A stretch of DNA of 49,696 nt from the NCBI GenBank assembly GCA_019307745.1, contig JAFDJA010000002.1, positions 1 through 49,696 on the forward strand, given 5' to 3'. Shown one piece after another: positions 1 through 49,696 of the stretch. The notes below the pieces were generated by a model, which was not told the origin of the DNA, made no database searches, and saw nothing but the letters and a program-made list of their open reading frames with translations. How positions within the stretch are numbered: position 1 is the stretch's first letter; each line of letters starts with the position of its first letter. Made by a program: the position numbers and the translations under genes. This stretch comes from Deltaproteobacteria bacterium. GTDB lineage: Bacteria; Desulfobacterota; DSM-4660; Desulfatiglandales; HGW-15.

Positions 1-1416
1 AAGGGTTATACCGCGCTCTCCCACCCATGTTTCATACCCGTCAGGCAGGCTGATCACAAAGTCGTGCAAATATGCTGCCTTTGATACCTCTTCAATCGCC
101 ATTGGATCAGCATCGGTAACACCATAGGCAATGTTTTCGCGGATCGTATCAGAAAACAGGAAGATGTCCTGCTGTACTATTCCAATGTTTTTGCGCAGGG
201 AGGCAAGCTTCACATCCCGGATATCTACTCCATCTATGGTAATGCTTCCAGAGGTGACATCATAGAATCTTGGGATAAGATGTGCCAGTGTACTCTTGCC
301 ACTACCCAGGCTTCCCACAAGCGCGATCAGTTCTCCAGGCCGTGCGGTAAAGCTTATATCTTGAAGGACAGGACCTGAAGCATCATAGCTGAAGCTGACA
401 TTATTAACAGAAATTTCGCCGTTTACATCAGACAGATCTATTGCATCAGGTTTTTGTCCTACAACAGGTCTTACATCAAGCACTTCAAAGATCCTTTCAC
501 CTGCTGATATGGCCCTGGGAATACCCTGTGTGAGTCCTCCAAGACGTCTAACTGGCACCACCAACATGCCCATATACATGATGAACTGGGTCAGTTCACC
601 AATAGTAAGGCTTTCATTTATTACCTGGAGCCCTCCGTACCACAAGATAGTCGCGGAAGGGACGGTAATCAGGAATGTCAAAAAGGGCATGTTTAAGGCC
701 CTCATTCGTGCAGCTTTGATCTCATTATCAAAGAGTCGATCAGTCTCCAGTTGAAATTTTTTGTTTTCAGCGTTCTGCTGACAGAATGATTTGACTATCC
801 TTGCGCCTGTCAGGTTTTCCTCAAGGATATTCCCCATAAATCCCAAAATTCTTTGTGCCTTGAGCATGATCGGACGCAGGCGCAGGCTGACAATAACAAC
901 CCTGTAGCCGATTAACGGAATAAATACCAAGCTCATCAATGCCAGTTTCCAGTTCATTATGATCAAAAAACACGAAATGCCAGTGAACAGTATAGCCGTA
1001 TGTAACACGCTAATAACACCCCTGGCGAAAAGTATGCGGACCGCTTCAACATCTGCAGTGGCTCGGGACATGAGTTGGCCAGTTTGGGTATTGTCATGAT
1101 AGGCAAAGCTCAGACGTTGGAGCTGATCATAGATATTGTTTCGGATCGTATAGGAAGCTTTTTGAGAAAATACATCACTGCAGTAAAGGTGACCAAAAAA
1201 ACAGAGTCCACGTAGCACACTGGCGCCAATGATCGTCCCTGCAGATAAAAAAAGGTATCGGACCTCTCCATGGCTGGCAACTGTATCAATGGCCCTTTTG
1301 ATGATCTCAGGTACAAGCATACCAAATATAGTAGATCCTATCATGCACAGGGCTGCTATGCGAAGCCAAATTCGGTATCTTTTCCCCAATGCCAATAATC
1401 TTAATAGAATAGTCAT
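1..1416 (-). CDS. ABC exporter, fused permease/ATP-binding protein (MsbA/MdlA-like), truncated by the left window edge
   Basis: Not in the ORF track. Manual minus-strand translation from ATG at 1416 gives MTILLRLLALGKRY..., transmembrane helices, TGQLMSRATADVE, Walker A GSLGSGKST, Q-loop GIVQQDIFLFSDTIRENI and ...YETWVGERGITL at the edge, just before the signature motif. Confidence 0.9.
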   Translation of the reverse strand, partial: MTILLRLLALGKRYRIWLRIAALCMIGSTIFGMLVPEIIKRAIDTVASHGEVRYLFLSAGTIIGASVLRGLCFFGHLYCSDVFSQKASYTIRNNIYDQLQRLSFAYHDNTQTGQLMSRATADVEAVRILFARGVISVLHTAILFTGISCFLIIMNWKLALMSLVFIPLIGYRVVIVSLRLRPIMLKAQRILGFMGNILEENLTGARIVKSFCQQNAENKKFQLETDRLFDNEIKAARMRALNMPFLTFLITVPSATILWYGGLQVINESLTIGELTQFIMYMGMLVVPVRRLGGLTQGIPRAISAGERIFEVLDVRPVVGQKPDAIDLSDVNGEISVNNVSFSYDASGPVLQDISFTARPGELIALVGSLGSGKSTLAHLIPRFYDVTSGSITIDGVDIRDVKLASLRKNIGIVQQDIFLFSDTIRENIAYGVTDADPMAIEEVSKAAYLHDFVISLPDGYETWVGERGITL

Positions 1417-1772
1417 GCTATAAACCATCTCTGCATTGACCTGACATAACCAGAATCAGGCCGGTTTTTTAATATGGTTCTTCTCCGGGTCAGTTGGGAG
1501 AATAGTGGTCAGCGATTCGAGAATTTATGCTAAAGCCTGATCCTCTAGTGGGGTTCAGATTAGAGTTCAAGTGTCTATTTTCTAATAGTTTGATCTGTAA
1601 AAGTTCAAACTTGACTCAATAGAAATTGTAAAATCCTCATAGAATCTGTCCAATGGTAAGAGGTAATTATTCTGTTCAAACCATTATACCTAATTAACAC
1701 TCCAGACTGTGTTAGGATATAATGCCATACACGGATTATATAACTGACTGGCGTGTCCTCAAAGAGGTGGTC

Positions 1773-1801
1773 ATGTTAAAAGGATGAAACCGGTTTGTCA
1801 A
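1773..1801 (-). promoter_or_regulatory. sigma-70 promoter candidate for the ABC exporter, with a palindrome in the spacer
   Basis: Minus strand reads TTGACA-17 nt-TAACAT; palindrome AAACCGGTTT at 1787-1796. Confidence 0.5.
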
Positions 1802-1960
1802 GGAAGGTCAGGCTAAAGTGAATTATGAATGTAATAAAGATTTTCAACCCAGATTGTACAAGATATGGTTGCTGTGCTGCTATCTGGGCTGAAAGATAGC
1901 GTTATACCAGGCATATACATCATAATATAGTTTTTCCGAAGTATTGTATGTTAATATCCT

Positions 1961-1989
1961 TTGACTCTTAGATTTTATTTAAATATACT
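1961..1989 (+). promoter_or_regulatory. sigma-70 promoter candidate for the sugar ABC operon
   Basis: TTGACT-17 nt-TATACT, about 65 nt upstream of the ATG at 2056. Confidence 0.6.
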
Positions 1990-2055
1990 TGAATGAAATA
2001 ATTAAAGTTTAAAATGCCTAAAGTGCTTTAAAATTAATTTTTTTGGAGACTGATA

Positions 2056-3477
2056 ATGGGAAGGGACAATAAAAAGGTGTCTGTTTATTTGATCCTGGTT
2101 TTTGTGCTTATTACTTTTATTTTCATTATTGCTGGAATTTTTATGGCGAGAAAAACATCCCCTGATAAGTTTACGACAGGCCAGGAGATAGCCTCAACCA
2201 TTATTGAATTCTGGACTATAGAGACACAGTCTGACCGTATGAACACCATCCGACTCCTTGCTGATACCTTCAACGCTCTTAATAAGGGGATTACAATCAA
2301 GCCCGTACCAGTGGACGAAAATATCATGTCTTCCCAGATGGCCGCGGCTTCGGCTGCCGGGAATCTTCCCGGAATCATAGAGGGGAGTTCTGAACTGATG
2401 CTTGCCTTTGGTGAAGAAGGCATCCTTGACACAAGGTCGGCCACGTACATAGTCGGCAGGATAGGAAAGGATAGATTTTTTCAGGGGGCTTTAAAGATGG
2501 TGGAAAGTCCTGAGCCGGGAATTTATTACGGTCTTCCATTTCATGGCTGGGTACAGGGGATCTGGTATAGGGCGGATTGGTTTAAGCAGGCTGGACTTGA
2601 TCCGCCTGACACATGGGAAAATATCATTAAGGCCGCAGGGAGATTCCACAATCCCGAAGAGAATCAATATGGGCTCCTGATTGGGACCAAACCTGAGAAC
2701 TATGCTGAACAGTGTTTCACGCACCTTGCCTTGTCAAACGGGGCAGCAGAATTTAACTCAGCGGGAAGGCTTATCTTTAACTCAGATAGGATGCTGGAAA
2801 CCCTGGAGTTTTATGCCAGACTTGCACAGTACAATCCTCCGGGCCCACAGACATGGCGGAGCAGGGATTACTACCTGCAAGGAAAGATGGCCATGTTTTT
2901 TTATTCTACCTATATTATGGATGACCTGACCCTTGCAGAAGTGGCAGCGGATTCACTCACAGACACGAATTTCCCGGAACTCAAGGCAGGGGTGTTTGAT
3001 CCTGATCTGGTGAATAATACCAGAGTGGCTGCCATCATTTCTAATATAAAACCTGCAGGTTATGGATCAATAGTCGCACTGGGACTGATAAGACAGGAGG
3101 ATAAGGCAGGAGGTGAGGCTGCTAGAAAATTTGTGGAATTTCTGTATCAACATGACAGTTACATAACATTCCTCCACATGGCACCCGGTGGAATGAATCC
3201 CATGCTCAGAGACATCGCTGCTACTCCTGAATATCTGAACGATCCAAAGGGAATCTTCAGGCGTTTTGGCAGGGACAAGGTACAGGAGGTTATGTCCGGA
3301 ATAGACAGCATAGGATCATTTACAACGGTTCAAGGCAGAACATTTTCAGAATCTGGAAAGATATTTGCCAAACAGATCATTCCTAGGATGATCTATTCAG
3401 TAACTATTGAGGGCAAAGACCCTGAAGAGGCGATTTCATGGGCAGAAGAGCAGATGCGACAGGTGATCGGACAGTAG
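2056..3477 (+). CDS. Sugar ABC transporter substrate-binding protein (CUT1, YcjN-like)
   Basis: N-terminal membrane anchor; GIWYRADWFKQAGLDPPDTWE motif of family 1 solute-binding proteins; GGAG RBS. Confidence 0.85.
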   Translation: MGRDNKKVSVYLILVFVLITFIFIIAGIFMARKTSPDKFTTGQEIASTIIEFWTIETQSDRMNTIRLLADTFNALNKGITIKPVPVDENIMSSQMAAASAAGNLPGIIEGSSELMLAFGEEGILDTRSATYIVGRIGKDRFFQGALKMVESPEPGIYYGLPFHGWVQGIWYRADWFKQAGLDPPDTWENIIKAAGRFHNPEENQYGLLIGTKPENYAEQCFTHLALSNGAAEFNSAGRLIFNSDRMLETLEFYARLAQYNPPGPQTWRSRDYYLQGKMAMFFYSTYIMDDLTLAEVAADSLTDTNFPELKAGVFDPDLVNNTRVAAIISNIKPAGYGSIVALGLIRQEDKAGGEAARKFVEFLYQHDSYITFLHMAPGGMNPMLRDIAATPEYLNDPKGIFRRFGRDKVQEVMSGIDSIGSFTTVQGRTFSESGKIFAKQIIPRMIYSVTIEGKDPEEAISWAEEQMRQVIGQ

Positions 3478-3624
3478 GCTGCCCTGAAACCATGGGGTGG
3501 CATAATTCCATTGTCTTCCAGGGTCATTATCTTTTACCTCCTGGCCCTGTCAGGACGAATTAGTGTATTTCATGTGCCGAAGCAGACTGAGATCTAATTT
3601 TCATTTATTGGTGGAAACTGAATA

Positions 3625-4491
3625 ATGTCTATCTCAATCGCCCGACAGGAGTCTAGGCTGGGATGGAAACTGGTTGCTCCCTGTATAGGTGTTATTGGCC
3701 TGCTCATAATATATCCCCTGGCGTACAATATCTATTTGAGTTTTTTTGACGTAAGGCTGGCAGGGGACAATGTTTTTATTGGTCTTTCCAATTATGAAAG
3801 GCTCCTAAAGGATTCGGGATTTTACAGGTCATTACTTACTTCAGCAGTCTATCTTTCTGGAACGGTCTTGGGCTCAACCCTGATGGGCCTTTTTGTGGCG
3901 CTGCTTATGAATCAGCAGTTTCCATTCAGAAATACTGCAAGGGCCATTATTCTGCTCCCATACTTCGCTCCGGTAATATCTGTGGTGTTCGGATGGCAGT
4001 TTATCTTTGACCCGGTGAATGGTATATACAACCATTTTGTGGTAGACATCCTCAACATAACTGATGTGCGCCGAAACCTCATAGGCGACCCGGGCACCGC
4101 CATTGTTGTAGTTATTCTCTTTGATATCTGGAAGCATTTTCCCATATCCTATCTCCTTATACTATCCAAGCTGCAATCAATAAACAGAGAACAGTATGAG
4201 GCTGCATCCATTGACGGATGCGGTCCTGTTTCCAGGTTTTTTCATGTCACGCTACCGGAGCTGTATTTTGTGCTGGGCACGCTTGTGATACTGAGACTGA
4301 TCTGGAATCTGAACAAATTTGAAGAGGTATTCCTGCTTGCTCCAAATGTAAAGACCCTGCCTGTCTTTACATATTATTCAGCCTTTACAGGGATCATTGA
4401 CCAGGGATTTGCCGCCTCAGTCTCTGTTGTACAACTTATTATCCTCTCTTTCCTCATCTTTTTTTATGTTAAAAAGGTTTTAAGGTGGTGA
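3625..4491 (+). CDS. Carbohydrate ABC permease (YcjO/MalF-like)
   Basis: Multiple TM segments; EAA loop YEAASIDGC...RFFHVTLP. Confidence 0.9.
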   Translation: MSISIARQESRLGWKLVAPCIGVIGLLIIYPLAYNIYLSFFDVRLAGDNVFIGLSNYERLLKDSGFYRSLLTSAVYLSGTVLGSTLMGLFVALLMNQQFPFRNTARAIILLPYFAPVISVVFGWQFIFDPVNGIYNHFVVDILNITDVRRNLIGDPGTAIVVVILFDIWKHFPISYLLILSKLQSINREQYEAASIDGCGPVSRFFHVTLPELYFVLGTLVILRLIWNLNKFEEVFLLAPNVKTLPVFTYYSAFTGIIDQGFAASVSVVQLIILSFLIFFYVKKVLRW

Positions 4492-4497
4492 CAGACG

Positions 4498-5454
4498 ATG
4501 ATCAATAAGAGGGGTTTTTTCCAGAATATAGTTCTTGCACTGACCCTTGGCATGGTTCTGCTTTTCTGCGTGTTCCCATTTATCCAGATATTGTCCACCT
4601 CCCTGAAATACCAGCCGGACTGGGGGAATCCTTCGCTGGTTCCCCAGAAGATCAATCTTGAGGCATATAAAGATATTCTGGGGCTTATGGATAGAAAGGT
4701 TCAGATCCCTGACCAGATAGGTAGGCTGCTGGACAATTCCATGCTCACTGAGGGGCAGAAGCAAGAGATTCTTGCCAAATATTCTGATACAAATCCGTTT
4801 CCTTTCCTAAGGTATATGTTAAATTCTTTTCTGCTGTCCATATCCGCCGCTACTATATCGCTCCTGCTTTCTGTCTTTGGCGCCTATGCGTTGAGCCGAC
4901 TGAGATTCATGGGCCGGAATATGGTTCAGAGAAGCGTCCTTTTTGTATATATGATCGGAGGTGTCCTGCTCATGGTGCCACTCTATCAGATGAGCGTGAG
5001 GTTGGGCCTGGCAAAGAGTGTATGGGGCTCCATGGTCAGTCTCCTCCTTATTTATATTGTCCAGACCCTGCCTGTTTCCCTGTATATGCTCGGTAATTAT
5101 TTCAGGACAATCCCCTATTCTTTTGAAGAGGCGGCTATGGCAGATGGGTGCTCAAGGATCCAGTCGATCTTTTATATTGTCCTGCCTTTGTCAGTGCCCA
5201 TGCTGGTTACAGTCTTTGTGTACTGTTTTGTAATTGCATGGAATGAGTTCCTGTTTGCATCAGTCTTTTTGAGGCAATATCATGATTTTCACACGTTGCC
5301 TCTGGCACTACAGTCCTTGTTTGTCTCAAAAAACGCTATCTGGGACAGGATTATGTCCGCATCAATGCTGACACTGACACCAGTGATCCTTTGCTTTATG
5401 TTTGCCTTGAGAAATCTCACAGGGGGGTTTACTGAAGGAGGGGTGAAGGAGTAG
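4498..5454 (+). CDS. Carbohydrate ABC permease (YcjP/MalG-like)
   Basis: EEAAMADGCSR, AWNEFLFA and C-terminal GFTEGGVKE. Confidence 0.9.
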   Translation: MINKRGFFQNIVLALTLGMVLLFCVFPFIQILSTSLKYQPDWGNPSLVPQKINLEAYKDILGLMDRKVQIPDQIGRLLDNSMLTEGQKQEILAKYSDTNPFPFLRYMLNSFLLSISAATISLLLSVFGAYALSRLRFMGRNMVQRSVLFVYMIGGVLLMVPLYQMSVRLGLAKSVWGSMVSLLLIYIVQTLPVSLYMLGNYFRTIPYSFEEAAMADGCSRIQSIFYIVLPLSVPMLVTVFVYCFVIAWNEFLFASVFLRQYHDFHTLPLALQSLFVSKNAIWDRIMSASMLTLTPVILCFMFALRNLTGGFTEGGVKE

Positions 5455-5524
5455 AGGTAAGAAGTTTGAGATCATAGCACTAGTATGAAATAATATAGGA
5501 GTGGAAAACTACTGGCAGGAAAAA

Positions 5525-6625
5525 ATGGCGAATATAAGGTTAAAAAATATCTACAAGAGTTTTGATGGGCTGGAGGTCCTCCACAACCTGGATCTCAAGG
5601 TTGTGGACGGGGAGTTCGTTGTGCTTGTGGGTCCTTCAGGGTGCGGCAAATCCACCACCCTGAGACTGATTGCAGGACTTGAGGAGGTGACTTCCGGAGA
5701 AATTCAAATCAATGATAGGGCAGTGAATGACCTTGAACCGAGGTATAGGAATATAGCCATGGTATTTCAAAACTATGCACTCTATCCTCATAAAAACGTG
5801 AGAGAGAACATTGTTTTTGGACTTCAAAGGGCTGGCGCATCAAGAGAGCTTATTGCGGAGCGCCTGGGAAAAGCTTCAAAGATCCTTGGGCTGGAGGAGC
5901 TGCTGGATCGAAGGCCTTCTCAGCTTTCAGGAGGCCAGAGACAGCGTGTTGCCATGGGCAGGGCCATTGTTCGGGACGCTGATGTCTTTCTCTTTGATGA
6001 GCCCTTGAGTAACCTGGATGCGAAACTCAGGTATCAGATGCGTTCTGAAATAATCCGCATTCATCGAGAGTACAGGACTACGAGTATATATGTGACTCAT
6101 GATCAGACAGAGGCAATGACTCTGGGAGAAAGAGTAGTTGTCATGAGAGATGGTATTATTGAGCAGCAGGGAAACCCTATGGAAATATATCTGAAACCTG
6201 CCAATATTTTTGTGGCAACCTTTATTGGCTCTCCATCAATGAATATCCTTGACGCACGGCTCTTTCCCGGATGGGTTGAAGTGGGTGAGCAAAGGCTGCC
6301 GTTGAAGAGGAAAGTTGATCAAGGCCATATTCTGATACCTGAACATGGCAGGGATATCAAATTTGGTATCAGACCTGACTTTTTTCTTGATGCTCGTTTT
6401 TCAAAGAGCAGGGTAGACCTGGCAAGGATTGAAAATGTCAGAATAGACCTGGTTGAATCCCTTGGTTTTGACCGTGAGTTTAGTATTCATGCAGGGGGAC
6501 AGGCCATGAAGGCCAGGCTTGATCTCAGGACTATGGCTGGAGAAGGAGAGACAATAGACCTGTGTGTTGATATGGATATGACACATTTTTTTGATCCGGA
6601 TACAGGCAGGAATCTATTTGTCTGA
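5525..6625 (+). CDS. Sugar ABC ATP-binding protein (MalK/UgpC family)
   Basis: GPSGCGKST, VFQNYALYPH, LSGGQRQRVAMGR, DEPLSNLDAKLR. Alternative GTG start at 5501. Confidence 0.93.
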   Translation: MANIRLKNIYKSFDGLEVLHNLDLKVVDGEFVVLVGPSGCGKSTTLRLIAGLEEVTSGEIQINDRAVNDLEPRYRNIAMVFQNYALYPHKNVRENIVFGLQRAGASRELIAERLGKASKILGLEELLDRRPSQLSGGQRQRVAMGRAIVRDADVFLFDEPLSNLDAKLRYQMRSEIIRIHREYRTTSIYVTHDQTEAMTLGERVVVMRDGIIEQQGNPMEIYLKPANIFVATFIGSPSMNILDARLFPGWVEVGEQRLPLKRKVDQGHILIPEHGRDIKFGIRPDFFLDARFSKSRVDLARIENVRIDLVESLGFDREFSIHAGGQAMKARLDLRTMAGEGETIDLCVDMDMTHFFDPDTGRNLFV

Positions 6626-7030
6626 GACTCTCCCGTTTACATGAACACATCTCTCACATCCACCCCCTTCTAAGCATCCGGGCCATTTTTATAGACAGTC
6701 AGGTTTTTTCTTTACAGTATTTGGTCTGAAATGTTCGGCAGTCTCCGAGAGCATCAGATCCATCCTGTTCAAACATACGGTATATTTGCATTTCAAATGA
6801 AAAAATTCAATGCTTTAGTATAATTATATGAATCTTCCAGGAAAATGGGAGGGGTTTCCCTAGTACCTGTTGATTGTCCTCGATTTAATACTAAAATAGC
6901 TTGGCGAAAACTCGCTTTCCGTTTGTTTGTTCTCTCATATTCATAGACAAAACCTGTGGAACAGGGAGATACCCCCTTAAAAAACCTTACGGTATCCTTG
7001 TTGGGCCACCTTTATCCTATTGGAAGTAGC

Positions 7031-7058
7031 TTGACATGCTTTTATAAAAATGTATAAT
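7031..7058 (+). promoter_or_regulatory. sigma-70 promoter of the oxidoreductase/Hdr cluster
   Basis: Perfect TTGACA and TATAAT hexamers with a 16-nt spacer, about 60 nt before the ATG at 7117. Confidence 0.65.
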
Positions 7059-7116
7059 TGTGGCGAATATCAAGACAGGTAATTGGAATTATAATCATTT
7101 TTTTTAGGAAAGGCAT

Positions 7117-7374
7117 ATGGTTTACTGGCGTACCCCATTGGACGCGCAAGATATCCAGATCACTAAGGGGTCTGTACATATAATAGAAGATCGCTGCAAA
7201 GGTTGCGGATACTGCATTGAATACTGTCCCAAGGATGTATTGGAATTCTCTGCCGAGTTCAATCAGAAAGGTTATCACCCGCCTTCTGTGAAAATGGCTG
7301 ATGACTGTGTTAACTGTCATTATTGTGAGATCATCTGTCCTGAATTTGCCATCTATTCAAAGGAGGTCCTCTGA
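7117..7374 (+). CDS. korD: 2x[4Fe-4S] ferredoxin-like delta subunit of 2-oxoacid:ferredoxin oxidoreductase
   Basis: CKGCGYCIEYCP and CVNCHYCEIICP; first gene of the operon. Confidence 0.85.
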   Translation: MVYWRTPLDAQDIQITKGSVHIIEDRCKGCGYCIEYCPKDVLEFSAEFNQKGYHPPSVKMADDCVNCHYCEIICPEFAIYSKEVL

Positions 7375-7594
7375 ATCAGACTGTTTTAACAGCCGCTTTC
7401 AGACAGAATCGTCCACTTAATGGTCAGCAGTGTTATTTATCCAGCTGATCTGATCCCGTTATATCCTGTCCCTGGTACTCCACTCGTCCTTACTTTGTGG
7501 CAATTTACGGGTTAGACATTCCTGTATTTATTTATTCAGGGGATAAAGGGCCAGTACATTTAATATCATATTTTAACATGGAGAGAAGGCTACA

Positions 7595-8740
7595 ATGAGA
7601 CCAGCCGTTTTAACTGGTGAACATTTTATAACAGGAGATGCTGCCTGCGCAGAAGGCGCGTTAGCTGCCGGTTGCATGTTTTTTGGAGGGTATCCTATTA
7701 CTCCTGCTACTGAGATAGCGGAGCATATATCTGTCCATCTTCCTGAAATTGGCGGGACATATATACAGATGGAGGACGAAATAGCTGCTATAGCCTCTGT
7801 ATTAGGCGCATCCTGTGCCGGACTTAAAAGTATGACCGCCACATCAGGCCCGGGCTTCAGTTTGATGATGGAAAATATCGGTCTTGCAGTCTGCACAGAA
7901 ACTCCCTGTGTAATAGTAAATGTGCAGAGGACAGGTCCCTCCACAGGTCTTCCAACACTGGGTGCCCAGGGAGATATGATGCAGGCAAAATGGGGATCCC
8001 ACGGGGACTATGAAATTATTGCCCTGGCACCATCATCACCCCAGGAGATTTTTTATCAGACCATCACGGCCTTTAACCTGAGTGAGACCTATCGCGTCCC
8101 CGTAATCATCATGACAGATGAGATGGTGGGACATCTGAGTGAAAAGGTTATAATACCAAATGCAAGAGAGATCAAAACCCTGTCAAGGACAATGGCAAAA
8201 GGCAGAAAGGACAGGTTCAAGCCTTTTGCCCCCGGACCGAATGGCGTTCCTCCCATGGCGGTTGCCGGAGGTGGTTATAATATCCATGTTACGGGTTTAA
8301 CTCATGATGAACAGGGCTATCCTGATATGTCAGTTGAGTGTCACAGGCAAATGATGGAACGGCTTATAAATAAAATCAGGCTGAACCAGGATGACATCAT
8401 TCAGACCGAAGGGTATCGGCTTGAGGACGCGGATATTGTAATAGTCTCATATGGTGTATCGTCAAGGACAAGTCTAGCTGCTGTTGATGAGGCACGCGCC
8501 CAGGGTATAAAGGCAGGGCTTCTGAGGTTGATCACTGTCTGGCCTTTTCCGGAAAAACTGATAAAGCAACTTTCTGCAAGAATAAAGGGTTTCGTAACCG
8601 TTGAAATTAATCTGGGACAGATTCACCTGGAAGTAGAGAGATGCTCCGGCGGCAAGGTTCCTGCCTTTCTGGTCGGGCATCCGGGCGGGACAATAATAAC
8701 CCCGGACGAAGTGGTAGAGACTTTGAAGCAGGCTTTTTAA
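7595..8740 (+). CDS. korA: 2-oxoacid:ferredoxin oxidoreductase alpha subunit (2-oxoglutarate type)
   Basis: GYPITPATE, QMEDEIA, TATSGPGFSLM, VQRTGPSTGLPT. Confidence 0.9.
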   Translation: MRPAVLTGEHFITGDAACAEGALAAGCMFFGGYPITPATEIAEHISVHLPEIGGTYIQMEDEIAAIASVLGASCAGLKSMTATSGPGFSLMMENIGLAVCTETPCVIVNVQRTGPSTGLPTLGAQGDMMQAKWGSHGDYEIIALAPSSPQEIFYQTITAFNLSETYRVPVIIMTDEMVGHLSEKVIIPNAREIKTLSRTMAKGRKDRFKPFAPGPNGVPPMAVAGGGYNIHVTGLTHDEQGYPDMSVECHRQMMERLINKIRLNQDDIIQTEGYRLEDADIVIVSYGVSSRTSLAAVDEARAQGIKAGLLRLITVWPFPEKLIKQLSARIKGFVTVEINLGQIHLEVERCSGGKVPAFLVGHPGGTIITPDEVVETLKQAF

Positions 8741-8757
8741 TTATAGATGGAGTAGAT

Positions 8758-9609
8758 ATGAATCAGCCAGGAAAACATATTAATCATCCCCTTGACAGCC
8801 TTCTGAGAACAGACCGGATTCCCCATATCTGGTGTCCAGGCTGCGGTGTGGGCACGGCCTTTGCTTCATGTCTAACGGCCATAAAGGTCAGCAGTATAGA
8901 TCTGCAAAAGACCGTTATGGTCTCTGGAATTGGCTGCTCAGGCCGTGGCGCAGGATATGCGAATGTCGACTCCTACCATACTACCCATGGCAGGGCAATA
9001 CCATTTGCGACAGGTATGAAGATGGCAAACCCTGAACTTAATATGATTGTATTCAGCGGTGACGGAGACCTTTTTGCCATTGGTGGAAATCACTTCATAC
9101 ATGCGGCCCGCAGGAATGTGGACATGACAGTTATCTGTATGAACAATTTCAACTACGGCATGACAGGGGGTCAGGCAGCGGCCACAACACCCTATGGGGC
9201 AAAGACAACAACATCAACAATAGGAAACCCGGAGACACCTTTCAATCTGCCACTTCTCGCTTATGCGTCAGGTGCCACCTATGTTGCCAGGTGGACTATA
9301 CTCCATACACGCGACCTGATTGACTGCCTTGAAACGGCCATACTTAAAAAAGGATTCTCATTTATTGAGGTGCTGGGTCCCTGCCCTACGAACTATGGTA
9401 GGAGAAACAAAGAGGGGACATTTGACACCCTTAAGATGTATCAGAATAACACTATAATCAAAAATGACGCTGATCCTTCTGAACTTGATATCGATTTTAA
9501 CAGGGGCGTAATCCTTGGTAAATTTGTAGATATAGACAAACCTGTATGTCTGGATCGATATAACAAAATTTACAGACCCCAGGAAATCAGTGAGGATGGA
9601 GCAGATTGA
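8758..9609 (+). CDS. korB: 2-oxoacid:ferredoxin oxidoreductase beta subunit (TPP-binding)
   Basis: WCPGCG, SGIGCSGR, HTTHGRA, GDGD...NN TPP motif, YGMTGGQ. Start reassigned to the ATG at 8758, after a GGAG RBS. Confidence 0.9.
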   Translation: MNQPGKHINHPLDSLLRTDRIPHIWCPGCGVGTAFASCLTAIKVSSIDLQKTVMVSGIGCSGRGAGYANVDSYHTTHGRAIPFATGMKMANPELNMIVFSGDGDLFAIGGNHFIHAARRNVDMTVICMNNFNYGMTGGQAAATTPYGAKTTTSTIGNPETPFNLPLLAYASGATYVARWTILHTRDLIDCLETAILKKGFSFIEVLGPCPTNYGRRNKEGTFDTLKMYQNNTIIKNDADPSELDIDFNRGVILGKFVDIDKPVCLDRYNKIYRPQEISEDGAD

Positions 9610-9745
9610 ACATGTAATTAAACAGAGGCAGACACAGATTTAATCCTGCCCAAATTTTGTCAGGATGGCAGGGGAAATATACTGTGAACCGGGTACTACT
9701 GCTAGGACCTCATAATAGTTTAAACCAGAAAATTGGAATCATAAT

Positions 9746-10348
9746 ATGGCTCAAACAGACACAGAGAGTATAAAAAAGGAAATTATATTAACCGGATTCG
9801 GCGGTCAGGGGATCGTGCTTTCCGGCAAGGTAACTGCACAAGCTGCCTCCCTTGGTGATAATAAGCAGAGCACGCTTGTCCAGTCCTACGGTCCAGAGGC
9901 CCGCGGAGGGGCGTGCAGCACATCCGTTGTTATATCTGACGATCCCATACACTATCCATATGTAAGAGAGCCGGATATCCTGGTCTGTATGTCACAATCA
10001 GGTTTTGATAAGTATTTTTGTCGGCTGAAAGAGGGAGGGACACTGCTCATTGATCAGGACCTGGTCTCATTCAGAGATGAAAACCTGAACATGTTTGCCA
10101 TCCCCAGTACCCGCATGGCTGAAGAGCTGGGGAGAAAGATGATGGCGAATATCATCATGGTAGGTTTTCTTACAGCCATAACAGGTGTGGTCTCTGTAGA
10201 GGCTGCTCGAAAAACAGTGCTCGCATCAGTACCTAAAGGGACTGAGGAGATGAATATGACGGCCTTTAATAAAGGGTATGATTATGGTCTTGCCATCCTC
10301 AAGGCACGGCAGAAAAAGGCTGAAGGAAAGGCAGGATCCTTGAAATGA
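9746..10348 (+). CDS. korC: 2-oxoacid:ferredoxin oxidoreductase gamma subunit
   Basis: GFGGQG and QSYGPEARGG; its stop overlaps the next start (ATGA). Confidence 0.88.
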   Translation: MAQTDTESIKKEIILTGFGGQGIVLSGKVTAQAASLGDNKQSTLVQSYGPEARGGACSTSVVISDDPIHYPYVREPDILVCMSQSGFDKYFCRLKEGGTLLIDQDLVSFRDENLNMFAIPSTRMAEELGRKMMANIIMVGFLTAITGVVSVEAARKTVLASVPKGTEEMNMTAFNKGYDYGLAILKARQKKAEGKAGSLK

Positions 10349-13300
10349 AACGAGAGAAAAACCGATTGTATAAAGTTATGATCATTGGGGCAACACCTGC
10401 CGGAATAGCCGCAGCGGGTACGCTCGGTGAAATGGGGATACCCGTAACCCTGGTGGATACTGAACCTGATCTGGACAAAAAGTTGTCAAAAGAGGAATGG
10501 AAACTAGATTCAGGACTTAGCCTTAACTATGCTTACAGATCTGACCTTATAAGGATTTTGAGGAATCCTGACATTGATTTAATCATACCAGCCAATGTGA
10601 AGTCACTAAGACACACACCCCAGGGATTTCGGGCAAAGATAAGGCGCTACCAGACCTTTGTGGATTCCCAAAAGTGCATCCTGTGTGGTCATTGCTTCGA
10701 AAACTGTCCTGTTACAACGGTGGAAGGCAACAAGCCACTGAAATATCTTGGAAGAAGCAGCCTGCCTGGAAGACCTGTAATAGATAAGAAACGACAACCT
10801 CTATGTCAGACAAATTGTCCTTTAGGTGTAAATGTCCAGGGATATATTGCACTCTCAAAGGCCGGGAAATATCAGGAAGCCCTTGAGCTGGTCAGAAAAA
10901 ACAATATCCTACCAGGCATATGTGGCAGGATATGCACCCATCCGTGTGAAGATGCGTGCAGGCGTGGTGAACTGGATGAACCCCTGGCAATAAGGGATAT
11001 TAAAAGATTTCTTGCTGATTATGAGCTTTCCAATAATCGTGATGCAAAAATCCCTATGATCGAACAGAGGCCGGAAAAGATAGCAATTATAGGATCTGGT
11101 CCTTCCGGTCTGGCCGCTGCGGCGGATCTTGCGCGCCTCGGCTATCAGGTAACTGTATTTGAAAAAGAGGCAGAGGCAGGAGGCCTTCTGAGATACGGGA
11201 TAGGACCTCACAGGCTGCCCAGGGAGATACTTGATAAGGAACTGGAACAGATTCAGAAACTGGGTGTCCTGATAAAGACATCTCATATGGTTGATTTGAC
11301 ATCGGGGCTGCAGGACCTGAAAAGAGATTTCCATAGCGTTATCCTGGCAATCGGAGCATGGGTTGATCGCATGCCAGGTGTTGAAGGAGAAGATCTGGAC
11401 CATGTTGATGGGTGTATATCATTTCTGTCAAAGCTATACAGGCGTGCTGAAGAAGAGAGGGGATCAATTGTAAAAAAAGGTGAAAAAATCGCAATTATCG
11501 GAGATGGCCCATCAGCCTTTGATCTTGCCAGGGTACTGAAGAGGCTTGGCGCGAACGTTACGATCCTTTCCTGGTTTCCAGAAGATATCATTCCTGCCGG
11601 GAAGCATGAGATCAGTGAGGCCAGAGATGAGGGGATAGAGGTTCTGGATCGGATCCAGGTAATCAAATATACAGGACCTAATGGCAGGCTTAAATCCCTG
11701 CGGTGCAAACCGACAGAGCCTGGAGAGCCGGATGACATGGGGATACCATGGCCTGTGATAGTTTCAGGAAGCGAGGCGTTTGATCTCAAGTTTGACAGGG
11801 CCATTATAGCAATCGGACAATTAGGGCCATTCATGCGGGAGGGCTCAATCTCAGGAATAACCACTTCTACTGGCGGCTATATCAGTATTGACGATCACAT
11901 GCATACAGACAGCAAGGCCTTTTACGCGGTAGGAGATGTCACAACAGGACCCTTATCTGTGGTTGAGGAAATGGCCAGTGGACGATCTGCCGCAGGATCA
12001 ATACACAGGGACATCACCGGTGAAGACGTCCTCTCCAATAGGACCTTAAGGCCTGAAGATATGGAGTTTTCTGAAATACCGGCAGACCTCCCTTCTCTTG
12101 CCCGTCCCGTTATGGCTGAAAAGCAGCCCGCATCCAGGGTCGATAATTTTTCAGAGGTGGCCCTTGGATTGAGTGAAATACAGGTCCGGACAGAGGTTGA
12201 AAGGTGCCTTCAATGTGGAGCATGTTCGGAATGTTTTGTTTGCGTAGAGGCATGTAGCGCAATTAATGCGGTCAACCATTCTGAACAGGCCAAGGAGATT
12301 GTGGAGCAGGCAGGGGCAGTGATTATTGCAGATCCGAAGGCTGCCCCCCCCATAAAAGGAGAGGATGTCATCAGGGCCTATGGTCCAAAGAGTGCCAGGT
12401 CCACACCCCATGATATGCTGGCCTACGGCTTTGCAGCTGCAGCCATAGCAATGAATTTTATGGGTGGCTCCCCTATCAGACCAAAAGGATTGAGTGTTTC
12501 ATTTTCTCCCCCTGAACAGGAGCTCTCTCCTGAAATCCGTACTGGTGTCTTTGTGTGTAAATGCAACAGCTCACATGGCTGGTCTGATGATATGGACCGG
12601 TTTGTGGAAGGTCTGCACGAAAGGGATAATATTATCCATGCAGAGGCAATAAACTCCGCCTGTATCCCTGAAGGTTCAGCAGCTATCTTAAAAACTATCC
12701 GGGAGAAAGGTATTACGCGTATGGTTCTTGCCTCCTGCGTATGCTGTCCACTGGATTTCATCTGCAGCGCATGCACTGACCAACGCAGTCGTCTGAAAGA
12801 TGCCCTTTTTAAAGAGACAGGCATCAGCCGTTCTATGGTTGAAACGACTAACCTGAGGGGAGAAGCCCTGTCATATCTTAAATATGATGCGCCAGAGGCA
12901 ATAAGGCGTTTTAAAGGACTGATAGAAAGGGCAATAACCAGGTGTGTAAAGTTACAGCAGATGCCATCTCCGGTAAGGAGCTATAATTTTTCAACCGCGG
13001 TGGTAGGTGATTCAGAAGCTGAGGTCAATAGTGCCTGTATGCTCGCTGAAGCGGGATTTGAAGTTTATGTATTCAGATCCCTTGATAAGCTCATGCCTGA
13101 CATGCTGTCACATCCAAACATTTACTGTTTTGAAAAATCACTGATTAAGGGCATAAGTGGTACTCTGGGAGATTTTCAAGTATTTGTGGAATCTGATGAT
13201 CTACCTAATATATTTCAGGTTGGAGCAATAATCCTAGGAGAAAAATCCAGACGTACAATACCGTATATCAATGAGGAAGGGCTGCCAGATACTACAATAG

Positions 13301-13719
13301 ACTCTCCAATACAGAAGCTCGGACATTCAGGTGTCCCGTTTCTGTATCCGGGAACAACATCAATTTCAGGTCTTTTTCTTGCGAGCCCTCAAGGAGTTCG
13401 CATCTCCGAGCGGAAAAAGGGGGCTGCAGCCGCAGTACTTGCGGCCTCAGTAATGCCCCGCGGTCCCAGATCCAGTAAGGGTTACATGGTTGGAATCCAC
13501 AAGGATATGTGTCGTGGATGCGGACGATGCGTCAGGGCGTGTCCCTATCACGCTATCACCTTGCAAAATAATTCCGTTGGCGGATGGTACGCGCAGGAGG
13601 ATGAGGCATTATGCAAGGGCTGTGGAAACTGTATTTCTGTGTGTCCTTCAAATGCCGCTGACAGTCCGTACAGAGACCGATTCTATCTGGAGCAACTGAT
13701 ACAGGAGGTGCTTGCCTGA
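10345..13719 (+). CDS. HdrL-like multidomain flavo-iron-sulfur protein (degenerate HdrA segments flanking a GltD/NfnB-like NAD(P)H oxidoreductase module)
   Basis: HdrA-like start IIGATPAG; ferredoxin motif CILCGHCFENCP; GltD-type CQTNCP...CGRICTHPCEDACRR and IIGSGPSG; RCLQCG; HdrA N-terminal-like GVFVCKC; two C-terminal CxxCxxCxxxCP motifs. Confidence 0.8.
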   Translation: MKREKNRLYKVMIIGATPAGIAAAGTLGEMGIPVTLVDTEPDLDKKLSKEEWKLDSGLSLNYAYRSDLIRILRNPDIDLIIPANVKSLRHTPQGFRAKIRRYQTFVDSQKCILCGHCFENCPVTTVEGNKPLKYLGRSSLPGRPVIDKKRQPLCQTNCPLGVNVQGYIALSKAGKYQEALELVRKNNILPGICGRICTHPCEDACRRGELDEPLAIRDIKRFLADYELSNNRDAKIPMIEQRPEKIAIIGSGPSGLAAAADLARLGYQVTVFEKEAEAGGLLRYGIGPHRLPREILDKELEQIQKLGVLIKTSHMVDLTSGLQDLKRDFHSVILAIGAWVDRMPGVEGEDLDHVDGCISFLSKLYRRAEEERGSIVKKGEKIAIIGDGPSAFDLARVLKRLGANVTILSWFPEDIIPAGKHEISEARDEGIEVLDRIQVIKYTGPNGRLKSLRCKPTEPGEPDDMGIPWPVIVSGSEAFDLKFDRAIIAIGQLGPFMREGSISGITTSTGGYISIDDHMHTDSKAFYAVGDVTTGPLSVVEEMASGRSAAGSIHRDITGEDVLSNRTLRPEDMEFSEIPADLPSLARPVMAEKQPASRVDNFSEVALGLSEIQVRTEVERCLQCGACSECFVCVEACSAINAVNHSEQAKEIVEQAGAVIIADPKAAPPIKGEDVIRAYGPKSARSTPHDMLAYGFAAAAIAMNFMGGSPIRPKGLSVSFSPPEQELSPEIRTGVFVCKCNSSHGWSDDMDRFVEGLHERDNIIHAEAINSACIPEGSAAILKTIREKGITRMVLASCVCCPLDFICSACTDQRSRLKDALFKETGISRSMVETTNLRGEALSYLKYDAPEAIRRFKGLIERAITRCVKLQQMPSPVRSYNFSTAVVGDSEAEVNSACMLAEAGFEVYVFRSLDKLMPDMLSHPNIYCFEKSLIKGISGTLGDFQVFVESDDLPNIFQVGAIILGEKSRRTIPYINEEGLPDTTIDSPIQKLGHSGVPFLYPGTTSISGLFLASPQGVRISERKKGAAAAVLAASVMPRGPRSSKGYMVGIHKDMCRGCGRCVRACPYHAITLQNNSVGGWYAQEDEALCKGCGNCISVCPSNAADSPYRDRFYLEQLIQEVLA

Positions 13720-13877
13720 TAGCAGAAGAATGGGTTTGAGAATTGCTAATTTCCAAAACCAAGTAATGCCTGAATATTGCACCAGCGGTCTCATAAGTCT
13801 TGAATCGTATTGCTGTGGCTTCAAGGCATGAGTCTAAAATTCAGATAATAATATATAAACTCAGATAGGTTAATTTA

Positions 13878-15479
13878 ATGAACAACGATAAATCCAGAAC
13901 CACAACAAACATCATCCTTTTCCTCTGTAACTGGGGACCTCACGCAGCGTTTCAAAAGATTACGGATAACGGCGGCAAGATACCTTCATGTATTACAATG
14001 GTAAGGATTCCATGCACAGGAAGAATCAGCAAGGCCCTATTGCTGAAACCCTTTGAGATGGGAGCGGATGGTGTAGCCCTGGTTGGGTGTGAACCAGGAT
14101 CATGCAGGTACGGGCCGGGAACAATAACCGCGAGAAATAATTCAGAGGATATTCGAGGTATCCTTGAACTGCTGGGACTTGGAGAAGAGCGTATGCGTCT
14201 TGCCACCTTTCTCCCTGATGAATCTCAAGAGCTTTTGGATTTTTTAACGGAATTTGCAGGTTATATCTCATGCCTTGAAAAGAGCCCTGTGACACCCTTT
14301 CCAAAGGAGATTTCCTTTGAGTTGGATGCGGAAGAGGTAAAGGATATTGTGACTGCCCATGATATCTATTCCTGTCAGGACTGCGGAAAATGTTCGTCTG
14401 CCTGCTCCCTGACACTTGCGGGAAAGGATTTTTCTCCACGTGCGATGGCCAGTTCCATCATTGCGGGAGATTACACATCTACCACTGTACAGAACGATGT
14501 TTGGTCCTGCCTTACATGTGGATTGTGTTATGATCGGTGCCCGTCAGCCGTGAATTTCCCTGATTTTATTTGTGATATGCGTTATGTCCTGAAAAAAGGT
14601 GTTGTTAAGGAGTTTGATTCACATGGCGGGTTTTTCCAGTCTCTAATGAGGACAATGACATCTGAAAATCTGAAAACAAAACATTGGAACTGGCTGCCCG
14701 AAGAGATACAGGTTGACCCTGACAGCAAGAGATATTTCTTTGGAGGTTGTGCCCCTTATTTTGACCTTTTTTTCAGAAAGCATCTGAAAGGCCAGACCAG
14801 CAACATCCTCGTGGATGGTCTCAGGCTTCTTAACTTTTTTGATATAGTGCCCGCGATTATAGAGGATGAAAGATGCTGCGGACATGACCTCCTCTGGGCA
14901 GGAAACAAAAACAGTTTTTTAAAGTTGGCCAGACTCAATGCAGACCGTATGCACGAGCTGGGTGTTGAGGAGCTTATAACCGCCTGTCCTGAATGTTACA
15001 GGACATTCAAGCATGACTATCCTTCGAAAGGGATCGAGGTCAACTTTAAAGTCACTCATGTTTTCGACCTGCTTGAAAAGGAGATTGACAAAGGGGCAAT
15101 AGGATTTGAAAAATTAGACCGTAATATTACATTTCAGGACCCATGTAGGTTGAGCCGATTTGAAGAGCGTGCTGATCTGCCCAGGAAATTGATCAACCGG
15201 CTGGATTCTGATTCGTTTAATGAGATGCGAAACAACAGTACCAGCGCGATCTGCTGCGGTAACAGCGCCTGGACGGGGTGTGATTCGTTTAGCAAATCGC
15301 TTCAAGTGAAACGGCTCAAAGAAGCCCATGACACAGGTAGTGATCTGCTCGTTACAGCATGCCCCAAGTGCCAGATTCATCTTCGTTGCGCAATGGAAGA
15401 TCCTTTTCTGGAAAAGGAGCTGGAAATGGAGATGATGGATCTGACAAGCCTGTTGGCTAATACGATTCGTTGGGAGTAG
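13878..15479 (+). CDS. MvhD-HdrD fusion ([2Fe-2S] MvhD domain + HdrC-like 2x[4Fe-4S] + two CCG domains)
   Basis: RIPCTGR and GCEPGSCRY (MvhD); CQDCGKCSSAC and CLTCGLCYDRCP; RCCG...TACPEC and DPC...CCG...TACPKC. Confidence 0.85.
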   Translation: MNNDKSRTTTNIILFLCNWGPHAAFQKITDNGGKIPSCITMVRIPCTGRISKALLLKPFEMGADGVALVGCEPGSCRYGPGTITARNNSEDIRGILELLGLGEERMRLATFLPDESQELLDFLTEFAGYISCLEKSPVTPFPKEISFELDAEEVKDIVTAHDIYSCQDCGKCSSACSLTLAGKDFSPRAMASSIIAGDYTSTTVQNDVWSCLTCGLCYDRCPSAVNFPDFICDMRYVLKKGVVKEFDSHGGFFQSLMRTMTSENLKTKHWNWLPEEIQVDPDSKRYFFGGCAPYFDLFFRKHLKGQTSNILVDGLRLLNFFDIVPAIIEDERCCGHDLLWAGNKNSFLKLARLNADRMHELGVEELITACPECYRTFKHDYPSKGIEVNFKVTHVFDLLEKEIDKGAIGFEKLDRNITFQDPCRLSRFEERADLPRKLINRLDSDSFNEMRNNSTSAICCGNSAWTGCDSFSKSLQVKRLKEAHDTGSDLLVTACPKCQIHLRCAMEDPFLEKELEMEMMDLTSLLANTIRWE

Positions 15480-15590
15480 TTCATCATCGGAGTCGTGTGA
15501 AATAAGTTGTATTTTTCATATCTCACTGTGATTTATAGGACCAGAAGGGAAGAGGTATTGAATATCACCATATCCGGTAATTTGTTTTGG

Positions 15591-15681
15591 TCTCTCAGGG
15601 TTTAATTCCCCGCGGTTTGCCGCGATAAAATAGAGATTGTCATGGTTGATATACCGCTGCTTTGAGACGGGGTAGCTCATT
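15591..15681. repeat. Dispersed ~91-bp repeat, copy 1 (candidate non-autonomous IS200/IS605-type element)
   Basis: About 71/92 identical by manual alignment to 28244-28335; subterminal hairpins CGCGG-TTTG-CCGCG and one ending GGGGTAGCTCATT. Confidence 0.7.
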
Positions 15682-15739
15682 ATTTATATCCGAACTATGA
15701 GAAATGGATATTGAAACAGAAATAAGACGAGGGGTAAAA

Positions 15740-18184
15740 ATGGAAAATTCTATGATTAGTAATGGTTTTGACAACGTGGCAGAGCAGCCCCGAATAGGTG
15801 TCTATGTCTGCCATTGTGGGCTAAATATCGCACAGACTGTAGATTGTCCGGCAGTGGCGGAATTTGCTGCCGGGTTGGATAACGTGGCAGTCTCAAAGGA
15901 TATAATGTATGCCTGCTCAGAGCCGGGTCAACATGAGATCAAGGAGGATATCCTTGATAGCAAGCTGGATAGAGTCGTTTTAGCCTCTTGTTCTCCGAGG
16001 CTCCATGAACCGACATTCAGGCAGGTTCTTAAGGAAGCTGGCCTTAATCCATACCTTTTGGAGATGGCGAATCTTCGGGAGCAATGTAGCTGGGTGCATA
16101 TGGGTGAGCCTGAGGATGCCACGGATAAAGCAAAAGACCTCGTGAAGATGGCAGTATCCCGAGCATCTCTGCTCCAGCCCCTGGAAGAGGATACCATTCC
16201 TTTGACAAAAAAGACCCTGGTTATTGGCGGAGGTATCGCTGGAATTCAGGCCGCGCTGGAACTGGCAGATAACGACTATGATGTGATACTGGTGGAAAAG
16301 AGGCCGTCGATCGGTGGAGTTATGGCTCAGATTGATAAGACTTTTCCCACCATGGATTGCTCCATCTGAATACTCGGTCCTAAGATGACGGATGTCGGTC
16401 GACATCCCAAAATAAAACTCCTCACCATGAGTGAGGTCATGGGCGTTAAGGGCTCTGTGGGTAATTTCAAGGTGAATGTCCTGAAAAAGGCCCGTTATGT
16501 GGAAGAAAATGAGTGTACTGCATGCGGAAAATGCGCGGAGGTCTGCCCTGCTGTGCGGCCCGATGAATTTAATCTAGGGCTTTCATCACGCAAGGCCATT
16601 TACATATCTTTTCCCCAGGCCGTCCCATCTTCCTATGTTATAAATGTGAATGAATGTCTGGGACACAATCCCATTGTGTGCGGTAAGTGTATAGAGGCAT
16701 GCGATAAGGAATGTATCAATTTCCACATGTCTGATGAAGAGATCGAAGAGAAGGTGGGCTCGATTATAGTGGCAACAGGCCTTGAACCTTATGACCCCAC
16801 CGCCATGGATGAATATGGTTATACCAGGTTTGAAAATGTCCTTACCAGTCTTGAATTTGAGCGTATTATCAATGCGGGAGGCCCTACTCAAGGTAACCTT
16901 ATTAGACCAACAGACAGGGAACGTCCCAGATCAGTAGGCTTTAGTCAATGCGTGGGATCCCGTACACTCAGAAAGGGGAGCAGCTATTGTTCAAATATCT
17001 GCTGTATGAATACAATCAAAAGTACCTTGCTGATCAAAGAGCACTATCCTGATATAGATATCAAGGTATTTTATATAGATATCAGGTCATCCGGGAAGGG
17101 ATTTGAGGACCTGTACAGGAGGAGCAGAAAAGAGGGGGTCCAGTATATAAGGGGGTTGCCAGGAAATATAGAGGAAACAGGGGAAAAGGGGTTGATGGCT
17201 GCTGTTGAAAACATCGTAACAGGCAAGCTGGAAATCCATGACCTAGATATGCTGGTCCTGTCCCAGGGAATACAACCTGCGCCCAGCACCCAGAGGCTTC
17301 AGGAGTCACTGGGGCTCCAGCTCACATCTGATGGTTTTTACCTTGAGGCCCATCCAAAGCTTCTGCCTGTGGATGCTGCAACACGCGGTATATTTTTCGC
17401 TGGATGTGCTGAAGGGCCCAAAGATATCAAAGAGAGTGTTACCCAGGGTTCTGCTGCCGCAGCTCGAGCCATTCGTTTGATGCACAAGGGGAGCATCACC
17501 ACTGAACCAATAATTTCTCAGGTAGATCCGGAACTGTGCAAGTTCTGCGGAAAGTGTGCGGAAGTGTGTCCGTATAATGCCATATCCATTGATACCAAGA
17601 AGAGGATACCTGCTGAGGTCAATACGGCATCATGTGCAGGATGCGGCACTTGTGCGGCAGAGTGCGTGTTTGATGCGATTTCCATGAACCATTTTACAGA
17701 CCGACAGATACTTGGTCAGGTCGATGCCATGCTTGAGGAAAAGACCGATGAAAAAATTCTGGTCTTTGCGTGTAATTGGTGTTCCTATGCGGGAGCAGAC
17801 AATGCCGGTGTATCCAGGTTCCAGTACCCTCCTAATATTAGGCTGATCAGAACCATGTGTTCAGGAAGAGTTGATGAAAAATTTATATGGGAAGGTTTTG
17901 AAAGGGGGGCTCCGATAATTCTGGTCAGTGGGTGTCATATAGGTGACTGCCATTATATAGATGCCAACCAATGGACTGTAAAACGTATCCAGAAGATACA
18001 TAAGAAGATGGCAAGGATGGATATTAGGCCTGACAGGCTCCGGCTTGAATGGGTTAGTGCTGCAGAGGGTGTCCGCTTTGCCGAGATAATGCGTGATTTG
18101 GAGAGACTCCGTAAGGAAGTAACATCTGAAGAGATTGGAGAAACAGTCCGTATACTCAAAGAGCGAAAAAATAACTCTAAATAG
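15740..18184 (+). CDS. hdrA: Selenocysteine-containing heterodisulfide reductase subunit A with C-terminal MvhD domain (~814 aa)
   Basis: ORFs 15704-16369 and 16385-18184 are in the same frame, joined by TGA at 16367-16369 in KTFPTMDCSI-U-ILGPKM, a conserved Cys position. Also GVYVCHCG, GGGIAG, QCVGSR, YCSNICC and C-terminal CNWCSYAGAD/RTMCSGR/GCHIGDCHY. Confidence 0.92.
16390..16407 (+). promoter_or_regulatory. Bacterial SECIS-like hairpin of hdrA
   Basis: GGATGTC-GGTC-GACATCC: perfect 7-bp stem with a G-led loop, 27 nt after the UGA. Confidence 0.75.
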
Positions 18185-18257
18185 CGATTGAAGGGGTTGT
18201 TAAGTAAACAGCATAAGCGGTCATACTTGGGAGCACATCCTGTTCAATGCTTAAATG

Positions 18258-18533
18258 TTAATTTATTTGCTTTCTCAGCACTGGAGAGCAATTAAATGTA
18301 ATAACCCTTCTTTCACTAAGAATGAGATCGCTCCCGGTTGCGGGGTTTCTTCCCCTGCGTTTCCCTTTTTCTTTGACACAGAATTTGCCGAATCCGGATA
18401 TCAGGACAGCCTCTCCATCTTCCAGAGATTTTTTCATTATCTCCAAAAGATCTTCAAGCATGTCACTTGCCTTTTTTCGCGTCAATCCTGTTGCTGTTAA
18501 ATTTTCAACAATATCCGATTTTGTAAGCGTCAT
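18258..18533 (-). CDS. ihfA: Integration host factor subunit alpha
   Basis: MTLTKSDIVE, VLISGFGKF, RRGRNPATG; start at 18533 after an AGGAGAGG RBS. Confidence 0.9.
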   Translation of the reverse strand: MTLTKSDIVENLTATGLTRKKASDMLEDLLEIMKKSLEDGEAVLISGFGKFCVKEKGKRRGRNPATGSDLILSERRVITFNCSPVLRKQIN

Positions 18534-18780
18534 ATCCTCTCCTGTATTCCCCTGAAAATCGTTCATTTAGCACAACATCGAAATTATGATTCAGAATTAT
18601 TTAATTATTTCTCCTAATTTGTTACCAGTTTTAATCAGGATGATACATGGGTCCCATTTTTTTCCTTTCCAGATTATCTTGCCCAAATCAGTTGTCCTGA
18701 AATTCTCACATTATTTTTAATTCTGATAACATATTGCTTTTATGATGTAAATAGCTCATTTCAATTTTAGATAAAAAAAA

Positions 18781-18961
18781 TAAGGAAAAAATCTGAAATT
18801 TATCGGCATAAATCCCAATCGGGAGAGACAAATTGGCTGTCTTAGGTGATCATCATGGTCATTTTAAGGAAGTCGACTCCATTGGTTTTTTGGAAGCATG
18901 ATTATGTGATTAAGGAAAAACTTATTTTTGGGCATAAAATCCCGTCCAAGCGGGAACAGAC
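18781..18961 (+). repeat. Two imperfect ~50-bp direct repeats (18781-18829 and 18911-18961) upstream of the sigma-54 promoter
   Basis: Both read TAAGGAAAAA...GGCATAAA(A)TCCC-Nx-CGGGA..AGAC. Confidence 0.55.
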
Positions 18962-19019
18962 TTCGGAATTATCACTCAGGCAATTAGCAGTTTTGTGCCT
19001 GGCATTTTTTTATCTGTGT

Positions 19020-19035
19020 TGGCATATAGATTGCA
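19020..19035 (+). promoter_or_regulatory. sigma-54 (-24/-12) promoter upstream of cheR
   Basis: TGGCATATAGATTGCA, with exact GG-N10-GC spacing. Confidence 0.7.
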
Positions 19036-19273
19036 ACATAAACCAGGACCAGGAGACTGTTCTGGGAACAACATGTTCTTTATATCCAGGATAGTGACAT
19101 TAAATTAAACTGACTAAAAACCTTTCTTGATGTGTGCAAGCCATGGATTTTAGATTCAGCCAGTTTTGCTGTCTGAAAAAGGATACCAGGATCACAATAA
19201 TTCACATATGCAAATATAACAGGTATACAATTAAAGAAAAGCAGGATTCAAGATAGATTTTTCAGGGAAACAA

Positions 19274-20038
19274 ATGTGGAAAATAAATACAAGACAGTTT
19301 GAAAAACTCAGCAAACTTGTTTATCATGAATGCGGTATCAACCTGCATGATGGCAAACGAGAACTCCTCCAGGCAAGACTTGCAAAAAGATTACGTAATA
19401 CCGGCATCAACTCTATTGACAAGTATATTAAAATCATAGAAAAAGATAGTGATGAGCTGATAAATTTTCTTGATGCAATATCAACTAACCATACCTTTTT
19501 TTTTAGGGAAAAACAGCATTTTGAGGTCCTTCAAAAGGGGCAGGGGAAAATATGGTGCGCTGCATCTTCAAGCGGAGAAGAACCATATTCCATAGCAATA
19601 GACTGTCTTGAAAAGGGATTCAGCCCTGATATTCTTGCAACAGATATCTCAACCCATGTATTGCGGATCGGCACAAGAGGTGTTTATTCATTTGATAGAG
19701 TGAAGCAGACTCCTCCGTATATATTAAAGAAATATTTTCAAAAAGGTCATAAGAAGTGGGATGGTTATCTCAGAGTGAAAGATAACATACGCAGAATGGT
19801 GTTACTTCAGAGATTCAATCTCCTCACCGACCCTCTCCCAACAGGAATATTTGATGTCATCTTTTGCAGAAATGTATTAATATATTTTGACGGTATTACA
19901 AAAACGAAGGTTGTGAACCGATTATGTCAGGTTTTAAAACCAAATGGATATTTTGTAATCGGAGGGGCTGAAAGCCTTAATAATATCAATCACAAGTTGC
20001 AATATGTCAAGCCGAGCATCTATGTGAGAAATTTTTGA
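19274..20038 (+). CDS. cheR: Chemotaxis protein-glutamate methyltransferase
   Basis: STNHTFFFREKQHF, IWCAASSSGEEPYS, ATDIS, FDVIFCRNVLIYFD. Confidence 0.92.
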   Translation: MWKINTRQFEKLSKLVYHECGINLHDGKRELLQARLAKRLRNTGINSIDKYIKIIEKDSDELINFLDAISTNHTFFFREKQHFEVLQKGQGKIWCAASSSGEEPYSIAIDCLEKGFSPDILATDISTHVLRIGTRGVYSFDRVKQTPPYILKKYFQKGHKKWDGYLRVKDNIRRMVLLQRFNLLTDPLPTGIFDVIFCRNVLIYFDGITKTKVVNRLCQVLKPNGYFVIGGAESLNNINHKLQYVKPSIYVRNF

Positions 20039-20100
20039 GTATTATGTTGTCAACATCATCTTTATCGTGAACATTTCCATTCTGCAATAGGAGCTGAAAT

Positions 20101-20469
20101 ATGACAGATGATAAGCGAAAATTCACACGGTTCCCTTTTAATGCAAAAGCGGAATTAATTGTGGAGGATACCAGGTATGAGATTAAGGCGATAAATAATC
20201 TCAGTATTGGAGGATGTCTTCTTTTTGTTACACCAGATCTGAAGTCTGAGACCTTATGCCAGTTGAGGATTCAACTGGGAACCACAGGAAATGATCCGGC
20301 TGTAGAGGTTGAGGGGAGTGTTATCCGCTGTGCGGATTCAGAGGTGGCAATTAAATTCGTACGGATCGATCCTGAAAATCTTTTTCACCTGCATAATATT
20401 GCCCGTTACAACAGTTCTGATCCCGAAAAGACAGAAGAGGAGATCAAGAAGAATCCCGGGATATGTTAG
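20101..20469 (+). CDS. Stand-alone PilZ-domain c-di-GMP-binding protein
   Basis: RxxxR (RKFTR) and D/NxSxxG (NLSIGG) motifs are both intact. Confidence 0.85.
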   Translation: MTDDKRKFTRFPFNAKAELIVEDTRYEIKAINNLSIGGCLLFVTPDLKSETLCQLRIQLGTTGNDPAVEVEGSVIRCADSEVAIKFVRIDPENLFHLHNIARYNSSDPEKTEEEIKKNPGIC

Positions 20470-20826
20470 CCTTTTGTGTTCCATTTGAGCTATACTCCGG
20501 ACAGTGTTGATTTTGAACTGTTTTGGAGTCAGTCTATGACTGTATTCCCTCTTTTTTACATTTCTTTAGGCTCGGCTGGTCATTTACTGCCATGTTTAAT
20601 CCTGTTTGAATTTTTTTTGAGATATCCTATTGACGAAACCGCTCTATTCTAATAAAAATTTGTCTTTTTGTAAGGATCTAACACTTTGAAAAAAAATATT
20701 TATAATCATTTGATAATTAATGTCTGAATCCTGTACCATTTGTCCCGCCATGGGGGCAGGCTGCAGCAGATAAAAAGCGCAGAATCCAGATAACAAATAA
20801 TGTATTACACTTTGTATATATGAATC

Positions 20827-21468
20827 ATGATAGCAATAATAGATTATAATGCGGGCAATCTTACGAGTGTTAAACGGGCACTTGATTTTCTTGGACAGAA
20901 ATCAGTAATTACCAGTGATTTTTCAACAGTGGTTAATGCTGAGAGAATTATCTTCCCTGGTGTTGGGGCTGCGGGGAGGGCCATTTCTGACCTTCGTCAA
21001 CGAAAACTTGACAGAGCTATTCTTGAAGTCTTTAATTGTGGCAAGCCTATTCTCGGCATATGCCTTGGCACTCAAATTATTATGCAAAGGAGCCAGGAAA
21101 ACAATACTGTATGCCTTGGATTAATAAAAGGCGATGTTAAACTGTTTTCTGAAAATCTTTCAGACGGGCAATGTGGTCGGCTGAAAGTACCCCATATGGG
21201 CTGGAACAGTATTAGATTGAATAAGGCCCATCCCCTTTTTGATGGGGTCGATCCGTCCAGTGAGTTTTATTTTGTTCATTCTTACTATCCAGTGCCTGAT
21301 GAACAAGATAAAATTCTTGGTGAGACCTCATACGGGATTCAATTTGCGTCAGTCCTCATTTCAAAGAATCTGATTGCCATGCAGTTTCATCCTGAAAAGA
21401 GCGGAAGACCAGGCCTGAGGATACTTGATAATTTTTGCAGATGGAATGGAAAAGGTTATGCTGAGTAA
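20827..21468 (+). CDS. hisH: Imidazole glycerol phosphate synthase, glutaminase subunit
   Basis: [41 protein letters not shown]. Confidence 0.96.
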
Positions 21469-22237
21469 AAGAATAATACCCTGCCTTGATGTTCGTGACG
21501 GCAAGCTGACAAAAGGGGTTAAGTTCAAAGGAAACGTTGATATAGGTGATCCTGTTGAAACAGCTGCCCGTTATTATGAGGAGGGTGCGGATGAACTGGT
21601 CTTTTATGATATTACAGCATCCCATGAGAAACGGGATATAATGATTGAAACGGTAAGGAAGGTCGCTGAAAGGATATTTATTCCTTTTTCCGTTGGTGGC
21701 GGAATACGTACAGTAGAAGATATGCGTGAAGTGCTTCTGGCAGGGGCTGAAAAGATCAGCATAAATTCAGCTGCGGTAAAAAATCCTGATTTAATTTCCA
21801 TGGGTGCTGAGATCTTTGGCAGCCAATGTATCGTACTGGGTATGGATGTCTTGAGGGTGTCAATATCTGAGAAGATCCCTTCAGGGTATGAGATTGTTAT
21901 CAACGGAGGCAGGGCACATACCGGGATTGATGCTCTTGAATGGGCAAAAAATGGGGAAAACCTCGGAGCTGGAGAGATATGCCTAAATTCTATTGATGCT
22001 GACGGTACCAAAGATGGATATGAGCTTGAGTTAAGCAGATTGATCTCATCCAATGTAAAGATACCGGTTATTGCTTCTGGCGGAGCTGGAACTCCTACAC
22101 ACCTCTTTGATGTTCTCTCAGAGGATAAAGCAGATGCAGCGCTTATTGCGTCTATGACACACTACGGGACATACACTATCAGAGAGATAAAAACCTATCT
22201 CCATGAAAGAAAAATCAAGGTCAGGATGAATTGGTAG
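21458..22237 (+). CDS. hisF: Imidazole glycerol phosphate synthase, cyclase subunit
   Basis: [35 protein letters not shown]; start at 21458 overlaps the end of hisH. Confidence 0.96.
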
Positions 22238-22869
22238 CTCAGTCAGTATCTAGTAACGGTTTCATCGGTTATCCAAACAGCCGGACATATAAATCCTCCG
22301 GTTTAGTGGTCAATGCATATAACTAATAGCCTCTCGTCGATTTCGTTTGATTTTGTCAGTATCAAGCGGTTGCTATCTGCCGCGGCTTGAAACCGGAAAT
22401 CCGTCCTGTGATCACTGGATGGGACTGAGCTCTGAAGAGTGGAGAAATCGGCAATTCTACTGGCATGGAAGACCTTGTCTCCAAAGGAGAGAAGGAAATC
22501 TTTGCTGTCCTGCCGGGACTAATAACTTTGTCTCCCCCCCCAATCCAGTTTAACGGGAAATGGGATTATGTCACAATAAGGGTCAAACTTCCAATCTTTC
22601 AAGGATTTTCTGCGTCTCATTAACATGCCCGCTGGACAATCTGGATTAAAATGTTTTAAAACACGGACCAGTTTCATAAGCAGTCTATAGTTACAATAAT
22701 ATTTGCATCTTTAAATTATACATGTTAAAATTGCACACTTATTTTGGCCTCTATTTATTTCAGTATCTTTTTAAAGAGATTAATTTTATATGTCCTATTG
22801 ATGTTAATGGAAAGGCTAGAGGCTCAGAAGCTAAAATTGGACATGATCGGATATCAAGGGGGATCAATT

Positions 22870-23238
22870 ATGGCGAAAATACTGATCGTTGATGATGAAG
22901 AACATATCCGTTTTTTATATTCAGAAGAACTGAGTGAGGCTGGCTATGAAGTAATCACTGCTGATAGCGGACTTGGTCTTATTGAAAAGATAGAAAGCGA
23001 AAAGCCTGATTTGGTAGTCCTGGATATAAAAATGGTAGACTATAACGGGCTTGATCTATTGCAGGATATACGCAATAAGTTTTATGATATGCCTGTTGTC
23101 CTTTGTACTGCCTATGATACATTTAAGGAAGATATGAAATCCATTGCAGCTGACTTTTATGTAATTAAGTCATTTGATTTGACAGAGCTTAAAAGCAAGA
23201 TTGTAATGGCGCTGGAGGCAGGGTCAAGCCCAGAATAA
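22870..23238 (+). CDS. Single-domain response regulator (receiver only)
   Basis: KILIVDDE, PDLVVLDIKM, CTAY, VIKS; start reassigned to 22870 after a GGGGG RBS. Confidence 0.88.
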   Translation: MAKILIVDDEEHIRFLYSEELSEAGYEVITADSGLGLIEKIESEKPDLVVLDIKMVDYNGLDLLQDIRNKFYDMPVVLCTAYDTFKEDMKSIAADFYVIKSFDLTELKSKIVMALEAGSSPE

Positions 23239-23325
23239 AACATTTGATTGAACAAGGCAAGCATCAGGCTAAATCATATGGGTGATTTGGCCTGTTTTAT
23301 TTCAGGAAACAGTAATAGCTGATAT

Positions 23326-23799
23326 CTATTTATGATACTTTGTGCCCTTCATAATAGTAAAGGCTCTGTATATCTGTTCAATAAGAAATAGTCTGCACAT
23401 CTCATGTGGGAAGGTGAGTCTTGAAAGAGAGAGAACATCATCGGCCTGGTCTATAATTCCCCGTGAAAGTCCCAGTGGCCCTCCTATTATAAAGTTGATC
23501 CATCCCCTCTGGCTGGTAGACAATTTTTCCAGCCAGAATGAGAATCCTTCTGAGTCATATTCCCTTCCCAAGGGATCAAGTGCTACCAGATAGTCATGTG
23601 GCACCAGTTTTTTGGTAATTGCAAGTGCCTCTTCAGCAATAATATCCTTTTTAGGCCGTCCTTTTTTTATTTTGGCTGGTTTGACTTCAATCCACTCCAC
23701 TCGGGCATACTTTTTAAGGCGGTCCAGGTAAGTCACCTCCCCGTCACTGAGGAATTTGGCCCTTGTTCGATCAACTACCAGAAATTTGATTTTAAGCAT
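23326..23799 (-). CDS. rlmH: 23S rRNA (pseudouridine-1915-N3)-methyltransferase
   Basis: FIIGGPLG, LSLSRLTFPHE, EQIYRAFTIMKGTKYHK. Confidence 0.93.
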   Translation of the reverse strand: MLKIKFLVVDRTRAKFLSDGEVTYLDRLKKYARVEWIEVKPAKIKKGRPKKDIIAEEALAITKKLVPHDYLVALDPLGREYDSEGFSFWLEKLSTSQRGWINFIIGGPLGLSRGIIDQADDVLSLSRLTFPHEMCRLFLIEQIYRAFTIMKGTKYHK

Positions 23800-24274
23800 C
23801 TGCCTGGCCGATCCTATCTGAAATAATCTGTTTCAGGAGAGACCGCACTGCCAGAGTAATTTGAGACTGTGCCGCCCGGTAATGATATAATGACTTCCCA
23901 AAAGGATCAAGAATGTCGTCTACAATCTGGCCTGATGATATGTATCGACCAAGGAGATGGATCTTTTCCTTTTCCTCCGGCCATTTTTTTTCAATTGTTT
24001 CCTTATGGCCTTTTTCCATAACCAGGACGATATCTGCCCAATCCACATCCTTTTTTGTGATCATCCGAGCCCTGTGATCATCTGCATATATCCCCATCTT
24101 TTTTAGGAATACCACCATTTCAGGATCACCAGGGGTGTCAGGGTAAGCGGCAACTCCTACGGATGTGACAGCAACATTTTTTACTCCGTTGATGCTCATT
24201 TCATTTTTTAAAAGCCTTTCAGCAAGAAAACTCCTGCTGATGTTTCCTGTGCATACAAAAAGGATATTTATCAT
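23792..24274 (-). CDS. Low-molecular-weight protein tyrosine/arginine phosphatase family protein
   Basis: ILFVCTGNISRS P-loop and DILDPFG. Confidence 0.85.
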   Translation of the reverse strand: MINILFVCTGNISRSFLAERLLKNEMSINGVKNVAVTSVGVAAYPDTPGDPEMVVFLKKMGIYADDHRARMITKKDVDWADIVLVMEKGHKETIEKKWPEEKEKIHLLGRYISSGQIVDDILDPFGKSLYHYRAAQSQITLAVRSLLKQIISDRIGQADA

Positions 24275-25773
24275 TTTGCTTTTAGACCAAGGATGCCGGC
24301 TATTTCAGCTGACATCTCATGAATATATTTCTGCAGCTCCTCGCCTTTAAGTGGTCTGCCACGTTCAGGATAATTCTTCAGGTTTTCAGGCCTGACCAGA
24401 ACTGGGGCGTTTTTAAATTCATTCTTGGGTTTAATCTTGAATTCAGGGGGAAAACTATCTTCGAAGTACATTTCCTGAAATGTCAGGAATTTGAGCATAT
24501 GAGCAGTTGAGTCCAGGATACATGTCTCGTTATTCAGGATAAATCCCTCGGTTTTGGCTTTTTTCAGCCCTGCCAGGGATTCTCCTCCCTGAGTACACAC
24601 AATATTTCCATTCCGGTTGGCAATGATCATAGAATCCATGATATCCTGCTCTGTGACCTGTACTATAAAAATTTTCAAGTCATCAGCTGCATTATTATAC
24701 TCTTGAAATAGTTTGATGACTCTGGGCATGGACACAGGATTCCCTATCATCGCGGCCTGAGCAACACTGGAGTTTACTGTAACCGGTTTGAATCTGCGTT
24801 TGTCCGGGATCGATTCCAGATAATATTTGTAGACCGGATCTGCATGTTCAGACTGTACGCCGATGATCTTGGGCAGACCATCTGTAATCCCGGCCTGGAA
24901 AAACTTTAAAAAACCATTCATTATTGCGGTTATATTTCCAGCATTGCCAATGGGTAATACTATGACTTTATCAGCTACTTCATAATCAAAATCCTGGGAG
25001 ATCTCGTAGGAAAAAGATTCTTGACCAAGGATACGCCAGCTGTTTTTGGAATTAAGTAGGGCAACATGATAATTATCTGCAAGCGCTTCCACAACCTTCA
25101 TGCAGTCATCAAAAACTCCCGGGATTTCAAGCACTTTTGCTCCGCTGCCAAGAGGTTGGGCCAATTGCTGAGGAGTAACTTTGCCATGGGGGAGAAGGAC
25201 CGCTGACTTTACAAGATCCGCAAGATAAGAGGCATAAAGGGCGGCTGATGCAGATGTGTCACCGGTAGAGGCGCATATGGCAAGCAGGTTATCCAGTTTG
25301 TTCTTGCTGGCAAAATAATTAATAAAGCTCAGTGCGCATGCCATGCCCCTATCCTTAAAGGAGGCGCTTGGGTTTAGACCGTCATCCTTATAATAGAAAT
25401 TCAATCCAACCATATCTTTAAGTTGCTCATTTGCCTCTACCATAGGGGTATGCCCCTCACCCAGATAGACAATGTGTTCAATGGGAATCACTGGTGCAAT
25501 AAATTCATAATAGCGGAATATCCCTTTCAGGGGTTGATAGTTAAGCATCCTGCGGTAGTCAAAAACCTTCCGCCATGTTTCTCCGCCAATCTTGCTGAGA
25601 CGATCAAAATTGTTGTCTTGGAGCATAAGTACACTCCCGCAATCTGGACAGGTATAGAGCAGGCGGTCTATGCTTGACTCATTCTTGCATTCCAGACATC
25701 TGTAGGAAATACTACCATCAGATTTGGGTATTAGATACTGTTTTACATCTTCAGGAAATTGATCAATCTTCAT
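24271..25773 (-). CDS. thrC: Threonine synthase
   Basis: LGEGHTP, NPSASFKDRG (PLP lysine), CASTGDTSAS, PIGNAGNI; N-terminal CxxC...CxxC. Start uncertain (25773, 25791 or 25833). Confidence 0.92.
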   Translation of the reverse strand: MKIDQFPEDVKQYLIPKSDGSISYRCLECKNESSIDRLLYTCPDCGSVLMLQDNNFDRLSKIGGETWRKVFDYRRMLNYQPLKGIFRYYEFIAPVIPIEHIVYLGEGHTPMVEANEQLKDMVGLNFYYKDDGLNPSASFKDRGMACALSFINYFASKNKLDNLLAICASTGDTSASAALYASYLADLVKSAVLLPHGKVTPQQLAQPLGSGAKVLEIPGVFDDCMKVVEALADNYHVALLNSKNSWRILGQESFSYEISQDFDYEVADKVIVLPIGNAGNITAIMNGFLKFFQAGITDGLPKIIGVQSEHADPVYKYYLESIPDKRRFKPVTVNSSVAQAAMIGNPVSMPRVIKLFQEYNNAADDLKIFIVQVTEQDIMDSMIIANRNGNIVCTQGGESLAGLKKAKTEGFILNNETCILDSTAHMLKFLTFQEMYFEDSFPPEFKIKPKNEFKNAPVLVRPENLKNYPERGRPLKGEELQKYIHEMSAEIAGILGLKAK

Positions 25774-25963
25774 TGTTTTACCCGTGGTCATTGAATTTAT
25801 TCTAAGCCTATTACATAATTGTTCGTATTTCAACTTAAAGAATTGGGGGTATATAAATTATATCTTGAGGAGGAAGTCTGAAAATGTTAAATAAGCTAAG
25901 CTGAACAATAAATAATCAATAATTTTTCGATTGGAATCAATAAATATATTCCGGGACAAAAAA

Positions 25964-26950
25964 ATGATAATAGAACAGGCAAAAGATGTTTTGAGGATAG
26001 AGGCTGAGGGAATCATGGATCTTGTGGACCGAATTGGCCCTGAATTCGAAAAGGCGGTTCTGATGATTTTCAAGGCAAAGGGCAGGGTCATACTTACGGG
26101 TATGGGTAAATCTGGAATAATATGTAGAAAAATTTCTGCCACCCTTAATAGTACAGGCACTCCATCTCTTTTTATGCATCCTGCTGAAGCAATCCATGGA
26201 GACCTGGGCATGGTTGCCAAAGATGATATTGTTCTTGCTATTTCAAACAGTGGACAGACACTGGAGATAAACAATCTATTGCCTATACTGAAGAAAATGG
26301 GATCAAAAATCATCGCCTTTACAGGAGATCCTGATTCATCTATGGCAAGGGAGAGCGATATTGTCATTGATGTTTGTGTTGAAAAGGAAGCCTGCCCGAT
26401 GGATATTGTCCCAACTACAAGCACCACCGCGGTACTCGCCATGGGTGACGCCTTGGCTGTTGTGCTGATAAACCTCAGGCGGTTCAATAAAAAGGATTTC
26501 AAGCGATTCCATCCGGGTGGCAGTCTTGGTGAGAGGCTTTCAATAAAGGTCAAGGAAGCAATGATCACAGATGATTATATCCCTATGGTAACCCTTGGTT
26601 CTCAAGTAATAGATGCAATCAAGGAGATGGATTCAAAAAAAATTGGGGCGACTATTATAGTTGATAATGATAAAAGACTGGCCGGGATATTGACAGATGG
26701 GGATCTTAGAAGAGCTCTTATTTTACATGACTCAATTCATTCCCTAAAGGTTGAAGAGATTATGTCTGATTCTCCCAGGACTATAGACGAAGATATGCTA
26801 GCGGCAGAGGCACTTGGTATCATGGAGCTATATGAGATCACCCACCTTATCATTCTCGACAAACAAAAGCGAGTAAATGGTGTAATTCATCTGCATGATT
26901 TGCTGGGACGAAAGGATTTTAAACTGAATGGCGGTTTTATTCGACATTAA
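25964..26950 (+). CDS. kdsD: Arabinose-5-phosphate isomerase (KpsF/GutQ; SIS + 2 CBS domains)
   Basis: TGMGKSG, HPAEAIHGDLG, PTTSTT, FHPGGSLG, CBS motif GILTDGDLRR. Confidence 0.93.
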   Translation: MIIEQAKDVLRIEAEGIMDLVDRIGPEFEKAVLMIFKAKGRVILTGMGKSGIICRKISATLNSTGTPSLFMHPAEAIHGDLGMVAKDDIVLAISNSGQTLEINNLLPILKKMGSKIIAFTGDPDSSMARESDIVIDVCVEKEACPMDIVPTTSTTAVLAMGDALAVVLINLRRFNKKDFKRFHPGGSLGERLSIKVKEAMITDDYIPMVTLGSQVIDAIKEMDSKKIGATIIVDNDKRLAGILTDGDLRRALILHDSIHSLKVEEIMSDSPRTIDEDMLAAEALGIMELYEITHLIILDKQKRVNGVIHLHDLLGRKDFKLNGGFIRH

Positions 26951-27069
26951 TTGCAGCTGATAAAACATGGTTTTTCGGTTAGCTGATAGAATAGAGCATT
27001 GATATTTTTTTCAAACTAATTTTCATACTTACTTAAAAGCAAATAAATCTTCTTAAGTAGAAGGTTTTC

Positions 27070-27098
27070 TTGACATTTCCTTTGAAATGGCTTATAAG
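27070..27098 (+). promoter_or_regulatory. sigma-70 promoter candidate for ihfB and the H1-like gene
   Basis: TTGACA-17 nt-TATAAG. Confidence 0.45.
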
Positions 27099-27304
27099 TT
27101 TTAGTGAATTTTTCGAATCTAGTCAAGATTCCACGGATACAATCATTTAATTTCTATAATTTATAAGGAGTAAATATTATATTCATTGTTCTTTTTTTAA
27201 AAGGCATGTGATATTATATTAAGGAATTAGAACTGCTAGGCAATCATTTCACTGGATAATTTCAAATATTAAGCATATAAAAAACCTGATTTAAGGGAGT
27301 GATT

Positions 27305-27583
27305 ATGAATAGATCAGATTTAATAGAAATATTGAGCAAGGATTCAGGATTAACAAAGAGGATGGCTGAAGAGATCGTAGATTCGGTGTTTAACTCCATG
27401 ACTAACTCCCTTGCCCGGGGTGAAAGGGTTGAAATTAGAGGATTTGGAAATTTCAAAGTCAAGGCTTATGATGGATATACCGGGAGGAATCCCAAGACCG
27501 GAGAACTAATAGAAGTAAAACCAAAGAAAATGCCGTTTTTTAAATGTGGAAAAGAATTGAAAGAGAGAGTCGATCATCTTTAA
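27305..27583 (+). CDS. ihfB: Integration host factor beta / HU family DNA-binding protein
   Basis: MNRSDLIE, RVEIRGFGNF, GRNPKTGE, PFFKCGKELKERV. Confidence 0.9.
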   Translation: MNRSDLIEILSKDSGLTKRMAEEIVDSVFNSMTNSLARGERVEIRGFGNFKVKAYDGYTGRNPKTGELIEVKPKKMPFFKCGKELKERVDHL

Positions 27584-27611
27584 TCTAAATTTCACTTGAT
27601 AGGAGGTTATT

Positions 27612-28193
27612 ATGAAGCAGTTAAAAGAAGATATTCAGGCTTTATCAAAGATATTGAGACAGTTGACAAAGAAGACGGAATCTATGGGCAAGAAGCTGGC
27701 CAAACTTGAAATAGCTGAGGCCAAGAAATTAAAGGCCAAAGCAGCAGCAAAAAAGACGGTAAAAAAAGTAGCAAAGAAAAAAACCGTCAAAAAGGCTGCA
27801 TCAAAAAAGGTGGCAAAGAAAAAAATTACCAAAAAGGCAGCACCGAAAAAAGCAGCAAAGAAACCTGCCAAAAAGGCAGCACCGAAAAAAGTAGCAAAGA
27901 AACCTGCCAAAAAGGCAGCACCGAAAAAAGCAGCAAGGAAACCTGCCAAAAAGGCAGCACCGAAAAAAGCAGCAAGGAAACCTGCCAAAAAGGCAGTCAA
28001 AAAGAAAGGCGCAAAACCAACCGCCATTGAGATTGTCAGCAAGATTATCAACAGCAGCAAAAAGGGCGTCAACATGGATCAGCTCAAGGCAAAAACCGGT
28101 TTTGACAGTAAAAAGATCTATAATGTCGTTAACAGACTCAAAGTTCAGGGCAAGATTAAGAGTATAGGTCAGGGAATATATACTAAAAAGTAG
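27612..28193 (+). CDS. Histone H1-like Lys/Ala/Pro-rich protein with N-terminal coiled coil and C-terminal winged-helix-like domain
   Basis: AGGAGG RBS; KKAAPKKAAKKPA repeats; C-terminal TAIEIVSKII...KTGFDSKKIYNVVNRLKVQGKIKSIGQGIY. Confidence 0.85.
   Translation: MKQLKEDIQALSKILRQLTKKTESMGKKLAKLEIAEAKKLKAKAAAKKTVKKVAKKKTVKKAASKKVAKKKITKKAAPKKAAKKPAKKAAPKKVAKKPAKKAAPKKAARKPAKKAAPKKAARKPAKKAVKKKGAKPTAIEIVSKIINSSKKGVNMDQLKAKTGFDSKKIYNVVNRLKVQGKIKSIGQGIYTKK
27831..27996 (+). repeat. In-frame 39-bp tandem repeat, 4 full copies plus a partial copy
   Basis: Unit AAAAAGGCAGCACCGAAAAAAGYAGCAARGAAACCTGCC starts at 27831, 27870, 27909 and 27948. Confidence 0.92.
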
Positions 28194-28243
28194 CCTCTAC
28201 TCCTGATTTGCTTTGATTACACCAAGACTTTGTATTATTTTAA

Positions 28244-28335
28244 TCTCTCAGGGCTTAATTTTCTACGGCTTGCTGAGATAAAAATAGAGATTACCAAGGT
28301 TGATACCCCTCTGCTCTACGGAGGGGTAGTTCATT
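28244..28335. repeat. Dispersed ~92-bp repeat, copy 2
   Basis: Matches 15591-15681; terminal hairpin TACCCCTCTG-CTCTA-CGGAGGGGTA followed by GTTCATT. Confidence 0.7.
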
Positions 28336-28410
28336 AAATTGATATTAAAACCTCCTTCGCCTGAAAAGGCTATGGATTGAGCATTCTACATCGTATAGAG
28401 GAAATGATCA

Positions 28411-28442
28411 AAAAGCCCCCGCCTAAGAAGGAGGGGGCTTTT
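28411..28442. terminator. Bidirectional intrinsic terminator
   Basis: AAAAGCCCCC-N12-GGGGGCTTTT, between the convergent H1-like and radical SAM genes. Confidence 0.75.
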
Positions 28443-28778
28443 CTGTTTGCTTTTCCCCTATTATTGCATCGCTGTCAGGACTTATTTGATTCCAATAAAG
28501 GCCTTAGGCAGAGGTTTATAAGATGCCACTTGCAGCTTAGGTCGTTGGGATCGATCCATACCATTAATATTTTATCAAATAGCGCAGTAGATACCTGGTG
28601 CAATACTCAGGTACAAATTCTGTGATGAACTGCTTGATTAGAAGATTTGGAGGGGACTCATTATTACTGGTATGAGATGGTATTATCTATATTATAGGGG
28701 GGACAAAGCACATTTGGCAGTAGTAGCATTAAAACCAGATTGAAAAGAAGTCATTTATGAAAAAATATGTTTAAGGGA

Positions 28779-29744
28779 TTATCTATTCCCAGCGAAAGGC
28801 TCATCCATCTGGAAGTCAGGGAGAAACATTAACTCAGTATCAAAGGGTTTGTTCCCAGGAATTTGAACGAACATATTCTTAAAGCCTAGGTCCATTGCAT
28901 GTGAATAGACACAGTCAAATTCCTCTTTTTTAAGTGGCCTGTTCATATTTTTATCTTCATGTTGAAAGACAGGGTAGTACTGTGACATAAGGCTTATTGG
29001 CAAGTCGGCACCAAACTCAAGAAATAAACTGGTCAGGGCGTTCAAAGAGTTCTTGACCAGTCCGGGCAATATCAGGTGCCTTACAAGGACTCCTTTTGTG
29101 GCCAATTTTGAATTTTTTTTAAATGAATCAAGAAAACCCTTCTGTTTGATCATCTCATTGATAGCATAAAGAGCCACATCCGGATAATTTTTACAATTAG
29201 ACAGTATTTTTGCCGCTTTAGGGTCAGAATATTTATAATCGGGGAGATAGATATCCGCATATCTTTCCGTCATTTTTAACATGGGTATGGATTGATAACC
29301 TGACAGATTATAGACCGAAGGCAGATCATATCCTTCTTTTTGAAGAAAACTGACCAGGCGGTATGTGTAAGGAAAAAAGTGATCAGGAGTAACGAAATTT
29401 ATGTTATGGACTCGTGTACGGCTGATCATCTCTTCCACTCTAATGAAAAGTTCTTCGAATTCCATTGGTTTCCCCAGGTTGCCAGTGGAAATCTGATGGT
29501 TTTGACAGAATGAGCATCCCAGAGAGCAACCGCTAAAAAAGATGGCCCCCGAGCCCATGCTGCCTGAAATCGGAGGTTCTTCTCCAAAATGAGCACCAAT
29601 GTGTGCGATACGAAGCAAATGAGACTGTCCACAGAATCCAATCGTCTCCATTCGGTTAACAGAACATTGTTTTGGGCACATCTTACAGTCCCTAAAAAAA
29701 ACAGAAAAATTTTTAAGTTTATTTGTCTCTGCAGAAAAAGTCAT
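28779..29744 (-). CDS. Radical SAM protein, PflX-like
   Basis: HFGEEPPISG, FFSGCSLGCSFCQN (CxxxCxxC), NINFVTPDH, YLPDYKY, VRHLILPG, SLMSQYYP. Confidence 0.88.
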   Translation of the reverse strand: MTFSAETNKLKNFSVFFRDCKMCPKQCSVNRMETIGFCGQSHLLRIAHIGAHFGEEPPISGSMGSGAIFFSGCSLGCSFCQNHQISTGNLGKPMEFEELFIRVEEMISRTRVHNINFVTPDHFFPYTYRLVSFLQKEGYDLPSVYNLSGYQSIPMLKMTERYADIYLPDYKYSDPKAAKILSNCKNYPDVALYAINEMIKQKGFLDSFKKNSKLATKGVLVRHLILPGLVKNSLNALTSLFLEFGADLPISLMSQYYPVFQHEDKNMNRPLKKEEFDCVYSHAMDLGFKNMFVQIPGNKPFDTELMFLPDFQMDEPFAGNR

Positions 29745-30130
29745 ATCTTAAATAATCAATAATTTTGTTTTATAGTTATATATAATCGAATACTTGATTC
29801 AATTTTTAATCATAATCATATAATAATGAATTGTGCAATAGGTGAAAAAACAGGAAATAATTTATGAAAGGGCAGTATTGAATTAGGTATGTCAATTTGT
29901 AACAGGTTTGGTTCTCACGGCTGATAGGATTTTCAACAAGAGGTAAGGCTCAAGGATGATAAAATCGTAAATGCCTTTTTCTTAAAACCACTATCAGTAT
30001 TACTTCCACTCCCTAAAATGCCATACCCCTATTATCCTGACCAATAGGATGGTAAAAAGGGTGTAATTTTATCCACACCAAATAGCAAGGGACCTAATTA
30101 TTACCATTATACATTTATATTATGGGCCAG

Positions 30131-30418
30131 TTATTTACAATATGGAAAGGCATGTTTTGGTATAGATGAAAGGCTTTTGACCCCGTAATAGTCGGGTTTT
30201 AAATGGAGTCTATCTGCGATGTTATAGATTTTGATGGCCATTTTTATAAGGTGTCGTTTTTGCCAGCATGTATGACATATGCCCCCTGTAACCTGTACAT
30301 GAGAGTTGTCCTGAATAATGTCACAGCTCTGTACAAGATTGCAATCAGAGCAGACATGTTTGCTCCTTCCTTTGATGCATCCAAATATATTTTCACACAT
30401 TATACAGTGACGTCTCAT
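30131..30418 (-). CDS. Small Cys-rich hypothetical protein (possible metal-binding)
   Basis: Three CxxC motifs (CIMC, CSDC, CHTC) plus single Cys residues; TGGICHTC. Confidence 0.5.
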   Translation of the reverse strand: MRRHCIMCENIFGCIKGRSKHVCSDCNLVQSCDIIQDNSHVQVTGGICHTCWQKRHLIKMAIKIYNIADRLHLKPDYYGVKSLSSIPKHAFPYCK

Positions 30419-30443
30419 GTTTCTTTCCAACCATTTCTGTCTT

Positions 30444-30623
30444 AGGGGCCACTAAAGAAAAACTTGGCTGTTTTCGCGTTCAGTTGCGGGTCAGATTTAG
30501 TTGATCTGATCGAGCAAAATCCCAGGTATGGCAATTCTTTTTCCAGGGCTTTGCGATTGAAAATCAACAAAATTTAACTTGCTGATGAGGTGCGAAAGCA
30601 TAAGGTTTTTTTGAATGAGCCCT
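30444..30623. mobile_element. ~180-bp palindromic MITE-like element
   Basis: Imperfect terminal inverted repeats (AGGGGCCACTAAAGAAAAACTT / AAGGTTTTTTTGAATGAGCCCT) and nested inner pairing (GTTGAT...GCAAAATCCC / GGGCTTTGC...ATCAAC). Confidence 0.45.
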
Positions 30624-31102
30624 TTGTGTTCGCGTGCCCATTTGTTATATCGGCAGGGATTGAACTTTTCTTAAATAAGATCTCATATACATGGTTCCCG
30701 CTATTATAAATGGGCGAATTTTATGCACAACAAATAGTGAGGAACCTTTTTGTTTTTTTCAGCAAAAGAAGGAAAAGAGTTGCTCACACCAAATAACAGG
30801 GGACCCAAATATGCAATTGCAATCGAATTTGGAAATCCAGCACCATATGCTCTGTAATCTTCTTGCTTTGTATGTTAATTATTATAGTGACATGCTCCAA
30901 TATTAGGGATATATTGCTGCAAAAATTATTGATTGAGGTGAGAGGTGTCAGACCCAGATTCTGCATCAGCCTTTTAATGCGGTTTGAAAATTCAATTCCG
31001 ATGTGGCAGGATAAATGTTCTCTGGGCTTCCCTATCCGGCATATGCGGGACATATAATGGGATGATTTCCCCTACAGGCCTGTTCAACAAGGAGTATATC
31101 CA

Positions 31103-31558
31103 ATGAATAACATGCAGAGAACTTTAAAATCATCATTCAGTTTTTTCCCCGAAGACAGGTTAAATATGAATTTCTCCTGGCAGATCTGGTTTGTCGGGTG
31201 GCTAGCTGTTTTTAAGGCGATCCTTTGGCTGACTACCGATCCTGTCATGCCTGCAGGAGATCTACAGGTCCTCTTTTATAAGCATAGCCTCTTCACACTC
31301 CCATTCCTGATATGCGGAATAGGAATATGGAATAAAAGGAAATGGGCAATATTTTCTATTGCGGTTTTATGTACCCTTGAACTCCTGTTTTTTATGATTT
31401 ACCCTGATACCTTGAAGAGCCTTGAGTTGGACAAGACAACATTTATTAGCAGGATTCTCACATTTTCTACATTTGTTATTAATGGATATCTGAGTGGTGT
31501 CTTTATCCTGTGTCTTGTGCCTGCCATGGTAAAACACACAAGGGAAGACATGAGCTGA
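31103..31558 (+). CDS. Hypothetical membrane protein (~4 TM)
   Basis: AAGGAG RBS; four hydrophobic segments. Confidence 0.7.
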   Translation: MNNMQRTLKSSFSFFPEDRLNMNFSWQIWFVGWLAVFKAILWLTTDPVMPAGDLQVLFYKHSLFTLPFLICGIGIWNKRKWAIFSIAVLCTLELLFFMIYPDTLKSLELDKTTFISRILTFSTFVINGYLSGVFILCLVPAMVKHTREDMS

Positions 31559-31772
31559 GTTGTCCGGTTTGAATCCAGATAATGCAGTAGAAATCTACTA
31601 CGGCTTGAGGCGTCCAGAATTTTTAGGTCGTTTGTTTGACAGTGAAGCTGTTTGCAAGCCCATTCTTCAGAGTGGGTTTCCATGTTCAGCGCTTCATTAG
31701 GAAGTCTACTGAATTATTTGCGTTAAAAGAGATAATTTATATCCCTGAGGCATCCTGGCAAATTGGGTTTAT

Positions 31773-32075
31773 ATGACCGGTGATCCTGATAATGGAGAAA
31801 ATGGCATAGTCCGAATATCTATTGACGGAATCCTGGACTTGCATCTGTTTCAGCCCCGGGATGCGGCATCAGTGGTGGATGAATATCTCCGGGCATGTCT
31901 TGAAAAAGGGATTCATGATGTAAGGATCATTCACGGCAAAGGCAAAGGTGTGCTCCGCAGGACAATCCATTCCTTGCTCAAGGACCATCCTTTGGTCGCC
32001 GGGTTCCACCTGGATACTGGGCCCGCAGGCTGGGGAGCAACCCTTGTTCATCTTAAGTCTCCCTCTGACCATTAA
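31773..32075 (+). CDS. Stand-alone Smr (small MutS-related) domain protein
   Basis: LDLH, IIHGKGKGVLR, GWGATLV. Confidence 0.9.
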   Translation: MTGDPDNGENGIVRISIDGILDLHLFQPRDAASVVDEYLRACLEKGIHDVRIIHGKGKGVLRRTIHSLLKDHPLVAGFHLDTGPAGWGATLVHLKSPSDH

Positions 32076-32352
32076 ATTCATCTTGTTAATCTTAGTTGAA
32101 ACTGAAAAAATTGAGCCATAGGCAGCTGATAATAATCCCGCCTCCATTTTTAACACCTGCATATGAATAGCATCATATCATTATCCATCTCATGAAATGC
32201 CATGTTCGGCGGGCCTTTCAGACTGTGAAACTCCTTTCTTTTACCTTGACTATAAACCGTATTTGAATTAAGAAAGAATGCTTAATTTATTGTAATAATT
32301 CGCAAATATTATTAAGGGAAATAACAGCTCAGACAGGTCAATCAGATATATT

Positions 32353-33837
32353 ATGGAAAAAACAAGCACAATAATCGAAGAACGAATGAAAAAGATTGAT
32401 ACGCTGAAGGAGATGGGGATTAATCCTTATCCAGCAGGGTATGAATGCGACACTACAGTATCAGAAATGATATCGCGGTTTAATGATATGGATAATGAAG
32501 ACCTCGAAAAAGAGGTCTCCTCCTTTTCCCTTGCGGGCAGAATTATGGCTATTCGCAGCTTCGGAAAGGCATCATTTATCCATTTCAAGGACAGTACCGG
32601 CCGTCTCCAGGCCTATATTAGAAAGGATAAGGTAGGAGAGGAGTTGTACAAGGTATTCAAACTAATGGATATTGGTGATTTTATAGGTATAAAAGGGTCT
32701 GCTTTCAAGACGAGGACTAATGAGCTTACTATACTCGCCAATGAGATTACGTTATTGTCAAAATCCATGAAACCTCTTCCTGAGAAATGGCATGGGCTTA
32801 CTGATGTGGAGACGAGGTATAGACAGCGTTATCTGGACCTTGTGGTTAATGATCAGGTCATGGATGTTTTTATAATGAGAAGTCGAATAATACAGACTGT
32901 GAGAAATTTTTTCCTGGATAAAGGATTTCTCGAGGTCGAAACACCTATGATGCAGCCTATACCAGGCGGAGCTACGGCCAGGCCCTTTAAGACATTTCAT
33001 AATGCCCTGGGAATGGATCTCTATTTGAGGATAGCGCCGGAGCTGTATCTAAAAAGACTGGTCGTCGGAGGCTTGGAAAGGGTATTTGAGATAAACCGCA
33101 ACTTCAGAAATGAAGGTATATCTGTCCAGCATAATCCAGAGTTCACCATGATTGAATTCTATATGGCCTATGCCACCTATGAAAATCTGATAACACTTAC
33201 TGAAGAACTGTTTAATCAGGTCCTCCAGGAGACATTGGGAACCAATGTTATTGAATATCAGGGACAGACCCTGGATTTTACTCCTCCCTGGACAAGGATA
33301 TCCCTGCATGATTCAATCAGGGATATAGGCGGAGTCGATGAAAAGGTCCTAAAGGATATGGATGCAGCTGTAAAATTCGCTGAATCCAATAATATTCCTG
33401 TATCTAGAAAAGATGGCCACGGGAAGATCCTTGCCAAGATATTTGACCAGTTTGTAGAGCCTGAATTGATAAATCCCACATTTATTACTGAATATCCCGC
33501 GGAAATCTCTCCCTTGTCCAGGAGGAATGACCAGAATCCCGGTCTGACAGACAGATTCGAACTCTTTATTGCAGGCAGAGAGATAGCCAATGCATTTACT
33601 GAGTTGAATGATCCTGTTGACCAGCATGAAAGATTCATGCACCAGGTTGATCTCCGCGAGTCAGGAGATGAAGAGGCTCAGTACATGGATGCGGATTATA
33701 TTACAGCCCTGGAGCACGGTCTTCCTCCCACAGCTGGAGAAGGGATAGGGATTGACAGGGTCATCATGCTGCTGACAGATTCTCCTTCCATCAGGGACGT
33801 CATATTTTTTCCCCATATGAGATCTAGACAGGACTGA
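32353..33837 (+). CDS. lysS: Lysine--tRNA ligase (class II)
   Basis: RYRQRYLDL, GGATARPF, LRIAPELYLKRL, FRNEG...HNPEF, GIGIDR. Confidence 0.98.
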   Translation: MEKTSTIIEERMKKIDTLKEMGINPYPAGYECDTTVSEMISRFNDMDNEDLEKEVSSFSLAGRIMAIRSFGKASFIHFKDSTGRLQAYIRKDKVGEELYKVFKLMDIGDFIGIKGSAFKTRTNELTILANEITLLSKSMKPLPEKWHGLTDVETRYRQRYLDLVVNDQVMDVFIMRSRIIQTVRNFFLDKGFLEVETPMMQPIPGGATARPFKTFHNALGMDLYLRIAPELYLKRLVVGGLERVFEINRNFRNEGISVQHNPEFTMIEFYMAYATYENLITLTEELFNQVLQETLGTNVIEYQGQTLDFTPPWTRISLHDSIRDIGGVDEKVLKDMDAAVKFAESNNIPVSRKDGHGKILAKIFDQFVEPELINPTFITEYPAEISPLSRRNDQNPGLTDRFELFIAGREIANAFTELNDPVDQHERFMHQVDLRESGDEEAQYMDADYITALEHGLPPTAGEGIGIDRVIMLLTDSPSIRDVIFFPHMRSRQD

Positions 33838-33900
33838 CAACCCACGCATTAATTTTTAACAGCCGGTTCCTGATATCATAGATACCGGCAACAGGTCATT

Positions 33901-35127
33901 ATGGTTTTTGAATTGTTTTTAGGGAAAAGATATCTGAAGGCCAAACGCAAACAGGCCTTCATCTCTATTATTACTATTATTTCTGTAATAGGTGTAATGG
34001 TCGGCGTAATGGCCCTTATAGTTGTATTATCCGTGATGAATGGTTTTCATGAGGACTTGAAATCCAAAATGCTGGGAGTAAACTCTCATCTTCAGATCAG
34101 GAGTTATGAGGGGGAAATCAGGGACTATAAGGAAATAATACAGGATATCAGCGGAGCAGAAGGTGTTGTTGCCATGACACCTTTTATTTTGAGCCAGGTT
34201 ATGGTGGATAATCTGGGGCATGCTTCAGGAGCCATATTCAAGGGGATTGATACCCGGAGCGCCGGCAGTGTCACAGATATAGAATCTATGATTACTGAAG
34301 GGTTTTTGTCTTCACTTGATGAAAGAAAGGATGGACTTCCAGGGATTGTCATTGGTAAGGAACTGGCCAGACAGTTAAGTGCCTTACCCGGAGATATACT
34401 AACCATAATTTCACCCCGGGGAAAATTGACACCTTTGGGTCGAACTCCCAACAGTCAAAAATTCATTGTTACCGCCCTTTTCAACTCTGGAATGCTTGAA
34501 TATGATGTATCCATGGCATATGTATCCCTGGAAAACGCGCAGGAATTTATGGGAATACCGGATAGAATAACAGGGATTGAGATTAAAGTCAGTGAGCTTG
34601 AAAATGCGGATCTTATAGGTTTATCACTTCAGGAAAAATTGGGATACCCGTTCTGGATGCAGGATTGGAAGGCCCGTAATTCCAGCTTTTATTCTGCTTT
34701 GGAGCTGGAAAAACTCGTAATGGAAATTATCCTGGCCATGATAGTTCTTGTCGCGGCCCTGAACATTATAAGCAGCCTTGTGATGATAGTAATGGAAAAG
34801 GGCCGAGATGTGGCCATTCTGAGGACGATGGGAGCCTCCAGGTTGAGTATAATGACTATCTTTGTATTTCAGGGAACACTTGTGGGTGTTATAGGAACCA
34901 TAGTTGGTATGTTTTCAGGCCTTGGGATCTGTCATCTGATAGCTAATTATTGGCACATAGAAATTCCAACAGATTTCTATGGGCTAACAACCTTGCCGGT
35001 TCTAGTGAAACCAATGGATGTAATGTTTGTGACTGTGGCAGCCATAATAATATCTTTTTTTGCAACTATTTATCCATCCTGGTATGCCTCACAGCTGAAT
35101 CCGGTTGAAACCCTGAGATATGAATAA
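33901..35127 (+). CDS. lolE: Lipoprotein-releasing ABC permease LolC/E
   Basis: ALIVVLSVMNGF, VAALNIISSLVMIVMEK, NPVETLRYE. Confidence 0.92.
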   Translation: MVFELFLGKRYLKAKRKQAFISIITIISVIGVMVGVMALIVVLSVMNGFHEDLKSKMLGVNSHLQIRSYEGEIRDYKEIIQDISGAEGVVAMTPFILSQVMVDNLGHASGAIFKGIDTRSAGSVTDIESMITEGFLSSLDERKDGLPGIVIGKELARQLSALPGDILTIISPRGKLTPLGRTPNSQKFIVTALFNSGMLEYDVSMAYVSLENAQEFMGIPDRITGIEIKVSELENADLIGLSLQEKLGYPFWMQDWKARNSSFYSALELEKLVMEIILAMIVLVAALNIISSLVMIVMEKGRDVAILRTMGASRLSIMTIFVFQGTLVGVIGTIVGMFSGLGICHLIANYWHIEIPTDFYGLTTLPVLVKPMDVMFVTVAAIIISFFATIYPSWYASQLNPVETLRYE

Positions 35128-35144
35128 TTCCAGATGATTTTTTT

Positions 35145-35819
35145 TTGAGGATCAAAGTGCTCGAGCTTAAAGATATTCATAAGTCATTCAAACAGAACGG
35201 GAATGTGATACAGGTCCTGAACGGGATAAATATGAAGGTAAATCCTGGAGAGAGCGTGGCTATCATGGGCGCATCCGGTGTGGGGAAATCCACACTTTTA
35301 AATGTCATGGGAACCCTGGAGCCTCCCACCCATGGTGAAGTCTTTTTGGGTGGAAATAATCTCTATGCTATGCGTGAATCAGAGCTGAATCGGTTAAGAA
35401 ACCGAAAAATAGGATTTGTCTTCCAGTTTCATCACCTGCTCCCGGAATTCAATGCAATTGAAAACACTATTATGCCAGCACTTATTGCCAGGATAAACAA
35501 AGATGAGGCAGAGGAAACTGCCAGGGATATCCTCTCAAAGGTAGGCCTTCAAAACAGACTGAATCACAGGATTGGCGAACTGTCCGGAGGCGAGCAGCAG
35601 CGGGTAGCCATCGCTAGGGCCTTGATTATGAAACCCCGGCTGCTGCTTGCTGATGAACCTACGGGAAATCTTGATAGGGTAACCGGCGGGGAGGTGATAG
35701 ACCTCCTTTTACGTCTGAGAGAGGAATCTGATCTGGGTATGGTTATAGCAACACACAACCAGAAATTTGCGGAAAAGATGTCAAGACTCATGGAGATTGT
35801 GGATGGCCGGATTCAATAG
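35145..35819 (+). CDS. lolD: Lipoprotein-releasing ABC ATP-binding protein
   Basis: GASGVGKST, GFVFQFHHLLPEF, LSGGEQQRVAIAR, ADEPTGNLD. Confidence 0.92.
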   Translation: MRIKVLELKDIHKSFKQNGNVIQVLNGINMKVNPGESVAIMGASGVGKSTLLNVMGTLEPPTHGEVFLGGNNLYAMRESELNRLRNRKIGFVFQFHHLLPEFNAIENTIMPALIARINKDEAEETARDILSKVGLQNRLNHRIGELSGGEQQRVAIARALIMKPRLLLADEPTGNLDRVTGGEVIDLLLRLREESDLGMVIATHNQKFAEKMSRLMEIVDGRIQ

Positions 35820-38577
35820 CTGGTTCAGAACAGATAGATCCGGCAGAAAAACATCAAGGCGTTTTGTTGATATGACTGTTATCCTGTTTGTGCTGCTATC
35901 CTGCCTTATAATAGCTGCACCTGGTCATGCAACCGTAGAGGAGAGTATTGCCGTACTTCCTTTTAACACTGGTTCCGGTGCCATGGAGGATCTTTCCTAT
36001 GAGATGCAGGCTATGCTCATAATGGACCTGAAAGAGAAGGGATTAGATGTTATTGGGGCAGACAGGGTCAACGGCTATTCAAAATCTTTTAAAACGGATC
36101 TCACCCGGGAGGATATTATAGAGATTCAAAAGGGATTGGAGGCGGACTGGCTAATCCTGGGAAACCTTGTCCAGACAGGGGTAATGACGAATCTTGCTAT
36201 CAAGGCCATACACTTTGGTTCTGCTGATGCCCCGATTCTCATCTCACTTGTGGATGACAGCCCGGACGGACTTGACGGACTGTCTGAAAAAGTTGCCGTT
36301 GCTATCAGTGATAATATTAAGGGGATCATCCGGATCTCTTCCATTCAGATCAAAGGAAACAGACGTGTTGAAGGTGATGCCATACTGGCAGTTATAGAGA
36401 GCAGGGAGGGGGGGAAATATGACCCTGAGCTCCTTGACCGTGATTTGCGTTTTATCTTCCAGATGGGGTATTTTAAGAATGTAAATATCGTGGCCGAGGA
36501 AGGTCCTGAAGGCAAAATAGTCATAATCGAAGTCCTGGAAAAACCATCCATAGGCCAGATCTCATTTGAAGAAAATGATGTGATGAGGGATAATTTACTG
36601 GAAGAGGAGATCGCAATAAAGAGGTTTTCTATTCTGGATCATACGGAGATAATGCAAAACATCAATATGCTGAAGGATTTCTATCAGCGTAAGGCCTACT
36701 ATAACATTGAAGTCACATACAGGATTGAGGAACTGCCCAATAATGAAGTCACATTGATCTTTGTCATAGATGAAGGTGAAAAGGTACATGTCAGAAATAT
36801 CAGATTCATAGGGAATGTAAAATTTGATGATGATGATTTGAAGGATGAAATAAAGACCAATGAAAAGGGTTTCTGGTTTTGGCTCACCCAATCTGGAAAA
36901 CTTGACAGGACTGAGCTGGAATTTGACATTGCACAGCTGAAAGCATTTTATCAGAGACAGGGCTATAAAAATTCAAATGTAGGAGATCCTGAAATAACCT
37001 ATGATGAAAAGACAGGCCTGACCATAACCATAGAGATCACTGAGGGTGAGCAGTACACTGTCAACGATATCAATTTTGAGGGCGATCTGATAAAACCGGA
37101 ATGGTTGCTCCTTAATGCGTTAAGTCTACAAAAGGATGATATATATAACCCTGAAATCTTATATGAGGATGTGCAATCGATCAAGACAATATATGGGAAT
37201 GAGGGGTATGCTTATACAGATGTTGAGATATTTACCAATGACAGTGATGAGTCCGGCAGGGTGGACATTACCTATGATATTGAGAAAAAAAAGCAGGTCT
37301 ATGTTGAAAGGATTAATATCACGGGGAATAGCAAGACCAGAGACAATGTAATACGAAGGGAATTTGAGATTGTTGAATCTGAGCTTTTTAGCTATACCGG
37401 GATCAAGGAGAGCCAGATGAATCTCTACCGCCTTGGTTTTTTTGAGGAGATAGAGTTAACTCAACAGGAAGGAATCAGGGATGACCTTGTAACCCTGGGT
37501 ATAAATGTGAAGGAGAGAGCCACTGGATCATTAAGTGCTGGAATAGGGTACAGTTCCTATGATGGATTTAATTCAACATTTCAATTGTCCCAGGAAAATC
37601 TTTTCGGTAGAGGACAGAAACTTGCGGCCTCCGCCAGTTTTGGAAAACGGACGAGGCAGTATGATATAAGTTTCACTGAACCATGGTTTCTGGGCAAAAG
37701 ACTGTCAGCAGGATTTGATATCTATGATATCAAGAACGAGTACGATGAATATACAAAGGAAAGTTTTGGAGGCTCGCTCCGTTTTGGGTTTCCCATCTCT
37801 AAGATAGATAAATTCACATGGGGTATAGTAAGATACGCGTATGACGAGGCTTTTATAACCATAGACAATTATATAAATGAGGAGGCAGGATATTATCCTG
37901 ATACTCCGTCTTCTCTTGGGGGGGGGAATTCAGAGGCAATCCTGGATATGGAGGGCCAGCATGTTACAAGGAGCCTCTCCCTGGGGTTGAGCCGTAGCTC
38001 AAAGGATCATCCATGGAATACCACCAGGGGATCTATCAATAAAATTACGTTTGAGACGGCTGGAGGCATCTTAAAAGGGGATGTTGCATATAATAAATAC
38101 GAGGCAAGATCAGCCTGGTACTTTCCTATATGGTGGGACCATGTCTATGTGATTCAGGGCAGGGCAGGGCTTGTTCATGAAAAGCCCGGCGGGACACTTC
38201 CTGTATACAAGAAATTCACATTAGGCGGAATGAATACTGTAAGGGGATATAGATATGGTACAATATCTCCCATGGATGGTAATGACAGAATTGGTGGTGA
38301 GATTATGTGGGTGGCCAACCTTGAATACAGAATCCCTCTTATAAAAGACGCAGGTGTGGTTGCCCTCTTTTTTGTAGACCTGGGAGGTGTTTCCACGTTG
38401 GAGGAGGGTTTTATATTTGATGGAGCCCCGGAAAACGGGTCAAGGGGATCAATCGGGACCGGGTTCCGATGGTATTCTCCTGTGGGGCCGCTTCGTCTGG
38501 AATTCGGGAAAAAGATGAACAGGCGTGAAGGCGAGTCCGCTGGGAATTGGGAGTTTACAATCGGGGGTTTATTGTAG
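35803..38577 (+). CDS. bamA: Outer membrane protein assembly factor BamA with an extra N-terminal domain
   Basis: POTRA repeats (IQIKGNRRV, ITGNSKTRDNVIRRE), barrel motifs VRGY and WYSPVGPLR. Start uncertain (35803 has a GGAG RBS; 35872 is an alternative). Confidence 0.93.
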   Translation: MAGFNSWFRTDRSGRKTSRRFVDMTVILFVLLSCLIIAAPGHATVEESIAVLPFNTGSGAMEDLSYEMQAMLIMDLKEKGLDVIGADRVNGYSKSFKTDLTREDIIEIQKGLEADWLILGNLVQTGVMTNLAIKAIHFGSADAPILISLVDDSPDGLDGLSEKVAVAISDNIKGIIRISSIQIKGNRRVEGDAILAVIESREGGKYDPELLDRDLRFIFQMGYFKNVNIVAEEGPEGKIVIIEVLEKPSIGQISFEENDVMRDNLLEEEIAIKRFSILDHTEIMQNINMLKDFYQRKAYYNIEVTYRIEELPNNEVTLIFVIDEGEKVHVRNIRFIGNVKFDDDDLKDEIKTNEKGFWFWLTQSGKLDRTELEFDIAQLKAFYQRQGYKNSNVGDPEITYDEKTGLTITIEITEGEQYTVNDINFEGDLIKPEWLLLNALSLQKDDIYNPEILYEDVQSIKTIYGNEGYAYTDVEIFTNDSDESGRVDITYDIEKKKQVYVERINITGNSKTRDNVIRREFEIVESELFSYTGIKESQMNLYRLGFFEEIELTQQEGIRDDLVTLGINVKERATGSLSAGIGYSSYDGFNSTFQLSQENLFGRGQKLAASASFGKRTRQYDISFTEPWFLGKRLSAGFDIYDIKNEYDEYTKESFGGSLRFGFPISKIDKFTWGIVRYAYDEAFITIDNYINEEAGYYPDTPSSLGGGNSEAILDMEGQHVTRSLSLGLSRSSKDHPWNTTRGSINKITFETAGGILKGDVAYNKYEARSAWYFPIWWDHVYVIQGRAGLVHEKPGGTLPVYKKFTLGGMNTVRGYRYGTISPMDGNDRIGGEIMWVANLEYRIPLIKDAGVVALFFVDLGGVSTLEEGFIFDGAPENGSRGSIGTGFRWYSPVGPLRLEFGKKMNRREGESAGNWEFTIGGLL

Positions 38578-38643
38578 GAGATTAATGTGATAGAGCCTGA
38601 ATCGTTCAGTCAATAAATTGTGATCCATTTTAAGGGAGGAAGT

Positions 38644-39186
38644 ATGAAGCATCTATTAAAAATAATAATGGGAATGATCCTTGTGGTAATGCTCTGTCAA
38701 AATGTATTGGCAGAAACTATTCCAAAGATAGCAATTGTGAATTTTCAGAAATGTATTGAAGGATCCCATGAAGGTCAGAAAAGGATTCAGGAATTAAAGG
38801 TTACACAGGAGGCTATTCAGCAGACTATAAAAGCAAAGGAGAGTGTCCTGAAGGGTCTGCAGATGGAGCTGGAAACAGGGTCGATGATGCTAAGCGCGGA
38901 GCAGATTACCTTAAAAGAAAATGAACTCAAAGAAAAATACGCTGAATACCAGACCTTTGTGCAGGAAAAAACAAAGGAGATGAATGCTGCTCATTCTGTA
39001 GCAAATGAAGCAGTAATAAAAGATCTTCTGAAAATTATTGAGAGGATTTCCAAAGAGGAAGAGTATGATATTGTCCTGAACAAAGATGCCAATATTTCAG
39101 GAATAGTGTTGTATGCTGATGATGGTCTGGATATTTCTGACAGAATAATTGTAGAATATAACAAGCTGAAACCTGTCCAGAAATAA
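38644..39186 (+). CDS. skp: Periplasmic chaperone Skp/OmpH
   Basis: Signal peptide, KIAIVN, long coiled coil, VLYADDGLDISDRII; located between bamA and lpxD. Confidence 0.88.
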   Translation: MKHLLKIIMGMILVVMLCQNVLAETIPKIAIVNFQKCIEGSHEGQKRIQELKVTQEAIQQTIKAKESVLKGLQMELETGSMMLSAEQITLKENELKEKYAEYQTFVQEKTKEMNAAHSVANEAVIKDLLKIIERISKEEEYDIVLNKDANISGIVLYADDGLDISDRIIVEYNKLKPVQK

Positions 39187-39246
39187 TCCTGGTCTGGGAT
39201 TCGAATCCTTTTTGTTTCTTGAATTGGAATATACCAGGAGGCTGTT

Positions 39247-40272
39247 GTGGAAAAGAGACTCAAATATATAGCAGATCTGGTTAAGGGAAAGATTGTTGGA
39301 GACGAAGACCTTATAATTAATGGCGTTAATTCTTTGGACAGGGCTTCTCAAGGAGATATTTCATCCCTTTTTGATAACAGCTACAAGGACCTCGCCACAC
39401 AGACAAAGGCCTCTGCCCTCCTTGTATCTGAAGAACTTGACCTATTTGAAGGCCCTCAGGTTGTGGTTGATAATCCCAAACTGGCATATGCCAGGATATC
39501 AGCAGTTTTTGCGCCTCCTGTTCCAAGGTTTCCTGGTATAAGCAAGGATGCCGTGATAGACAAAACCGCTGTAATAGGAAACCAGGTTTCTGTCTACCCC
39601 ATGGCCTATGTGGGGAAGAATGCCGTCATTGGTGACAACACAATAATTTTCCCCGGTGCTATTATCGGAGAAGAGGCAAAGGTTGGGAGCAATACGGTTA
39701 TCTTTCCCAACGTCAGTATAATGCATGGGTGTATAATCGGAAGCAATGTGATAATAAATGCGGGAAGCGTTATTGGAGGTGATGGTTTCGGTTTTGTAAA
39801 GGACAATTCAGAAAATATCAAGATTCCACAGGCAGGTATTGTTCAGATCGATGATAATGTTGAGATAGGAGCCAACAATACGATTGACCGTGCGGCAGTG
39901 GGTAAGACATGGATAAAAAGGGGGGTCAAAACCGACAATCTTGTGCATATTGCCCATAATGTGGTCATTGGAGAAGATTCTCTTATTGTAGGGCAGGCAG
40001 GGATCGCGGGGAGTACGGTACTGGGACGTGAAGTGATCATCAGCTCCCAATCAGGGGTTATAGACCACACGGATATTGGAGATAAAGCAATAATAGGTCC
40101 AAGATCCGGGGTTGTCAAACGTGTACCGGCAGGCGAGGTGGTAACAGGATATCCGGCCGTGCCTCACCGTTCATGGTTGAGGATGACCAGCTTGACAGCA
40201 AGACTTCCCAAACTCCTGGACCGCCTGAAAGAGCTGGAAAAAAGGGTTGAAGAATTGGAAAACAGGCAATAA
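39247..40272 (+). CDS. lpxD: UDP-3-O-acylglucosamine N-acyltransferase
   Basis: Hexapeptide repeats, DGFGF, KIPQAG, VEIGAN...IDR, KTDNLVHIAHN. Confidence 0.95.
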   Translation: MEKRLKYIADLVKGKIVGDEDLIINGVNSLDRASQGDISSLFDNSYKDLATQTKASALLVSEELDLFEGPQVVVDNPKLAYARISAVFAPPVPRFPGISKDAVIDKTAVIGNQVSVYPMAYVGKNAVIGDNTIIFPGAIIGEEAKVGSNTVIFPNVSIMHGCIIGSNVIINAGSVIGGDGFGFVKDNSENIKIPQAGIVQIDDNVEIGANNTIDRAAVGKTWIKRGVKTDNLVHIAHNVVIGEDSLIVGQAGIAGSTVLGREVIISSQSGVIDHTDIGDKAIIGPRSGVVKRVPAGEVVTGYPAVPHRSWLRMTSLTARLPKLLDRLKELEKRVEELENRQ

Positions 40273-40392
40273 ATCAACCTTGACTTCGATGAAGATTTTA
40301 AATTCTTCAGGTCCCGCAAGACCGGGCTGATGACGGAATGCCAGCTTACTTTCAGTATGATAATGAAATCAGAGTAAAGAGGGAGAAACCAT

Positions 40393-40845
40393 ATGGAACT
40401 GCCAATCAATTATAAGGAGATAGTGAAATTACTTCCACATCGTTATCCATTTCTGCTTGTTGACAGGATTATAGAACTTGACCTTGGAGAAAAGGTGACA
40501 GGGATCAAGAACGTCACGAGTAATGAGCATTTTTTTCAGGGACATTTTCCAGATAATCCTGTAATGCCTGGTGTCCTGATAATCGAGGCCATGGCCCAGG
40601 TAGGAGGTATTCTGGCCCGACTCTCCATTGAAGACGAAATGAAGGATAAGGGCGACACCCCTCCGTCAATATTTTTCATGTCGATTGATAAAGTCAAATT
40701 TCGCAAACCAGTAATCCCGGGAGATCAGCTTGTCATCGAGGTCAAGCCCATCAGGACAGGATCAAGAGTCTGGAAGATGGAAGGAAGAAGCTTTGTTGAA
40801 GGGGCACTGGTTTCACAGGCGGAATTTATGGCTGCAATACAGTAA
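40393..40845 (+). CDS. fabZ: 3-hydroxyacyl-ACP dehydratase
   Basis: LPHRYPFLLVDR, FFQGHFP, MPGVLIIEAMAQ. Confidence 0.96.
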   Translation: MELPINYKEIVKLLPHRYPFLLVDRIIELDLGEKVTGIKNVTSNEHFFQGHFPDNPVMPGVLIIEAMAQVGGILARLSIEDEMKDKGDTPPSIFFMSIDKVKFRKPVIPGDQLVIEVKPIRTGSRVWKMEGRSFVEGALVSQAEFMAAIQ

Positions 40846-40868
40846 TACCCTTACTATGGAGCGTAAAA

Positions 40869-41651
40869 ATGGATATCCACCCCACAGCTATAGTAAGCCC
40901 CAAGGCTGAACTGGCCTCGGGCGTTAAAATCGGGCCGTACTGTGTTATCGGTGAGAAAGTCATTATTGGAAAAGACACTTTACTTGCTTCCCATGTAGTG
41001 ATTGAAGGGCCAGCTACTATTGGAGAGCGAAATGTAATCTATCAGTTCGCGTCCCTGGGCACACCACCCCAGGATACCGGATATAGAGGAGAGGACACAC
41101 GTATCGTCATTGGAAATGATAATGAGATTCGTGAGTATGTAACTATAAACAGGGCCACATCCAAACAGGATTGGGAAACGGTTGTAGGAAATAATAACTT
41201 TCTCATGGCTGCGGCACACGTGGCCCATGACTGTGTAGTCGGTGATCATGTGATCCTGTCAAATGCTGTTGCTGTTGCAGGGCATACCGTTGTCGGAGAT
41301 CATTCTACATTTGGAGGATTTTCGGCAACCCATCAGTATATCCGCATTGGTGTACATGCCTTTATAGGGGGAAAGGTCGCAGTCACCCAGGATATACCTC
41401 CCTTTATGATGGCATCAGCAGGACCGGGTGGAAGGGCCAAATTATTCGGGCCGAACCAGAATGGTCTTAGACACACTGGATTTTCCAGGGAGGTCATTGC
41501 AGGGTTAAAAAGGGCCTATAAGATCATATGGCGGGATAATAGAAGTTTTAAAGACGGCGTAAGGCAGGCTAGGGAGGAAATAGAGCTGTTCCCGGAACTT
41601 AACACACTGCTGGATTTCATCGAGACATCAAAGAGAGGTGTTGCAAGATAA
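40869..41651 (+). CDS. lpxA: Acyl-ACP--UDP-GlcNAc acyltransferase
   Basis: IHPTAIV, PQD, IREYVTINRAT, HVAHDC. Confidence 0.95.
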   Translation: MDIHPTAIVSPKAELASGVKIGPYCVIGEKVIIGKDTLLASHVVIEGPATIGERNVIYQFASLGTPPQDTGYRGEDTRIVIGNDNEIREYVTINRATSKQDWETVVGNNNFLMAAAHVAHDCVVGDHVILSNAVAVAGHTVVGDHSTFGGFSATHQYIRIGVHAFIGGKVAVTQDIPPFMMASAGPGGRAKLFGPNQNGLRHTGFSREVIAGLKRAYKIIWRDNRSFKDGVRQAREEIELFPELNTLLDFIETSKRGVAR

Positions 41652-41749
41652 GCTGTTTAAACTTTGCTTTAAATATAAGACTTTCAGCGCTTTGCTAAGA
41701 TACCGCATACGGATTCAAGTATTATATTTGTAAATATCTTTTAGATAAT

Positions 41750-42592
41750 ATGACCGAAAAAAGAGAAAGTATAGGTATTATATCGGGTGGAGGGCAATTC
41801 CCGCTGCTTGTGGCTGACTCCATACGTCGAATGGGGATGAGGGTCATTGCGGTAGCCCATGTTGAAGACACAGATCCCTCTCTTGAGGAAAAGGTAGATA
41901 AAATTATCTGGATAAAACTCGGGAAGCTTGGCAGACTGATCAAGGTTTTCAAACAGAATAATGTGAAAAAGGTCCTCATGGCCGGGACAATTTCTAAGAA
42001 CCATATGTTCAGCAAGGCGAGACCTGACATAAGGGGATTGAGTTTTATATCCAGGCTGGCAATCTTTCATGATGATGGGATACTGAGGGCGCTGGCGGAT
42101 GAGCTTGCAAAGGAAGGCATTGAGATCGTAAGTTCCACAAAATATCTGCCTGAACTCCTTGCCCCTGAGGGTTGCCTTACAAAACGCAGACCATCAAAGG
42201 GTGACAAGGAGGATATCTGTATCGGATGGGAAGTAGCAAAAGAGCTTGGAAGGCTTGATATCGGACAGTGCGTTGTAGTCAGAAAAAGAGCGATTGTCGC
42301 GCTTGAAGGGATTGACGGGACAGATGCAACGATCTCGAGGGGCGGCAAGCTTGCTGAAAAAGGCGCTGTAGTTGTCAAGATCTGCAAGCCGAATCAGGAC
42401 ACACGCTTTGATGTCCCTTCAGTGGGTCTTGATACACTAAATGTAATGTCAGAGGTAAAGGCTGCAGTTCTTACTGTTGAGGCCGGAAAAACACTGATGT
42501 TTAATCGGGAAGAAATGATAAGGTATGCAGACAAGGAAGGCATTTCTATTATAGCGTATAAGGAAGGACCCGAGGCTCCGGGGCGGAAATAG
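41750..42592 (+). CDS. lpxI: UDP-2,3-diacylglucosamine pyrophosphatase LpxI
   Basis: GIISGGGQFP, LDIGQCVVV, EGIDGTDATI, KPNQDTRFDVPSVG. Confidence 0.92.
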   Translation: MTEKRESIGIISGGGQFPLLVADSIRRMGMRVIAVAHVEDTDPSLEEKVDKIIWIKLGKLGRLIKVFKQNNVKKVLMAGTISKNHMFSKARPDIRGLSFISRLAIFHDDGILRALADELAKEGIEIVSSTKYLPELLAPEGCLTKRRPSKGDKEDICIGWEVAKELGRLDIGQCVVVRKRAIVALEGIDGTDATISRGGKLAEKGAVVVKICKPNQDTRFDVPSVGLDTLNVMSEVKAAVLTVEAGKTLMFNREEMIRYADKEGISIIAYKEGPEAPGRK

Positions 42593-42603
42593 CGGAGAAT
42601 ATT

Positions 42604-43563
42604 ATGAAGATTGATAAGTTAAGAGTAGGTGTTATAGGTGTCGGCCATCTGGGTGAATATCATGTGCAGAAGTACAGGAACATTCCAATGGTAGACCTGG
42701 TGGGCATTGTTGATGCCAACCCTGAACGGGCAGATATGATTGGTCAGTCTTATGATACCAGGATATTTCAAGGACACAAAGAGCTATTAAAAGAGGTGGA
42801 CGCTGTAAGCCTGGTTGTTCCGACGACCGTGCATTATGAGGTAGCCAAAGATGTCCTTGCTCAAGGGATTCATCTCCTAATTGAAAAACCAATAACATAC
42901 AAGCTTGAACCGGCTAACACCCTGGTTGCCATGGCGCAGGAAAAGAATCTTGTGCTTCAGGTCGGGCTGGTAGAAAGATTTAATCCTGCTGTTGTCAAGA
43001 TGGAATCAATCCTTGACCGACCGGTTTTTATTGAGGCGCAACGTATGAATAAGTTTACTCTAAGGGGAACAGACGCGGATGTTGTCCTTGACCTTATGAT
43101 CCATGATCTGGATATTATCCTCCATATAGTTAATTCTGAAATCAAGGAACTCAGGGCCGTTGGGATGTCTGTTACAACGGATAAAACAGACATCGCCAAT
43201 GCCAGAATAATATTTGAGAACGGGACAGTTGCAACACTTACAGCAAGCAGAGTGTCAGACAAGACAATAAGGAAGACGCGTATTTTTCAGCCTGACTGTT
43301 ATATGGAGGTCGATTTTTTCAAGAGAAAACTCAGCATTGCCCGGTTGGGTGATGTGGCAGGAGATCCGTTAAAATTGGCTCAGATCAAGGCAGAAAATGA
43401 GACCTTTCCGGACAGCGACCCATTAGCAGATGAGATAAAATCTTTTGTATATGCAGTAAACAACGGGCGGGAACCTGTTGTGAGTGGTCATGACGGGAGA
43501 AAGGCATTAAAGGTCTCTCTTGATATTATTAAACTGATAAAAAAAGGTTCAAAAAATTTTTAG
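42604..43563 (+). CDS. gnnA: Gfo/Idh/MocA oxidoreductase, probable UDP-GlcNAc 3-dehydrogenase
   Basis: VGVIGVGHLG, LIEKP, ERFNPA, DVVLDLMIHDLD, TASRVS; located between lpxA/lpxI and lpxB. Confidence 0.72.
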   Translation: MKIDKLRVGVIGVGHLGEYHVQKYRNIPMVDLVGIVDANPERADMIGQSYDTRIFQGHKELLKEVDAVSLVVPTTVHYEVAKDVLAQGIHLLIEKPITYKLEPANTLVAMAQEKNLVLQVGLVERFNPAVVKMESILDRPVFIEAQRMNKFTLRGTDADVVLDLMIHDLDIILHIVNSEIKELRAVGMSVTTDKTDIANARIIFENGTVATLTASRVSDKTIRKTRIFQPDCYMEVDFFKRKLSIARLGDVAGDPLKLAQIKAENETFPDSDPLADEIKSFVYAVNNGREPVVSGHDGRKALKVSLDIIKLIKKGSKNF

Positions 43564-43628
43564 TTGCCCGGATGGCTGTTGAGCATATCACCCATGTCCT
43601 TTGAAAGATTAAACTAGATAACTACATT

Positions 43629-44783
43629 GTGAGTAATGCATCAAAACATGTCCTGATTGTCGCTGGTGAGGCATCCGGTGACCTCCACGGATCCAATCTT
43701 GTGAGCGCCATGAAAAAAATTGATCCTGAGATATCTATCCGGGGTATCGGCGGTGACAAGATGATGGACGCAGGAGTGGATATTCTTGCCCATGCTTCTG
43801 ATATGGCAGTTGTCGGACTGACTGAAGCCATATCAAAACTCCATTTTATATACAAGACATCTCTGGGCCTCAAACGGTTAATAAAAAATAGCCGTCCAGA
43901 CCTGCTTATCCTTATTGACTATCCGGATTTTAATATCAACCTTGCTCGCACAGCCAGGCAGTGCAGTGTGCCGGTATTATATTATGTAAGCCCACAGATA
44001 TGGGCATGGAGAAGCGGCAGAATCAAAAAGATAGCTGCAAGGGTGGACAGGATGGCTGTGATACTACCTTTTGAAAAGGAGTTCTATCGCGATAGCGACC
44101 TGAAAGTTGATTATGTGGGACACCCTCTTCTGGATTCCGTTCCCAAGGGGTTGGATAGAGGTCAGTTGGTTGTTGATATGGATCTTAATGGGGCTAGTCC
44201 TGTGATAGGATTTCTGCCTGGAAGCAGAAAAGAGGAAGTGCTGAGTCTGCTTCCTGTTATGGTAAAGGCTGCAGAAGCACTTGCATCCCATTATCCAGGT
44301 TTGAAATGTATTATTCCGGTTGCGCCTACCATTTCCCCTGAATTGGTCCTGTCTATTATCGGGCAATCCGATCTGGATATTCGGATATCCAGATCGGATA
44401 TCTATAAAACCCTGGCAGTCTGTGACCTTGCCCTGGTTGCGTCAGGCACAGCTACCTTGGAGACCGCAATCATGGAGGTTCCAATGGTGATAATTTACAA
44501 GATATCACCTCTCTCATATTGGATAGGTAAAAAGATCATTAATGTTCAGTATATCGGATTGGTCAATCTCATAGCAGGCAAGGAGGTAGTGCCCGAACTT
44601 GTCCAGAAGGAAGTCACTCCTGAAATTATTGAGAAAGAGGTAATTGCCATACTTGGAGACAATCCCCGGAGAGAATTGATAATAAATGATTTGAAAATGG
44701 TCAAACATCGCATGGGAAGCGGCGGGGCTTCTGAAAGGACGGCAAGGATTGCCATGGAGATGATAGAAAATTTTTCACAGTAA
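43629..44783 (+). CDS. lpxB: Lipid-A-disaccharide synthase
   Basis: AGEASGDLHG, IDYPDFN, YYVSPQIWAWR, LPGSRKEE, SGTATLE. Confidence 0.96.
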   Translation: MSNASKHVLIVAGEASGDLHGSNLVSAMKKIDPEISIRGIGGDKMMDAGVDILAHASDMAVVGLTEAISKLHFIYKTSLGLKRLIKNSRPDLLILIDYPDFNINLARTARQCSVPVLYYVSPQIWAWRSGRIKKIAARVDRMAVILPFEKEFYRDSDLKVDYVGHPLLDSVPKGLDRGQLVVDMDLNGASPVIGFLPGSRKEEVLSLLPVMVKAAEALASHYPGLKCIIPVAPTISPELVLSIIGQSDLDIRISRSDIYKTLAVCDLALVASGTATLETAIMEVPMVIIYKISPLSYWIGKKIINVQYIGLVNLIAGKEVVPELVQKEVTPEIIEKEVIAILGDNPRRELIINDLKMVKHRMGSGGASERTARIAMEMIENFSQ

Positions 44784-44817
44784 ACGTCTTTCTTAAAACA
44801 GAGAAGAGGTAAGACCA

Positions 44818-46185
44818 ATGGCAAGAACCATATTAGTGGTTGATGATGAGAAAAGCATACTGCAGTCCCTGGAAGGCATCCTTTCGGACGAAGGTTTCGA
44901 GGTCGTCATTGCCAGGAGTGGAAAAGAGGCGCTGGTGAAAATTGATGAGGTGTTTCCTGACCTGGTCCTGCTGGATATTTGGATGCCGGGTACGGACGGA
45001 ATAGAAACACTAACGGAGATAAAAGAGCGCTATCCTTCCCTGCAGGTAGTTATGATGTCCGGACACGGTACTATTGAGACTGCAGTAAAGGCAACCAGAC
45101 ATGGGGCATATGACTTTATAGAAAAGCCGCTCTCCCTGGAAAAGGTCCTCCTGTCAATAAACAATGCCCTGGATTATTATAAACTGGAACAGAATATTAA
45201 CATCCTGAAGGAAAAGGATAAGGGACGATATCAGATCACTGGAAGCAGCCGGGCTATTGCAGAGCTAAAAGAGCAGATCCGGATTGTAGCTCCTACAAAC
45301 GCATGGGTACTTGTCTCAGGAGAAAACGGCACAGGCAAGGAACTTGTGGCACATATGATACATGATATGAGCGGACGGAGCAGCAAGCCCCTGGTAGAAG
45401 TGAACTGTGCTGCCATCCCTGAAGAGCTGATAGAAAGTGAACTTTTTGGCCATGAAAAAGGTGCCTTTACAGGAGCAAATTCCATGAAGAGGGGCAAATT
45501 TGACCAGGCCAATGAAGGATCTCTTTTCCTTGATGAGATCGGCGACATGAGCCTGAAGGCGCAGGCAAAGACACTCAGGATACTTCAGGAGCAGAAGTTT
45601 GAGAGGGTGGGAGGTGCTAGAACTATTCAGGTGGATGTGCGTGTATTGGCTGCTACAAATAAGGACCTTGAGGCTGAAATTGAAAAGGGGACCTTTAGGG
45701 AGGACCTCTTCTTCCGGTTGAATGTTATCCCAATACAGGTTCCTCCCTTAAGAGAACGCATTGATGACGTGCCCGAACTGACAGAAAAATTCATCAAGGA
45801 CATTTCTGTGGATGCCAACCTTGAATTAAAAGAATTTTCATTAAACGCCATCGAAATACTCAAGAGACACAGCTGGCCCGGCAATGTCAGGGAGCTGAAG
45901 AATCTCGTTGAAAGGCTTGCTATCATGGTGCCAGAGCCTATCATACGGGCCGAGGATATCCCCGCGCCTTATAACAAAATATCAAGGGTTCAGACTTCCC
46001 CGGAATCAAACTTTATGAAGACCAACTCCTTTAAGGACGCGCGGTCGCAATTTGAAAAGGAATTTATTGCCAAAAAACTACAGGAATGCAAGGGGAATAT
46101 CTCTCAGACCGCGGAAACCATAGGGATCGAAAGGAGTAATCTCCATAAAAAGATCAAGGCCTATGATCTGGATAAGTCTAAATAG
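44818..46185 (+). CDS. ntrX: Sigma-54-dependent response regulator (NtrX-like)
   Basis: Receiver motifs LLDIWMP and MMSGHGTIETAV; GENGTGKE; ESELFGHEKGAFTGA; C-terminal HTH ERSNLHKKIK. Confidence 0.85.
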   Translation: MARTILVVDDEKSILQSLEGILSDEGFEVVIARSGKEALVKIDEVFPDLVLLDIWMPGTDGIETLTEIKERYPSLQVVMMSGHGTIETAVKATRHGAYDFIEKPLSLEKVLLSINNALDYYKLEQNINILKEKDKGRYQITGSSRAIAELKEQIRIVAPTNAWVLVSGENGTGKELVAHMIHDMSGRSSKPLVEVNCAAIPEELIESELFGHEKGAFTGANSMKRGKFDQANEGSLFLDEIGDMSLKAQAKTLRILQEQKFERVGGARTIQVDVRVLAATNKDLEAEIEKGTFREDLFFRLNVIPIQVPPLRERIDDVPELTEKFIKDISVDANLELKEFSLNAIEILKRHSWPGNVRELKNLVERLAIMVPEPIIRAEDIPAPYNKISRVQTSPESNFMKTNSFKDARSQFEKEFIAKKLQECKGNISQTAETIGIERSNLHKKIKAYDLDKSK

Positions 46186-46484
46186 CCTTCTTTGGATGCG
46201 CTGCATTATACATGGTTAGGAGTGCATTGGAACAGGCGTTTTTCATTTATGCCCACCATCAGATCTGAAAAATATCAGAATTTGTCATCCGGATTCATCA
46301 ATATCTGTCTTCTTAATACCTGAATCTTGCATAAACAACATTAAAAAATATCATAAAAAGTAATACATTGAAAATCCTTACCCATGGTGGTCAGCCGGTT
46401 GTCAATCTCTGAGAAATTTAATTGTCAACAATGTGTCTGATAATTGGCGCTATTATCGGGCTGAGGTTTTCAATCTTTATTATA

Positions 46485-46904
46485 TCAGGGTGTGTTTTCT
46501 TCAAGATCAACTGATGACATTACAAGACCCAGGGATTCTGCCTCTATTGCGGCGTTTTTCAGTTTTGAGAATTCTCTGGCCGATCTGCGGGTTGCGTTTT
46601 CGGCCATTGTCACCGCATCATTAAAGTTAGCACGAAGCTTTTCCAATATGGAATCATCCCTTTCAGGATCTGCAGTAAGATTTTTTATTCTGGCCTCCAA
46701 CTCTTCAAGTTCAGCTATTGCCTTTAGCGTTTCCTTTTCCGCGTCTTTTGCCCTTTTTTCAGCACGGTTAAAGGCATCCATAGCCTCTGCCATTTTCCCG
46801 GCTGTGCCCTCTTCCGGATCTGCGTCCAAATCAATATTCTGAGCCGCCTTTACAAGGGCCACAGCAGGAAGGTGTGTCAGCAAATTAAAATTCATTAAAA
46901 ACAA
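46485..46904 (-). CDS. Hypothetical Ala/Glu-rich coiled-coil protein (possibly a gene fragment)
   Basis: Open 139-codon frame with helical composition; no clear RBS or start. Confidence 0.5.
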   Translation of the reverse strand: MFLMNFNLLTHLPAVALVKAAQNIDLDADPEEGTAGKMAEAMDAFNRAEKRAKDAEKETLKAIAELEELEARIKNLTADPERDDSILEKLRANFNDAVTMAENATRRSAREFSKLKNAAIEAESLGLVMSSVDLEENTP

Positions 46905-47047
46905 AATCTAATTATCTTTGTAACCGTAAGAATAACACTCTGCGACATTATAAGGTTCCAGATAATATTATTCACTTTAACAACCTTATATCCCCGACTG
47001 CGTCGAACGAAGTGAGCAAAGAATCCTTGACCCCTGATCATCTGCCA

Positions 47048-48223
47048 TTAACGATAAAGTGGATGGTTGGGTTTCATAACTTTTCTCCATTCCTCTGGTT
47101 GTTCCTCCTGCCAGGATGGAATTTTCATTTTCTTTTTACGGTATAGTAATGAAGCAACCTTGAGATAGCTTTTCCGGGCTATGTTCGAACGTTCAAATGC
47201 CTTGATAATAAAATTATGTGGGAATGTACGAGGTCGAGTCCAGGGACAATACGCGACACAAAGACTGCAATTAGCGCCTGAACGCAGAAAATATTCGAAA
47301 CAAGCAGAGGCATTAAGCGGCCACTTTTTCACACCCCTGATCGTTTTTTTCTCACCAATATGGATGGCACCTGCGGGACAGTATTTGACACAAATGTTGC
47401 ACTGGCTACAGAACTCATCCACACCTATATCCACCGGCCTATCATATACCAAAGGCATATCAGTAGTTACAGTCATTGGTTTTATAGCGCTCCCATATTC
47501 TTTTGTGATAAATATGCCGTTTCTTGCAAGCTCCCCAAAGCCGGCATCTATTGCCAACGGTACATGCAGCACTTGAGAATTATGATTATGGGCCCTTGCC
47601 TCATACCCAAGTGAGCGAATGTACCGTGCAAGTGTTACTACTATCGTAGATAGGCGAAGGTATATTGCTCCGGTTGCAAGAGCTATTGTAAAACGGGGAG
47701 CACACTCAATTTCATCTTGTTTGTATGCAATCGCTACGACGATAGCATGTTTATTGGGAGGGTGAGCCGGGATATCGCTAGGGTTGCCTGAATGATCGGG
47801 TGAAGATATATTTTTATACGTCCACGATGGATTAAAAGGTCCAATCTTAACCAAATCCGCGCCCAGATGTCGCGCGAAACCCTTTATTTTAGAAGATGCC
47901 CGTTTGGGATCAATAACTATTTTTTCAGGTGCAGGTTCACCGTCTACGTATTCTTCCTTCGCCATGACATTGGGTATAAAACGCATTGCATTCTCCATTA
48001 GCTCATCTTGTGGAGCTATACGAAGACGATGCTTCCTGCTCTTTTGTAGGTCAGCCCATTTTCTGCTTTGGGCTTCAAGATCAGGGTGTTTTCGGTAATA
48101 GCTTTGCCATAATTCACTGTCTGGAATCAAGTGACGGCGCGCCATTACAGTATCGGCCCGGTCTATTCGCTCGAGTTCTCCCACTATCTCATACTTCGGT
48201 TTAACCAACTCCCGTTTTGACAT
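47048..48223 (-). CDS. Reductive dehalogenase-like cobalamin/2x[4Fe-4S] protein without TAT signal
   Basis: IKGFARHLGADLVKIG, YIRSLGYEARAH, PLAIDAGFGELARNG, VTTDMPL, FCSQCNICVKYCPAGAI, C-x9-CSLCVAYCPW; AAGGAGG RBS. Confidence 0.85.
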   Translation of the reverse strand: MSKRELVKPKYEIVGELERIDRADTVMARRHLIPDSELWQSYYRKHPDLEAQSRKWADLQKSRKHRLRIAPQDELMENAMRFIPNVMAKEEYVDGEPAPEKIVIDPKRASSKIKGFARHLGADLVKIGPFNPSWTYKNISSPDHSGNPSDIPAHPPNKHAIVVAIAYKQDEIECAPRFTIALATGAIYLRLSTIVVTLARYIRSLGYEARAHNHNSQVLHVPLAIDAGFGELARNGIFITKEYGSAIKPMTVTTDMPLVYDRPVDIGVDEFCSQCNICVKYCPAGAIHIGEKKTIRGVKKWPLNASACFEYFLRSGANCSLCVAYCPWTRPRTFPHNFIIKAFERSNIARKSYLKVASLLYRKKKMKIPSWQEEQPEEWRKVMKPNHPLYR

Positions 48224-48799
48224 CTGAATAATCCTCCTTACTAATTTTGCATTGCCTTTATTTCACGTCCGGCTCCTCAAGTTCTTTCTTTAATTTTGCA
48301 GAGGGATATTCCGGTTCATATCAATATCACAGTTCCTAGTGGAAAGACTATACACTGTCATAATCAATGCTACGCCTCAAGGGCATTTTTATCAAGCTTT
48401 CGTTTTGTAATCGTTACTGCTTTCTATAAATCAATGAAGGATTTTTCCAGATCAGAAAGGGAGAAAAATGACATGCTTGGATCTGTGTTAGCTTGCCAAT
48501 ATTGGGTAATGTTTGAATCGTTGTATTTTTCATGGACAGCTCTGATTCCTTCTCTATTTACTTGAGGTTTATCTAAGTGTTCACAAAACCGGTGTAATAT
48601 TAATTAGCCAACTTCTATTTAAAGCACTTGATTCACACCCTGTTTTTTTATATAGTCGGTTGCGATTAGTATTGGTTTTTGGCATATATAAATACGGGGT
48701 AGTATGTATATGGCTTCAGGATATGATGATTAAATCCTGGACCTGACTACCCTTTACATATAAATCATTCAATTGAAAATCTGAAGAGGTGTAATTATT

Positions 48800-49531
48800 A
48801 TGAACCAAACTCTCAAAATAGGAGTTATTGGAGATTTTGATCAAAGTCGGCCTTCACAACTCAAGACTGATGAAGCCATAGATCATGTATCAAATGAATT
48901 GTCCGTCGCTATAGATACTATTTGGCTACCGACAAAATCATTGAAAAAGCAAACTGCGGCCACAAAGCTTCGGGATTTCCATGCTCTTTGGGCTGGCCCT
49001 GGTAGTTATGAAAATCCCGACGGAGTAATAGAAGCTATAAGGTTCTGCAGGGAGCAGCAATGGCCTTTTATAGGGACCTGAGGAGGCTTTCAACATACTC
49101 TGTTAGAGTATGCGATTAATGAACTGAATATTAAAAATGCTTCTCATGAAGGAATAAACCCATCTTTATCGACGCATGTAATCAATAAACTTAGCTGTTC
49201 CCTGGTCGGAGAATCCCAAACGATACGTGTTATACCGGCAACCATAGCATATGAGTCTTATGGAAAGGACTTGATCGTTGAAAGGTTTCAATGTAACTAT
49301 GGTTTAAATGAAAAGTATAGAAATGATTTGAGTGATGGAAACCTTAAAATCTCTGGCTTTGATGATGATGATAATGCCAGAATCATTGAGATACCGAACC
49401 ATCGATTCTTTATTGCAACCTTATTTCTACCGCAGTTTACTTCGAAATCCGGCATGTCCCACCCGTTAATTTTGTCGTTTGTTAAAGCTGCAATAAGATT
49501 TAAGGATATGAAAAATAGGAATAATGTGTAG
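48800..49531 (+). CDS. Stand-alone CTP-synthase-like class I glutamine amidotransferase domain protein with in-frame TGA (probable Sec94) at the nucleophile position (243 aa)
   Basis: ORFs 48800-49081 and 49271-49531 are one frame: ...LWAGPGS...WPFIGT-U-GGFQHTLLEYA...LSCSLVG...FQCNYGLN...HRFFIATLFLPQ...HPLILSFVKAA. The only internal stop is TGA at 49079-49081. Confidence 0.82.
49094..49112 (+). promoter_or_regulatory. Bacterial SECIS-like hairpin
   Basis: CATACTCT-GTT-AGAGTATG: perfect 8-bp stem starting 12 nt after the UGA, with a G-led loop. Confidence 0.7.
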
Positions 49532-49696
49532 TAATATGGGTTTACTCAACCAGGCGCTCAAGAGAGAACAGCGGGTAGTGTCCCCTTTTCAAAGAAAGAC
49601 TCAAGAACAGTCTTGTCCCGTTTTTTTTATTAATAAAATATTTGGAAAAACTGAAGGTGTTTTAGTGAAAAGTCCTTTGGGCACTGGGCTTAACAT

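Follow-up and report, generated by a model that had tools for sequence, protein, structure and literature searches.

We found that the reading frame at positions 48800-49531 of the window (the whole stretch of 49,696 nt that was analysed) is best read as an intact gene of the NCBIfam family NF004836 whose product has the fold of a CTP synthase (CTPS) glutaminase domain, and in which an in-frame UGA is predicted to be recoded to selenocysteine (Sec) by means of a hairpin in the mRNA, which would place Sec at the nucleophile elbow. We put the probability of this reading at about 0.85. The locus is a further ordinary member of a family that is already known as one of predicted selenoproteins.

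Translation of this region gave a single forward-strand frame of 243 codons, whose lone internal stop is the TGA at 49079-49081, corresponding to residue 94 in the context PFIGT-U-GGFQH. The initial annotation had held that two ORF fragments here were one frame split by a TGA alone, and that annotation pipelines would see a pseudogene or two fragments; the 243-codon translation agrees with the former, and ORF calling under translation table 11, which returned two ORFs of 93 and 86 amino acids at 48800-49531, bears out the latter. The start codon at 48800 is supported by two homologues (L016 and L017) with GTG at the same codon, and by the contigs of runs X1 and X2, in which position 48800 reads G instead of A. 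We take the ORF to be intact and monocistronic, and its product to be a stand-alone protein (Table 1). Its neighbourhood was not conserved, as the flanks were unrelated across 20 loci and 7 genome loci and no neighbouring genes were shared, so that there was no operon-based clue to the function of the selenoprotein gene. A scan for promoters and terminators was likewise uninformative: it returned five promoter-like sites where 4.6 would be expected, and no terminator. By eye, two ferredoxin-type motifs (CxxCxxCxxxCP) could be seen close to the C-terminus of a divergent ORF of 391 amino acids (47048-48223, reverse strand), and between this ORF and the selenoprotein gene lies an AT-rich spacer of 576 nt.

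Table 1. Positions in the window of the predicted selenoprotein gene and its putative signals.
Feature	Position	Strand	Remarks
Predicted selenoprotein coding sequence, 243 residues	48800..49531	+	ATG at 48800, TAG at 49529-49531
UGA, predicted Sec codon (U94)	49079..49081	+	Aligned with catalytic Cys379 of E. coli CTP synthase
Putative Shine-Dalgarno-like GAAGAGG	48783..48789	+	10 nt 5' of the start codon; picked out by eye
Putative bacterial SECIS-type hairpin	49094..49112	+	8-bp stem, GUU apical loop

With Cys written in place of Sec, the protein matched NF004836 with 298.9 bits against an equivalog cut-off of 260 (E 1.7e-89), residues 5-231 aligning to profile positions 1-227 of 228, and a six-frame search of the genome with the same model gave 291.2 bits with one TGA inside the match. 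The PF00117 (GATase) model scored 33 bits, above its gathering threshold of 22.8. Both PyrG models missed their cut-offs (124.6 bits against 462.75 for TIGR00337, and 127.1 against 308 for NF003792), and the match to the PyrG profile was confined to its C-terminal part, positions 289-526, the N-terminal amidoligase domain being absent. All 25 sequence matches in the PDB were CTP synthases. From 111 family sequences, AlphaFold2 gave a model (pLDDT 95.7, pTM 0.93) whose best Foldseek matches were CTPS glutaminase domains, with TMq of 0.85-0.89. The genome has a separate full-length pyrG, a 532-amino-acid open frame on contig C258, and the selenoprotein is a stand-alone NF004836 paralogue with the CTPS glutaminase-domain fold, not a broken pyrG. 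Three distant loci (28-29% identity), obtained by scanning genome contigs with a single protein query, were considered as Cys-form controls and rejected as ordinary pyrG C-terminal domains.

The comparison of homologues carries most weight in deciding whether the UGA is read. A metagenome scan yielded 19 loci, and TGA was present in 16 of the 16 that cover the active-site column, at 68-98% protein identity (three do not reach that column). Among 201 genomes of the same order, the family occurred in nine, the source genome (G000) included, with TGA in six, TGT or TGC in two and a broken fragment in one; among 401 genomes of the phylum it occurred in two only, both with TGA, and among 300 scored Clostridia genomes in one, as a Cys form. 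The 16 metagenome loci, five further genomes of the same order and one of the same phylum amount to 22 homologous loci of the Sec clade, drawn from independent assemblies and 45-98% identical in protein sequence, and every one of them had TGA at the column. The Cys forms, with TGT or TGC, numbered three (two genomes of the same order and the Clostridia genome). In seven full-length TGA homologues (21 pairs; partial loci were excluded, as were the near-duplicates L016, L017 and L021), dN/dS was 0.13-0.30 for the part before the TGA and 0.07-0.34 for the part after it. Furthermore, contigs from three public DNA runs (X1, X2 and X5) extend across 49079-49112, where no difference was listed; some runs had no contig cover over parts of the stretch, which is evidence of nothing. 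The TGA is thus not peculiar to this assembly, nor is selection relaxed 3' of it, these being two grounds for doubt that the initial annotation had raised; the alternation of TGA and Cys within conserved flanks, to which it had looked for support, was found in the 22 TGA loci and three Cys homologues.

These data also bear on the possibility that the TGA is a genuine stop, produced by a nonsense mutation, by decay to a pseudogene or by an assembly error, so that the two halves do not make one protein. That the gene caller splits the frame into ORFs of 93 and 86 amino acids would fit this explanation, as would the database proteins of 133-140 amino acids, which are C-terminal fragments called in the same way, and the further damage seen in relatives L021, L030, L034 and L012. 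It is nevertheless very improbable, given the same-codon TGA in 22 of 22 clade homologues, the low dN/dS downstream, the agreement of contigs from three runs, and the fact that the TGA replaces a fold-defining active-site residue that is Cys in 106 of 110 aligned database proteins. The comparison of coding sequences indicates instead that the UGA at 49079-49081 is translated.

The additional lesions among the TGA homologues were of several kinds: in L021, on a contig of about 1.7x coverage, a further in-frame stop where Trp is conserved; a frameshift 3' of the hairpin in L030; an N-terminal frameshift in L012 (G384); and in L034 an internal deletion by which the active site is lost. Errors of assembly, or copies in decay, may account for these lesions. 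At the RNA level, one metatranscriptome contig of 151 nt matched 49222-49370, which is too little to claim expression.

When the 111 sequences of the family alignment were compared, with the query counted as Cys, the active-site column held Cys in 107 and Trp in 4. The four database proteins with Trp (P0004, P0007, P0010 and P0043) read GTWGG or GTWAG at this site, and are probably TGA forms that a gene caller translated under a code in which TGA is Trp. In a tree of 74 rows made by a quick method (57 of the 110 database proteins and 16 locus translations, with the PyrG of this genome as outgroup), a clade of 16 rows that contained no Cys form (SH-aLRT 87) united the 13 verified TGA forms with three of the four Trp proteins, and the fourth Trp protein fell in its sister group. 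A single Sec clade, together with a hairpin sequence common to its members, would fit a single switch between Cys and Sec, the support for the clade being moderate.

The 8-bp perfect hairpin with a GUU loop that the initial annotation had described 12 nt past the TGA was found at 49094-49112. It has the sequence CAUACUCU/GUU/AGAGUAUG, with eight perfect pairs and a loop of 3 nt, and the distance from the UGA to the loop is 20 nt. Folded in isolation it reached -7.4 kcal/mol (z = -4.39; 1 of 200 shuffled sequences did equally well), and in contexts of 42 and 71 nt the fold was ordinary (z of -1.59 and -1.33), so that the energy of this single sequence is weak evidence. A search of 48700-49696 against Rfam gave no SECIS or other family near threshold, the five matches being at chance level (E of at least 1).

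Comparison among homologues was more telling. At least seven contiguous pairs at the same offset were present in all 23 TGA forms, the window included, and in none of the three Cys-codon homologues, which lack the hairpin despite a similar peptide at that stretch. The codons that correspond to it, 98-104, had the lowest synonymous diversity in the gene (rank 1 of 227 windows), at 0.022 where the mean over the gene is 0.26 (permutation p about 2e-4; pairwise diversity in windows of 7 codons, 13 non-redundant sequences). Variation in the stem was limited to A-U or G-U at one pair, a change of U-A to U-G at one locus and a broken closing pair in L027, and the loop was GUU, GGU or GAU, with only the middle base varying. 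There were no compensatory double substitutions among the TGA-form homologues, and support for the hairpin therefore comes from conservation and co-occurrence and not from covariation. These patterns, read comparatively, point to a constraint on the hairpin at the RNA level that tracks the TGA; all 22 homologous TGA loci keep the hairpin, and the loss of it among TGA-bearing relatives, which had been put forward as an outcome that would weigh against the proposal, was not seen. Additionally, otherwise unrelated contigs in runs X2 and X5 matched the window only at 49075-49113, that is, over the TGA and hairpin, with three differences. These isolated matches are consistent with nucleotide-level conservation in paralogues or orthologues of other community members.

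The bacterial SECIS (bSECIS) model set out in the available text of PMC13188914 has a loop of 3-9 nt with a G in its first two positions, an upper stem of 4-16 bp, a distance of 16-37 nt between UGA and loop, and an energy of -7.5 kcal/mol or lower. Measured against that description, the hairpin at 49094-49112 fits in its loop, stem and spacing and in having a loop of G first and then U, and at -7.4 kcal/mol it is marginally short of the energy limit.

The host genome encodes most of the machinery that decoding would need. Of the four genes whose presence the initial annotation had proposed to confirm, selA (533.5 bits), selB (379.7 bits) and the tRNA-Sec of selC (73 bits; anticodon TCA by ARAGORN) were present, but selD was not found in this metagenome-assembled genome (MAG), which is 92% complete and in 334 contigs: the best scores were 65.8 against a cut-off of 125 for TIGR00476, and 46 against 299 for NF002098. 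The two best selD candidate ORFs were set aside, as by eye they look like ThiL and HypE. A selD gene was present in 19 of 20 relatives (G704-G717 among them), each with one in-frame TGA, so that in this group SelD, too, is read as a selenoprotein. Given the completeness and fragmentation of the MAG and the presence of selD in nearly all relatives, its absence here is likely an assembly gap. Two separate N-terminal matches to selA were observed, one cut by a contig end (G000:C212:14158-15249) and one of 119 bits containing one TGA (G000:C91:2337-2738); the second may reflect a strain mixture, contamination (estimated at 5.5%) or a paralogue.

A second candidate for Sec use lies within the window. 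The initial annotation had pointed to an hdrA with a UGA and hairpin of the same pattern, and we confirmed that the hdrA-like ORF at 15704-18184 (forward strand) has an in-frame TGA at 16367-16369, giving U223 in the context MDCSIUILGPK, and a GGUC-loop hairpin of 7 bp, which starts 23 nt downstream of the UGA's first base. Its C-terminal part resembles MvhD by eye. This gene looks like a selenoprotein of known type and supports the use of Sec by the host.

TGA closes 9 of the 29 ORFs of at least 200 amino acids in the window, and one of the nine is the Sec codon of hdrA; TGA is an ordinary stop for the other eight, so that the code does not appear to be reassigned. This argues against a reading in which the TGA is translated as Trp or Gly, either through an alternative genetic code in the host or through read-through that is independent of a SECIS element. 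The four database proteins with Trp at the column would fit such a reading, but the residue with which homologues align is Cys and not Trp or Gly, a dedicated conserved hairpin stands beside every TGA form, and selA, selB and tRNA-Sec are in the genome, and we regard it as the least probable of the alternatives considered here, with hardly any weight left to it. From the coding and RNA-level comparisons and the gene content of the host, the UGA is almost certainly decoded as selenocysteine via the downstream hairpin.

We next turn to the residue that the UGA specifies. Counted along the alignment with E. coli CTPS (1s1m), U94 stands in the place of Cys379, L210 in that of His515 and Q212 in that of Glu517, and these three residues of the E. 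coli enzyme are named as catalytic in the available text of PMC9138612. The window protein has the G-x-[U/C]-x-G motif in the form G-T-U-G-G, and the elbow Gln98 and Glu103, common to CTPS, are invariant across the family. The comparison thereby places the UGA at the nucleophile-elbow Cys of a CTPS-type class I glutamine amidotransferase (GATase) fold, as had been proposed when the TGA was described as lying at the catalytic nucleophile. The remainder of the class I triad, H-P-E, was absent in the NF004836 protein and is retained in the PyrG and hisH of the same genome. Across 111 family members, position 210 was Q, L or V and position 212 was Q in 93%, so that the family motif is [Q/L/V]-P-Q. 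The window itself supplies an internal contrast to this triad-less protein in a hisH-like ORF (20827-21468, forward strand), which has the GICLGTQ elbow to which the initial annotation had drawn attention and also keeps QFHPEKS, as in a canonical triad GATase.

Because the family as a whole lacks the triad His and Glu, glutamine amidotransferase activity is uncertain, and the name is a label for the fold and not an established function. The earlier assignment of the protein as a hydrolase or amidotransferase thus stands in respect of the nucleophile position and the fold, but is uncertain as to function, with Leu210 and Gln212 in place of the triad His and Glu. To judge from the alignment, a canonical triad mechanism cannot be assumed for the NF004836 protein. 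Loss of the triad is not mentioned in the accessible portions of the two papers that treat this family as selenoproteins (PMC12013277 and PMC13188914).

In place of the triad, the family has near-invariant residues of its own, C133 (97%), C165 (100%), H99 (95%) and H221 (98%), as well as R194, and the PyrG of this genome lacks the first four. In E. coli CTPS the residue aligned with C165 is His469, and the neighbouring Arg468 and Arg470 of that enzyme line the cleft adjoining the GAT active site according to the text available of PMC9138612. These residues raise the possibility that the protein is a true selenoprotein that is not an amidotransferase or hydrolase at all, but carries out thiol/selenol redox chemistry or binds a metal on a recycled GATase fold, with U94 paired with Cys165 and/or Cys133 (as a selenenylsulfide) or with His99 and His221. 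The family-wide absence of the triad His and Glu, the conservation of four residues that PyrG lacks and the location of C165 between two positions that in CTPS are cleft-lining arginines all favour this idea, and most known selenoproteins are redox enzymes, as the portion of PMC13188914 available states. However, CxxU and UxxC motifs are both absent, the variable neighbourhoods contain no redox-partner genes, and the invariant elbow Gln98 and Glu103, as in CTPS, suggest that a substrate pocket has been retained. We consider a redox or metal-binding role unlikely, while giving it some weight.

Our preferred reading of the function, to which we give about even odds, is that the protein is a covalent (seleno)cysteine-nucleophile enzyme that acts on a glutamine- or gamma-glutamyl-like substrate with the help of a non-canonical base. 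The mRNA hairpin at 49094-49112 would recruit SelB and tRNA-Sec, which would insert Sec at the UGA at 49079-49081, and the Sec would land in the nucleophile elbow G-T-U-G-G-F-Q, at the position of Cys379 of E. coli CTPS. There, Sec94 (or Cys94) would serve as the covalent nucleophile and form an acyl or adduct intermediate. The pKa of a selenol is low, and in the Sec form this would lessen the need for a base.

The missing His and Glu speak against a canonical glutaminase. It is conceivable, although we put this forward tentatively and think it rather doubtful, that NF004836 is not a glutaminase and that, with the His-Glu dyad given up, a different active site has formed around Cys/Sec94, Cys165, Cys133, His99 and His221. 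If this were so, the selenolate of the Sec clade would make a general base unnecessary, and the family would offer either covalent, non-redox selenoester catalysis or redox chemistry of a new, selenenylsulfide kind carried by the scaffold of a hydrolase.

The locus had been proposed as a candidate new selenoenzyme, a claim that earlier work has overtaken. The NCBIfam name of NF004836 already reads '(seleno)protein', and Xiao and Zhang (2025, mSystems, PMC12013277) predicted a 'Glutamine amidotransferase (COG0504, PyrG)' of Desulfosediminicola ganghwensis as a selenoprotein with deep-Sep. In the text available of that paper, the nine newly predicted selenoprotein families include COG0504, for which homologues with TGA and with Cys and a structure resembling a bSECIS are reported, and the prediction is said still to need verification. 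The review of Zhang et al. (2026, PMC13188914), in the part accessible, lists the family with NF004836 and the motif GxUxG. These were the only two papers found in the literature on selenoproteins with CTP synthase or glutamine amidotransferase. As the family has been both catalogued and published as a predicted selenoprotein, the locus is not new.

The existence of this selenoprotein family is therefore no longer news, and what the locus still offers is its correct annotation and a triad-less active site. Gene callers still split the gene, leaving C-terminal fragments of 133-140 amino acids and four 'Trp' versions in the protein database, and a fitting annotation would be one selenoprotein coding sequence with a transl_except at 49079-49081. 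The family is among the few predicted selenoproteins in which Sec occupies a hydrolase-type nucleophile position and not a recognisable redox motif, none of which has been characterised. With the catalytic His and Glu missing from the family, and with TGA forms that share one hairpin and, in the tree described above, fall in one clade, it is a sensible choice for an initial biochemical study.

Relative to the glutaminase domain of the CTP synthase PyrG (E. coli 1S1M, S. solfataricus 3NVA), the NF004836 protein has the same fold at 20-32% identity. The elbow G-x-C/U-x-G-x-Q is common to both, U94 stands at the Cys379 position and Glu103 is kept; the NF004836 protein, however, lacks the N-terminal synthase domain, being 243 amino acids long, and has Gln-Cys-Asn where E. 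coli PyrG has Arg468-His469-Arg470. The loop of the hairpin likewise differs from that of the hdrA hairpin in the same window, which is GGUC, whereas the homologues of the selenoprotein gene have GUU, GGU or GAU. Compared with the COG0504 selenoprotein of D. ganghwensis by its published description only, in the text available, the protein described here has the same GxUxG position for Sec, homologues with TGA and with Cys, and a hairpin directly 3' of the codon, and at that level nothing essential differs between the two.
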